DNA of 64,000 nucleotides, taken from positions 992,001 through 1,056,000 of the forward strand of contig NC_042999.1 in NCBI RefSeq assembly GCF_006345805.1. Reading direction: 5' to 3'. The position numbers were made by a program, and so were the translations under genes. Positions 1-64,000 of this stretch are shown in pieces. Position 1 is the stretch's first letter. Each line of letters opens with the position of its first letter. The stretch is from Octopus sinensis. Its lineage: Eukaryota. The notes beneath the pieces are model-generated. The model was not told the DNA's origin and did no database searches. It worked only from the letters and a program-made list of their open reading frames with translations.

Positions 1-984
1 CATAAATTATCTACAGCTTTTAGTAATATCTTAAAGAATAACAAGAAACGAACAGGAATGAAAGAAATATATAAAAGTCTATAAAAAGTGTCTGTTTTAT
101 AAAAAAATGAAAGAAAACGAACAGTAAAAGTGATTGATAATCAAAGCGAAGTTTATAGTTGTACAAAGCTACATGTTTCGACAACCAACCTTTTAACATC
201 TTTTGAGTTAGTGAAATAATTCTTTTCAATCTCACTAAAGGTCTCAGTTAAATATCTTGGATTAGGTAAGCTGACAAATTGGAAATGAAAGTCAGACATT
301 TATGAAGCTTATCCCCAATAAATCAGTATTCTTCACTCATTTCTTCCCTATAATCTGCCTGCATTTATTCCGTCCACCTCTACACCACCTACTTCACTTA
401 CTTTCCTTCTCTCTCTTTCTTTCTCTCTCTGCATCTTTCTACCCCTCTCTGTCACATTTTGTTCCTCACTTCCTCTCTCTCACCCTCTTCACAGGCTCTA
501 CTTTTCACATTTTCACACCAAATTACAGGTCATCGTCATTGTTGTATTATACTTATTAATTTCCTTCTCGTCCCTTTATCTCTATGGTCAACCGAGTCAG
601 CTCTGTTAGACAGATTCCAGTAAAGTAAATGCATTAATACCAGAAATACACTCCATAGACGCATAAAAGCACACACAGACACACACACAAGCGTACATAG
701 ACATACAAAAGCCCACATTAACACGAACACCTCGGCTATTCACAAAAAAATGCAGCGATTTAATAAATCTACATATTTTTCTTTTACAACAGTACACTGT
801 AATCTTCTCTTTTAGTTGCTGCTGTGATAGAACTTTCTAGGTTCGGCATTATGGAATGAAATCGGACACTACGTGCATCTGAAAAACACTTTTTAACCAC
901 ACAAATTAGTTAATCCTCTGCAACAGTGTTTTGAATGACCTCCTTTAAAGTACTAGAGTACTGCTTTCATATGCTGGTTTCATG

Positions 985-1190
985 CTTTGGCACTAGGCCA
1001 GGAATTTCAGGGGAGAGGTTAAATCCATCATATTGATGCCAAAGCTTGGCTCATATTTATTTTATCGATTCCGAAAAGATGAAAGGCAAAGTCAAGCTCA
1101 AATGAATTTGATCTTTTTTATGAAAAGACGGATGAAATGCCGCTGCGCACTTTCCCCGTCGTGCAAACAATTCTACCAGTTCGCTGCAAG
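985..1190 (-). mobile_element. SINE family A, degraded copy
   Basis: Diverged match to the family A core (ttatcgattccgaaaagatgaaaggcaaagtc) seen in many other copies in the window. Confidence 0.6.
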
Positions 1191-1304
1191 AGTTATTCTT
1201 ATACAAAACGTCCAGATACAGCTGTAAAATTATACAATTTTAATGACTAGCGAATAGGTACTCACCACAAACTTTCATTCTTACCTAGATTTCTTTCTTT
1301 TTCG

Positions 1305-1603
1305 TCCTTTTCAAGCCCCGCCAGGCTCATGGACCCAGTTTCCTGGTTTCTGTGGCATATGTGTTCCTTCTAGCTGGACGGGACGCCAGTCCATCGCAGC
1401 GTTACTCAAGAAATAGGAAGAGAGAGTGAGAGAAAGTTGTGGCGAAAGAGTACAACAGGGGTCGCCACCACCCCCTGCCGGAGCTCGTGAAGCTTTTAGG
1501 TATTTTCGCTCAATAAACACACACAAAGGCTGTTCTGGGAATCGAAACCGCGATCCTCCGACCACGAGTCCGCTACCCTAACCACTGGGCCTTTGCGCCT
1601 CCA
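1305..1603 (-). mobile_element. tRNA-derived SINE family C, tail type 1 (Meta/V-domain-like)
   Basis: Reverse complement reads GGAGGCGCAAAGGCCCAGTGGTTAGGG..GGTTTCGATTCCCAG (A/B boxes), then CTGCGATGGACTGGCGTCCCGTCCAG. Confidence 0.8.
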
Positions 1604-1631
1604 CCTTACCTAGCTTAGCAAACGAAATATA

Positions 1632-1758
1632 CTTTTCTTCTCGAAGCACAAGGCCCGAAATTTTAGGGAGGTGGGGCAGTCGATTAGATTGACCCTAGTA
1701 CGCAACTGGTACTTAATTTATCGTCAACAAAAGCATGAAAGTCGACCTAGGCGGAATT
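1632..1758 (-). mobile_element. SINE family A, 5'-truncated, flanked by a TTAGC(A/C)AACGAAATATA duplication
   Basis: 3' half of family A; direct repeats at about 1615-1631 and 1757-1773. Confidence 0.75.
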
Positions 1759-2652
1759 AGCCAACGAAATATAGTCTTAGCGATAGTGAGGAATGGAAAC
1801 AGCCATTTCGAGCGCAGGTAAAAAAGGGTCACAAATTTGTCCCGTCCTATCATATCCGTATATTAGAGTGGAGACGCTAAAATTATGTTTGCCTCTAAGC
1901 ATCGAAAGCCCTTACTATGCCACAGCTTCTTAGAGTTAGATTGATCTACCTTAAAATACAGCAACGTTCTTTCAAACCACGTGCAAATTAAAAGGACACA
2001 CTATACGATGTAGTCCATACAAACGGAAAGAAAAACGGTGAGGTCATGCTGGATTTATTTTCCTCAATCAAACCTCAGTGGGAGTCGAACATCAACCAAC
2101 ACGACGGTGCCCAAGCACTAAAGAGGGTGCCCCAGCATGGCCGCATCTCTCGACCTGCAATAAATTAAAGAGTTAACACTACCACCTCTACTACCATTAA
2201 CACCGCCTTCGCCACCACTTCCATCACCACCAACTGCTGCCTACCCAACGATAGGTTGTTATTTTCCTCCTCTTCTTCTTCTTCTGCTGCTGCTGTTTCT
2301 TCTAATGATGACGATGGTGATGACGATGATGGTCTAAATACGTTCATTATTTTGAATCATTTAAGACAAGTACATCGGGGGAGGTTTATGAAATTTACTC
2401 TCTCTCAAAAGAAATATGTATTTACAAATTGTCAAACTAGTCTTCAAACAGTTGCAGCTAATAAATTAGAAGATTTTTCAATTCATAAAATAATCATCCT
2501 TAATCAGTAATGGTTTGGACCAAATATAGATTAATTATTTACGCCATAACAATTTAGAACCTTCGAGAGGCGTAAAACAATTCATTTTTAACGGTGACAC
2601 TCGAAGCAGATAAAATAATAAATAGTAATGTGTGAATATTGAATTTAAAGAT

Positions 2653-2945
2653 GGAGGCACATGGCCTAGTGGTTAAAGCAGCGGATTCGCGGTCGAGGGA
2701 TCGCGGGTTCGAATCTCAGACTGGGCGATGTGTGTGTTTATGAGCGAAACACCTAAGCTTCACGCGGCTCCAGCAGAAGGTAATGGCGAACTTCTGCTGA
2801 CTCTTTCGCCACAACTGTCTCTCACTCCTTCCTCTTGCAGCTCACCTGCGACAAACCGGTGTCCCGTCCAGGTGGGGAATCTATACGCCAAGGAAAACGG
2901 GAAACCGGCCCTATGCTTCACAAGGGGCAAAAGGGATTAAGAAGA
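2653..2945 (+). mobile_element. SINE family C variant, tail type 1
   Basis: tRNA head TGGCCTAGTGG..GGTTCGAATCTC; body aaacacctaagcttcacgcggctcc; cctgcgacaaaccggtgtcccgtccagg. Confidence 0.8.
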
Positions 2946-3044
2946 AGAATTGAGTTTGAAACTCTGTAGATTGAAAAGGACCGAAGATTGATCCTGGGAC
3001 ACGAACGCGCTTAAACGTCTGTCATCTAATAAATTCTTTCTAAT

Positions 3045-3240
3045 TTTGGCACAATTTTGAGAGAAGGTGAAAGTCGATTACATCGACCTCGGTGCTCGAC
3101 TGGTTCTTATGTTATGGATTCGAGAGGATGAAAAACAAAGTCGACCCCGATGGTATTTGAAATCACAACCCAATGAGTTAGAAAAGAAAGGCCGCCAAAT
3201 ATTTCATCCGATGAGGTGATGATCCAGCCAGCTCACTGAC
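3045..3240 (-). mobile_element. SINE family A, degraded
   Basis: Diverged agtcgattacatcgacc..aaagtcgacccc..gccagctcactg. Confidence 0.55.
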
Positions 3241-4281
3241 AATCTGGCAGCTAATAAATTAGCTTGGTTTCAAATCTCTCGACCGCTTATATCTGAATGA
3301 TATTTTTCTTTTTTAAAGGAATGAAATGGATTAAAATAATGTATGAAATATATTATTATGACAGTCCCATTTAATAGAAAAAAAAATTAACAAAAATTCT
3401 TAATGCATATAATTTTTTTTTTCCATTTAAACGATGTTTGTTGTCTGTTGACGCATTCTCTAATATCAATTTATAACTGAGTCAGTTTTCATTTTCCCAA
3501 TGTGTTAACGTTTTGTAAATTGTCACAAAATATAAATCAGTTTTAACGGGTTATAAATTATATCTCACCGCCACTCACTTCGTCACAGAAATCTTTTTTA
3601 TTCCTTCTTTATTTAATGTCTCTTAAAGCATGTCAGACACTCGAACTATTGTTTAGTTTAGTAATTTAATATCAGTCAATATTTTTTTGATAAAAAAAAA
3701 ACAAAAAAAAAAAAAATCGCATTAATGAAACACTTGTCCATGAACGGAAAAACAGTAAATCAATTATTACAAAGATGATAAGGAAAACTTGTGAAAATGT
3801 ATTATATATTCTATATTTTCTAAACAAAGCGGGAAACTGAGGGGCAGGGTTAAGTGGCAATCTAAGATATTTTATAGTATTTATTAACGTTGAACTAACG
3901 TTCAAATCTACGCTGAACTTTTTCTTTCATCTCTCTGGAGTCAATAAGTAAAATATTGAGCTGTCAGATAAATTCATTTGTTTTTATTTTTGTTGGCACT
4001 CCGTCGTCATATTTCTGAAAAGAAGAAAATAATTTATTTAAATTTCATAAACGATAAACAAAAGATGTAGAAGAAGGAATAAAGCGACAAAGACGCACAA
4101 AACGCTATGGTTGAAAACATATACTTTTCGTTGTAACGCATATTTCGCAGGCGTGGCTGTGTGGTAAGACGTCTGGGGTTTTTATTCTTGTATCATTATC
4201 TCCAATTTTGTTCCATATATTTTCAAATTTAGTATATGGATTAAGTTTTTATACTAATTATCAAAATGAAAATCATTTTCC

Positions 4282-4953
4282 GGATCTTTTCACTTTAATC
4301 GGTGGATTTTTATATAATCTCTTTGTAACTAAACACTTTTAAACTTCGTATACTGATAGAATGTGTTACATAAAACATCTTTTTCTCTTGGCTTTCTTGA
4401 TAAAATTCTGTAGTTTGTATGCTATTTGTTGTTAAATTTCTTGCATTTCGGCAATTTCAACCAATCAAAGACGTCTATTGGGGTGAATATAATTTCTGTT
4501 GTTGTTTGTCAACAACTTCCTGCGGTCTCTATTTAGTTTGTCACTGTTATTTATGACATATTTCATATCAGTCACGTTCGTATGAATAAAAGATTGTGGG
4601 GTTAGGGTTAGGGTTTGGGTTAGGGTTAGGAGGAAGGGTTTCTTTTTTCTTCAGAAATGTAAATAAACCCACGTGCGTTTATAAGTGACAGCTACACTGC
4701 CGGAAGTTCTTGTTGAACTTGTTGACAAACAACAGCAGAAATCGTATTCACCTCAATAGACGTCATTGATTGGTTGAAATTGCCGAAATGCAAGAAATTT
4801 AACAACAAATAGCTTACAAACTACAGAATTTTCTCAAGAAAGCCAAGAGAAAAAGATTTTTTATGTAACACATTCTACCAGTATACGAAGTTTAAAAGTG
4901 TTTAGTTACAAAGAAATTTTTTTTTAAATCTGCCGGTCAAAATGAAAAGATCC
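4282..4953. mobile_element. Foldback/MITE-like DNA element with about 240-bp inverted arms and central (GGGTTA)n
   Basis: Termini GGATCTTTTCA..TGAAAAGATCC; arms at about 4282-4520 and 4715-4953 are reverse complements; telomere-type repeats at about 4599-4630; flanks cattttcc/tattttcc (7 of 8 match). Confidence 0.85.
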
Positions 4954-5227
4954 TATTTTCCTATAATTTATAATTAAAATGTTATTAGCTTTTAAAGTTT
5001 GCAAAATTTGGGGATTTTAGCCAATCAGAAACGAGGGTTTTACACATAACCGTGAAGTTCTGTTAGCGTAGTAAGCAAAGAACTCTGTTTCCATAGTAAC
5101 CTAGGTGAGTAACCACCACGTGTTCTATAACTGTTTGCAAAGAACTCTGTTGTCATAGTAATCAAAGATGCCACGCATGCGTACAAGAAGTGTAATCACC
5201 ACGTACATAATAATAAATATATCTCTC

Positions 5228-5603
5228 TCTATATAAACGGCAGTTTGTCTGTGTGTGTTTCTGTGTGTCTGTTTGCTTGTACCCTCACTCTGACCACGGC
5301 TTTCAACCGATTCTGATGAAACTTGACACACACATAGCCCAATGTCATAATTCAAAACTAACGCAGCGAAAATTTTGAAAAGTTCCCCCAGTTCTGAAAA
5401 AGATCGATAAATTCGACATGGGGTCGACAATCAGAAACACAAACCACAGATGGTCTAGGGGACGCAACTCGACCTTTTTAACTATCAAAAAATTTACCAT
5501 CATTTTTTCCCCATTTTTTTGCTATTTTTTGGCTGTAACTCTCTAAAAATGCTTTATAGTTATTTCCCTTACAAACCCGAGCAACGCCGGGCGATACTGC
5601 TAG
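5228..5603 (+). mobile_element. Non-autonomous Helitron
   Basis: 5' TCTATATAAA, 3' CTAG followed by T, subterminal GC-rich hairpin CCCGAGCAACGCCGGG about 10 bp from the end; these are Helitron hallmarks. Confidence 0.85.
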
Positions 5604-5781
5604 TAGTATATAAACGCGCGTAGTCTATTTACTAATTATATACTATTTATTTATTATCATGTACTTTATTGAGATTTAGGTAAATATTTTTTCGTATCTT
5701 TTGTTGTTTCTATATGGTGTGATTTACGTCTATCATTGTTTTAATTGCTTAATAGTGGTTTTTCTCTAATTTATATATATA

Positions 5782-6148
5782 CTAGCAGTATCGCCCGGCG
5801 TTGCTCAGGTTTGTAAGGGAAATAACTATAAAGCATTTTTAGAGAGTTATAGCAAAAAAATGGAAAAAAAATGATGGTAAATTTTTTTTGAGAGTTAAAA
5901 AAGGTCGAGTTGCGCCCCCTAGACAGTCTGTGGTTTGTGTTTCTGATTCTCGACCCCATGTCGAATTTATCGATTTTTTTACGAACTGGGGGAACTTTTC
6001 AAAATTTTCGCTGCGTTAGTTTTGAATTATGACATTGGGCTATGTGTGTGTCAAGTTTCATCAGAATCGGTTGAAAGCAGTGGTCAGGGTGAGGGTACAA
6101 CCAAACAGACACACAGAAACACACACAGACAAACTGCCGTTTATATAG

Positions 6149-6149
<1 letters not shown>
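5782..6149 (-). mobile_element. Non-autonomous Helitron, second copy (inverted)
   Basis: Near-identical reverse complement of 5228-5603, including both termini. Confidence 0.85.
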
Positions 6150-6206
<57 letters not shown>

Positions 6207-6639
6207 TACGACGGGCTTTTTTCAGTTACCGCCTACCAAATCCACTAACAAGGCTTTGGTAGGCCCGAGGCTATAGTAGAAGAAAATTGCCTAAGGTGAC
6301 ACGCAGTATGACCGAACTCTTTAACAATTCACAATAATGACTTTTATAACTTTTATTCCTACCTCAGTTCATCTAATTGTATATACCTATCGTTACTTTT
6401 CATAAAAAAGCCTTTACCTTTTTAGATTTTCAATGTGCATTTTCGCTTATTTTTCTTCTTCCTTTTCACCTATATATAATGATATATATTTTCCAACGCA
6501 TTGAATTAACACACAAATAGCTGAATTTTCCCCAGACACAGAGAGCCACTTAATGATATTCTTAGGTGGAACGTGCACGACACTGTATGACACGGCTGAA
6601 CATTTGAATTACATATTTCTGTCTACCCAATTTCATACG

Positions 6640-6676
<37 letters not shown>

Positions 6677-6859
6677 AGAGATACACACATACGCAACATA
6701 TACAGATATAGACTGAAAGATATACAAACATATTTATGCATAGGTATATACAAAAGGTATTCAGAAAACCAAGCAAACACACAGCACACTTACTCATACA
6801 ACCGTGCGTACACACACTTGGGATTGAGCTTAGTCATCCATCTTAATAATAATGTTTTC

Positions 6860-7265
6860 AAATTTTGGTACAAACTAGCAATTTTAGAAGGAATGGGTCA
6901 CTCGATACGATTGACCTGCTTAACTGGTATTTCACTTTATCGATCCAAAAGAGATGAAAGGCAAAGCTGGCACGGTGGAATTTGAGTTCAGAATATAACG
7001 AGCCGGAAGAAATGCGAATTAGAATTTTGTTCTACGCACTAATTATTCTGCCAGCTCACCCTACAATAACCGTTTCAAACATAGGCGACAGGCCAGAAAT
7101 TTAGTGGAGAAGTAGTACAGCCAATTATTTCGGCAGTAATATTTGGCTGGTATCTTATCTTATTGATCCTCAAAAGATGGAACTTTAAATTAATATGAGT
7201 AAGACTCGAATTCAGAACGCGAAATTCTGGAACAAATACTGTAAAACATTTTAGTCCGACACTAA
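6860..7265 (-). mobile_element. Two degraded family A SINEs
   Basis: gatgaaaggcaaagc..ggaatttgagttcagaat..tctgccagctc, followed by a second, more diverged copy. Confidence 0.5.
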
Positions 7266-7992
7266 CCATTCTGTCAGTTCGCCGCATTAATTGAAAAAGC
7301 AGTGAAAAAGATTTATAAATTTATGTATGGAAATAGAATCTAGATTATACATGGAGATGCTCCGACATGGCGTCGGTCCAAGGACAGAAACAATTAAATA
7401 GCAAACGAATGGAACATGGATTATACATGAGACTTACCGTTTATTAGAATTAGCTCGGTCGATCCATCAAATTCCTGGTTTTCGATAAGTGTTTGCCAGC
7501 TGACAGGAAAATATTTTTATATAATTATGTACAGTTACATTTCACAAGTTCATTGACATCTGGAGATAGAAAGACAATACGCTTAAGGAGAATTTTTTCT
7601 CTTGAGACATCTGCTATCATATCAACATATAAATGTACATAACTATACATAATGCTGCTGGGTGAGTCTCTAATTAAAATATTTCTATTATTTCCCTCCA
7701 GAAGGTTTCTAATCGGGCAACTGTCTTCCACAATAGTGTCAAGCCGACCAAAGACTTGTGAGTGGTTTTCGGAGACGAAAAATGAAACGGTGAGAGAAGC
7801 CAGACTTAAATATATATGTATTATTTAATAATCACAGTATACGTTTTCATGTGGTCTCAGCACATGGAACTAATCGTAGCACATGAAGACATATATTGTG
7901 ACTTATTTGTTTGTTTAATAATATTTATGTCTCACGAGATGGAGTACTTTTTGTTGATTTTACCAACAACGAACAGTACACTATATATCTAT

Positions 7993-8188
7993 TTTTTACT
8001 ACCCACAAGGGGCTAAACACAGAGGAGACAAATAAGGACAGAAAAACGGATTAAGTCTATTACATCGACCCCAGTGCGTAACTGGTACTTAATTTATCGA
8101 CCCCGAAAGGATGAAAGGCAAAGTCGACCTCGGCGGAATTTGAACTCAGAACGTAACGCCAGACGAAATACGGCTACGCATTTCGCCA
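7993..8188 (-). mobile_element. SINE family A (nested in a degraded family B copy at about 7700-8550)
   Basis: Well-preserved core ACTGGTACTTAATTTATCGACCCCGAAAGGATGAAAGGCAAAGTCGACCTCGGCGGAATTTGAACTCAGAACG. Confidence 0.85.
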
Positions 8189-9029
8189 GTACACTATATA
8201 TATGTGTGTGTCTGTGTGTGTGTGTGTGTATGCACATATACATATATATGTATATATATGTGTATGTGTGTGCGTGTGTGTGTGTGTATGTATGTATATA
8301 TATGCATGTATGTACGCGTTTATATGTGTAGGTGTGTATATCATTCCGCTTGTCTGTACTCGACAACTGGTGTTGGTTTGTTTATGTCCACCTAACATAG
8401 CGGTTCGACCAAAGAGATAGATAGAATAAGTACCAGACTTTAAGAATATATATACGGACTGGCATCGATTTATTCAACTAAAGAAAAAGAAATCTTCAAG
8501 ACAGTACACCAGCATGGCCACAGTCCAATCACCGAAACAAGCGAAAGATAAAGAAACAAAGAAGATTTATTTCATAAGAGACATCAACAATTAATTTCTG
8601 TCCAACCAGTCGCAAATGAATTAAATATAACCTCGGATGATTCTTGTTCTACTTGTCAAACAGTCTAGCATTTTTAACCTTACAGCAACTGTGCAATTCG
8701 TGGCAATGAAAATTTTACATCACAAATTTACATTTAATTCGAGTGTTAGCGTCTGTTTAATAATTTTTCTCTTCTGTGCCTGAACAAATGTCTGAATATA
8801 TTGATTGAAAAGTGTTATGTATTTATAGAACTTGTGGAATATTTTAAAATATGAAACTTCTCAAACAAAATTTTACTTGGTGAACTCTGCTGAATCAAAA
8901 ATTTACCATACACATCGTTTTCTATTGTTTTCCAAGCGACAATACGTTTCAAGATTAAACTAAAAATGGAAGATCATATGGGAACATTTAAATATATTTA
9001 AATGTGTCTGCATATTTACGTACGTTTGT

Positions 9030-9482
9030 TATGAATATATATATATGTATATATATATATATACATATATACATATATACATATAAGATATATATATATA
9101 TATATATGTATGTATATATATATACATACATACATATATATATATATATAATATACATACATATATATATATATAATATACATACATATATATATATATA
9201 ATATACATACATATATATATATATAATATACATACACACACACATATATATATATAAATAAAGGTATGTATGTGACTATGTGTCTGCTTGTACGTACGAA
9301 CGCCTACGAATTCATGTGTATATACACAGGTTTGTATGTACATATGCGTTTATATATTTGCATGGATATGTTTGTGTGTGTGTCTCTCTCTCTCACACAC
9401 ACATATAAATTAATATGTATATATCTATGCATACATATACATATATGTGAGTGTATGTATATATATATATATATATATATAT
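9030..9482. repeat. Compound (TA)n/(TACA)n/(CA)n microsatellite
   Basis: Directly visible. Confidence 0.95.
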
Positions 9483-10048
9483 AATCACAGTAAATGTAAA
9501 TGTGCAAACTTAGACATGTACGAATGCATATTTTATGATGAGAAACGTAATCACATAACTCGCAAATATTTGCGTAGTTATAATACTATAGTAACAGCTC
9601 TCGAATCAAACAGAATTTCTTTCACACTGTGGTTACAATTACACACAAACTCCTGCCTTTTATTCACAATAACTGTCTACGTTCAACACTACAACTATAC
9701 AAAGTTTGTTTATTTCCTTGTTATATTAGCATAGCACATTGCAATATCTATTGTTAATTAATAGGTTTAACAAGTGTGAAAGCCGGAGCCTCTTAGGTGT
9801 TTCATAGATTTGAATAAGTTTATGTTTGTTTTAGTGTAACGCTAGCAAGTATCGGTGCGATTATATGAGGAAATGGAAAGACGATGCCTGCGATCCTCAC
9901 AGAAGTTGCGTGGCGTTTACTGCTAGTTTGTAGCATGTTGTTATAATCAGTCAAGGATTATTCTGGGACTGTTCCTTTCGGCATGGAATCTAAATCAAAC
10001 ATGTACTCGATTTCCTTATTTAAAGACACATAACTAAATAAATAGCCC

Positions 10049-10050
<2 letters not shown>

Positions 10051-10100
<50 letters not shown>

Positions 10101-10114
10101 ACACACACACACAC

Positions 10115-10155
<41 letters not shown>

Positions 10156-10234
10156 CACTCATACACACATACATACATAAACACACATACGCGTATATAC
10201 ATATTTATTTATCTATAGATGGATAGATACATAA

Positions 10235-10282
<48 letters not shown>

Positions 10283-10376
10283 ATAGATATATAGAGATAG
10301 ATAGATAGATAGAAAGATAGATAGATAAATAGATATATAGAGATAGATAGACAGAAAGATAGATAGATAGATAAAT

Positions 10377-10425
<49 letters not shown>
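10051..10425. repeat. (CA)n-(TA)n-(GATA)n microsatellite block
   Basis: Directly visible. Confidence 0.95.
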
Positions 10426-10589
10426 CTGATAAAACTGACTTGGAAAAGGATGCATGGACTTCGATCATGTAATAATATAAATAATATATAAATGTATACA
10501 TACATACATATATGCATGTATTTATATATGTGTTTACAACAAACAAGATGAGGACTAGCAACCGTCAAATGTAAATAATGTAAATAAAA

Positions 10590-11075
10590 TTCGAAGAATG
10601 ACTAACAAATTTAGAAGTTCTAGTTACATTAGAACAACACATAAGTGTACTACTTATGGGAAGCTTCAATCTGCCGAATGTCAGATGGTTTGGGGGACTT
10701 TCTGTCCCAGGAATGGCACATTGGAAACAAGGACAGGGTAAGTCCCTCCTGAACCTCATCAACACTTTGTATATGGAACAAATAGTACTCCCACCAGCCT
10801 GGGCAGATAATATACTGGATCTCTGCTTCACAAATAATATGGGTCTCATCCATATTGTGGAAGTGACACCGACGCTACTCTCGTATCGCAACATGATAGA
10901 GCTGACTATGTACGGAGCAAAAGAAACCATGGATATGCAGCCTACAAGAAACTCACAAAATCTTTCCAGTTTGATCTTCCATAAAGTGTAAACAAATTGA
11001 GGAAGAGATCCTCAAACAAGACTGGCCTAAATGTCTCTCCTCACCGGACATCGATATGAAACTTCAACAATTCAT
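10590..11075 (+). pseudogene. Non-LTR retrotransposon (CR1/Jockey-group) APE endonuclease fragment
   Basis: LLMGSFNLPNVRW (GDFN motif), MEQIVLPPAWADNILDLCFTN (PTR..NILDL motif), LLSYRNMIEL (SDH motif, mutated). Confidence 0.85.
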
Positions 11076-11131
11076 ACACATACACACACAAACGTACACA
11101 TGTTGGATCTGAAACATAATAACGGATATAC

Positions 11132-11347
11132 TTTCTTTTCTACTCTAGGCAGAAGGCCCGGAATTTGGGGAGAGGGGGCCAGTCTATTAGATCGACCCCA
11201 GTGCATAACTGGTACTTAATTTATCGATCCCGAAAGGTGAAAGGCAAAGTCGACCTTGACGGAATTTGAACTCAGGACGTAACGGCAGACGAAATACAGC
11301 TACGCATTTCGCCCGGCGTGCTAACGTCCCTGCCAGCTCGCCGCCTT
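11132..11347 (-). mobile_element. SINE family A, full-length monomer
   Basis: Runs from the tail cttttctactctaggc to the head tgccagctcgccgcc; core resembles the Deu/Nin SINE domain (GCCTTTCATCCTTTCGGGGTCGATAAAT). Confidence 0.9.
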
Positions 11348-11404
11348 AATAATAAACAACTTTTGAAGGAGATGACTATAACAAGTAAAAAGAAAACTGA
11401 TGGA

Positions 11405-11783
11405 AAGTGCCACTCCATCGGTTGCGATGACGAGATTTCCAGTTGATCCGATTAACGGAACAGCCTGCTCGTGAAATTAACGTGAAAGTGGCTGAACACT
11501 CCACAGACACATGTACCCTTAATGTAGACGACTTCAGGGAGATTCAGCGTGACAAGGCTGGCTTCTTTGAAATACAGATACAACAGAAACAAGAAGAAAG
11601 AGTGAGAGAAAGTTGAGGTGAAAGAGTACAACAGGAGTTGCCACCACTTTCTGTCGGAGCCTCGTTGAACTTTTAGGTGTTTTCGCTAAAAAAATAAAAC
11701 TAACAACACCCGATATGGGAATCGAAACCGTGATCCTGGGACCGCGGGTCCGCTGCCCTAACCACTGGGTCATTGCGCCTCCA
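11405..11783 (-). mobile_element. SINE family C, tail type 2
   Basis: Head cattgcgcctcca at the right end; tail matches the copies at 50647 and 54675. Confidence 0.85.
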
Positions 11784-12167
11784 TTATGAAAAAGCAATAT
11801 AATAATGAAATGGAAAGAAATATAAATTCTTCTTATGGTAGCTGCCAACTTTCGGAATGGTTTTTTTCTTTGAACTTAGTAAGACAAAATGACAAGCTGA
11901 CAGTTTCGCATTATGTCTATTGTATACGATTCCTTGTTGACATATGAATTCTAATGGAAATACGCCACTTTCTTTAAAGATGTCAAAGGTAACGACATAA
12001 ATATCTGTGCTTTTCAGGTTTTTAGTAATATATTTTTTATCGCACTGCAGTAGTCAATGCCTACGCCGAAATTTCTCAGAAAAATCGTGAAATCACATTC
12101 TTGAGATGTTGTCTGTGTTGCGCTTTTGCTCAGAATCAAATTCTGTTTAAAACTACAATTGCTTAAA

Positions 12168-12520
12168 CAAGAATGGTTGCGTAGTAAGAAGCTTGCTTCC
12201 CAACCACATGGCTCTCCGTTCAGTCCCGCTGTGTGACACCTCAGGCAAGTGTCTTCTACAATAACTTCGGGCCGACCAAAGTCTTGTGAGTGGATCTGGT
12301 ACTCGGAAAATGAAAGGAGCCCGTCGTATATATGCGTGTGTGTGTGTGTGTGTGCATTTGTGCCCCTGCTATCGCTTGACAACCGATGTCGGTATTTTTA
12401 CGTCCCCGTAACTTAGCGGTTCGGCAAAAGAGGCTCGACAGAATAAGTTTTGGAGTTGAGTTGTTCGATTAAAGACGATGCTCCAGCATGGCCGCAGTCA
12501 AAATTACTGAAACAAATAAG
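12168..12520 (+). mobile_element. SINE family B (CORE-like, internal microsatellite)
   Basis: tRNA-like head, acctcaggcaagtgtcttctac (CORE-like), internal (TG)n, tail ccagcatggccgcagtc..ctgaaacaa. Confidence 0.8.
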
Positions 12521-12619
12521 AGAGCAAAATCATAAACATCATCTCTATTCGCGGCTGTTTCACTCCAGAAACATTCTTTAATTTGAAGTGGAAAGCAAGA
12601 AGTATATCATTGTATCAAC

Positions 12620-12993
12620 AAGCGAGTTGGCAGAAAGTTAGCAGGCCGGGCGAAATGCTTTGCGGTATTTCGTCTGCCGTTACGTTCTGAGTTCAAATTC
12701 CGCCGAGGTCGACTTGTCTTTCATCATTTCGTGGTCGATAAATTAAGTACCAGTTACGCACTTAATCCGTTTGTCTATCCTTGTTTCTCTTCTCTGTGTT
12801 TAGCCCCTTGTGGGTAGTAATGAAATAGGTATTTCGTCTGTCATTACGTTCTGAGTTCAAATTCCGCCGAGGTCGACTTTGCCTTTCATTCTTTCGGGGT
12901 CTGTAAATTAAGTACCGGATACGTACTGGGGTCAATCTAATCGACTGGCCCTCTCCCCAAAAATTTCGAGCCTTGTGCCTAGAGTAGTAAAGA
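12620..12993 (+). mobile_element. SINE family A, internally duplicated
   Basis: Two tandem GTTCTGAGTTCAAATTCCGCCGAGGTCGAC units, tail ttgtgcctagagtag. Confidence 0.85.
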
Positions 12994-13044
12994 ATATGTT
13001 TCTCATTCCTATTTTAAGGCGGCGAGCTGGCAGAATCGTTAGAA

Positions 13045-14800
13045 TCATAACGCAGCTCCCTAACTAGTGAGTATTCACTTTCGACCTAGGAACCCTGCCA
13101 AATTCAAGTTTTTCTTCACTGCTTTAGAGTTTCCCATCAACATATTATTAAATCCTCTGCATGTAATAAAGGATGATATCTGGGTAATTTATTGTTATCC
13201 CTAAAGCATGAATCAAAGTAGTCCTTTTATTTCCTTCATTGGACTAAAAGTCACCAGTCACTTCTTTGTAAATGCACTCAAGTTCCTGCCATATTCTCCA
13301 ACAAAGTTCGGATAAGTTTTTTTTTAATTTGCAGTAAGGCCAGCCATTTAACCATCTTTGATAATATATTTGTGAACTTACTTTCTTATTTCTCTATTGC
13401 CAACAAGAGACTAAACATAGAGGGGCCAAACAAGGACAGACAAAGGGATTAAATCGATTATATCGACCCCAGTGCGTAAATGGTACTTAATTTATCGACC
13501 CCAAAAGGATAAAAGGCAAAGTCGACCTCGGCGAAATTTGAACTCAGAACATAACGGCAGACGAAATACCTATTTCTTTACTACCCACAAGGGGCTAAAC
13601 ACAGAGAGGACAAACAAGGACAGACAAACGGATCAAGTCGATTATATCGAGCCCAGTCCGTAACAGGTACTTATTTAATCGACCCCGAAAGGATGAAAGG
13701 CAAAGTCGACCACGGCGGAATTTGAACTCAGAACGTAACAGCAGACGAAATACGGCTACTTATTTCGCCCGGCGTGTTAACGTTTCTGCCAGCTCGCCGC
13801 CTTAAGACCGGGCATATAACCATCTTTGATAATATATTTGTGAACTTACTTTCAGTTGTCTTCGTCGTAAGTACAAGACATTTTACTTTGAACGGATTGC
13901 CGGTAGTTTGAACTCACGTCTCTGTTTTTGCAGATAGCATTATATACCACTATGTTCTTTAGATCAGTGTGCTATGTCGGTCGGGGGGGGGTCTCATTCC
14001 TAGCAGTTTGGCTCGCAAATTGATTCGAAAGTAAATCCTTTCTCACATTTTCGATCGTTTTATTCCTTTACCAAATACGCACAAACTAATATGGTTGATA
14101 TACGAACATCCAAAGATAATATTCTATTTAAGTATTTAAGAACAACAAAAGATTATTTTCTTATGTATTCTTATGAAGAATCTCAGCGCAAATTCATCAA
14201 TATCAGTTGATTCCTTGGGTTTATCTCCTGTAAAGATTAAAAGATTACCAGCATGCTCCAATTCTCTTTTCTGGTCCTCTTTCATATTTGTAAAAGAGAT
14301 TAACTTTTCTAAGCAATCCTCTTTAAGTTGATCATAAATCTAGTTCAGCATTTAAAGAATTACTTTTACCTTTATATCTCGTCGATCACCTGGCTTTTCA
14401 CCTTGAAAACTTGGCAGCTTAATCTTGTTCCAATGAGAATTTGTTATAAAATGAAATGAAATTATTCCGTACTCAAAGAATCTTGAAATACCTCTTCTCA
14501 TCATCTTCGTGATCCATATACACTCACTACTAACATGATTTTATTTTCTCCTTTGATTCCAACGTCACCAACCACAACATCGAAATCTTCATTCCATTTA
14601 TTCGGACCGATTGTTTTTGTTTTGTTTTCTTAGTTATATTTACATCGAGTAACTATTTGTTTTTCTTCTTTAAACTAATTCTTCGTAGTTGAATGTCTTC
14701 TTCAAGATTAAAATTTTTTCTAATTTAGGGAGGTGGGGTAACTCGATGCCATCGATCTCCAGTTCTTCACTTGTATTATTTTATCGAAATAAAGAAAGAC
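13045..14800 (-). pseudogene. Degraded coding-like sequence of unknown origin (candidate endogenous viral element), split by a SINE
   Basis: Manual minus-strand translation gives long non-repetitive runs with scattered stops and frameshifts, e.g. IYDQLKEDCLEKLISFTNMKEDQKRELEHAGNLLIFTGDKPKESTDIDEFALRFFIRIHKK and TTGNPFKVKCLVLTTKTTESKFTNILSKMV. Confidence 0.4.
13386..13802 (-). mobile_element. SINE family A dimer flanked by an approximately 51-bp direct repeat
   Basis: Two core units; flanks 13335-13385 and 13803-13853 share taaccatctttgataatatatttgtgaacttactttc. Confidence 0.9.
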
Positions 14801-14801
14801 A

Positions 14802-14901
14802 NNNNNNNNNNNNNNNNNNNNNNNNNNNNNNNNNNNNNNNNNNNNNNNNNNNNNNNNNNNNNNNNNNNNNNNNNNNNNNNNNNNNNNNNNNNNNNNNNNN
14901 N
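14802..14901. other. Assembly gap (100 N)
   Basis: Run of N. Confidence 1.
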
Positions 14902-16500
14902 TTTCGATTCCCAAACTGGGAACTGCGTTGTGTTCTAGAGCATTGCTCCAGTTCACTCAGTTGTGAAAGAAGCCATGGAAATCAGATAACCGACCCAATG
15001 AGTCCTAGGACTTGATACATTACTGGCAAGTTGAAGGTTGGTGCAAAAGCAAAGGGAAAATATTGTCTCTCGAAAGAGTGTTCCATCTGTTTTCACTCAA
15101 GGAAATTAAGATTAAAGTGTAGCAACAAATGAAACGGTGAACATAGATATATTAGCTGGTAGCTCAAGCAAAATAGTTCGCCGGTTATTGCTACAACCAT
15201 TATCGTATCTAATATAAGTATTTTTATCATTCTTTTGGTTTCTTTAAGATAGAAAAAGAAACTGCGTAATGTTTACGAACTAATAAAAAGGTTTTCCAAC
15301 TTTGATCGAATACTTCGATACACTCCTCTGAACTATTGATCTAAGAGAAGTCATTCGAAGAATTAGAAACTAAAAGAACAATATACCGCACCCAATTTCT
15401 TATAAATGATTTTTTTCTTTAGATGTTGCTGTTGAAATTACAAAGAATCTCGTTTCTATTGGTGAAGTTGTCCACTACAGAAAGATGTCCGTATGCCAGG
15501 TCGAAATACGGTTTGTTGGCTTAAAATAGATTTTAGAAATAATCTGAGTAATAATTGCATTTAACTTAAAATAACTTTCAGATAATGAAAAGCCAAGTAA
15601 TAAAGAATCCTGATATATTCCGTTAAACGTCAGTAAAATGAAATTGTAGTGAATAGCTAACGGCGTCTTAACAAGTTTACAATGTTCTTGACTTTTAATA
15701 ATAGGTAGCTATAGCAGCAGTGTTCCCATTTTTACTCCTATGCATTGTCATTTATTTATAAAATGACGTACATGTGAAGTTTATTAAAACGCTCTGGATG
15801 CATACATGGCCGAGTTCGAATAGTGAAGAAGTTTGCTTCGTAATCACGAACTCCAGTTTTCATTTCACCTCGCGGAATATTGAACGAGTGAGTTTGATTT
15901 GATTATGGTTTGTAGTCGGAGTTGATATTGGTTTAACTAGGAATAAGTGTGTCGGGTGATATATATATTCCTTCAGATCAAAAAAACAGCTTATCCCAGA
16001 CTGTGTCACTTTGATTATACATAAGGCCTGCGTTATGAGATAAAGGGTTTGTGGAACAGTCTTCCTCTTCTTGGTTGCATTTCAATATGATTCACTCACC
16101 GCGTTTTTTATTTCTACGTAGACGAAACAAAAGCTACTGATATCATCTGAAGATGGTTTGATGTTCTGTAAGGCGCATAAAATGAGAAACCTGATTAAAT
16201 GACATGAAAAAATTTTCTTGAATATTTTAATAATATCGTGTAGAATTCAAGAAGAATGACAATATTTCGAGGTGAATCGCTTCATTTCAGAGGTTGGCCA
16301 GGATCCTATTTGACTCCCGCAATTGTATCAAACCAATGTATAGCTTCACCGATGCTGCAGTGTCTGGCACTCACCACATCCTGGTTCTTCGTTCGATTGA
16401 CCATCTGAAATCCATGAAGGTGGAAATGTCTATCCCAAAGTACACAAAACCTGTAACAGCAGAATTTGCAGAAGAACCAAATGGACGTAGCCGTGAAGTA

Positions 16501-17756
16501 TTAGGTCAAGTATGAAATTTGTAGAAAAGAAAACAAAGTTTGCTAATGTTTTTTAAATACAAGGAATAGTTTTGTTCATGAAAGCATGCATCCATATTGT
16601 CAATACACATTTGCCATTTCAGTGGTAGCTTGTCCAGCACGGAACTGTAAAATCCTTGCAATCTAGAGTAATAAAATCTTGGAAGGCCTGTTTTATAGAA
16701 TCGTCAGAATTAAATGTTTTCTTATCAAAAAATTATCCAAATTCGGAAAGAAGTGGTAGTCAGTGGGGGGCAAGATCAGGGGAGTATGGTGGATGATGGA
16801 GAACTTCCAACTCCAGCTTCTGTAGTTTCGCCAATGTCACTTTTGCGATGTGTGGTCTGGCGTTGTCTTGCAATAAAATAGGAGTGGATCTGTTGACTAA
16901 TCTAGGGTGTTTTTTTTTGTAAGGTTTTACATCATTTGGTCCAGCTGGCCGTGATTGATGAGCCAGGTTTAATGAAATTATAATGAATCATACCTGCGCC
17001 AGACCACCAAACACACACCATCAGTTTCTTTTGATGAATTTTGCTTTTTGGACTGTATTTTGGTGGGTCGTCTTTGTTCAACCATTGTGCTGAACATTTG
17101 CGGTTGTTGTATTGGATCCATTTCTCATCACATGTTACAATTCGATTCAAAAATGATTCATTTTTATGACGAGAAAGTAGGATAATGCAGGCTTCCAAAT
17201 GTTGCTGTTTCTGATTTTAATTGAGTTCATGTGGAACCCACTTCTCCAACTTTTTCACTTTACCGATTTGAACTATGTGAGTTAATACTATTTGCTTGCT
17301 AACACCAAACAACAACGATAATTCACGAGCACTTTGAGATGAATCTGACTCGACGGTGGCTTTCAGTTGGTAATTTTCCACCTTTGTTTCTGGTCAACCG
17401 CGTTGCTCATTTGTGAGGTCAAACTTACCAGAACGAAAGTTTGCAAAGCAATTTGATACTATCTGCTGTGTGATAACGTTAGAATGAAATAATCTATGAA
17501 TATTCCGAGCTGTTTGTGATGCAAAAGAACTCATCTTTCAAAACTGTACGAATTTCTTACATATCCATCTATAAACAAAAATAGCAAAAAACGATTTATA
17601 AATACTTTATAAAGTGCAAAATGAGTTAGAATAAAGAAATAGATGTGTCAGCTTTCTAACAAAAAATAAAGTGTCAAAATATAATAATGGCTCAAAATGA
17701 GCAGCTATCAAAGTTTACCATATACTTTACTATAAATTTCATACTTGACAACCTAA
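16501..17756 (-). mobile_element. Full-length, inactivated mariner (DD34D) transposon
   Basis: TIRs ttagg(ttg)tcaagtatgaaattt, TA target duplication; transposase motifs WVPHEL, FLNRIVTCDEKW, KLMVCVWW, QDNARPH, HPPYSPDLAPTDYHFF; stops and frameshifts present. Confidence 0.95.
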
Positions 17757-17978
17757 TATTTGACATGCCATAACTCAATGTGAATAAAACCACAGATGGT
17801 CACATCAGCCAATCCTCATGGAAGGGCCTGGGACTAATGAAATGCTAATGATAAGCCAAATAGAACTGGAGAGATTAGCAAGATGATTCGCTGATCCCTG
17901 GATACAAGGAGGATAACTTACTGATAGCCTGATAGCTGAATATGATTAATCAGATTTAAAGGACGTGTTATTCACATA

Positions 17979-18368
17979 GGCGTAGGACTGGCTGTGTGGT
18001 AAGTAGCGTGCTTACGAACCACATGGTTCCGGATTCAGTCCCACTGCGTGGCACCTTCTACTATAGCCTCGGGCCGACCAAAGCCTTGTGAGTGGATTTG
18101 GCAGACGGAAACTGAAAGAAGCCCGTCGTATATATGTATATGTATATATATGCGTGTTTGTGTGTCCGTGTTTGTCCCCACCCCCAACATAGCTTGACAA
18201 CCGATGCTGGTGTCTTTACGTCCCCGTAACTTAGCGGTTCGGTAAAAGTGACCGATAGAATAAGTACTAGGCTTACAAAGAAATCCTGGGGTCGATTTGC
18301 TCAACTAAAGGTGATGCTCCATCATGTCTGCAGTCAAATGACTGAAACAAGTAAAAGAGTAAAAGAAT
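17979..18368 (+). mobile_element. SINE family B, near full length
   Basis: ggcgtaggactggctgtgtggtaag head through tail tgactgaaacaagtaaaagagtaaaaga. Confidence 0.9.
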
Positions 18369-19028
18369 AAATCAGTAATTTCGTGAAATAAGAAACTGAT
18401 TGAATTGAACACCGATTCAAACAGTTGGTGTAAATCAGTTTCCTAAATAACTGAGACCCAGCAATTTTGCTTTCTTTTAAATCAAATAAATGTTTCTGAT
18501 GCAAATGTTAACAAGACCATTATGTGTAATATCACAGTCATTATGTACAAGTTTTTAATTGTGAATATATTCATAGAGGTGCTGAAATCGTGACAATTAT
18601 ACTTGATAAAACAAATAGCATGAGTGAAGAATTAAATGGAATTAAAATCACCTTTGACAGATGCTGCTCCAATGCAACACGATAAACTGATGAAATTTAA
18701 AGTATCTTTTAGAGTTCATGTTAATCAGCCAAATGGATTTTTTAGATTCTTTCCTACTTAGAAGTTTTAGTAAAGACAAACTTCAGACTACACTGTGATT
18801 ATGAAAAAAAAAAGCAAAGTTCACAAGCATGTTAAACTGCCATTATGGCGTTAGTGTCCATCGGAAATGTGTTGATATGTATCAGTCATTTAATTAAACA
18901 GGAGTAAATGCATAAGATAATGATTCAGATTAATTTTTTGACTAAAAACATTCCATCCACATTCTAATAAAAAAAAATTCTTCATTACAAGAAGTAAGGA
19001 AGTACAATAGATTTTGAAAAGAAGGTTT

Positions 19029-19449
19029 GCATCTTTCCGGTTTGAACGGCAGTTTTTTTAAAAATAATTTCTACGTAACTAAACACTTTTAAACTTCGCA
19101 TACTGGTAGAATGTGTTTATAAAACATCTTTTTCTCTTGGCTTTATTGAGAAAATTGTATAGTTTGTAAGATATTTGTTGTTGTTTTTTATTCAGTTTCT
19201 GCAATTTCAACTAGTCAATGACGTCTATTGAGATGAATACATTATGTGCCGTATGAATATGTCCCTCGTTTAAGAAACAGATTGGGTTTATTTACATTTC
19301 TGAAGAAAAAAAGATATCCTTCCCCCACTCCTAACCCTAACCCTAAAACAGATTTAAATGCAATAGATCGATACTAGGGTCATAATTATGGGTGAAAATT
19401 TTATATGACACCGCTATGAAAAAACTGCCGTTCAAACCGAAAAGATCCC
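19029..19449. mobile_element. Relative of the 4282 foldback element (short TIRs, internal TAACCC repeats)
   Basis: Shares gtaactaaacacttttaaacttcg..aatttcaac..tgacgtctattg; TIR atctttccggtttgaacggcagtttttt / aaaactgccgttcaaaccgaaaagat; ctaaccctaaccctaa at about 19331. Confidence 0.85.
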
Positions 19450-20298
19450 AAAATTCTTCATTACAAGAAGTAAGGAAGTACATTAGATTTTGAAAAGAAA
19501 GTTTTACAAATTTATTTGAACGATCAAACTCATTTATGACATTTTCTTCACATATTTATACAACATATAACATTCTCATAATTGCTTTCAGATCGCGTCT
19601 CATGATATAAATAATAGTAAAAAAGCAAAAAAAAAACGGCAAATTTTATTTCAATTTAAAAATATCTTTATTCGGTGCCATCCACAATTGTTTCCAATAA
19701 TATTATGACACTTAATATAACAAAACAATTTTATTACTCTCAGCAAAACTGACTAATATAATTAGCTCTTTGGCCAGCAGAGATGGTTTCAAATTAATCA
19801 AATATTTTTATTGTGATCTGGTAATTAAAAACAAAAAAACGAAATCAAAAATAACATTATCCATTATCCATTATTCTAAAGAGATTATCAATAACTGTAA
19901 GAAAGAAAATTAACGGAACCTGATCAAAACTGTTGTTTCACTGAATCTGCTCTGCCATTAGATCTGTCCATTGTTAATTGCAGATAATATATTCTTACCC
20001 TACACTCTGATTTTTATCACAATTTTGTCAACAGCTATTCTTGAAAACTGACGATATTTGATTTATAAATTGGAATATATATTTATTGTTATATTTCGGG
20101 ATAGTCATATTTTTCTTTGTTTTTTTTTTTACCAAATAAACACACGCACTGTATATTCGTTCTTCACTTCAGATATATTATTGTTCTTATTTTAGTGTCC
20201 TTTGTCTGTCCCACATCCTGTTACCTCTTCAACGACTCTCCATCCCGCCTGTCTCCTCCTGTTCTGTTTAGTCCACACATTTAATTGGAAGATATCCA

Positions 20299-20435
20299 TA
20301 GGCGCAGGTGTGGTAGTGTGGTACGAAGTATATTTCCCAACCACGTCATGGGTTCAGTCCCACTGCATAACACCTTGCGCAACTGTTTTCTATTATAGCT
20401 TCAGACTGACCAAAGCCTTGTGTGTAGATTTCATA
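20299..20435 (+). mobile_element. SINE family B, 5' part
   Basis: aggcgcaggtgtggtagtgtggt..ggttcagtcccactgc..gaccaaagccttgtg. Confidence 0.7.
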
Positions 20436-20493
20436 GATTGTTTTCGGATTTTGATAGAAACTGACGCATCTGAAATCTGAAGATATACATATA

Positions 20494-20570
20494 GAGGGCA
20501 TATGGCGTAGTGGATAAGAGCGCTGGCTACTAATCCCAAAATTCCGAGTTCGACTGCAGGCAGTCACCTA
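20494..20570 (+). mobile_element. tRNA-derived head (family E) followed by (TAA)n
   Basis: A box TGGCGTAGTGG at 20503-20513, B-box-like GAGTTCGACTGC at 20546-20557; the acceptor stem does not close, so not a functional tRNA. Confidence 0.7.
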
Positions 20571-20580
20571 AATAATAGTA

Positions 20581-20611
<31 letters not shown>

Positions 20612-20613
<2 letters not shown>

Positions 20614-21155
20614 GCCCTGATGCAGTACCAGGCAGTGGCTCTCATGGCTTTTGATCTTAACTGATTGGCAGTGTTATCATGTACGTGGTTTTGTCTTGGT
20701 ATAAAAGATGGGCTACAGCAAATATTCTGCTCAGTACCATAGATTTGCTTGTCAGTTGCTTGACCTTAACCAGTTGAGCATGTCCCTTAGTGGCTGACGA
20801 TATGTGTATCTCTGATCATGAACAGAAGTAGTGGGGGAGCATCATAACCAAGTGTTGAGAGGGATTCTTTGAGGTTTGGATAATTCACCTCTGGAAACAT
20901 GGGTGCTCCATTCAACATCCTTAAAAATCCCTTATTCAGGGACGTTTTGAGCGGGATGCGTTACTCGACCAGAAGTAAATTCTAACTGGGCCCCACCTGC
21001 AAGGTCATGTGCTGTTTATCTTGATATGAGATCACCGTATCACGCACATATGGCTGTGATGCATGTGCCTAGTGTCCCCTTATCAGACGGGTAGTCATGA
21101 TGGGTACACTGGGCTTCGTATGTTTTACCCCAGTGTCACTTTGATGGCATGCACT

Positions 21156-21199
<44 letters not shown>
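20612..21199 (+). mobile_element. Element D, full length, inserted in (AAT)n
   Basis: About 550-bp non-coding repeat with five other copies in the window; ends in ctctct(c)a-(AAT)n; orientation inferred from the tail. Confidence 0.85.
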
Positions 21200-21292
21200 A
21201 AAAATAATAATAATAATAATTATAATAATGATAATAATAATAACATCAAAAAATACCTTAGAAATGAGAACCCAGGTTCGAAATTTCCCCAA

Positions 21293-21338
21293 GACACCTG
21301 AAGAAGGCTGGAGGATATATCAGCCGAAACGTTGTGTT
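21293..21338 (+). ncRNA. Minimal Penelope-type hammerhead ribozyme motif
   Basis: GACAC-CTGAAGA-A-GGCTG(loop)CAGCC-GAAA-C-GTT-GTGTT: stem I GACAC/GTGTT, catalytic core CUGANGA and GAAA, palindromic AACGTT in place of stem III. Confidence 0.7.
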
Positions 21339-21616
21339 AACAACAAACAAGATGAGGACAAATATCCGTCAAATGTAAATAATGTAAATACAGTATCTTT
21401 GTTTGTCACATAAGCTATAAGGTGCATGTTACTTATACTGCTATTTCAGTATTAAAGCAATGCTCTTTGGTTCTCACTGGAATTCGTTCGTTTTTACATA
21501 TTTGGCATTCTATCGTCATATGTTTGAAAATTTATTCGAATTTCAAAAACGATAAACAAAAGTTATTGAGGACAAGTGGAGCTACAAAAAATTACAAAAC
21601 GAAACGATAAAAATAT

Positions 21617-22646
21617 TCTTTTTACCTTTACCCAAGTCACAAGGCCCGAACATTTTGTGGGAGGGAGCCACTCCATTAGATCGACACCAGTACGCAAGTG
21701 CTACTTAATTTATCGACCCCGAAAGGTTGCAATGCAAAGCCGAACTCCGCGGAATTTGAACTCAGAACGTAAAGACAGACGAAATACCACTAAGCACTTT
21801 ATCCGACATGCTAACGTTTCTGCCAGCTTGCCACTTTGAAACGATAAAAATATTCTTTTCTACTCTAGGCACAAGGCCCAGAATTTGGGGGTATGGCGCC
21901 AGTCGATTAGAACAACCCCAGTACGCAACTGGTACCTAATTTATGAACCCCGAAAGGATGAAAGGCGAAGTCGACCTAGGCGGAATTAGCCAACGAAATA
22001 TAGTCTTAGCGATAGTGAGACAAAGTCGATGTCAGCGGAATTTGAACTCAGAACGTAAAGTCAGAGGAAATACCTATTTCTTTATTACCCACAAGGGCTT
22101 AAAAACAGAGCGGACAGACAAACGGATTAAGTCGATTATATCGACCTCAGTGCGTAACTGGTACTTAATTTATCGACCCCGAAAGGATAAAAGGCAAAGT
22201 CGACCTCGGAGGAATTTGAACTCAGAACGTAAAGGCAGAGGAAATACCTATTTCTTTATTACCCACAAGGGGCTAAACACAGAGCGGACAGACAAACGGA
22301 TTAAGTCGATTATATCGACCTCAGTGCGTAACTGGTACTTAATTTATCGACCCCGAAAGGATAAAAGGCAAAGTCGACCTCGGAGGAATATGAACTCAGA
22401 ACGTAAAGGCAGAGGAAATACCTATTTCTTTATTACCCACAAGGGGCTAAACACAGAGCGGACAGACAAACGGATTAAGTCGATTATATCGACCTCAGTG
22501 CGTAACTGGTACTTAATTTATCGACCCCGAAAGAATGAAAGGCAAAGTCGACCTCGGAGGAATTTGAACTCAGAACGTAAAGGCAGACGAAATACCGCTA
22601 AGCATTATCGCCTGGCGTGCTAACGTTTCTGCCAGCTGGCCGCCTT
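21617..22646 (-). mobile_element. Stack of family A SINEs, including a 174-bp internal tandem array
   Basis: Monomer at 21617-21836, then a multimer with gaggaaatacc recurring at 22064, 22238 and 22412. Confidence 0.9.
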
Positions 22647-23315
22647 GAAACGATAAATATTGTGTTAATTCAAACATTGGAAAAGGATTAATGTAAATGG
22701 AAGTGATGAAAGGGAGGAATTTGACTGAATAGAATACAGAAAAATAAATATTCCGTATGATACATATTCACAGATACACATCAATAAAACTCCTCAACAA
22801 TACACGCTAGGCATAATTTCGAAAATTTGTTGAGAAATACAATTGGCTATGAAAGAAGACGCATTGCTATACTGTATCAATAGAAGAACTCTCGCACCTG
22901 TGTTGCTGACGTTTCATTAGAGCTATTTTATCTGTCAAATTCAGAGTGGAAGGAAAAGGAAAAAAAATATTGAAACAGAAAGACTAGATGTACATGGATT
23001 CCGTTATATCAATTATATTGGCGAACCGATTGTATTTCGTTGCTGTAGGCATAATAGCAATCTTACTTCGGTACGCATCTGGTTTGTTACAATGAATGTG
23101 ACAGCCATCATTTCAAGCGGTATCTCGTATTATGGCTATTTTAAATACGCTATCAGAAAAATAACACCTGCTCTCCCGAAGAGATTTCCACTTCAAGTTA
23201 AAATATTTCCTTCTTTCCATTACATTTCAGCCAATGACAAATATCATTTTCGATTTATACATCCACACAATACATACATATATACATACAGATAAATACA
23301 TACGCATACATATAT

Positions 23316-23360
<45 letters not shown>

Positions 23361-23754
23361 GCATATATAAATGTATATATATATATGTGTGTGTGTGTGT
23401 GTGCGAACGTGTGTATGTGTGTGTATGTATATATATATATAGATATATGTATTTGTGTGTGTATATATAACATATATATATATATTATATATATATATGT
23501 ATGTATGTATGTATAGTTTAGGACAATCAGCAAGTTGTCATTAAAGTACTCAGCGTGTTTCAAATGCTGGCGCGAAGAGCTACGATGCATTGTTGCCTAT
23601 TAATGGCAATGGACACTATGAAAAACCATTGAATAAAAGGGAAGTTATTCTAATAGGTAGAAAATTTTTTAAATATAAATAAATAAAAGATAAAAAAATA
23701 CACACAACTATATTTACCTAATATCGAGGTCTCCTTCTTTTGTTGTCACTTTTT

Positions 23755-23759
23755 ATTAC

Positions 23760-23801
<42 letters not shown>

Positions 23802-23865
23802 CATTATTATTATTACTATTATTATTATCATTATTATTATTACTATTATTATTATTATTATTATT
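23755..23865. repeat. (ATT)n microsatellite
   Basis: Directly visible. Confidence 0.95.
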
Positions 23866-24333
23866 GAGAGTGAGAGACTAGTGCATGCGATAAAAGTGAC
23901 ACTGGGGTAAAATATACGAAGCCCAGTATACCCATCATGACTACCCGTCTGATAAGTGTACACTAGGCACATGCACCACAACCATATGTGCACGTCAAGG
24001 TGATCTTATATCAAGATAAACAGCGCATGACCATTTAGAATTTTCTTCTGATCGAGTAACCCATCCCGCTCAAAAGATCCCTGAATAAGGCTTGTTTAAG
24101 GATGATGAACGAAACACCCATGTTTCCAAGCATAAATTATTCAAACCCCAAAGAATTCCTTTCAACACACGGATATGATGCTCCCCCACTACTTCTGCTC
24201 GTGATCAGAGACGCACATATCGTCATCTACCAAGGGACATAATCAACTGGTTAAGGTCAAACAACTGATAAGCAAATCTGTGGTATTGAGCAGAATATTT
24301 GCTGTAGCCCATCTTTTATACCAAGACAAAACA
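23866..24333 (-). mobile_element. Element D
   Basis: Reverse complement of the 20612 element, abutting (ATT)n. Confidence 0.85.
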
Positions 24334-24680
24334 ATTAGTTTTGCAGCTCAGTCACATGATTCTGGATTGTCCCACTGCGCAGCATCATACCACGAACAAC
24401 TATTTTCTAATATAGCCTTGAATTGAACAAAGTCTTATCAGTCGTAGATTTGGCAACCGGAAACCGAATGAATGTCGTATTTCCTTTGTTTCTACCTGTT
24501 TCAGTGGTTGCAAGCAATTGTTTGTAATGTTGTGGATTCTTTCCAGTTCTCCGAGCAGACGTTGCTGAAGTATTTTCTTTTTCACTGGATTGTGAGAAAA
24601 TAAAAGCAAACGATGGAGATGTGCACTGAGATCTCCATTTACACTAAATATACACACACGCAGATAAAGAGATAAATATA

Positions 24681-25246
24681 TTGGGTTGTCCGGAAAGTTC
24701 GTGCCGATTTTTAAAGGAAAGGAAAAGGTCAATAAATACTTGCCATTACATTTTTAATCAATCAAATATGAACCATTTTGTTGCACAATGCGTCTCCATC
24801 TTTCCTTTTACTTGAAAATACCCTCTTCCCAGAATTGAGGTAAATTCATGGCAAAGAATTCATCAAGGTATATTTTTACATCATCCAAGGAATTGAAATT
24901 TTTACCATTCAGACTATTCTACAGAGACCTGAATATGTGGAAATCCGAAGGAACAATATTTGGTGAATATAGAGGGCGGGGTAACACATCCCAGTCGAGC
25001 TGCAGCAATTTTTGTCTGGTTCCCAAAGCATCAAGTGTCGAAAATGAACTTTCTTATCTTCGATTTTAAAGGGTTACAGAATTAACACAGATTATAGGAA
25101 CATAAACCTTCTTCCAGGAAAAGATAGCTTAAACTGTGCTCTAAATGGAGGGGGAGTCAACTCGTATTTCATGGACTCAACCATGTTCTAAAATAAGTCG
25201 AAAGGCAAGGTACTATAAATCGGCACGAATTTTCCGGACAACCCAA
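24681..25246 (-). mobile_element. Internally deleted mariner (MITE)
   Basis: TIRs ttgggttgtccggaaa(g/a)ttcgtgccgattt with TA flanks; remnant KLLQLDWDVLPRPLYSPNIVPSDFHIFRSL..FWEEGIFK..RWRRIVQQNGSYL. Confidence 0.9.
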
Positions 25247-25323
25247 TACATACAGACAAAGAGATAAATACACACAGATAAAGTGATAAATTCACACAGA
25301 TAAAGGGGTAAATACACACACCA

Positions 25324-26850
25324 TCAGATAAAGGGAAAGACATCTGCGTGATTTCTGGTGAAATTTATGATAGGCTGGCACTAGAAATTTTAAGCAATGA
25401 CAGACTATATTCTAAAGTGACAGCTACAGCCTCGACCAGGATTGAGGACCGAATTAACACCGCATATACTGACATTTGTAGACGGAGACAACTACATAGC
25501 AAATACAAGTATAACTTCATCACAAAGAACAGTAGATTACCCAGATTCTATAATCTCATTAAAACACACAAAGATAGCAACACAATCCAGATTAAACCCA
25601 TAGTCTCCAGCGTGAAAGGACCTCTATATATAATATCCTGGCTACGTTCTCATATCCTGAAACCCATAGTCCCCACCTTTCCTGAACACATCAAGAACTC
25701 CGACGAAGTCATCAAAAGACTGCGCCAACTGCCACCTGACCAACTCAGGCAAAACAGATATGCCTTTAGTCTTGACGTTGTCTCAATGTACACAACGGAA
25801 CTAGCACACTCAGCGGTCAGCCTATTGACTGACTGCATAGTAGCGTCCGACATCCACTGCTTCGGACTCACCGCAGCTGATATACATCTGCCATTGTCCA
25901 TCATCGTGGACAACACCAACTTCTCTTTTTACGATCACATATACAAACAGACGACGGGTCTCCCCATGAGATCCAGTCTCTCAGGCCTATTAGCCATCAC
26001 ATAATGAAACATCTGGAACGTCGAGCACTCAATGTCTGCCGTTCATGCACCTTCTTCACCAGGTACATAGAGACAGAATATTCACGACGTTCAACAACAT
26101 GGACATGAACATACGGTTCACTATAGAACATCCCGACAACACTGGATCACAATTGCTACTTGACTTCCAACTGAATATAACGGAAGAAGGGGAGATCCAC
26201 AGTGAGTTCTACAGGAAAGCAGCCAGTAGAGATATGTTTGTTCAGTACAGTTCAGCTCTTCCACTCGCCAGAAACGAACTTGCACGAGCCCAGAGCAAGT
26301 GCAGCAGGACAGAGGACAAGGTGACCCATACTACACGCTTGCTAGAAATATTGAAAACCAGCGGGTACCGTATATCCATTATAAATCGGCGCAAGTACCC
26401 AAGACAACAGACACGTCGAACACACAGAAAACTCAGCAACACATGCTCCCTTAAAATACCCCATTTTAGCAGTCATCCGAAGAGCCATAAGAAGAGAAGG
26501 ACTAAACATACAACTAACCCACTCCAGCCCCTCTCTGAGAAGACACCTAGCAAAGAAGGGAGCAAAGGACAACAATCAATGTACACTGGGTAACTTCCCA
26601 ATCCGTGACATAATTAATGCCAACGGGTATAGAATACAATGTAACAAATGCAACAAGTTCTATGTGGGTAGCACAAGTCCATTACACATTCGCATCAAAG
26701 AACATCTGAACACAAGAGCCTCCTCCTTCAGAAAACATCTAGACAGATCCCAGAACACCGACAAAAGCATAACAGTCACAATTAAGGCCAGTGAAAGAAA
26801 TTTGAATAATCTAAGAATTAAGGAAGCTATCCTCATAGCATTAAGTCCCC
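25324..26850 (+). mobile_element. Degraded Penelope-like element (reverse transcriptase + GIY-YIG endonuclease)
   Basis: SDKG, LPRFYNLIKTHK, IKPIVSSVKGPLY, FSLDVVSMYT, YKQTTGLPM, FTIEH, FYRK; C-terminal YRIQCNKCNKFYVGSTS..RIKEH..LRIKEAILI; frameshifted. Confidence 0.9.
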
Positions 26851-26859
26851 ACACGATTC

Positions 26860-27120
26860 CCCTTGTGCGCTTCGGTATACACTCTTGGCAACCATTTCGC
26901 ACAGAATTTACAGAAGTGAAACTTCCCGTAGTTTATTTCGTATGGAGAACCATACCTAATGTGCAGAGAACATGATACCTCAACGAGAGTCACCCGTCAG
27001 TTCACCAGATCCATTTCTCAGGCTTGTTGAATCTTCACGAGGAATGTTGATCACGGTGTATGTTGATGGACGGCCTACTTCCTCTTCGTGCTTCACGTTT
27101 GTCCGGCAATTTATAAATAT
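26860..27120 (-). pseudogene. Mariner transposase N-terminal fragment
   Basis: Minus strand reads RTNVKHEE..GRPST, RVTL.EV, KFCAKWLPRV (WVPR-type motif). Confidence 0.65.
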
Positions 27121-27536
27121 CTCTCTTCTATCAGACACACTTTTACTCAGCAGAGCGCTAACCTCGTATTGTACTGCGATAAAGGCTGGGATAGTTCAGC
27201 TCCTGATACACCTTCAAACTAGAGAAATTATATCATTGATCATTGTTCTTCCTTTGTATGTACTTCCAATGGAGTGGTTATTTTCACTCTGCAACACCAG
27301 AAAGAAAAGGGGAGAAAACAAATTTGAATCTTAGTTAAATATCCACATGACTACCACTGTTATATATATATAACAGTTAAAACATTCCTGTTATAACCTG
27401 GGACTTTGAAGACTGCTATAATGCAAGAAAGTATTCTAGTCCCTTAATATTTTATATTTTATATTCAATATTTCAACTATTCAATATGACAATCAATACT
27501 TCATTTCATTTTACTATATATACTATTTATACTATA

Positions 27537-27607
27537 TATTCTATATTCTACATGAAGAATATAAAGAATATAAATAAAACATAAAACACAGAGTTGGAAT
27601 TCCTTTG

Positions 27608-27681
<74 letters not shown>

Positions 27682-27747
27682 TATATTCTACATGAATATT
27701 ATAAAGAATATAAATAAAACATAAAACACAGAGTTGGAATTCCTTTG

Positions 27748-27795
<48 letters not shown>

Positions 27796-27812
27796 TATAT
27801 ATATATATATAT
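27537..27812. repeat. Tandem duplication (about 140-bp period) containing (TA)n
   Basis: tattctatattctacatgaa..cacagagttggaattcctttgaataa occurs twice. Confidence 0.9.
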
Positions 27813-28020
27813 GTAAATGTAATATGTGACAATTATTCGGTAGTCATGATAAAACTCCTAGCTTCGGATGCCGAGGTGGAAATCCAGGCCGTCTTTTTTT
27901 TTCATAGCGTTTTTTTCCGATGGCCTGGTAACTGAAGAGATGGGGGTGTGGATTTCCACCCCGGCATCCGAAACTCGGAACTTCATCATGGCTACCGAAT
28001 AATTGTCACATTACATTTAC
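27813..28020. repeat. Long imperfect palindrome (about 75-bp arms) embedded in (TA)n
   Basis: gtaaatgtaat..gtgacaattattcggtag..ggatgccgaggtggaaatcca versus tggatttccacccc..gcatcc..ctaccgaataattgtcacattacatttac. Confidence 0.85.
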
Positions 28021-28879
28021 AGATAAATTCCTCTATTTACATAATATCGACGTCTCTTTCATTCTTTTGTTGTCTTACCATTTTATCAATATATATATAT
28101 ATAACATTTTATCAATATATATAACAGGAAAGTGACCAAAGCTTATTCCCGCGTCTTATCGACACATAAGGCAGGTTTCCCAGATTCTGTGGCATATATA
28201 TTTTTCCTTTGTACGGAACGTCGATCCGTCCTCGATTTACTCACTTTTGCCAGCTGAAGAAACGTGAAATAAAGGGTTTGCCCCAAGACCACCAGGCGTC
28301 ACCCAGGAAACGAATCCAAAATCTTATGATCCTGACTGCAATACCCTAATAATTAACACACTCACATACCCACCCACGTGCACACATATATACATATGCC
28401 CATATATGTATATATATATATATATATATATAATTTTATTTTGTAATGAGATAAAAAAACCAAGGCTGTGTAGATTTTAGATAGAAGGTCTTACAGCTGT
28501 TTCCAGGATATTAATTATATCATCGAAGACGGTGTGAGAAGATGGTTACGAAATAGTTAATTTAGATGAGATATAAAATAGAGAGTGAGACGGAGAAAAT
28601 AAAAGAAAACAGATGTGAGATATGTAGGGATATTGAATTTATAGATCCATTTTTTTGGCAGGATTAGTATACATAATAATATTCGAATACCTTATGAGTA
28701 AAATCCATATGACCAACGTTGACCTCCTTATTCGCATAATCACCGAACCTGGAATTTAACTCCGGTCCATCTATAGCACATGTTCAGCATAACCTGACAC
28801 CTTTGGGTCTCAATGATGCCATTACCTCACATAAACTGTACACTGACAAAATTCCGTGCAGCACGGAATTTTGTCATTA

Positions 28880-28990
28880 AACAGGTGCGGTCTCAAAGCG
28901 ACGAAAATATTTTGACAAATTAAATTTAAATGTTGAAGTGAATCTAACGGTTTTGTGTTTCTTAAATGGCTTAACACCTTCCACGCTGCC
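28880..28990. repeat. Unclassified interspersed repeat (second copy at about 60884-60998)
   Basis: caaagcgacgaaaatat(t/c)ttgacaaattaaatttaaat..aacaccttccacgctgc is shared. Confidence 0.75.
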
Positions 28991-28995
28991 ATTGT

Positions 28996-29141
<146 letters not shown>

Positions 29142-29145
29142 ATCT

Positions 29146-29427
29146 TGTGATCATGTAATCGACCAGACTATCAGATGTTGCTATCCATCGCTGGTCACAA
29201 TGCCCGTTCCATCTATTTAGCTTTCGAATGATGCCACGCCAATGCTCAACCGAGCAGACTTGTATTCCCTCCGATCTGAAAGCTTGTCCGTTGCAAGGTC
29301 ACCTATTTACAACTGATTGAACTGGGAACAATGTGAAATAAAGTGTTTTTTCTCAAGAACACGACGCGCCACTCGGCCTGGGAATCGAACCAAGGACCTA
29401 GCAACACCATGACCACTCGGCCAGGCT
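29146..29427 (-). mobile_element. Degraded SINE with a type-3 tail but a different body
   Basis: cgaccagactatcagatgttg..catcgctggtcacaatg matches tail 3; B box gggaatcgaacc near the right end. Confidence 0.65.
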
Positions 29428-29974
29428 ACCAATACACACACACACACACACATGCCCGTTATACATAGCGATTTGCAATGCACGTAACGTTGCCTTCAAA
29501 TTGAGCCTTGGTCATAACGAGGCTCTGTGTTCTATTAATGAACTGAAATCAATTCTATGATAAAAGTGATGTTATACAATCTACTCCAGATTTGTTCTTT
29601 GAAAGCAAACCCAAATAGCATATTTTAAATCATTTATTCTGAAGCTTTAGTAGTGTTGCATTAGTGATTTTGCCTTCAATATCACACTATGCCATTTGCT
29701 ATTATCAAAACAAACAAACACCTCGGTTTAGATCAAAAACATCTTTCACCATCTACGTTTTTACACTTTCGCCGAAAAGTGTGAACATCACAGCTTGAAT
29801 GAGGACCTAACTTGACAACGTTAGAAAACACCTACGAATATTTCCTTTGTATCCCTAGGGAAAATTTTAATGTAACACCTAATACGGTGTATTAAAACAA
29901 TAATAACCGCTTTTCCTTAAGTGCGTCGTAAGTCACGTTCTCTCCCAAGCTATGTGGTGAAACGAAACAAATAT

Positions 29975-30155
29975 TTCTCTCTCTCTTCCCCCCTTCTCTC
30001 GCTCTTTCCCTCTCTCTCCCTCTCCTTCTCTCCCTTTATATATATATCTGTGTGTATGTGTGTGTGTGTGTGTGTATAGAAAGCTAGATATACGTATATA
30101 TATATATGGATACGTATATATAATATATATAAGTATATATGTATATAGGTATATG

Positions 30156-30196
<41 letters not shown>

Positions 30197-30259
30197 CGTG
30201 TATATATATATATATGAGCGTATATATATATATGTACTTATATACATTATATATGTATG

Positions 30260-30309
<50 letters not shown>

Positions 30310-30770
30310 AGAGAGAGAGAGAGAGAGAGATGTATGTATGTATGTATGTATGTATGTGTGTATGTATATTGCTACATACTGCGATCGAAAGACAATTAGT
30401 AGGAATTTCATGTATTTCGTCTGCTATTTGGAACAGAGTTTATGGAAGACACCGCTCTGGAGAGGAAAACAACAGTGTCTATTTCCTTTCATCAGCAGTA
30501 ATTTTTGACGCAATTATGAGGATTTCGTTGGAAAAAAAACACTCCCAGAGAGTCACATTCAGGAGAAGACAAAACGTAATATTCATATTTCTCTCTTTCT
30601 CTCTAACCCTCTCTCTCTCTCTCCCTCTCTCTATCTCTTCCACTCTGTCTCAACCTATCTATCTATTATCTATCTATCTCTGTATATATGTATATATGTA
30701 TATATGTATGTATGTATGTATGTATCTACGTATGCATATATGTACGTATGCATGCATGTATATATGTATG
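29975..30770. repeat. Compound microsatellite region (CT, TG, TA, GA, TATG) with a unique 200-bp island
   Basis: Directly visible. Confidence 0.85.
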
Positions 30771-31041
30771 CTTCAAAAATTTCAGGTAGTCGTTTTTCAC
30801 AGAACTATTTGAGTAATTCACGTTAATTACAATTCTCAAGATTGATTGCCAAAGAAAAAGAAATGAATTGTATCGATTTGATTGTTGCTTCCACAAAAAT
30901 GCTAGGAAACGTGTCGAAAGCTAGATAGATTACAGAGCTTAAAAGAGGTGGGTGTAAGGTGGTCCCAGATCAGATTTTGTGCATGTTAGTTTCTGTGAGT
31001 AAATTTATGCATACATACATGTATATGTGTACATGCTTAAC

Positions 31042-31078
<37 letters not shown>

Positions 31079-31340
31079 CATAAATAACATATAAACATAT
31101 GCATATATACATACATATATGTAGATACCTACAACTATATACATGCATATATGGGTACAGGACATCAACAAAGTGTTGAACACAATGAGAGACAAAGACG
31201 TAAAAACAAAAACATAGAAAACAAACTGTTTTTCAAACTACGAAAAAACAGAGTACAAGAAATACAACACAAAGAATATTCCCCTTCTTCAATTGTTCCT
31301 GTTTCGTTTACTCCGCGTTCGAAGGTAAGGAGAAGATGCG

Positions 31341-31382
<42 letters not shown>

Positions 31383-33577
31383 ATATATCCTGTACCCATA
31401 CACACACACACACATATATATATATATATTATATTAAATTGGAGATAAAACCACTATTAGGCAAATCAAACAGTGAACATCATAAGCCAATACATAGAAA
31501 TAAAATTAATTAAAAAATATATAAAAATATAAAATATAAAATATAAAAATCCAAAATTATTTAAAGTTAATATTTAAAAAATTATTTAAATTAATAAATT
31601 AAACTTATAAATTATAAATATATATATATTTTTATTAATACTTTATTTTATTTTTTATTTTTTATTTTTATTTATTTATTTTTTTAATTTTCAATTTTTA
31701 AAAAATATTTATTTATTTTTTTATTTATTTTTATAAACTATCAAAAAGTATTAAAAGTTTAATAAGATAAAGAGTAAAGGAGTAAAAGAGTATATATGGG
31801 CACAGGACGTCAGCAACTGTAAACATAAAATTTTGGGAACAAAAGTTGGGAACAAAAGCAGGATAGTGGACACATACTAGGAAACTGTGCGGAAACAAAC
31901 ATGGAAGGTCGTTAGACCAGAACGAGGTGAAAATAGTGAACGCTGAGAGAAATATTTTCTTTTAAAAGTGAAAAGCTAGAAGAGAGAGATAGATTTCCAG
32001 TTCTTTGAATCTCCGTGCAGGAAAAGAAATACGGTCATGTGACCATCGACCATCTTTCTTTTTCTCTCGTGACCATCTTTCCTATTATATCTCCACTGTC
32101 CTTTTTTTTTGTTCTCAACTTTGACCCTCCATAAAATGCAAACTTTCATTTTGGAAGTTATGGGAGAAACTGACTTCGAAGACTCATATTATCGTTGATT
32201 GCTCGAAATGAGGAGGAGGTAGACTGCCGACAACTAATGAAGGGCCGTATTTGGTCTTACTTGACCTGTTTTCCATCTTTTTCTTATTGTTTACATATTT
32301 AACTCGTTTGTTTTCGTGCTTCGTGCTGTTTACAGTTGTTGATGTCCTCTACCCGTATATGCATGTATCCTCTTCCAAGTAAGTTTTATCTTAATAATTC
32401 TTATGCGCACTCTATACGACCTTTTTACCCTTTCGTTTCTCCCTCTTATTCTTTTACCTCCTCTTCTCCCACTATTCTATCCTATTACTCTGTCACTCTC
32501 TCTCCCTCACTCCTCCTCCCTTGCTCACATGACTCCCACTTGACCATCGACCATATTTGTTTATTCTCCTAACTCGTGTTTCTTTCATTCTCTCCGTTTT
32601 AGCTGGAACAAGGAAGACGTATTCTTGTCTGTCTCCGGTCCAAGCTTGATTTACGCGTTCACCACCACAACCCCTTTAGGCATAGCAGCCCTTCCTGTTT
32701 GTTTTCACTGTCCTGTTTGTGTTACCTGTTGTGACCCTCCGCAAAATCCCAAATTTTATTTAATTTGCTTTTCGGAAGCAGCTGTTTTATCAGAAGCGTA
32801 TATTGTTGTTAAACGCTCGAAATACGAGAGTAGAAAAACAGCCAACAACTAATGAAGGGTCGTTCTTTATGTTGTTTGTCTTGTTGTCCATTTGTTTTCC
32901 AGATATATTGCTGGCAGCAAAGAGTAGTACTTGTATTTCAAAAGATCAATATTGTCACGCTCAATATCTTTCAGAAGTACGTTAAGGGCAACGTGTCTGT
33001 GGAGTACCCAGCCATTTGTACATTTCTTTCACAAGTAGACTGTTCAGTGACTGAATAATCTGGAGCCATTGTCATTGTAACCGACGGAGTGACACACACA
33101 CATATATATATTTGTATAAACATATATGTGTGTTTGTGTATGTGTGTGTGTGTGTGTGTGTGTGCGTGTGCGTGTGTGTATGTGTGTGAGTGTGTGTTTG
33201 TGTGTGTGTACTTCAGACGGTCAGCAATTAGAAAGTCAAAAGCGTTAAACATACCTGATATATTACGAAGATGTTTCGATCCTGCTCCTTACGTATTTTC
33301 TGAAGCTAATTGCAGGGAATATGCAGCGGGTATGTAGCGATGGTCGTGTTTTCTTTCGATCGATCTCTGAAAAAGCCATAGTATGACTTTGCTGTAAGGT
33401 TTGCAAATATTGATCCGACAAATCAGTTAACCTTATCTTTTAACAGGGCATTCCTTGCAAAGTAAACTAATGTCATATCACTGCATGAGGGCAGTTAGAA
33501 GAAATCAGCACCATTAATTTGAATTTTTGACCTGATTAAAACGCCGGAAATGGGGAAGAAATATATTATTATTATTA

Positions 33578-34051
33578 TTGAGTGAGAGCAGTGCATGCCA
33601 TCAAAGTGACACTGGGGTAAATTATACGAAGCCCAGTATACCCATCATGACTATTCGTCTGATTAGGGTACACCAGGCACATGCATCACAACCATATGTG
33701 CGCGGCATGGTGATCTCATATCACGATAAACAGCGCATGACGTTGCAGGTGTGGACCAGCTAGAATTTTCTTCTGGTCGAGTAACCCATCCCGCTCAAAA
33801 GGTCCCTGAATAAGGGTTATTTAAGGATGTTGAAAGAACCACCCATGTTTCCATAGGTGAATTATCCAAATCCCAAAGAATTCCTCTCAACACATAGCTA
33901 TGATGCTCCCCCACTACTTCTGCTCGTGATCAGAGATGCACATATCGTCAGCCACTAAGGGACATGCTCAACTGGTTAAGGTCAAACAACTGACAAGCAA
34001 ATCTGTGGTATTGAGCAGAATATTTTCTGTAGCCCATCTTTTATACTAAGA

Positions 34052-34052
<1 letters not shown>
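33578..34052 (-). mobile_element. Element D, flanked by (ATT)n on both sides
   Basis: High similarity to the other D copies. Confidence 0.85.
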
Positions 34053-34096
<44 letters not shown>

Positions 34097-34109
34097 CATT
34101 GCTATTATT

Positions 34110-34382
34110 AACTCAGATTTTGTTAAAACTCTTGCATGCGTAGCGGACTTTCTGCCTACAGCCTACGGTATCATGCTCTTTGTTCTCTTCAGCTAATTCT
34201 TTCCTAGTTATTCTTGCCATACCAAGGGGGAAAACGTTCTGTAGCAGTTCTACTGGGCACTCTATTCCAATTTCCTTTATATTCCTCTTGATGACTTCTG
34301 ATACTGTCCCCAAGGACCCAACAACTATTGACACTAATGTCACCTTCTTCATTTTCCACAGCCGGGCTCTTTCGTACTTAAG
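34110..34382 (-). pseudogene. R4/Dong-like non-LTR retrotransposon 3' end (restriction-like endonuclease C-terminus)
   Basis: ARLWKMKKVTLVSIVVGSLGTVS..IGIECPVELLQNVFPLGMARITRKEL, then a short 3' UTR and (TAA)n. Confidence 0.8.
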
Positions 34383-35999
34383 AAGATTTTATATATCAGA
34401 CAGACAAACAGAGTTACACAGTCCGATAGAGAGACTGACAGAGGACGGTTCGACACAATCATAGATAGGTGCATACGCACATATATACATCCATGTATAG
34501 ATAACTAGACAGACTAAGACTGAGAGAGAGAAGGAAAGAAAGAGGTGACATGCAATCTGTAAGCTGGGGATATATATGTGTTGTAGATATTGAGACATTC
34601 GAGATAGTATTAGAAATTGTAAACCTTTACGCTGCTTGTCGGTCACCAACTGCAAATCGAATCTCTTCTGCCAATCTGCAATTACATTATTTACATAGTA
34701 TAACAGTGTTTCATAATTGAATATCTAAGAATTAACTTTAACATCGTTTCTCAAGAACTCAGGTGCAAATCAAATAAAATTACTGCTTGCGCTGTTACAA
34801 TCTCCATTAACAGTCTTCCGACAGAGTAAGAAGGCATGAAATCTGTAATTAACAGGTTGTAAGTCGAGATTTAGACGCTCGAATAGTTAGGCATTTCACA
34901 ACATTAAATAGTTGGGATATAATTATTTCTAAGTTAGTTAGATGTAGTATATTTTGCTGAGAACTTCGTATATTAATGCTATTTTCAAAGACATGCTTAT
35001 AGCTATTCTGAAAACAACATTCTTTTCTGTTGAAGTTAAGCAATAATGAAGCTTGCGTAAAATTTAAATACATGAAGTTCTCGGTGACTCATGCATGAAA
35101 TGAACTTCTACGTGATTTGGCACAAAGCCAAGCCCTGGCAAACCAAAATTTATGACCTGATATTAACTAATTTGTTTTCGCAGATGTCATCCGTTTTAGT
35201 GATATTTTAGTGAAAAGCATAAATGCCATAACTCACATTTTCCTTTCCCCTATGCATTTATACATCTTAATTATGGTATCTATGTGTAAAATTCTTATTC
35301 TATTAATTTAATTGGCTTGTTTATTATTTCTATCGATATAATATTTCGGGAAAGATGCCACTTTTTAAATAGAGGCGCGAAAATATATATTTCGGAGTAT
35401 TGTTTTGTTACTGTTAGATTACACTAGAATGGCCTATCGATAACAACACATTTCTCCTAACTCATAGATTATTATCTTACCTCTATTTGAAAAGATGTAT
35501 CTTTCCCGAAATATCATAGGATAACTGAACACCCTATCTCAGACGATATAACATATTTTCTCTATTTTCATTTATTGATATCACCTTACATATTTTACCT
35601 AAGTCATCAACTGCATTGCCCAGATGTTTATACACTTCGCATTATCTTTATTTTCTTTTAAATTTCCAACAAAAGTATTCTACTTAATCATTTCGTTTAT
35701 AATCGCAATAATAAGGAACAGCATAATTTAATTTCGTTTCCTCTGTTTCTCAGATATACATAACATGAAATACTTCATAAGGTTTCTATTATAATTCAAT
35801 ATCTTTCACTTATTTCATTTTACTTCAAATTATAAAATTGTGTTTAAGGACAAATAAAGGCGTTGTCAGTGGATGAGTTATTAAAAAATAAACGTGTATA
35901 TGTATATGTATATATGTATATATATAAATGTGTTGTTACCGATAGGCCATTCTAGCCTAATCTAACAAGAACAACACAATACTCCGAAATGTATAACGT

Positions 36000-36000
36000 G

Positions 36001-36086
<86 letters not shown>

Positions 36087-36104
36087 TATATATAGGTGTG
36101 TGTA

Positions 36105-36160
<56 letters not shown>

Positions 36161-36220
36161 CATATATGTATACATACATATATATATACATACATATATA
36201 TATACATATACATATATTTA
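36000..36220. repeat. (TA)n-rich microsatellite
   Basis: Directly visible. Confidence 0.95.
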
Positions 36221-38321
36221 CTTAAATACATACATTAAAAATACGCACTCATGTATAAATGAATAACTTGTGTTTTAATTTTCAAATTCGTTGAAGGCTC
36301 CATACATTAGAAATAGAAGACATTTCTGAAACTGCTGCACAGGTGATCGGGGAATTTCGATTACTCTATCTTGCATTCAATCTCTGAATCGTGGTAGATA
36401 CCTGTAAGACTGCAACGAAATGTCCTCCTTCAGTTTGTGAACAAAACGTAATTCCAGTCTTGATTTGCGCTGAATCTACAATGTACACTCACTATTTTCT
36501 CCCTGAATTTATTCTGGACCAGTGGCCAATTAAGATGAGACAAATGGAGATATAGGAGGTGTGAAGTGCAATTGCGACAGTAATCAATGCGCCTCAGCAG
36601 CCCTGATTATTCATAGTTGATTTTCTACCGTAAAGTCTGCATAAAATTCACTTTTCACATCCTTAAAGTGAAACAGCATCGAACAATTTCATCTACAGCA
36701 GGGTTCTCACGTATTTTGTTTTTGTCTATGGGCTCCTTTGATTACTTTTTTTATTCTGTTGTAGTCCGTCGCCAATCGATGTTTAAAAACTAGTTTTATA
36801 GAAACTTCTTTCAAAATACCTAATTTGCTTTTCACCTGTTAACCTGTGTAGGTTGAACTAATTAAAACGTCGAAGAAAGAAACCTACCTGTTTCTTGCAA
36901 TACATGCCAATACATACATCTAAAGCAACATTTTTTAAAATTTACCCTTAAAATACAACTGTCGACCAAATTCACTATTTTGATGTGTAGGAGCTTTAGA
37001 AATTAATATTTTGATATTTTAAGAACTAAGAAGTACAAAATTAAATTTAAAAGGCCCGATAACGCTTTTTTCAAATTCCAAACATCCCAAATTTTCACAT
37101 CAAAATTCCCTTCTTGTTTCTTGCGTTTAAAAAAAAAACTCACTGTAGATATAATGAAAACATTTTAGAACTGCGTGAAGTATTTGTGAATCGAGAGGCA
37201 AAGATGATTTAATATTCGTTCGCTCCATTTTTTTTCGGTTGTTTATTTGAATTTATAGTAAGAACCACTGAATACAAGATGTAGAAAAAAAAGTTACTAT
37301 GTTCTGGTATTTCTGTATTTGTCTTCGGTATTTTATTACGGCACGAGTAATTCAAATAATATTGTTGTTAGTAATTTTGATATAACATGTTGTCTGTTAT
37401 ATTTCCTTTTAAAGAAAGAAATATATTTACTAATAGCTTTAATTTTAGCAATATAGTCATTTTTCTCCGGAATAACGTACTTGTTAATTTTATCACAAGT
37501 TCTTAAGATTAATCTACACTTATAACAGATTTCATTTCCTATTATCATTAGTTTGAGGGAACGCAATTTTCTTCTGTCGCGTATTAGCCTCAATTTACAA
37601 ACGTCTGAACCTAATAGACATTTTAGTCTTTCATTAGTAGCTATGTGTTTCTGATTTCGTAATTTCTACTTTTTAAAACATTCTATCTTTAGGTTTAATA
37701 CGACTTTTTGGCCCTGAATTAAAGAAATTAATCTTTTCTACGAAATAATAACGGTTCAAATGTTTTAAAGACATAACCTCTACGTTAACCAATACTAGCA
37801 TTACACCATGATGGAAAAGTTAATAGATATGTACTGTAGTGAAAATAATTCAAGTGACAGACTTAGTTATGCTATAGTAATCATCACAACATTTGCTAGA
37901 TATTGTTCCATTATTTACCAGACTAATTCCGATTGCAAAACTAGGAATTCCATTAATAAATCATGCTTCTTAGAGTGAAAATTAGAATTTTTTGCGACGA
38001 TGTATTGTGATGCTAGTAAGGTTAAAATAGAATTAAATAAGCTGAGATTTGCTTACAGTATACATAATCGATAAGATAATTCGCGGAATTACTTTGGTAA
38101 ATGGACTTAAACACAAAGTTAGATAGTTCTGATATTATCTTTCGTTCATATGAAATGTTCGCATAGCAAATGGAATTTAGTAATAAATCACAAGGAATTT
38201 ATTAATAAATGTAACACTAAGGGTGGATGGAGTTGCAGATGCAGAATAATAAGTTTTGGAACTTTCTGGAAAAAAGTACCTGTAACATTTTTGACATTTC
38301 TCTTCCTTTTAGTTAAATATT

Positions 38322-38570
38322 CGGATCTTTACCTTCTGGCCTACATATTTTAAAATTATTTTTTGTAACTAAACACTTTCAAACTTCAGACACTGATAGA
38401 ATGTGTCATATAAAACATGTTTTACTGTTAGTATTTTTGAGAACAACTTATATTTACGAAGTTATTTCAGGTTAAAGTAGTCCTATTTCGGTAATTTCAA
38501 CCAATCAATGACGTGTATTCAGCTGAATAAAATTACTGTCGTTGTTTGTCAACAACAACTATTGGTGGTG
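38322..38570 (+). mobile_element. Single arm of the 4282 foldback family (older copy)
   Basis: cggatcttt..gtaactaaacactttcaaacttc..aatttcaaccaatcaatgacgtgtattc..gttgtttgtcaacaac. Confidence 0.75.
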
Positions 38571-39842
38571 TATTCTGAAAATGAACATACATGTTGTGTG
38601 AATGGGTGCTTGAATAAACTTCTGTTTGTCCAGAAAATATTCTATACGTTAGATGCTTATATAAGGCCTCAATACCTAAGGGGTAAGTTTGTAGTTATCC
38701 ATGATTCTATTGTATTCTTCTGCAGGTTGTTTCATTGTAGATTTTTACTACTTTATTGTAATTGAGAAATTTGACCGTGTGTTGTTTATGAATTTATAGA
38801 TAACCTTAAGTGTGTTCTTATAGAAAACTTTGTTGTATATCTGAGAAGCGGGAGTGTACGAACATTTTGCTCATGTTTTACGTCAACTTGAAAATATATG
38901 GTGTATCAAATTCTATGATATTGCATATTTCTCTCTCTCTCTCTGTTTTGCTCTGTCAGTTTCCATATACTTTATTGTGTTATCAGTATTATTTTCTTTC
39001 ACATTCTCTTTCATTAGTGGAAGGAAACTTAATAAACCATGTCCTTGACTGAAGATAAACTTGATATTACTCCATCTATAATAGCCTGGAATATTTTATA
39101 TGATATAAAATTAATTATAGCATATGTACATAGGCTGTAACTGATAAGATGCAAGCCATTTTCTCATTACATCATTTCTCATAAACGAAAGATGAATTTC
39201 CTAACTATATCTTAAAACACTTTATCTAAGAACACCCAGAAAGTTTATTTCACCAAACATTATATTAGTTATGTAGATTAAGTAAATTCCAATATGTGTA
39301 ACAGTATTCTAACAATAATAACCTCATCATATTTCATCACTAAGCAACTTTATTTCACTGTAAGGATCATGTTTTATTTATGTAATTTCTGTTTCATTCG
39401 TAATCGATAAAGCTCTGATAAATTATGGAACAAGGTATATCAATGATTACAAAAAAACTGACTTTCTGTTATTCATCCTTTGTTATAACAGCTTTGTTGG
39501 CTGATAATATTTAAGTTATTTATAAATAACTTAATCATTAGCTTCAGTTATTTCTATAAAAAAAATTAGTATTGAAATATTAACTTTTCATGGAACACTT
39601 TTATATATTCAATTTAAGTCTAAACAATCATAAATATAATCCTTTCTACTATAGACACAAGGTCTATCATAAATATAATCATAAATATAATGACATTGCT
39701 GACAAAGAACAATGACGTTGTTAAAAATGTAGAAATTATAAGCTCAAAAAATCTTAGCAGCTAATAATAACTTAAGAACAGAAGATTACCTTTATTCAAG
39801 CTGTCTGTCTTACTAATGAAAGTAGCTTTACACACACACACA

Positions 39843-39888
<46 letters not shown>

Positions 39889-39938
39889 CACACGCACACA
39901 CATGCACACACACACCCACACACATACATACATATACA

Positions 39939-40150
39939 TGGCAGAATCGTTAGCACGCCGGGCGAAATGCGTAGCCGTATTTCGTCTGCCGTTACGTTCT
40001 GAGTTCAAATTCCGCTGAGGTCGTCTTTGCCTTTCATCCTTTCGGGGTCGATAAATAAAGTACCAGTTACGCACTGGGGTCGATATAATCGATTTAATCC
40101 GTTTGTCTGTCCTTGTTTGTCCCCTCTGTGTTTAGCCCCTTGTGGGTAGT
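39939..40150 (+). mobile_element. SINE family A within microsatellites
   Basis: tggcagaatcgttagcacgccgggcgaaatg..gcctttcatcctttcggggtcgataaat. Confidence 0.9.
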
Positions 40151-40151
40151 A

Positions 40152-40188
<37 letters not shown>

Positions 40189-40324
40189 TATACATACATA
40201 TATATATATATACATGTGTATATATATATGTATATAAATGTGTGTGTGTGTGTAAAGCTACTTTCATTACCTACTTTCATGTGTGTGTGCTCATCTGTAT
40301 GCTCGTGTGCGTGTGTGTGAGAAC

Positions 40325-40379
<55 letters not shown>

Positions 40380-40397
40380 TGTATACATGTATATTAT

Positions 40398-40936
40398 TGA
40401 GTGAGAGAGCAGTACATGCCATCAAAGTGACACTGGGGTAAATATACGAAGCCCAGTACCCTCTGATTAGGGTATACTAGACACATGCATCACAAGCACG
40501 TGTGCGACATGGTGATCTCATATCAAGATAAACAGCACATGACCTTGCAGGTGGGGTGCCAGTTAGAATTTTCTTTAGGTCGAGTAACCCATCCACCTCA
40601 AAGGCTCCCTGAATAAGGGTTGTTTAAGGATGTTGAGCGAACCACCCATGTTTCCAGAGGTGAATTATTCAAACCCCAAAGAATCCCTCTCAACACAGGG
40701 CTATGATGCTCCCCCACTACTTATGCTCGTGATCAGAGATGCACATATCGTCAGTCACTAAGGGACATGCTCAACTGGTTAAGGTCAAACAACTGACAAG
40801 CAAATCTGTGGTATTGAGCAGAATATTTTCTGTAGCCCATCTTTTATACCAAGACAAAACAATGTACATGATAACACTTCCAATCAGTTAAGATCAGAAG
40901 CCATGAGAGCCACTGTCTGGTTCGGCATCAGGGCAT
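40398..40936 (-). mobile_element. Element D, full length
   Basis: Reverse complement of 20612-21160. Confidence 0.85.
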
Positions 40937-40964
40937 GATTTTTATTGTTATTATCATTATTATT

Positions 40965-41125
40965 ATGTGCTGTTTATCTTGATATGAGATCACCATGCCG
41001 CGCACATATGGTTGCGATGCATGTAACTAGAGTACCCTTATCAGACGGGTAGACATGATGGGTAAACTGGGCTTCATATATTTTACCCCAGTGTCACTTC
41101 GATGGCATGCATTGCTCTCTCACTC
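40965..41125 (+). mobile_element. Element D, 3' fragment, inverted relative to the preceding copy
   Basis: atgtgctgtttatcttgatatgag..ctctctcactc followed by (AAT)n. Confidence 0.85.
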
Positions 41126-41358
<233 letters not shown>

Positions 41359-41547
41359 AACATAGAAAAATACCTTAGGAATGAGAACCCAGGGGTTCGA
41401 AATTTCCCCCAAGACTACTGATGAAGCTTGGAAGTGTATATCAGCCGAAACGTTGTGTTAACAACAAACAAGATGAGGACAGATATCTGTCAAATATAAA
41501 TAATGTAAATAATTTACATAATTTGTCATCTCTTAAATATAGCACTA
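41359..41547 (+). mobile_element. Second copy of the hammerhead-containing tail (degenerate ribozyme at 41413-41459)
   Basis: aataccttaggaatgagaacccagg..CTGATGA..cagccGAAAcgttgtgttaacaacaaacaagatgagg. Confidence 0.8.
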
Positions 41548-43138
41548 TAAAACACAATATCAGGTAATACTGAAATATGCATTGATTTACATTGTTTTTG
41601 TTGCTTCTGAGTCAGAATTACCTTGTATCATTCCAAGCTACCATCATACAACTAGATACGTTAATCTTCTGTTTTTGTCAGGGACACGAAATCACACATC
41701 TAGAAGGAAATGAACAGACAACTATTCACTTAGTATTCCCGTATTTCGCTTGATATTCCCAGTTGTTCTCTTTTATTACTTGGCAGCCATTTTAAATCAT
41801 TGCGCAAGTTTTGTCGTATTTTTGTAACAAAAACTGATAGCAATCTTAAGATATTCAGAGATATTCTTTTTTTTTTTCTTTCCTCAATTACAATCTAGAA
41901 TTATGAATTTCTGTGTGACTAAGTGATTACATCGGACGAGATATTCAAGCCAGTATGAGAGAGAAAAAAAATTTACAGACAGTTGAATCTTGGAGCTATT
42001 TTCATAAATTTCCATCTCTACAAAGCAGCAATGGAATAAGTTGTGGCGATATGACAGCTGGAGAATTAAAGTTTAAGTTTAGCCGAAGTCAACAAATAGA
42101 CTGGATTATTATCTGTACATGGTTCTGACTATCGTATTGGCGTTGGCAAAAAAATGTTGATTTGGTTGTGACGGTGGTGGTCGAATCTGCTCTCAAAGAA
42201 CCTTATTTTTAGCTCGCTATTATCACAAGAAAATATTATGCATGAAAGAAAAGAAAATATTTAGCAAAGACAGAGATGATATGTTCATGTCAGAGCTTGA
42301 ATTCGTTGTGAGATGAAGGTTAATGGATGGAAGCTAATGACTGTAGTGTCAGTTTTTTTTCCATTGTTCAAAAACAAAAACAAAAATATGCTATAATAGA
42401 TTGAATCATAAAATGTTTAAAACACAGAGAGAATGACACATCGACGAAAGTATATTATATATCATAAATGTTATCACATAAGCAACAGGGATGCAGAGAC
42501 TATTTAGAAAAGAAAATGTTAAAAGTCACAGGAAAATAAATAACAGGTTATAAACATAAAGATTTTAAGGTCACATAATTGATTATATTTAAATAAATTA
42601 TGTATCATGGCTTCAGTCTTTTATCAAAATATCACTTTACAAAAGAAGACAGGCGTTGTTATCAGTGAAATGAAGTCTACATTTCAGAAAAAAATTTTTT
42701 TTGTTTTTTTTCTCTCTTCTTGCATGACAGTGGTCTAATGATATTAGAAAATATTGATAAAACTATCAAAAAAGAAATAATAATAATAAACACAATCTTA
42801 GAATTCTATCTTATTTATTCCTAATAGAGACACAAAAGATGAAAAAAAATAACATTATCTATGGTAAACTGTCATACCAAAGTAAACTCTTCCACCGTCT
42901 GCGCTTCTTGCTCCTGACAGGAGACAAATTATTCCTGCCATTTCTATGCAGCATAACTTCAACAAGCAGTTTACATTCTTTACATTTCAGAGAGTTATAT
43001 CACTCTTCTACTCATGCCTTTTAACTATTAAATTATCTTCTTTAGATAAAATGTGGGAAAATATAAATGGTTGTTTAACGTGCTAGAAAATCAGCTAAAT
43101 TTTCTCAGATCACAAGTTGCTCTTTATGAAAAAAGAAG

Positions 43139-43350
43139 GACATGGCCTAGTGGTTAGAGTAGCGGACTCGCAGTCGAGGGATCGTGGGTTCGAATCTCAG
43201 ACCGGATGATGTGTGTGTTTTATGAGAGAAACACCTAAGCTCCACGCGGCTCCGGCAGAAGCTAATGGCGAACTTCTTCTGACTCTAAATGGCGGTACCC
43301 CAGCATGGCCACAGCTCGTGAGCTGAAACTAGATGAAATAAATAAATAAA
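43139..43350 (+). mobile_element. SINE family C head with a family-B-like tail (type 4)
   Basis: tggcctagtggttagag..ggttcgaatctcagac, then cccagcatggccacagc..ctgaaac. Confidence 0.75.
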
Positions 43351-43409
43351 AATGAACCTAAAAAGTGCCAAAAAATGGGAAACCCAGGGATAAAATGCCT
43401 TTCAATATA

Positions 43410-43640
43410 TTTCTTTTTATTGCCCACTAGGGGCTAAACACAGAGGGGACAAACAAGGACAAATGGATTAAGTCGATTATATATCGACCCCAGTGTGTAA
43501 CTGGTACTTGATTTATCGACCCCGAAAGGATGAAAGGCAAAGTTGACCTCGGTGGAATTTGAACTCAGAACGTAACGACAGACGAAATACGGCTACGCAT
43601 TTCGCCCGGCGTGCTAACGTTTCTCCCAGCTCACTGCCTT
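43410..43640 (-). mobile_element. SINE family A
   Basis: Intact core; tgcctttcaat repeated at 43396 and 43635. Confidence 0.9.
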
Positions 43641-43849
43641 TCAATTTAGATTAGAGTAACGTTGTAGCGGTGGCGATGATGGTGGATGGGTCTGAAAAGA
43701 CAGCAATTGCTGGTCCCTTTTTCAGTGTCTTCACCATCATCATCGTCGTCATCATTTTGTCTCCTACAACTATTATTACTACCACTGCTACACCTAATAC
43801 TACAGCTGTTACGACTCTTAGTACTTTTAACACAGCTACTACTACTACT

Positions 43850-44055
43850 GTGGAGGCGCAATGGCCCAGTGTTTCGGGCAGCAGACTCGCGATCGGAGGA
43901 TCGCGGTTTCGATTCCTAGACTGGGCATTGTGTGTGTTTATTGAGCCAAAACACCTAAAGATCCACGATGCTCCGGCGGGGATAGATAGATAGAAAAATA
44001 GATAGATAGATAGATATGTGTATATATATACATATGTATATGTGTGTACTACGAC

Positions 44056-44087
<32 letters not shown>

Positions 44088-44220
44088 CGTGTTTCTTTCA
44101 GTTTCCGTCTACCCGAGGCTATAGTAGAAGACACTTGCCCAAGGTGCCACGCAGTGGCACTGAACCCGAAACCATGTCGTTGGGAAGTAAGTTTCCTACC
44201 ACACAGTCACGCCTGCGCCT
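43850..44220. mobile_element. Family C head (+, 43850-43980) and family B head (-, 44088-44220) separated by microsatellites
   Basis: ggaggcgcaatggcccagtg..; acacttgcccaaggtgccacgcagtgg..cctgcgcct. Confidence 0.75.
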
Positions 44221-44669
44221 CTGCGCAGCCACGATGCGAAACATCGCCTTGATTATCGCTTTTCGCAGTGCAAATGACGATCGCTTTTATCGGTTGGTAG
44301 ATAACAGTACACTTCAGCAAAGAGGATTGCTCGTTAAAGTTACAAATGAGGGATCTTTAGTTCATTAGTCCAAAGTACCTCTGGCTGACGAGACACAATG
44401 ATTTCGGAATCAGCGATTAGCATATTTCCAAGCGTTCATTGCTCCTATGAATCTTGTATTTTATGAACATGTTATGAACACGCACTCGTTGTAAAGGAGA
44501 AGTTATTCGCCTGTGACAAAATACAGCAACAATTAGAATATTTCCGTTCGTAGCTAACAAAGCGTATGAAAAAAAAAATGTGAAAGTGTACTGCAACGCA
44601 TAAGAAGTTCATTAAAGACACTTTTGTTTTAATAGGTAAAATATTCACATGAAAGTGAATATTCTGCTC

Positions 44670-45065
44670 TATTCTAATCTAAGCACAAGGTCCGAAATTT
44701 TTGGGGAGGGGCAAGTCGATTAGATCCATCCCAGTACGCAACTGGTACTTAATTTATCGACCCCGAAAGGATGAAAGGCAAAGTCGACTTCGGTAGAATT
44801 TGAACTCGGAACGTAGCAGCAGACAAAATACCTATTTCTTTACTACCCACAAGGGGCTACACACAGTGGGGACAAACAAGGACACACAAACGGATTAGGT
44901 CGAGTATATCAACTCCAGTGTGTAACTGGTACTTATTTAATCGACCCCAAAAGGATGAAAGGTAAAGTCGACCTCGGCGAAATTTGAACTCAGAACGTAG
45001 CGGCAGACGAAATACCGCTGAGCATTTCGCCCGGCGTGCTAACATTTCTGCCAGCTCGCCGTCTT
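44670..45065 (-). mobile_element. SINE family A dimer
   Basis: Two core units plus head and tail. Confidence 0.9.
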
Positions 45066-45929
45066 AGAACAGACAAATACTACGATATTTACCAATAGGT
45101 TTTATTTTCTGCATAAAAGCGACAGACAATCACCGCTACTTCTGCTACGAGGACATCCATATGACGGGATTATGGCTTCTTTTGGTAGATATCTGGCCGC
45201 AGGAAACAGCAGTTTTTGTTTTGTTATTTTTCTCTTCAGTATTACGCATTCATATCCACGCTAAGTGTTCGACTTGAAACTGTGAAGCAAGTAGTCATTT
45301 GTTTCTGTTTGTGCTAATGAGCTTTCTCCAATGGGTTAGACACTGGTGGAGCCTGCTTCAAACAGATTTTCGTCCCATCATAACACAAACATCTTTAATG
45401 GACATTCTTTATTAAATTAGACTCTAAAATTTATTTCGTTATTCGACATCACCTTCTGTTGATTGAGTTGGTGCAGCTATGAGACTAGAATTTATAATTA
45501 TTACGATTCCTCCTTCTCCTCTCCTCCTCTTCTTTTTCTTCTATTTCTATCTCCTCCTCCTCCTTCTTCCTCTTTTCCCTCTTTCCTTCTCTTTCTTCTT
45601 TTACTACTACTACTACGACCCTTCCGACTATTCCATATACTTCTTTTTCTTCTTCTTAGTAGTAGTAGTAGTAGTAGTAAGACCGCGGGGCTAGTCGCAT
45701 CGTTTCCGCATCGGACAAAATGCTTTGTAGCATTTCTTCCAGGTTTTAATTTCTAGGTTCGAATCCCACCGAGCTCGAGTTTCCTTTCATCCTTTCGGGG
45801 CCGATGAAATAATTACTAGTCGAGCTCTGGAGTTAATATAATCGACTATTCCCATATCCAAAATTTCAGGCCTTGCATCTATACTAAAGGAGATTATGAT
45901 TATTATTATCATTATTATTATTGATTTGA

Positions 45930-46175
45930 CTCAGGTGTCGTCGTCTTGCTGGTAGGATTTATGTGGGTAGCAGCCTGCTACATGTAACCTTATGCACTCA
46001 CAAGCTTTCAATAGTCTTTCAAAAGCTTAGAACCCTCCATATAATCTTTCTTGTCCTTAAGGGGTAAACTTGTAGAAGCTTTACAGGACATTCTATTCCA
46101 GTCTCCTTCAACCATTTGTCCATATATTTCTTTACTGCTCCCAATGTACCAGTTATTATAGGCACACGCTTTACT
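45930..46175 (-). pseudogene. Second R4/Dong-like 3' end fragment between (ATT)n tracts
   Basis: VKRVPIITGTLGAVKKYMDKWLKETGIECPVKLLQ..RTRKIIWRVL, homologous to the 34110 fragment. Confidence 0.75.
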
Positions 46176-46230
46176 ATTATTATTATTATTTTTGTTGTTG
46201 TTGTTGTTATTATTATCATTATTATTCTGT

Positions 46231-46727
46231 AAGGGAGCAGCCCATGCCTTCAAAGTGACACTGAGGTTACAAATATACAAAGCCCAGTATACCTATCATG
46301 ACTACTCGTCCGACAAGGGTACATCACAACCATATATGTGCGACATGGTGATCTCATATCAAAATAAACAACACATGACCTTGCAGGTGGAACCCAGTTA
46401 GAATTTTCTTCAGGTTGACTAGTCCATTGTGCTCAAAAGGTCCCTGAATAAGCGTTGTTGAATGATGTTGAATGAAATACCCATGTTTCCAGAGGTAAAT
46501 CATTCAAACCCTAAAGAATTCCTATCAACACATGGTTATGATGATCCCTCACTACTTCTTGCTCGTGATCAGAGACGTACATATCGTCAGCTACCAAGGG
46601 GCATGCTCAGCAACTGACAAGCAAATCTGTGGTATTGAGAAGAATATTTGCTGTAGCCCACCATTTATACCAAGGCAAAACAATGTACATGATTACACTT
46701 CCAATCAGTTAAGATCAGAAGCCATAA
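46231..46727 (-). mobile_element. Element D
   Basis: catgccttcaaagtgacactg..ttaagatcagaagccat, next to (ATT)n. Confidence 0.8.
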
Positions 46728-47300
46728 GGCGGCGAACTGGCAGAAACGTTAGCACGCCGGGCGAAATGAGTCGCCGTATTTTGTCTACCGTTACGTTCTG
46801 AGTTCAAATTCCGCCGAGGTAGACTTTGCCTTTCATCCTTTCAGGGTCGATTAAATAAGTACCAGTTACGCACTGGGGTCGATATAATCGACTTAATCCG
46901 TTTATCTGTCCTTGTTTGTCCCCTCTGTGTGTAGCCCCTTATGGGCAGTAAAGAAATAGGTATTTCGTCTGCCGCTACGTTCTGAGTTCAAATTCCACCG
47001 AGGTCGACTTTGCCTTTCATCCTTTAGGGGTCTATTAAATAAGTACCAGTAACGCACTGGGGTTGATATAATCGACTTAATCCGTTTGTTTAGCCTTGTT
47101 TTTCCCTCCTGTGTGTAGCCCCTTGTGGCTATTAAGGAAATAAAAAACGTTAGCATGCCGGGCGAAATGCTTAACCGAGGTCGACTTTGCCTTTCATCTT
47201 TTCGGAGTCGATAAATTAACTACCATTTGCATACTGGGGTCGATCTAATCGATTGGTTCCCACTCCAAAAATTTCGGGCCTTGTGCCTAGAGTAGAAAAG
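46728..47300 (+). mobile_element. SINE family A multimer
   Basis: Head ggcggcgaactggcagaaacgttag, three core units, tail ttgtgcctagagtagaaaag. Confidence 0.9.
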
Positions 47301-47330
47301 ATCCGAAGCAACAGCAGCAGCAGTAGCAGC

Positions 47331-47407
<77 letters not shown>

Positions 47408-48247
47408 CAGCAGCAGTGGTGGTGGTAGTGGTAGTAGTAGTAGTCGTAGTAGTGTGACGGAACAGTAGAATATATGAGAGTGCCAATCATATAAGGTCTT
47501 AGTGTATTTATAGATTTTCTTTTTTCCCCTCCTTTCAAATACTTCCAGGATTAACCTTGCCCTTGTTTGCTTCGAGATCGATGCAGTATGTATGTACTAA
47601 GGATGTACTATTACTACACAGCCATAGCTAACCTTGTAGATAAGCAGATAAGATCAGTTTATACTTGGACGCTAAAGAATAAATGGAAACGTTATACACG
47701 TCTCTTCGCTCTTGTTCAAACTCGTCTGTGAATATTCAGTTCCATATATTATTTTATGTTCATCCGCTATTGCTTTCAAAACAGGAATATTCTGGAAGAC
47801 AGCTTAAGCTAAGAACTTTATCTTTCTGATTGTCTAAGTGTTTTGAGTAGAGCGTTGTTTAGATTATGTTTTTTGAAGTCTATTGTGATTTTTCTTTCGT
47901 TTGGATTGTAAGCATTACTAAAATATATCCAACGTGTATCAAAAGCCGGAATATCGTAAATTACGTGTTTGTAATACAATACAGTTGGCAGCCAATTAAA
48001 ATATCCAGCAACCTATGTTGCCATTTAAGTGTGCCAACCGTATCTAAGTACTGTATCCAAGCGGAGGGTCGTACGTCCGGTTACTCGGTTTTCTTGGCAT
48101 GTGAGTGACCAAAATAGGCGTAGACGTAGCTGCGTGGTAAAAAGCTTGCATACCACGCACATGGTTCCAGGTTCAGTCCCTCAGCCTAGCACCTTGAATG
48201 TCTTGAGCCTCCGAATTTGGTAGACGAAAATTGAAAGAAACCTGTCA

Positions 48248-48249
<2 letters not shown>

Positions 48250-48298
<49 letters not shown>

Positions 48299-48302
48299 GT
48301 AG

Positions 48303-48364
<62 letters not shown>

Positions 48365-48414
48365 GTCTGTCTAACTATCTATCTATCTATCTATCTATCT
48401 ATCTGTCTGTCTAA

Positions 48415-48455
<41 letters not shown>

Positions 48456-48456
48456 G

Positions 48457-48498
<42 letters not shown>

Positions 48499-48640
48499 TT
48501 ATCTGTCTAACTATCTATCTACCTATCTATCTGTCCGTCTGTCTGTCTGTCTATCTATCTAGTTATCTATCTATCTCTCTATTTATCAATATATCTGTCT
48601 CTCTATCTATCTGTCTATATATCTATCTATCAATCTATCT
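48250..48640. repeat. (CTAT)n microsatellite
   Basis: Directly visible. Confidence 0.95.
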
Positions 48641-48680
48641 TATTTTCTCCTCTTTTTCTCTGTCTCTGTCTATCTTTTTG

Positions 48681-48752
<72 letters not shown>

Positions 48753-48839
48753 ACATAATTCAAAATGTGACCGCGTGTGTAACGTTGGCGATTTTTTTTT
48801 TCGTCCGTCTTCCCTTCTTTGGATCTTTCCTTTTCCTAT

Positions 48840-48874
48840 GTTTCTGACGAAGAACTCCGCTCGAAATGTTAAAC
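48840..48874 (+). ncRNA. Degenerate minimal hammerhead motif in a probable Penelope-derived repeat
   Basis: GTTT-CTGACGA-A-GAAC.tcc.GCTC-GAAA-TGTT-AAAC; stem I GTTT/AAAC; one mismatch each in stem II and in the palindrome. Confidence 0.5.
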
Positions 48875-49285
48875 CCTCATTCTTTCCTTCTTTCCTGAGC
48901 GTCCAATAACACTATACTTGTTCCACGTCCTCGCGTTGTTGTGTTTTCTCTCTGTGCTTTCATGTTTGGATTAACTATATATATATAAAATTTATTTTTA
49001 CTTGTTCTAGTCATTAGACTGTGGCCATGCTGGGGCGCCGCCTTGAAATAATTTCAGTCGAATGAATGGAGACCAGTACAACTTTTAGCCTGTTACTCAT
49101 TTTATCGTTCTCTTTGAGCGAACTGCTAGGTTATGTGGGCAAACGCGCACCAACAGCGATTGTCGAGCGGTGGGAGGAGACAACTATAGCCGCAAAGACA
49201 CGCACAGTGGCTGTAGGGTACAAACACAGACACACACACACACTAACACACACACACACGCACACACACATACACACACACACAT

Positions 49286-49325
<40 letters not shown>

Positions 49326-49425
49326 TATTCGTATATATTTAATAATGCATATTACTCTACCTCCGGTATTCGAGTACTATTTTTTCCACCTTCTTTCAAA
49401 TTTATATACTGACTCTGGTATATAT

Positions 49426-49461
<36 letters not shown>

Positions 49462-49556
49462 CATACAAATTTAAGTCAGGTCAAACTTTTACCGTAAAAT
49501 ATCATTTTACCTGGGTTTCGAAGAGCTTAATCTAAGAAGGACTTAAATGGGAAGTT

Positions 49557-49650
49557 TGTGGTGGTGACTACATTGGTCAAACTAGCTTAACTTCGAGGGA
49601 TAGACTTACGGTGCACAGGCAACAATCCGAGACCCCAACACTAGGAAAAT
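49557..49650 (+). pseudogene. GIY-YIG endonuclease fragment (Penelope-like)
   Basis: CGGDYIGQTSLTSRDRLTVHRQQ. Confidence 0.7.
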
Positions 49651-50646
49651 TTTACTTATTTGCATATAGCCAATCAGAGCTCACCTTGACCTTGTTTTCA
49701 AGTCAACAAACACACTGTACCAAGTAAACTCTAGACGAAATACGTTGTTCTAAGTCGACTGATCGCCAAGTTATGCCTGATTTTAAAAGGAGATAAGTAA
49801 TTGATAGAATTGTATCTATACCTATTATTTGCTTTTTGTTAGGGGCACATATGGTAAAGATGAGGATGGGAAAATGTGGGTAAAGGGTGAGGTGCTAATA
49901 ACCCTCTCCCCTTACTGTTTTACAAAGTAAACAACAACACAAATAACTACGCAGAGGCAGCCATGGTTGAAACAAGAAGAAGAACAACAAGCATTATTAC
50001 AAGAAAAAAGAAGCATAGTCATTCGTTAACCAAGTGACCATATCTTACCGCTTATCAATTATGCGCTCATAAATTACTTTGATAGTTGAACTCTGATTGG
50101 CTGTATGAAAATGAGATCATAACTGGGGTCCGGAACTCTCATGGGAAAAAAAATTCGCGAACAGGACACCTCTTTGTTGTAAGGTTTCTTATTTAAAGCT
50201 TGGCAGAACAAAGTAAAATGAAATATTTTCGTCAAGAAAACTATTCCCGGCCGGAAATTGAAACCACGATCTTCCGATCGTCAGTGTCACACACAAACCA
50301 CTAGGTCACGGGCCTTCACATGCCAGCCGTAGGATGAAACAGAATCAGTGCTTTAGCAATTAATGATCGTCATTTGGCACTCAATACAGGAGCATCTATT
50401 TCAATTAGAAATATTTGACATCTTGTCCTAGAAATTTTGAAAAGAATTTCTAAACTGAGGAATAGTCCTCTGCTATGAATCATAAATTTCTGATAATCTT
50501 AATTGGTAGGGAATTGGCTACTGTTCATAGAAATATTGATTCCATTTGAATTGGCAAAGAAGACGTAAACATCATGTTCTTGCCTTTCCGTACAGTCTTA
50601 CTACTCTAAATGGTGTATGGACATTAAGTGTTTCCTTGTAGCAATG

Positions 50647-51031
50647 TGGAGGCGCAATGGCCCAGTGGTTAGGGCAGCGGACTCGTGGTCATAGGATCGC
50701 GGTTTCGATTCCCAGACCGGGCGTTGTGAGTGTTTATTCAGCGAAAACACCTAAAAGTTCCACGAGGCTCCGGCAGGGGATAGTGGTGATCCCTGCTGTA
50801 CTCTTTCACCACAACTTTCTCTCACTCTTACTTCCTGTTTCTGTTCTACCTGTATTTCAAAGGGCCGGCCTTGTCACTCTTTGTGTCACGCTGAATATCC
50901 CCGAGAACTACGTTAAGGGTACACGTGTCTGTGGAGTGCTCAGTCACTTACACGTTAATTTCACGAGCAGGCTGTTCCGTTGATTCGGATCAACCGGAAC
51001 ACTCGTTGTCGTAACAGACGGAGTGCTTCCC
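50647..51031 (+). mobile_element. SINE family C, tail type 2, full length, with a 46-bp flanking duplication
   Basis: A/B boxes; direct repeats at 50600-50645 and 51032-51077 (1 mismatch). Confidence 0.92.
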
Positions 51032-51271
51032 ACTACTCTAAATGGTGTATGGACATTAAGTGTTTACTTGTAGCAATATGTTTTTGAAAGCAATGACTAA
51101 GATTGAGTCAAGTCAAGACATCAATGTTGTTTCAGTAATGGGAAGAGATTTTTTTGCTTCGCCTATGGTCGGTCATTCTCGGGGAAATACGGAAATATCA
51201 CAACTCATTTTACTCTTCCTTCAAACAGAACTTTTTTCCATAACCACCTTTGTATTCTTCTATTCTTTTAT

Positions 51272-51500
51272 TCTTTTACTTGTTTCAGTCATTTGACTGC
51301 GGCCATGCTAGAGCACCAGCCTTTAGCTGAACAAATCAACCCCAGGACTTATTCTTTATAAGCCTAGTACTTATTCTATCGGACTCTTTTGCTAAAACCG
51401 CTAGGTTATCGGTACATAAACACACCAATATTGCTTATCAAGTGGTGGTGGTGGGACAAACACAGACACACACAAATATACACACATACATACATGCATA

Positions 51501-51594
<94 letters not shown>

Positions 51595-51750
51595 GGACGG
51601 GCTTCTTTCAGTTTCCGTCTACCAAATCTACTCACAAAGCTTTGGTCTGACCGAGACTATAGTAGAAAACACTTGCCCAAGGTACCACGCAGTGGGACTG
51701 AACCCAGTACCATGTGGCAAGCTTCTTACCACACAGCAATGCCTGCGCCT
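51272..51750 (-). mobile_element. SINE family B, full length
   Basis: Tail cttgtttcagtcatttgactgcggccatgct, internal (TA)n, head cctgcgcct. Confidence 0.88.
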
Positions 51751-52243
51751 ATTATCATACTTCGGCAAATTTACAGCAGTATTTGTCTGAAGTATAATAT
51801 CCATTATGGACACAGTGTTTAAAAACTCACAAATATATCAGTTGCTGATGAAAATCTCCAAGAGCGACAGCGAGAGTGCTGAATAAACATTTCAGCGTCC
51901 TTGCAGTTTGTCAGTAACGTGTACTCACTACCAACTGCATACAGAGACAAAATCCGTCGTTACTGATAGAGAAAAATATTCAGCTCAGTTGAATAAAATT
52001 TCATTATCAGCAAAGTAGAATTAGATTAGAATGACCACGTGTGTAACATAGACACGCTGTTATTGGATTTTTCAGCAGAAAGGTTAGTATTCATTGGCAG
52101 TATGTACTGATTTATAGTATATTATTAATACTAAACCCTCAATGTTATGGATTCAAAACCCAAGAACCCTCGGTGTTATGAATTCAAAACTCAATATTCC
52201 CTACATAATAAAATAAGTACCAGTTATGTAATCGGCATGATTT

Positions 52244-52406
52244 AGGCGCAGGAGTGGTTGTTTAGTAAGGAGCTTGCTTCCCAATCACATATTTCCTGGT
52301 TGAGTCCCATAGTGTGGAAACTTAGACAAATGGCTTCTACCATAGCCTTGAACCGACCAAGACTTTAGACTGAATTTGGTGGACGGAAACTGAGAGAAGC
52401 CCATCG

Positions 52407-52490
<84 letters not shown>

Positions 52491-52785
52491 TACATATATT
52501 ATATATATATATATATATATACATATGTATGTGTGGGGGGTGTATGTGTGTGTGTGTGTGTGTGTATCTATGTGCGTTCATTTTTGTGTCTGTGTTTGTC
52601 CATCAGCGTTTGACAACCGGTGTTGGTGTGTTTACAGCCCCGCAATTTACCGCTTCGTCTAAGAGAAAGATAAAATAAGCACCAAGCCTAAAACTAAAAT
52701 TACTTGGATCGATTAATTCGACTAAAATTCTTGAAGGTGCTACCCCAGCATGGCCGCATTCTAATGACTGAAAGAAGTAAAAGAC
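52244..52785 (+). mobile_element. SINE family B, full length, diverged
   Basis: aggcgcaggagtggttg head, internal microsatellite, tail cccagcatggccgc..tgactgaaagaagtaaaag. Confidence 0.8.
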
Positions 52786-52799
52786 AAATGATAAACAAT

Positions 52800-53620
52800 A
52801 GCCACTGGTCCGAATTTTCTATCCAACCAACGACTATTGTCCAGTTGTTCGATATACCCGGTTACTTGTATGATTCTGGAGCGTCAGCTCAGACTATTTG
52901 GTCATGTTGCTCGTTTTCCGAGTTAAATCCGGCGTACCGTGTTCTCTTTCTCTGGTCGAGGTGACGACTTGCATTACCGTAAATCTTCGAGTATAGTCCG
53001 CCCTTAAGTATAATACGCAGGAGATTTTTAGGGGGCTGTACCTCTGAAAAACCTAAACGTTGTGTATAATACGCATCCCCTTCTCTACCTTGAGTCAAGG
53101 AGGTCTATATAACGTCCTTGGTTTGTAAAACTGTATACGGTAACGTCCTTTATTATTATTGTATATATAACATAATGCAAACGTGTAGCTTTTTTGTGCA
53201 TTTTGTTTGCAGAAAATAAAGAAATAACAGTAATAACGTTTAATAAATGTCGCTTACTGCAAGTTATGGATGATTCTTTTATGACTTCATTGCTTTCTGG
53301 CTTAGCTTAATAAACATTGCCCGATAGCAAATAGAGACTCGGACATTGCTTAGAAAATATTTTTCATTGTTAACCTCGTATATAGTACGCACTACGGATT
53401 TTGTCCTTTAAATTTTAGGGAAAAAATGTGGATTATACTCGATGATTTACGGTAGTCTGTCACATGCCATTTGGTTGGGGCTCATGAAAAAATATCTTGC
53501 ATTGATAGCGGATGACTGGGACATTGGGACACTGCCTGGAGCGTTGTCCGGAGCGATCCGTGCAAACACCGACAAATGGTGGAGGCAGAAACGCATTACA
53601 ACGGTGCATGCCCACACACC
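52800..53620 (+). pseudogene. RTE-clade LINE 3' end, interrupted by a MITE
   Basis: LSNQRLL..VTCMILERQLRLFGHVARF..NPAYRVL before the MITE; AWSVVRSDP..RQMVEA after it. Confidence 0.75.
52977..53452. mobile_element. Tc1/mariner-pogo type MITE
   Basis: TIR ccgtaaatc(t/a)tcgagtata(g/a)tcc at both ends, TA target duplication. Confidence 0.85.
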
Positions 53621-54674
53621 GTACATGATTCATATGGCGGTTATGGCAGTCGTATGATTAAAATTCATTGCTTGGAAAGGAAAATAAAAGTAGTTTACAA
53701 ATGTTCTGCATTTTAATATAAAAAAATGTAACAGTGATTAAAAAAATTTAAATCGTTGGTTATAGGATTTCCTTAGCAATATCTTTAAAGAATAATTTGC
53801 AGTTAGCAAGCAGCCAAATAGCAGTGGAATACATAAACAAGCTAGATTTATTGAATAAAACACGTCTGTTTCTGTCTAATATCCAGCACCATGACCGAAG
53901 ACATTAACCTCAAGTTGCAAAGTGACATGTTGGCGACTTGCGAAATGGAAAATTTACTGCTTTTCATTCGAGTTATCAACACTCAGACGCCAGTTTTGTA
54001 GTTGATTCGACTTCGGTTATCATTATGGAAATATTAACCAAGTATTTTTAATATAAACAGGAGAAATAACTTGATTATATTATATTTCGACAAATTCATG
54101 CACATTTTGAAGCAGCGCTCCTGAAGTGAAATTAATGAGCTAACATTCATACCTTAATTATATTTATAGAGACAACTTCATATCACTTTCAATGAAATGC
54201 AGAAAATAATGTTAACTCAATTCACAGACATTTCTCTTGCAGGAAGCACGGCAAGAATGTTTGTTTTGAGATTCTGTATAGAATTTGTTCTGATTAGATG
54301 CAAAAAGCGAAATTGAAATATAATGTAGAATTTTCTTTCTAAAACGCCGACATTTTTCTTACCAATGGTTTTGATAATTAGATGAAGGACATGTAAACAA
54401 AACAGTCAAAAGGCAAAGCTCTTTGCATTGATAATTTCGTGCAAGTTTGGAGTAGAAGAGGTGCAATTTGCGTAGGGTTATTCCGGTCATCCAAATATTC
54501 GTTAGATTTTGCCCTGAAATCCTTGAATAAATATGTGGGCCCTTTCATATGTGAGATACCAGTTTGTAGTTTCATAGAATCTTAGACAGCACCCATTTTA
54601 TAAGGCTAGAAACGCATCCCTAGAAAACGGTTGTTAAAGACTTTTATATCACTTGAACATTAAAGAGGATTCCA

Positions 54675-55060
54675 GGAGGCGCAATGGCCCAGTGGTTAGG
54701 GCAGCGGACTCGCGGTCGTAGGATCGCGGTTTCGATTCCCAGACCGGGCGTTGTGAGTGTTTATTGAGCGAAAACACCTAAAAAAGCTCCACGAGGCTCC
54801 GGCAGGGGATGGTGGTGATCCCTGCTGTACTCTTTCACCACAACTTTCTCTCACTCTTTCTTCCTGTTTCTGTTCTACCTGTATTTCAAAGGGCCGGCCT
54901 TGTCACTCTCTGTGTCACGCTGAATATCCCCGAGAACTACGTTAAGGGTACACGTGTCTGTGGAGTGCTCAGCCACTTACACGTTAATTTCACGAGCAGG
55001 CTGTTCCGTTGGTCGGATCAACCGGAACCCTCATCTTCGTAACCGACGGAGTGCTTCCAT
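54675..55060 (+). mobile_element. SINE family C, tail type 2, full length with a 13-bp TSD
   Basis: aaagaggattcca at 54662-54674 and 55064-55076. Confidence 0.92.
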
Positions 55061-55719
55061 CCCAAAGAGGATTCCAACATCTTGCTACTGTCATGCCACT
55101 CCCGTATTTTTAATTATTCTTCCCCTTCTTTTCCTACTCCATCTTCTTTTTCTTTTTCTACTTCACTACCTCCTTCCTCAACTACTACTGCTGCTTAACA
55201 ATCAAAACCAAGAAATCATATCAAATATTAGGACTGCTACTACCTGCTAATTCTACTAAGCCCTCACAAGAGTAAAAATAAGAGATAGACAGAAAAAAGG
55301 AAAATGTCCCTTGCTTTTGAAAACTATGGAAATATTTTTTAAAAAACATTTCATTAAATTTTTGAACAATTTCATTGTTTTTCATGCTCTACTCTAAGTT
55401 GAAAAAGATACATATGGTTAGTAGAGTTAGAGGCTGGAATAATTTTCTAAGGGATAAAAAATATCCATTATATTACTTGTATAATTACCTATGTTAACCC
55501 TGGGCATACATATGCGAGCATATTGTGCTCATAGATTACAGGTGAGGACAAAGATAAACATGAGTTTATCAGGAATTAAATTTAGAGTAAACGGAAAATG
55601 GAGAAATTTTGAGCAACAACCATTCTTGTTGATCAATAGTTCTCCATTTTCTGTTTATCTTATGTGTGTGTGTGTGTGTGTGCGTGTGTGTGTGTGTATG
55701 TATATATATATATACTCTC

Positions 55720-56228
<509 letters not shown>

Positions 56229-56379
56229 TACATATATATATATTCTTTTATTCGTTACAGCCATTTGTCTGCTGCCATGCTGGAGCAACAAGCAGGTGTT
56301 ATTAGTTTGACGCTCGGGAAAAATAAAGCGGAGGGAGAAAAGTTTTCTAAGGATTAGCTGTTCAACATGATGAAATACA

Positions 56380-56410
<31 letters not shown>

Positions 56411-56880
56411 GGGCGCATGCACACATATATATATCATATTATATATATATATAAACTCATCTGACTAGAAGACGTAATTTTCAAACTACATATATTCATA
56501 CAATTTCTGCATATGATGTTATGTAACTAATTATTTAAAACGATCAATTATATTATTATTTTTCAAAGTATGTATAATTGAATCATGTGTGAATATATAT
56601 ATACAACTCAGTGAGATTGAAGAAAAAAATGGTGAAACTTACAATGTTAGACAAAAAAAATTACTATGTACCAACAGGTAGAAACCAAGCGTACAGCCTA
56701 CTATGTATCGTTCTAAAAAATATATCTCATTATTATTTCATCACTGCTTGACTAGAAATTATTTGTTTTTAATCATATTTAAATGCATTAAAAGAAAAAG
56801 ATTTCTACTTTCAATAATTGTGATGAAATGTGTGCAATCACGGATGCATCAATGGTTTTCAATATTTATATTCAATAATG

Positions 56881-57509
56881 TGGAGGTGCAATGGCCCAGT
56901 GGTTCGGGCAGCGGACTCGCGGTCGGAGGATCACGGTTTCGATTTCCAGACCGGGCGTTGTGAGTGTTTATTGAGCGAAAACACCTTAAAGTTCCACGAG
57001 GCTCCGGCAGGGGGTGGTGATCCCTGCTGTACTCTTTCACCGCTCTTTCTCTCACTCTTTCTTCTATTGGCCTATTCGCTTAGCCACCGGGGTGGCGTCA
57101 TTCGAAGGCTAAAACAATGCGAACGCATTGTGACCAGCGATGTGTAACAACATCTGATGGTCTGGTCGGTCACGTGATCACGTGATATTCAATAATGTGG
57201 AGGCGCAATAGCCCAGTGGTTAGGGCAGCGGACTCGCGGTCGGAGGATCATGGTTTCGATTCCCAGACCGGGTGTTGTGAGTGTTTATTGAGCGAAAACA
57301 CCTAAAGCTCCACGAGGCTCGGGCAAGGGATGGTGGCGATCCCTGCTGTACTCTTCCGCCACAACTTTTTCTCCCTCTTTCTTCTGTTGGCCTGCTCGCT
57401 TAGCCAGCGGCGTGGCGTCACTTGATGGCTAAAACAACGCGAAGTACATTGTGACCAGCGATGTGCTGCAACTTCGGATAGCCTGGTCGGTCACGGTGAT
57501 CACGGTGAT
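56881..57509 (+). mobile_element. Two tandem family C SINEs with tail type 3
   Basis: Copies at 56881-57186 and 57198-57509, each ending tggtcggtcacg(g)tgatcacg. Confidence 0.9.
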
Positions 57510-57518
57510 ATTCAATAA

Positions 57519-58630
57519 GGCGGCGAGCTGATAGAATCGTTGGCTCGGCGACATACTTAACGGCATATCGTCCGTCTGTACGTTCAGAGTTAAATTTCGC
57601 CTTTCATCCTAACGCAGTCGATAAAATAAGTACCAGTTGTGTACTGAGGTTGATGTAAATGTCTTTCGACGACATCCGAAATTGCTGGCTTTGTACCAAA
57701 ATTTGAAGCCAGTGTTTACATTCGATAAAGAGCGGAATTATTAGTACGCCGGGGAAAAAGCTTAGCGGCATTTCGTCCGTCTTTACGTTCTGAGTTCAAA
57801 TTCCGCTGAGGCCGGGTTTGCCTTTCATCTTGTCGCAGTCGCTGAAATAAGTACCAGTTACGCACTGGGGCCGATGAAATCGACTTGCTCTATCCTCCTA
57901 AAATTGCTGGCTTTGTGCTAAAATTCTGAACCAATATAATACAGAGCACACCGTCACAGCGTTTGAAATGTCGATGGTTCTGATTTGCATAACACATGGA
58001 GTGATTAAGGCAGTGAGCTTGCAGAAACGTGAGCACGCCGGGCGAAATTCTTAGTGATATTTCGTCTGCCTTTACGTTCTAAGTTCAAATTCTACCGAGG
58101 TCGACTTTGCCTTTCATCCTTTCGGGGTCGATAAATTAAGTACCAGTTACGCACTGGGGTCGATGTAATCGACTTAATCCGTTTGTCTGTCCTTGTTTGT
58201 CCTCTCTGTGTTTAGCTACTTGTGGCTAGTAAAGAAATAGGTATTTCGTCTGCCGCTACGTTCTGGGCTCAAATTCCGCCGAGGTCGAATTTGCTTTTCA
58301 TCCTATCGGGGTTGATAAATTAAGTACCAGTTACGTACTGGGGTCGATCTAATCGACTTAATCTCTTCCCACAAATATGAGGCCTTGCACTTCCAGAAGA
58401 AAGGATTATTTGTGATATATAAGGCGGCGTGCTTGCAGAATCGTTAGAACGCCGGGCGAAATGCTTAGTAGTATTTCGTCTGTCTTTACATTCTGAGTTC
58501 AAATTCCGCCGTGGTCGACTTTGCCTTTCATCCTTTCGGGGTCGATAAATTAAGTACTAGATGCGTACTGGGGTCGATCTAATCGATTGGCCCCTCTCCC
58601 AAAATTTCGGTCGTTGTGCCTAGATTAGAT
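57519..58630 (+). mobile_element. Cluster of family A SINEs (about five core units)
   Basis: Repeated ggcggcgagctg heads and gcctttcatcct..gtcgataaa cores. Confidence 0.85.
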
Positions 58631-59024
58631 AAGCAATAACACATGGGGTGATTGGAAAAAAGATCAAAAGCAATCATTTGTATAAACATTTCCTTTGGCA
58701 GGTTAGCATGTCTAGATATGTGTATGATGGTCCAGGGTATACTTGAAGTGCAGGAGTTATGCAAACTGATATCGTGAAGTCACATAGCTTAGTCATTAGG
58801 GTGATCGCAGTTTCGATCTCCAAACCGGGCAGTGGCTTGTATACTTTAAACGAGACGCTTCGATTCACGTTACTCCAGTCCACTCAGCTGGAAATGAGTC
58901 ACTCTGCGACTGATTAGCGTCCTGTTCAGAAGGGCGGGGATGAGATCTCTGTCTATTGTACATCGTGAAAACCCGATAACTGGCCCTATGAGTCCTAGAA
59001 CTCGAGACAGTAATGCCCAGGGGT

Positions 59025-59380
59025 TGCTGTTGTTGTTGCTGCTGCTGCTACTGATGATGATGATGATGATGATGACGACGTCGACGACGACGATAATGTG
59101 AATGGTCATGATGATGATTATGATGATGCTATAAGGATGATGATGATGATGGTAGTGGTGGTGGTTGTGGTGGTGATGTTGATTATGATGATGAAGAGGA
59201 GGAAGAGGATGAGGATGATGGTGATGATGTTGATTATGATGATGAGGAGGAGGGGGAGGATGGTGGTGGTGGTGGTGTTGATTATGATGATGTTGGTGGT
59301 GATGTTGATTATGATGATGATGAGGAGGAGGAGGAGGAGGAGGTTGTTGTTGTTGGTGGTGATGATGATGATGATGATGC
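59025..59380. repeat. Mixed trinucleotide repeat (GAT/GGT/GAG)
   Basis: Directly visible. Confidence 0.9.
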
Positions 59381-59426
59381 AGTCTCATGGAACTCTCATC
59401 AAATACTCTGGTTTTCTGTTTAACAT

Positions 59427-59671
59427 CAGTGGTTCTCAGCCATTTTTCATTTACAGACCCCTTTGACACCCTTTTTAAATCTGATGGATCCTCATAACCA
59501 TTTCACGTTTTTAAAAAAACCTATTATAGTTTTATAATCAAGTATTATTAAGAATTGCATTTAAAAATTGTTAAAATATTTTGTGTATTAAAAAGGTATA
59601 ACCATAAATTTCAACAGTAAAATCTTATATCTATCTCCAAGGCTCATATGGACCACGAATCGTAACCACTG
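59427..59671. mobile_element. Possible hAT-type MITE
   Basis: Termini cagtggttctca / tcgtaaccactg; a related diverged sequence lies near 36698; TSD unclear. Confidence 0.5.
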
Positions 59672-60414
59672 GTTTCCACGAAGAAACTTCCACTTCCTCA
59701 TGGTACCGATTAAATATTCAATAATGTTAGCTATTTAGTGCTACGTTTCGCTAATGAGGTCAACTAACACCGAAACATCCTTCATTTTAAAACCGAACAG
59801 ATTTAAGCTCATGCTCTCCTTACGTGCCCTCATTCAAGTTTTTACTAATGTTGATGTTGGAGATTTTTTCTTCTTTTCTCTCTGTTGACAATAATTATCA
59901 TTAATATCATTAATGCTAATGATATTTCATTTCTACATTGTGGTGGTTTTAATTGATTTAAGTTATTGCTACGGTTGACTGCTCTATGTTTGCTCCCATT
60001 TAACTATGTAGACAGTTACAGTTCAGTGATGGTGACACGTATTATTGGCTCGCAGCTGGTAGTCTGCTTTACACATAAAAATATAATTCTCTCTCCCTCT
60101 CTGCCACTGTCTCTGAAAGACAATTGCGCACACGCACACATAAACACATACACAAACACACTGAGCCAAGATTCATTCACACAAGCAGAAGCAGAAAAAA
60201 GATTGCAATAAAACCATTAAAATCACATAATTTTGTGATAAATCTATCAAAATATTGATGAAATAGGCGCAGGCGTGGCCGTATGGTTAAGAATTTTGCT
60301 TTCAACTACATGACTCCGGTTTCGGTCCCACAGCGTGGCACCTTTAGTGTTTTCTACCTTTTCAACCTAATACATATAGGGAGAGAAAGATATACATACG
60401 TACATACACACACG

Positions 60415-60714
60415 TGGAGGCGCAATGGCCCAGTGGTTAGGGCAGCGGACTCGCGGTCGTAGGATCGCGGTTTTGATTCCCAGGCCGAGCGTTGTGAGTG
60501 TTTATTGAGCGAAAACACCTAAAAGCTCCACGAGGCTCCAGCAGGGGGTGGTGATCCCTGCTGTACTCTTTCACCACTCTTTCTCCCACTCTTTCTTCTG
60601 TTGGCCTGCTCGCTTAGCCAGCGGGGTGGCGTCCTTCGAAGGCTAAAACAATGCGAACGCATTGTGACCAGCGATGTGTAACTACATCTGATGGGCTGGT
60701 CGGTCACGTGATCA
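60415..60714 (+). mobile_element. SINE family C, tail type 3
   Basis: Close match to the 57198 copy. Confidence 0.9.
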
Positions 60715-61082
60715 CATACACACACACACACACACATACGCGCGCACAGACACATACTCGCGCACACACACAGACACATATTATTTAGATTAGTGTACGG
60801 AGTCTATCACTAATCTAAATAATATGTTAGCCTATCTATCTATTTATCTATCTGTCTATCTATCTATCTATTTATGTCAGTGAACAGGTCGAGGTTTCAA
60901 AGCGACGAAAATATCTTGACAAATTAAATTTAAATATTGAAGTGACTCTAACGGTTATTGTGTGTTTTTAAATGGCATATAAACACCTTCCACGCTGCAA
61001 GTGTTTATATGTGTTTATACATATATATATGTTTTAAAGTTTCAGCTCAGAGTTCTGACCATGCTGGAGCACCACCGTCCTG

Positions 61083-61410
61083 TTACTGAGAGCCTCCTCT
61101 TATATCTGACACTTGGTGAAAAATGGAATCTGATGTCGTTACCCTCATTTGCACCTCCTTCCGTGTGGTATGTTCATCTGGGACTCTCGATAGGAAGAGG
61201 TCCAGTTTTGATTTGAAAACACCTACATCCACTTTGTGTAGGTCCCTCAGGCTCTTTGGGAGTATATTAAAAAGCTGTGGGCCCTTGAAACCCAGGCTGT
61301 TGCAGTAACTGGTCCTGAAGCGCGAGGGCATTGCTGAGCTGTTTAGCACTGTGGAGTGTCGACGCGTCCTGGCATTGGCGTAGCTTTGAATGCCAAAATT
61401 TGGCACAATT
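61083..61410 (-). pseudogene. CR1/Jockey-group LINE ORF2 C-terminus and 3' end
   Basis: NSLGFKGPQLFNILPKSLRDL..VFKSKLDLFLSRVPDE matches the typical W/FNxLP..FKxxLD C-terminal pattern. Confidence 0.8.
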
Positions 61411-61987
61411 CCTTTCGGGAAAATGGGCTGCTATTGGTGTAAGCGGGTCACATGGTGTTGTTAAACGTGAGATCAGCTTTCCAGTGATACGAGATGCATT
61501 ATAAAGGAAAATTTCTTGGATCGCGTACCCGGACAGGAAACAGATGGCGCTTTGGTGTTTGGTGGACCCTTGAAAGGACTTGCAAGCCGAAAGAAGATCT
61601 GTGTATGTGTGTGTGTTTGAGTGTGTTTGTGTAGAAATATATACAAGCAAATACAAACATATCGATTTATATCTAGAAAAAAATCAATCAACATTCACCA
61701 CGCGCAATTTATCTCACGGAAATGCAGTAACCTTTTCTTCTAAGAAATAGAATTGCTGAATTTTAATATGGAAATATTCTTTCAGTGAAAAAAGAAATCT
61801 CACGCTAAGATCAACTTGCGTATCAATGAAAAAAATTAAAAAAACAAAAACGTAATAAAGTAGGTCTTTAATAATTAATCAAACCATGTGAATGATATGA
61901 ACCATATGTGTGATGTATGTAGAAAATGGCATTTTTACAAGAAATTTAATGAACGTGTTGTTTTCATTTATTGTTGCTGTTGTTGCG

Positions 61988-62006
61988 ATTATTATTATTA
62001 TTATTA

Positions 62007-62054
<48 letters not shown>

Positions 62055-62240
62055 TATTATTATTATCATTATTATTATTATCCTTGTTATTATTATTATT
62101 TTATTATTATTATTATTTTATTATTATTATTATTATATCATTATTATTATCATTATATTATTATTATTTTATTATTATTATTATTATTATTATTATCATT
62201 ATTATTATTATTATTATCATCATCATTGTCATTATTATAA

Positions 62241-62279
<39 letters not shown>

Positions 62280-62468
62280 ATTATTATCATTATTATTATT
62301 ATTTATTATTATTATTATTATTATATTATTATTATTAATTATTATTATTATTATCATTATATTATTATTATCATCATCATCATTATTATTATCATTATTA
62401 TTATTATTATTATTATTTTATTATTATTATTATTATTATTATTATCATTATTATTATCATTATCATCA

Positions 62469-62511
<43 letters not shown>
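61988..62511. repeat. Long imperfect (ATT)n microsatellite
   Basis: Directly visible. Confidence 0.95.
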
Positions 62512-62610
62512 CCAAATAAAGAATCGTTTTTGAAATGGTTCCTGAAATTATTTCTTTCCCACTTTTGTTTCTGTTTAATATGATGGACGCTTTTCAAATT
62601 GTTCTTTATT

Positions 62611-62652
<42 letters not shown>

Positions 62653-62693
62653 TATATATATATATATATACATGTGTGAGTGTGTTTGGCTGG

Positions 62694-62757
<64 letters not shown>

Positions 62758-63132
62758 AAATATGTGTGAGTAAGTATGCCTGTGTATTGAATGTGTTCGA
62801 ATGAGAAAGAACGCCTGTCGAAGACTTTGGCGAAATTGGATTAACAGCAAGTTTTAATGGATGAAAATTAATCTTTCGGGGATTATTTTACAGACTGGGG
62901 AGGTTTGAAACGTCAGCACGTCTCTATCTCTATGTGAGGTAGACAAGAGGTCTATTTAACCAGCACTTCAGTTTTTTTTTTTTTTTCCAGTAATTCTACA
63001 CTGCTTACAATTACTTCTAATATGACTTCATCTAGCGGAGGGGACGTTAGAGACAGAAACATCGGGAAAAGAAATATCGGTTATTTAAATTTCAAAAAAG
63101 AAATGTTTAGAAAAAATTATAAATAGAAATAC

Positions 63133-63853
63133 AATAAAAGATAATTATGAAAAATTTGACAATAAACAAAAGGATGAACTTCCAAGACAGGCAACAGGCT
63201 TAGCTGCATATCTGAATATCAGAATTTTGTGATATAAACTTATGAAAAACAATTACAACTCACGTATATTGTCAAACGCAGAGAAATCTAGGGAGGGGTC
63301 AGAGATTTCGAAGAGAGCGAAAAGGAGAGAAAATATTAACGTTTCAATTTCCTTCCATTTCCAGGGGTTATATATTGGGTTGGTGCATAATTATTGCGCC
63401 CTTTTTATTCAAACATTTTTATTCAACAAAAATGATAGCAACATTTAATAATCTTTAAATGATTTTTCCGGAGCATATTCACCATCTACTTCAATTACCG
63501 CTTCCCATTTTCTTGGTAGACAGTCAGACCATCATTTAAAGATGTTCTTATTAAATATTGTTATTGTTTTTGCTGATTAAAATTTGTTTTAAAAAGCCAC
63601 AATTATTATGCACCAACCCAATAAAATAAAGGATAATTATGAAAAATTTGACAATAAACAAAAGGATGAACTTCCAAGACAGGCAACAGGCTTAGTTGCA
63701 TATCTGAATATCAGAATTTTATGATATAAGCTTATGAAAAACAATCACAACTCACGTATATTGTCAAACGCAGAGAAATCTAGGGAGGGGTCAGAGTTTT
63801 CGAAAAGAGCGAAAAGGAGAGAAAATATTAACGCTTCATTTTCCTTCCGTTTC
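63133..63853. repeat. About 229-bp direct duplication (63133-63361 and 63625-63853) bracketing the mariner MITE
   Basis: Near-identical copies, also visible as paired ORFs MKNN(Y/H)NSRILSNAEKSREGSE. Confidence 0.9.
63375..63621 (-). mobile_element. Short internally deleted mariner
   Basis: TIR ttgggttggtgcataa(t)tattg with TA flanks; remnant LPRKWEAVIEVDGEY. Confidence 0.85.
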
Positions 63854-63854
63854 T

Positions 63855-64000
63855 TATTTCTTTACTGCTCTCAAGGGGCTAAACATAGAGGGGACAAACA
63901 AGGGCAGACAAAAGGATAAAGTCGATTACAGCGACCCCAGTGCGTAACTGGTACTTATTTAATCGACCCCGAAAGGATGAAAGGTAAATTCGACCTCGGC
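63855..64000 (-). mobile_element. SINE family A, running off the window end
   Basis: caaggggctaaacatagaggggacaaac..gaccccgaaaggatgaaagg. Confidence 0.85.

Follow-up and report, generated by a model that had tools for sequence, protein, structure and literature searches.

A tRNA-headed, hammerhead-bearing repeat of Octopus sinensis as the probable pLTR of an autonomous Penelope-type element

Identity of the unit

A tRNA-like head, a (TAA)n spacer and a tail with a hammerhead motif, which follow one another in a 64,000-nucleotide stretch of Octopus sinensis DNA (the window), almost certainly form the pLTR of an autonomous Penelope-type element, because the head adjoins the end of the Penelope ORF and the tail runs into its start. 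From the ORF end, the parts run through a 35-nt leader, the head, the (TAA)n and the tail to the ORF start. Among 29 loci seeded on the ORF, 26 have the head directly 3' of where the Penelope ORF ends (22 of 25 when duplicated loci are collapsed), and the same order of ORF end and head is found in 29 of 30 leader-seeded loci. A Penelope-type ORF end also precedes the tail at L015. The tail continues unbroken into the ORF in most of the 26 loci seeded on the N-terminus, and L428 and L433 hold the entire tandem joint from ORF end through head and tail to ORF start, in keeping with a pLTR, which in partial tandems links the end of the ORF with its start. Contigs spanning the ORF–head joint occur in runs under five organism codes, and no relative of the element was found among viral contigs.

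The tail corresponds to the first ~53 codons of the Penelope ORF. In its majority sequence one frame, beginning with an ATG at tail position 21, is open. When a real tail copy is translated, it matches the N-terminus of P0024, an intact 847-aa relative, with 43% identity across 46 aa (E = 2e-5), and the match is centred on the residues encoded by the hammerhead. The ORF carries an RT domain (PF00078). Its C-terminal pieces gave no Pfam match at E ≤ 0.01, and the C-terminal endonuclease was assigned by alignment to intact relatives; we take it to be of the GIY-YIG type, partly from known motifs. [quoted passage not shown] Relatives of the ORF reach 70% identity, and together with the domain order they would place the element in the Penelope/Poseidon clade.

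The original prediction regarded the unit as a separate, non-autonomous SINE/retrozyme hybrid. This separateness has to be given up, as the head and the whole unit are those of the autonomous element's pLTR and a solo-only subfamily is not significant. A SINE2 lineage is distinct from its partner, which lacks the head, and here the partner itself has the head. The remnant at 25312..26840 (+ strand), formerly proposed as the Penelope partner, was rejected as such; it belongs to a different Penelope-like family, with no match to the tail and 29% protein identity to the family of the element. At least two further Penelope-like families are present in the sampled DNA (L143:303-1829; L123; L165; window 25312-26840), and L143 contains a 509-codon open stretch.

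The copy in the window and its neighbours

The head, the AAT tract with its inserted element D, the tail and the hammerhead were all found on the + strand where they had been described. The head occupies 20496..20572, with the A box at 20503-20513 and the B box at 20548-20556; its tRNA-like nature and its boxes stand, and the tRNA +1 position is 20496 instead of 20494. The final C of the B box is changed to G. The spacer consists of a left portion (20573..20611) and a right portion (21200..21243) on either side of element D (20612..21199), an unrelated repeat of ~545 nt plus (TC)n that interrupted the copy at a later time. The tail, equivalent to the 5' end of the Penelope ORF (21244..21390; first ATG of the frame at 21264), terminates at the shorter of the two end sites of the family, and the minimal type I hammerhead motif (21293..21338, predicted cut after 21333) overlaps the ORF start. 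The copy combines head and tail variants in a way that is rare in the family (1 of 17). Because its B box is damaged and its variant combination is rare, it is probably an ordinary member of its family that is itself dead, and because of the same rarity its own head-tail link is not proven by the variants.

A second tail copy (41355..41542, + strand) extends to the long end site and has D pieces and (AAT)n upstream. The claimed recurrence of (AAT)n plus tail at 41 kb stands, with a tail that is 90% identical; both hammerhead stems contain mismatches, the hammerhead fold is lost and no head is seen at this copy. A third, partial copy (10529..10586, + strand), comprising only the 3' part of the tail and no hammerhead, adds to the two copies named earlier in the window.

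Element D has no long open frame and resides in (AAT)n tracts, often within the pLTR spacer; full copies have AAT upstream in 17 of 19 cases and downstream in 18 of 19, in a sample biased to loci of the pLTR family. Besides 20612-21199, D lies at 23880-24332, 33589-34053, 40410-41114 and 46243-46728, and five more copies or pieces were counted in the window. The (TAA)n spacer also receives LINE ends or pieces at L007, L023, L047, L191, L259 and L283, which presumably are of the R4/Dong type. As LINE ends settle there too, several elements use the spacer as a landing pad. Other abundant repeats, tRNA-like or SINE-like, flank the element at 20292-20437 and 21620-22600, and among them is a 174-184-nt tandem family of which the window holds many copies.

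The tRNA-derived head and its linkage to the tail

ARAGORN and Rfam made no tRNA call on the head. When the family majority head was aligned with 20 distinct genomic tRNAs from six isotypes, z reached 8 (best with Arg-TCT), and the values for Ala (z 7.6) and Lys (z 7.1) are so close that the isotype is not firm. The A and B boxes lie at tRNA spacing and are kept in the majority head, so that the unit shares with SINE2 elements a tRNA-derived head with both boxes. From these features, the pLTR head is likely to be a captured Pol III promoter. Three RNA-seq runs of related label, made from standard libraries in which read-through copies dominate, showed no pile-up of RNA starts or ends and nearly equal coverage of the two strands, which counts against a Pol III start at the head.

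The linkage of head and tail, for which the window offered a single case, is borne out across the genome. Of 70 heads taken in genome order along contig 1, 63 are followed downstream by a tail in the same orientation, in 57 cases within 400 nt, and one head variant is inherited together with one tail variant (16 of 17 versus 23 of 89). Across the genome, a 34-nt hammerhead pattern is matched exactly 2645 times, a 25-nt head pattern 1315 times and a leader pattern 563 times; reversed control patterns gave 0 matches, so the hammerhead and head patterns do not recur by chance. About 9 insertions in 700 kb of stretches chosen by position suggest a total of roughly 35,000 insertions (16,000-66,000) in the 2.72-Gb genome. 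L428, L429, L431, L434 and L437 jump from ~400-460 nt inside the ORF directly to the tail or ORF end, and may possibly represent a recurring, internally deleted non-autonomous form.

Insertion marks

The lengths of the tails, the two-armed inverted insertions and the target duplications are textbook Penelope. The tail ends gather in two places, about 137-158 and 180 (90 copies at the latter), and 87 head-to-head pairs were found. Both ends fall at a site in 57 of the 68 pairs that were not seeded on the tail: 53 are long/short, 4 short/short and none long/long. The two arms of a pair share variants (56 versus 20.3 ± 4.3 in shuffled data), and direct repeats of at least 8 nt flank 38 of 75 pairs, compared with 2.8 after shuffling, so that a head-to-head pair is the product of one event. 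An optional 30-40-nt tail at one end and an inverted 5'-truncated arm, both typical of EN+ PLEs, are thus present; inverted arms and one-sided tails are known in PLEs (PMC8557442, in the part available). The two end sites, the long/short arms, the target duplications and the pLTR identity support the proposal that the unit is mobilised by Penelope machinery.

The hammerhead

As in other EN+ PLEs, a minimal type I hammerhead is present in the pLTR. Stem I is formed by 21293-21297 with 21334-21338, stem II by 21306-21310 with 21321-21325, and the core by 21298-21304 and 21326-21329, with a bulged A after A9 and a palindromic CG; stems, core, palindrome and predicted cut all match the earlier description. 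Stems I and II together are the minimum-energy fold of the hammerhead, yet z is -1.24 against shuffled sequences, and Rfam made no hammerhead call on this region. Core, stems and palindrome are all intact in 38 of 169 copies. The hammerhead had been expected to be better conserved than its surroundings, which is not the case: across 200 tails the substitution rate is 4.2% in the core and 4.5% in the flanks, a comparison of little power because inserted copies decay neutrally. N7 of the hammerhead (tail position 59, window 21302) is the sole free core position and also the site of the main subfamily variant, which is an Asp/Glu wobble in the overlapping frame.

All long copies run across the cut site; they begin ~200 nt before it and reach 55-90 nt beyond. 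Since the copies cross the cut site and the core decays like its flanks, a role for self-cleavage in producing the unit is not supported. The hammerhead, whose cleavage is predicted only, would then be a passenger in the inserted copies.

The 5' boundary

Of the 70 heads, 54 stop within ~8 nt of +1, giving the unit the defined 5' end at the head that SINE2 elements have, while 14 continue into the ORF and 2 retain ~22 nt of the leader. The upstream stop rate of 1 per 306 nt, which rests on 30 BLAST-defined ends of copies that pass the leader, measured against one decayed copy, predicts 3.2% of stops here, and the observed stops thus form a 24-fold hotspot. The end of the leader and the start of the head make a 5-bp palindrome, and 29 of the 54 boundary stops carry a palindrome or fold-back, so that DNA structure accounts for part of the hotspot. 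The other 25 lack such traces and are still 11-fold over background (P = 8e-20). An inverted arm or short inverted piece is found at 37 of the 70 heads, and in many cases the inverted arm has its start inside the tail or spacer though the direct arm ends at the head. L418 and L423 begin at the head and continue into the ORF. That RNase P cutting at +1 produces the boundary was considered and dismissed, since leader bases are retained at most stops (A at -2 in 37 of 54). The boundary fits Pol III initiation 2-7 nt upstream of the head, with palindrome-driven switching explaining part of it.

TTTT on the coding strand

A near-full copy of the ORF has no TTTT in 2320 sense nt, where Markov models expect 3.0-4.7 (P 0.003-0.04), and none in 2154 nt read in frame, where synonymous shuffling gives an expectation of 3.8 (P = 0.008); TTT runs in this copy are at normal levels. 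In 128 ORF pieces (71 kb) there are 23 TTTT, all private and present in at most 12.5% of copies per column in columns at least 15 copies deep. The majority sequences of head and tail contain no TTTT. Four other PLE pieces in the O. sinensis genome have 10 TTTT versus 9.8 expected, and TTTT is absent from 2 of 11 other coding pieces. In 60 PLE segments from metagenome records, 227 TTTT were counted against 180 expected; 2 of these segments (L311 and L322, one family) are equally depleted over an ORF of ~2 kb, with 6 TTTT in a T-rich region behind the ORF and no tRNA head. L231 has no TTTT in 1526 nt. TTTT occurs behind the ORF in 21 of 22 relatives, and tRNA alignment gave no clear tRNA head in these 22 (1 with z > 2, at z 2.6), whereas 11 of 12 loci of the octopus family, used as the positive control, exceed z 2. 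As the avoidance concerns one lineage and was noticed post hoc, it is a lead, not proof.

How the copies may arise

On balance, the element in the window is probably a lone, decayed pLTR copy of a family in which a Pol III start at the head likely sets the 5' boundary and the element's own enzyme likely copies the RNA, and it is reasonably probable that the templates are short RNAs made by Pol III. On a master copy, Pol III would begin 2-7 nt before the head. Having no TTTT stop, the RNA would run on to two reverse-transcription start sites, ~55-65 and 90 nt beyond the cut site. The target would be nicked by the RT/GIY-YIG protein, which would prime there on uncut RNA, as shown for PAc of the anole (PMC11167929). 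The cDNA would end at the 5' end of the RNA, where the 5-bp palindrome would favour fold-back, leading to lone copies or to head-to-head arms. Most of the copies that reach the head begin there, likely because Pol III starts there. That Pol III transcribes the whole coding element is a more doubtful extension, with the TTTT-free relative family of L311 and L322 and the unexplained translation of such an RNA counting against it.

The copies might instead be ordinary 5'-truncated ones, in which the tRNA/SINE piece is a passenger and fold-back or annealing at the palindrome, on Pol II or read-through RNA, produces the boundary. This explanation is consistent with the 29 of 54 stops that bear a trace of the palindrome or of fold-back, the inverted pieces at 37 of 70 heads and the 14 heads that continue into the ORF, as well as with the lack of a separate solo lineage and the LINE-like internal promoter of the D. 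virilis Penelope (PMC2377424, in the portion available). However, it leaves aside the excess of stops that carry no palindrome trace and the many cases in which the direct arm ends at the head but the inverted one starts in the tail or spacer, and it does not predict that the A and B boxes are retained in the family majority or that the coding strand lacks TTTT; it is therefore unlikely. Less probable still is an independent, self-cleaving, non-autonomous SINE/retrozyme lineage with its own masters, whose unit is cut out by the hammerhead. SINEs that combine a tRNA promoter with a hammerhead are known in Schistosoma (PMC6765202, in part), and the variant set of head 64A, tail 59A and tail 128G leans to lone copies in the octopus (tail 59A in 13 of 52 lone versus 5 of 52 ORF-attached copies). 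This lean is not significant, however, with P = 0.068 and 0.058 at the best two sites after window-seeded loci were dropped, and the variants also occur on ORF-attached copies; lone and ORF-attached copies are equally diverged (~6% from the majority) and share variants. Variants that had earlier appeared solo-specific did not survive reanalysis, and the use of the window copy as a seed accounts for them. The tail frame is open in the majority sequence, the copies extend past the cut site on both sides, the hammerhead core decays at the rate of its flanks, and the head-to-tail tandem units bounded by cleavage sites that define retrozymes were not seen in the sampled loci, where copies are single or head-to-head. 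A Pol III start at the head of a pLTR thus remains the preferred reading.

Significance and comparison with known systems

The origin of a SINE is usually seen as the joining of a tRNA promoter to the tail of a separate partner element. A promoter inside the end repeat of an autonomous element would offer a direct route from a Penelope to a SINE-like family. If Pol III makes the full coding RNA, an autonomous retrotransposon would here depend on the polymerase that serves small non-coding RNAs. How Penelope inversions and one-sided tails form could be read from a large natural record, since two-armed insertions number tens of thousands, and repeat libraries would misannotate the unit as a SINE. 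Neither a tRNA-headed pLTR nor a Pol III-driven autonomous PLE was found in the literature searched, although Repbase, Dfam, subscription papers or supplements may name the unit; the available parts of the O. vulgaris repeat annotation (PMC13282606) and of SINEBase (PMC3531059) do not mention it. To judge from sequence and from these sources, a pLTR of the Penelope type that has captured a tRNA head, which likely acts as a Pol III promoter, is likely to be a new variant.

The closest counterpart is PAc of Anolis, of the Penelope/Poseidon-type EN+ PLEs (PMC11167929, in part). Like the octopus element, it has one ORF with an RT and a C-terminal endonuclease (~815 codons), a pLTR from ORF end to ORF start, a hammerhead overlapping the ORF start, a pair of internal sites, 30-40 nt apart, at which reverse transcription starts, and an optional 30-40-nt tail, and uncut RNA is its main template. 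EN+ PLEs in general share the inverted 5'-truncated arm and the tail at one end only (PMC8557442, in part). The octopus element differs from PAc and EN+ PLEs in the A/B-box head within the pLTR, the sharp 5' boundary and the sense strand free of TTTT. At the level of the ribozyme there is no difference from the minimal metazoan pLTR hammerheads described in the available part of PMC4209133, which have a short stem I, a bulged base after A9, a G10.1-C11.1 pair and a palindromic 15.2-16.2, and occur mostly as single dispersed motifs from truncated PLEs and as pairs on opposite strands; cleavage of the octopus motif is predicted.

The SINE-like Sm-alpha and Sj-alpha elements of Schistosoma also place a Pol III-type promoter ahead of a type I hammerhead (PMC6765202, in part). 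They are non-coding tandem units released by cleavage, whereas the octopus unit belongs to a coding element as its end repeat, is found as single or head-to-head copies and extends across the cut site. Retrozymes have been described as derivatives of pLTRs (PMC7761336, in part). Non-LTR retrozymes (bioRxiv 10.64898/2026.07.22.740005) likewise are pLTR-derived, non-coding hammerhead copies spread by PLE enzymes, but they are defined by head-to-tail tandems and, in the part of the preprint available, have no tRNA head and come from vertebrate data. The TRIMp3 elements Cassandra, Helenus and Ajax have in common with the octopus unit a small-RNA-derived Pol III promoter within a terminal repeat, thought to derive from a SINE insertion (PMC10886601, in part). 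TRIMp3 elements are non-autonomous LTR elements, whereas the carrier in octopus is an autonomous Penelope-like element, and the tRNA-headed pLTR would thus be the Penelope counterpart of Pol III TRIMs.
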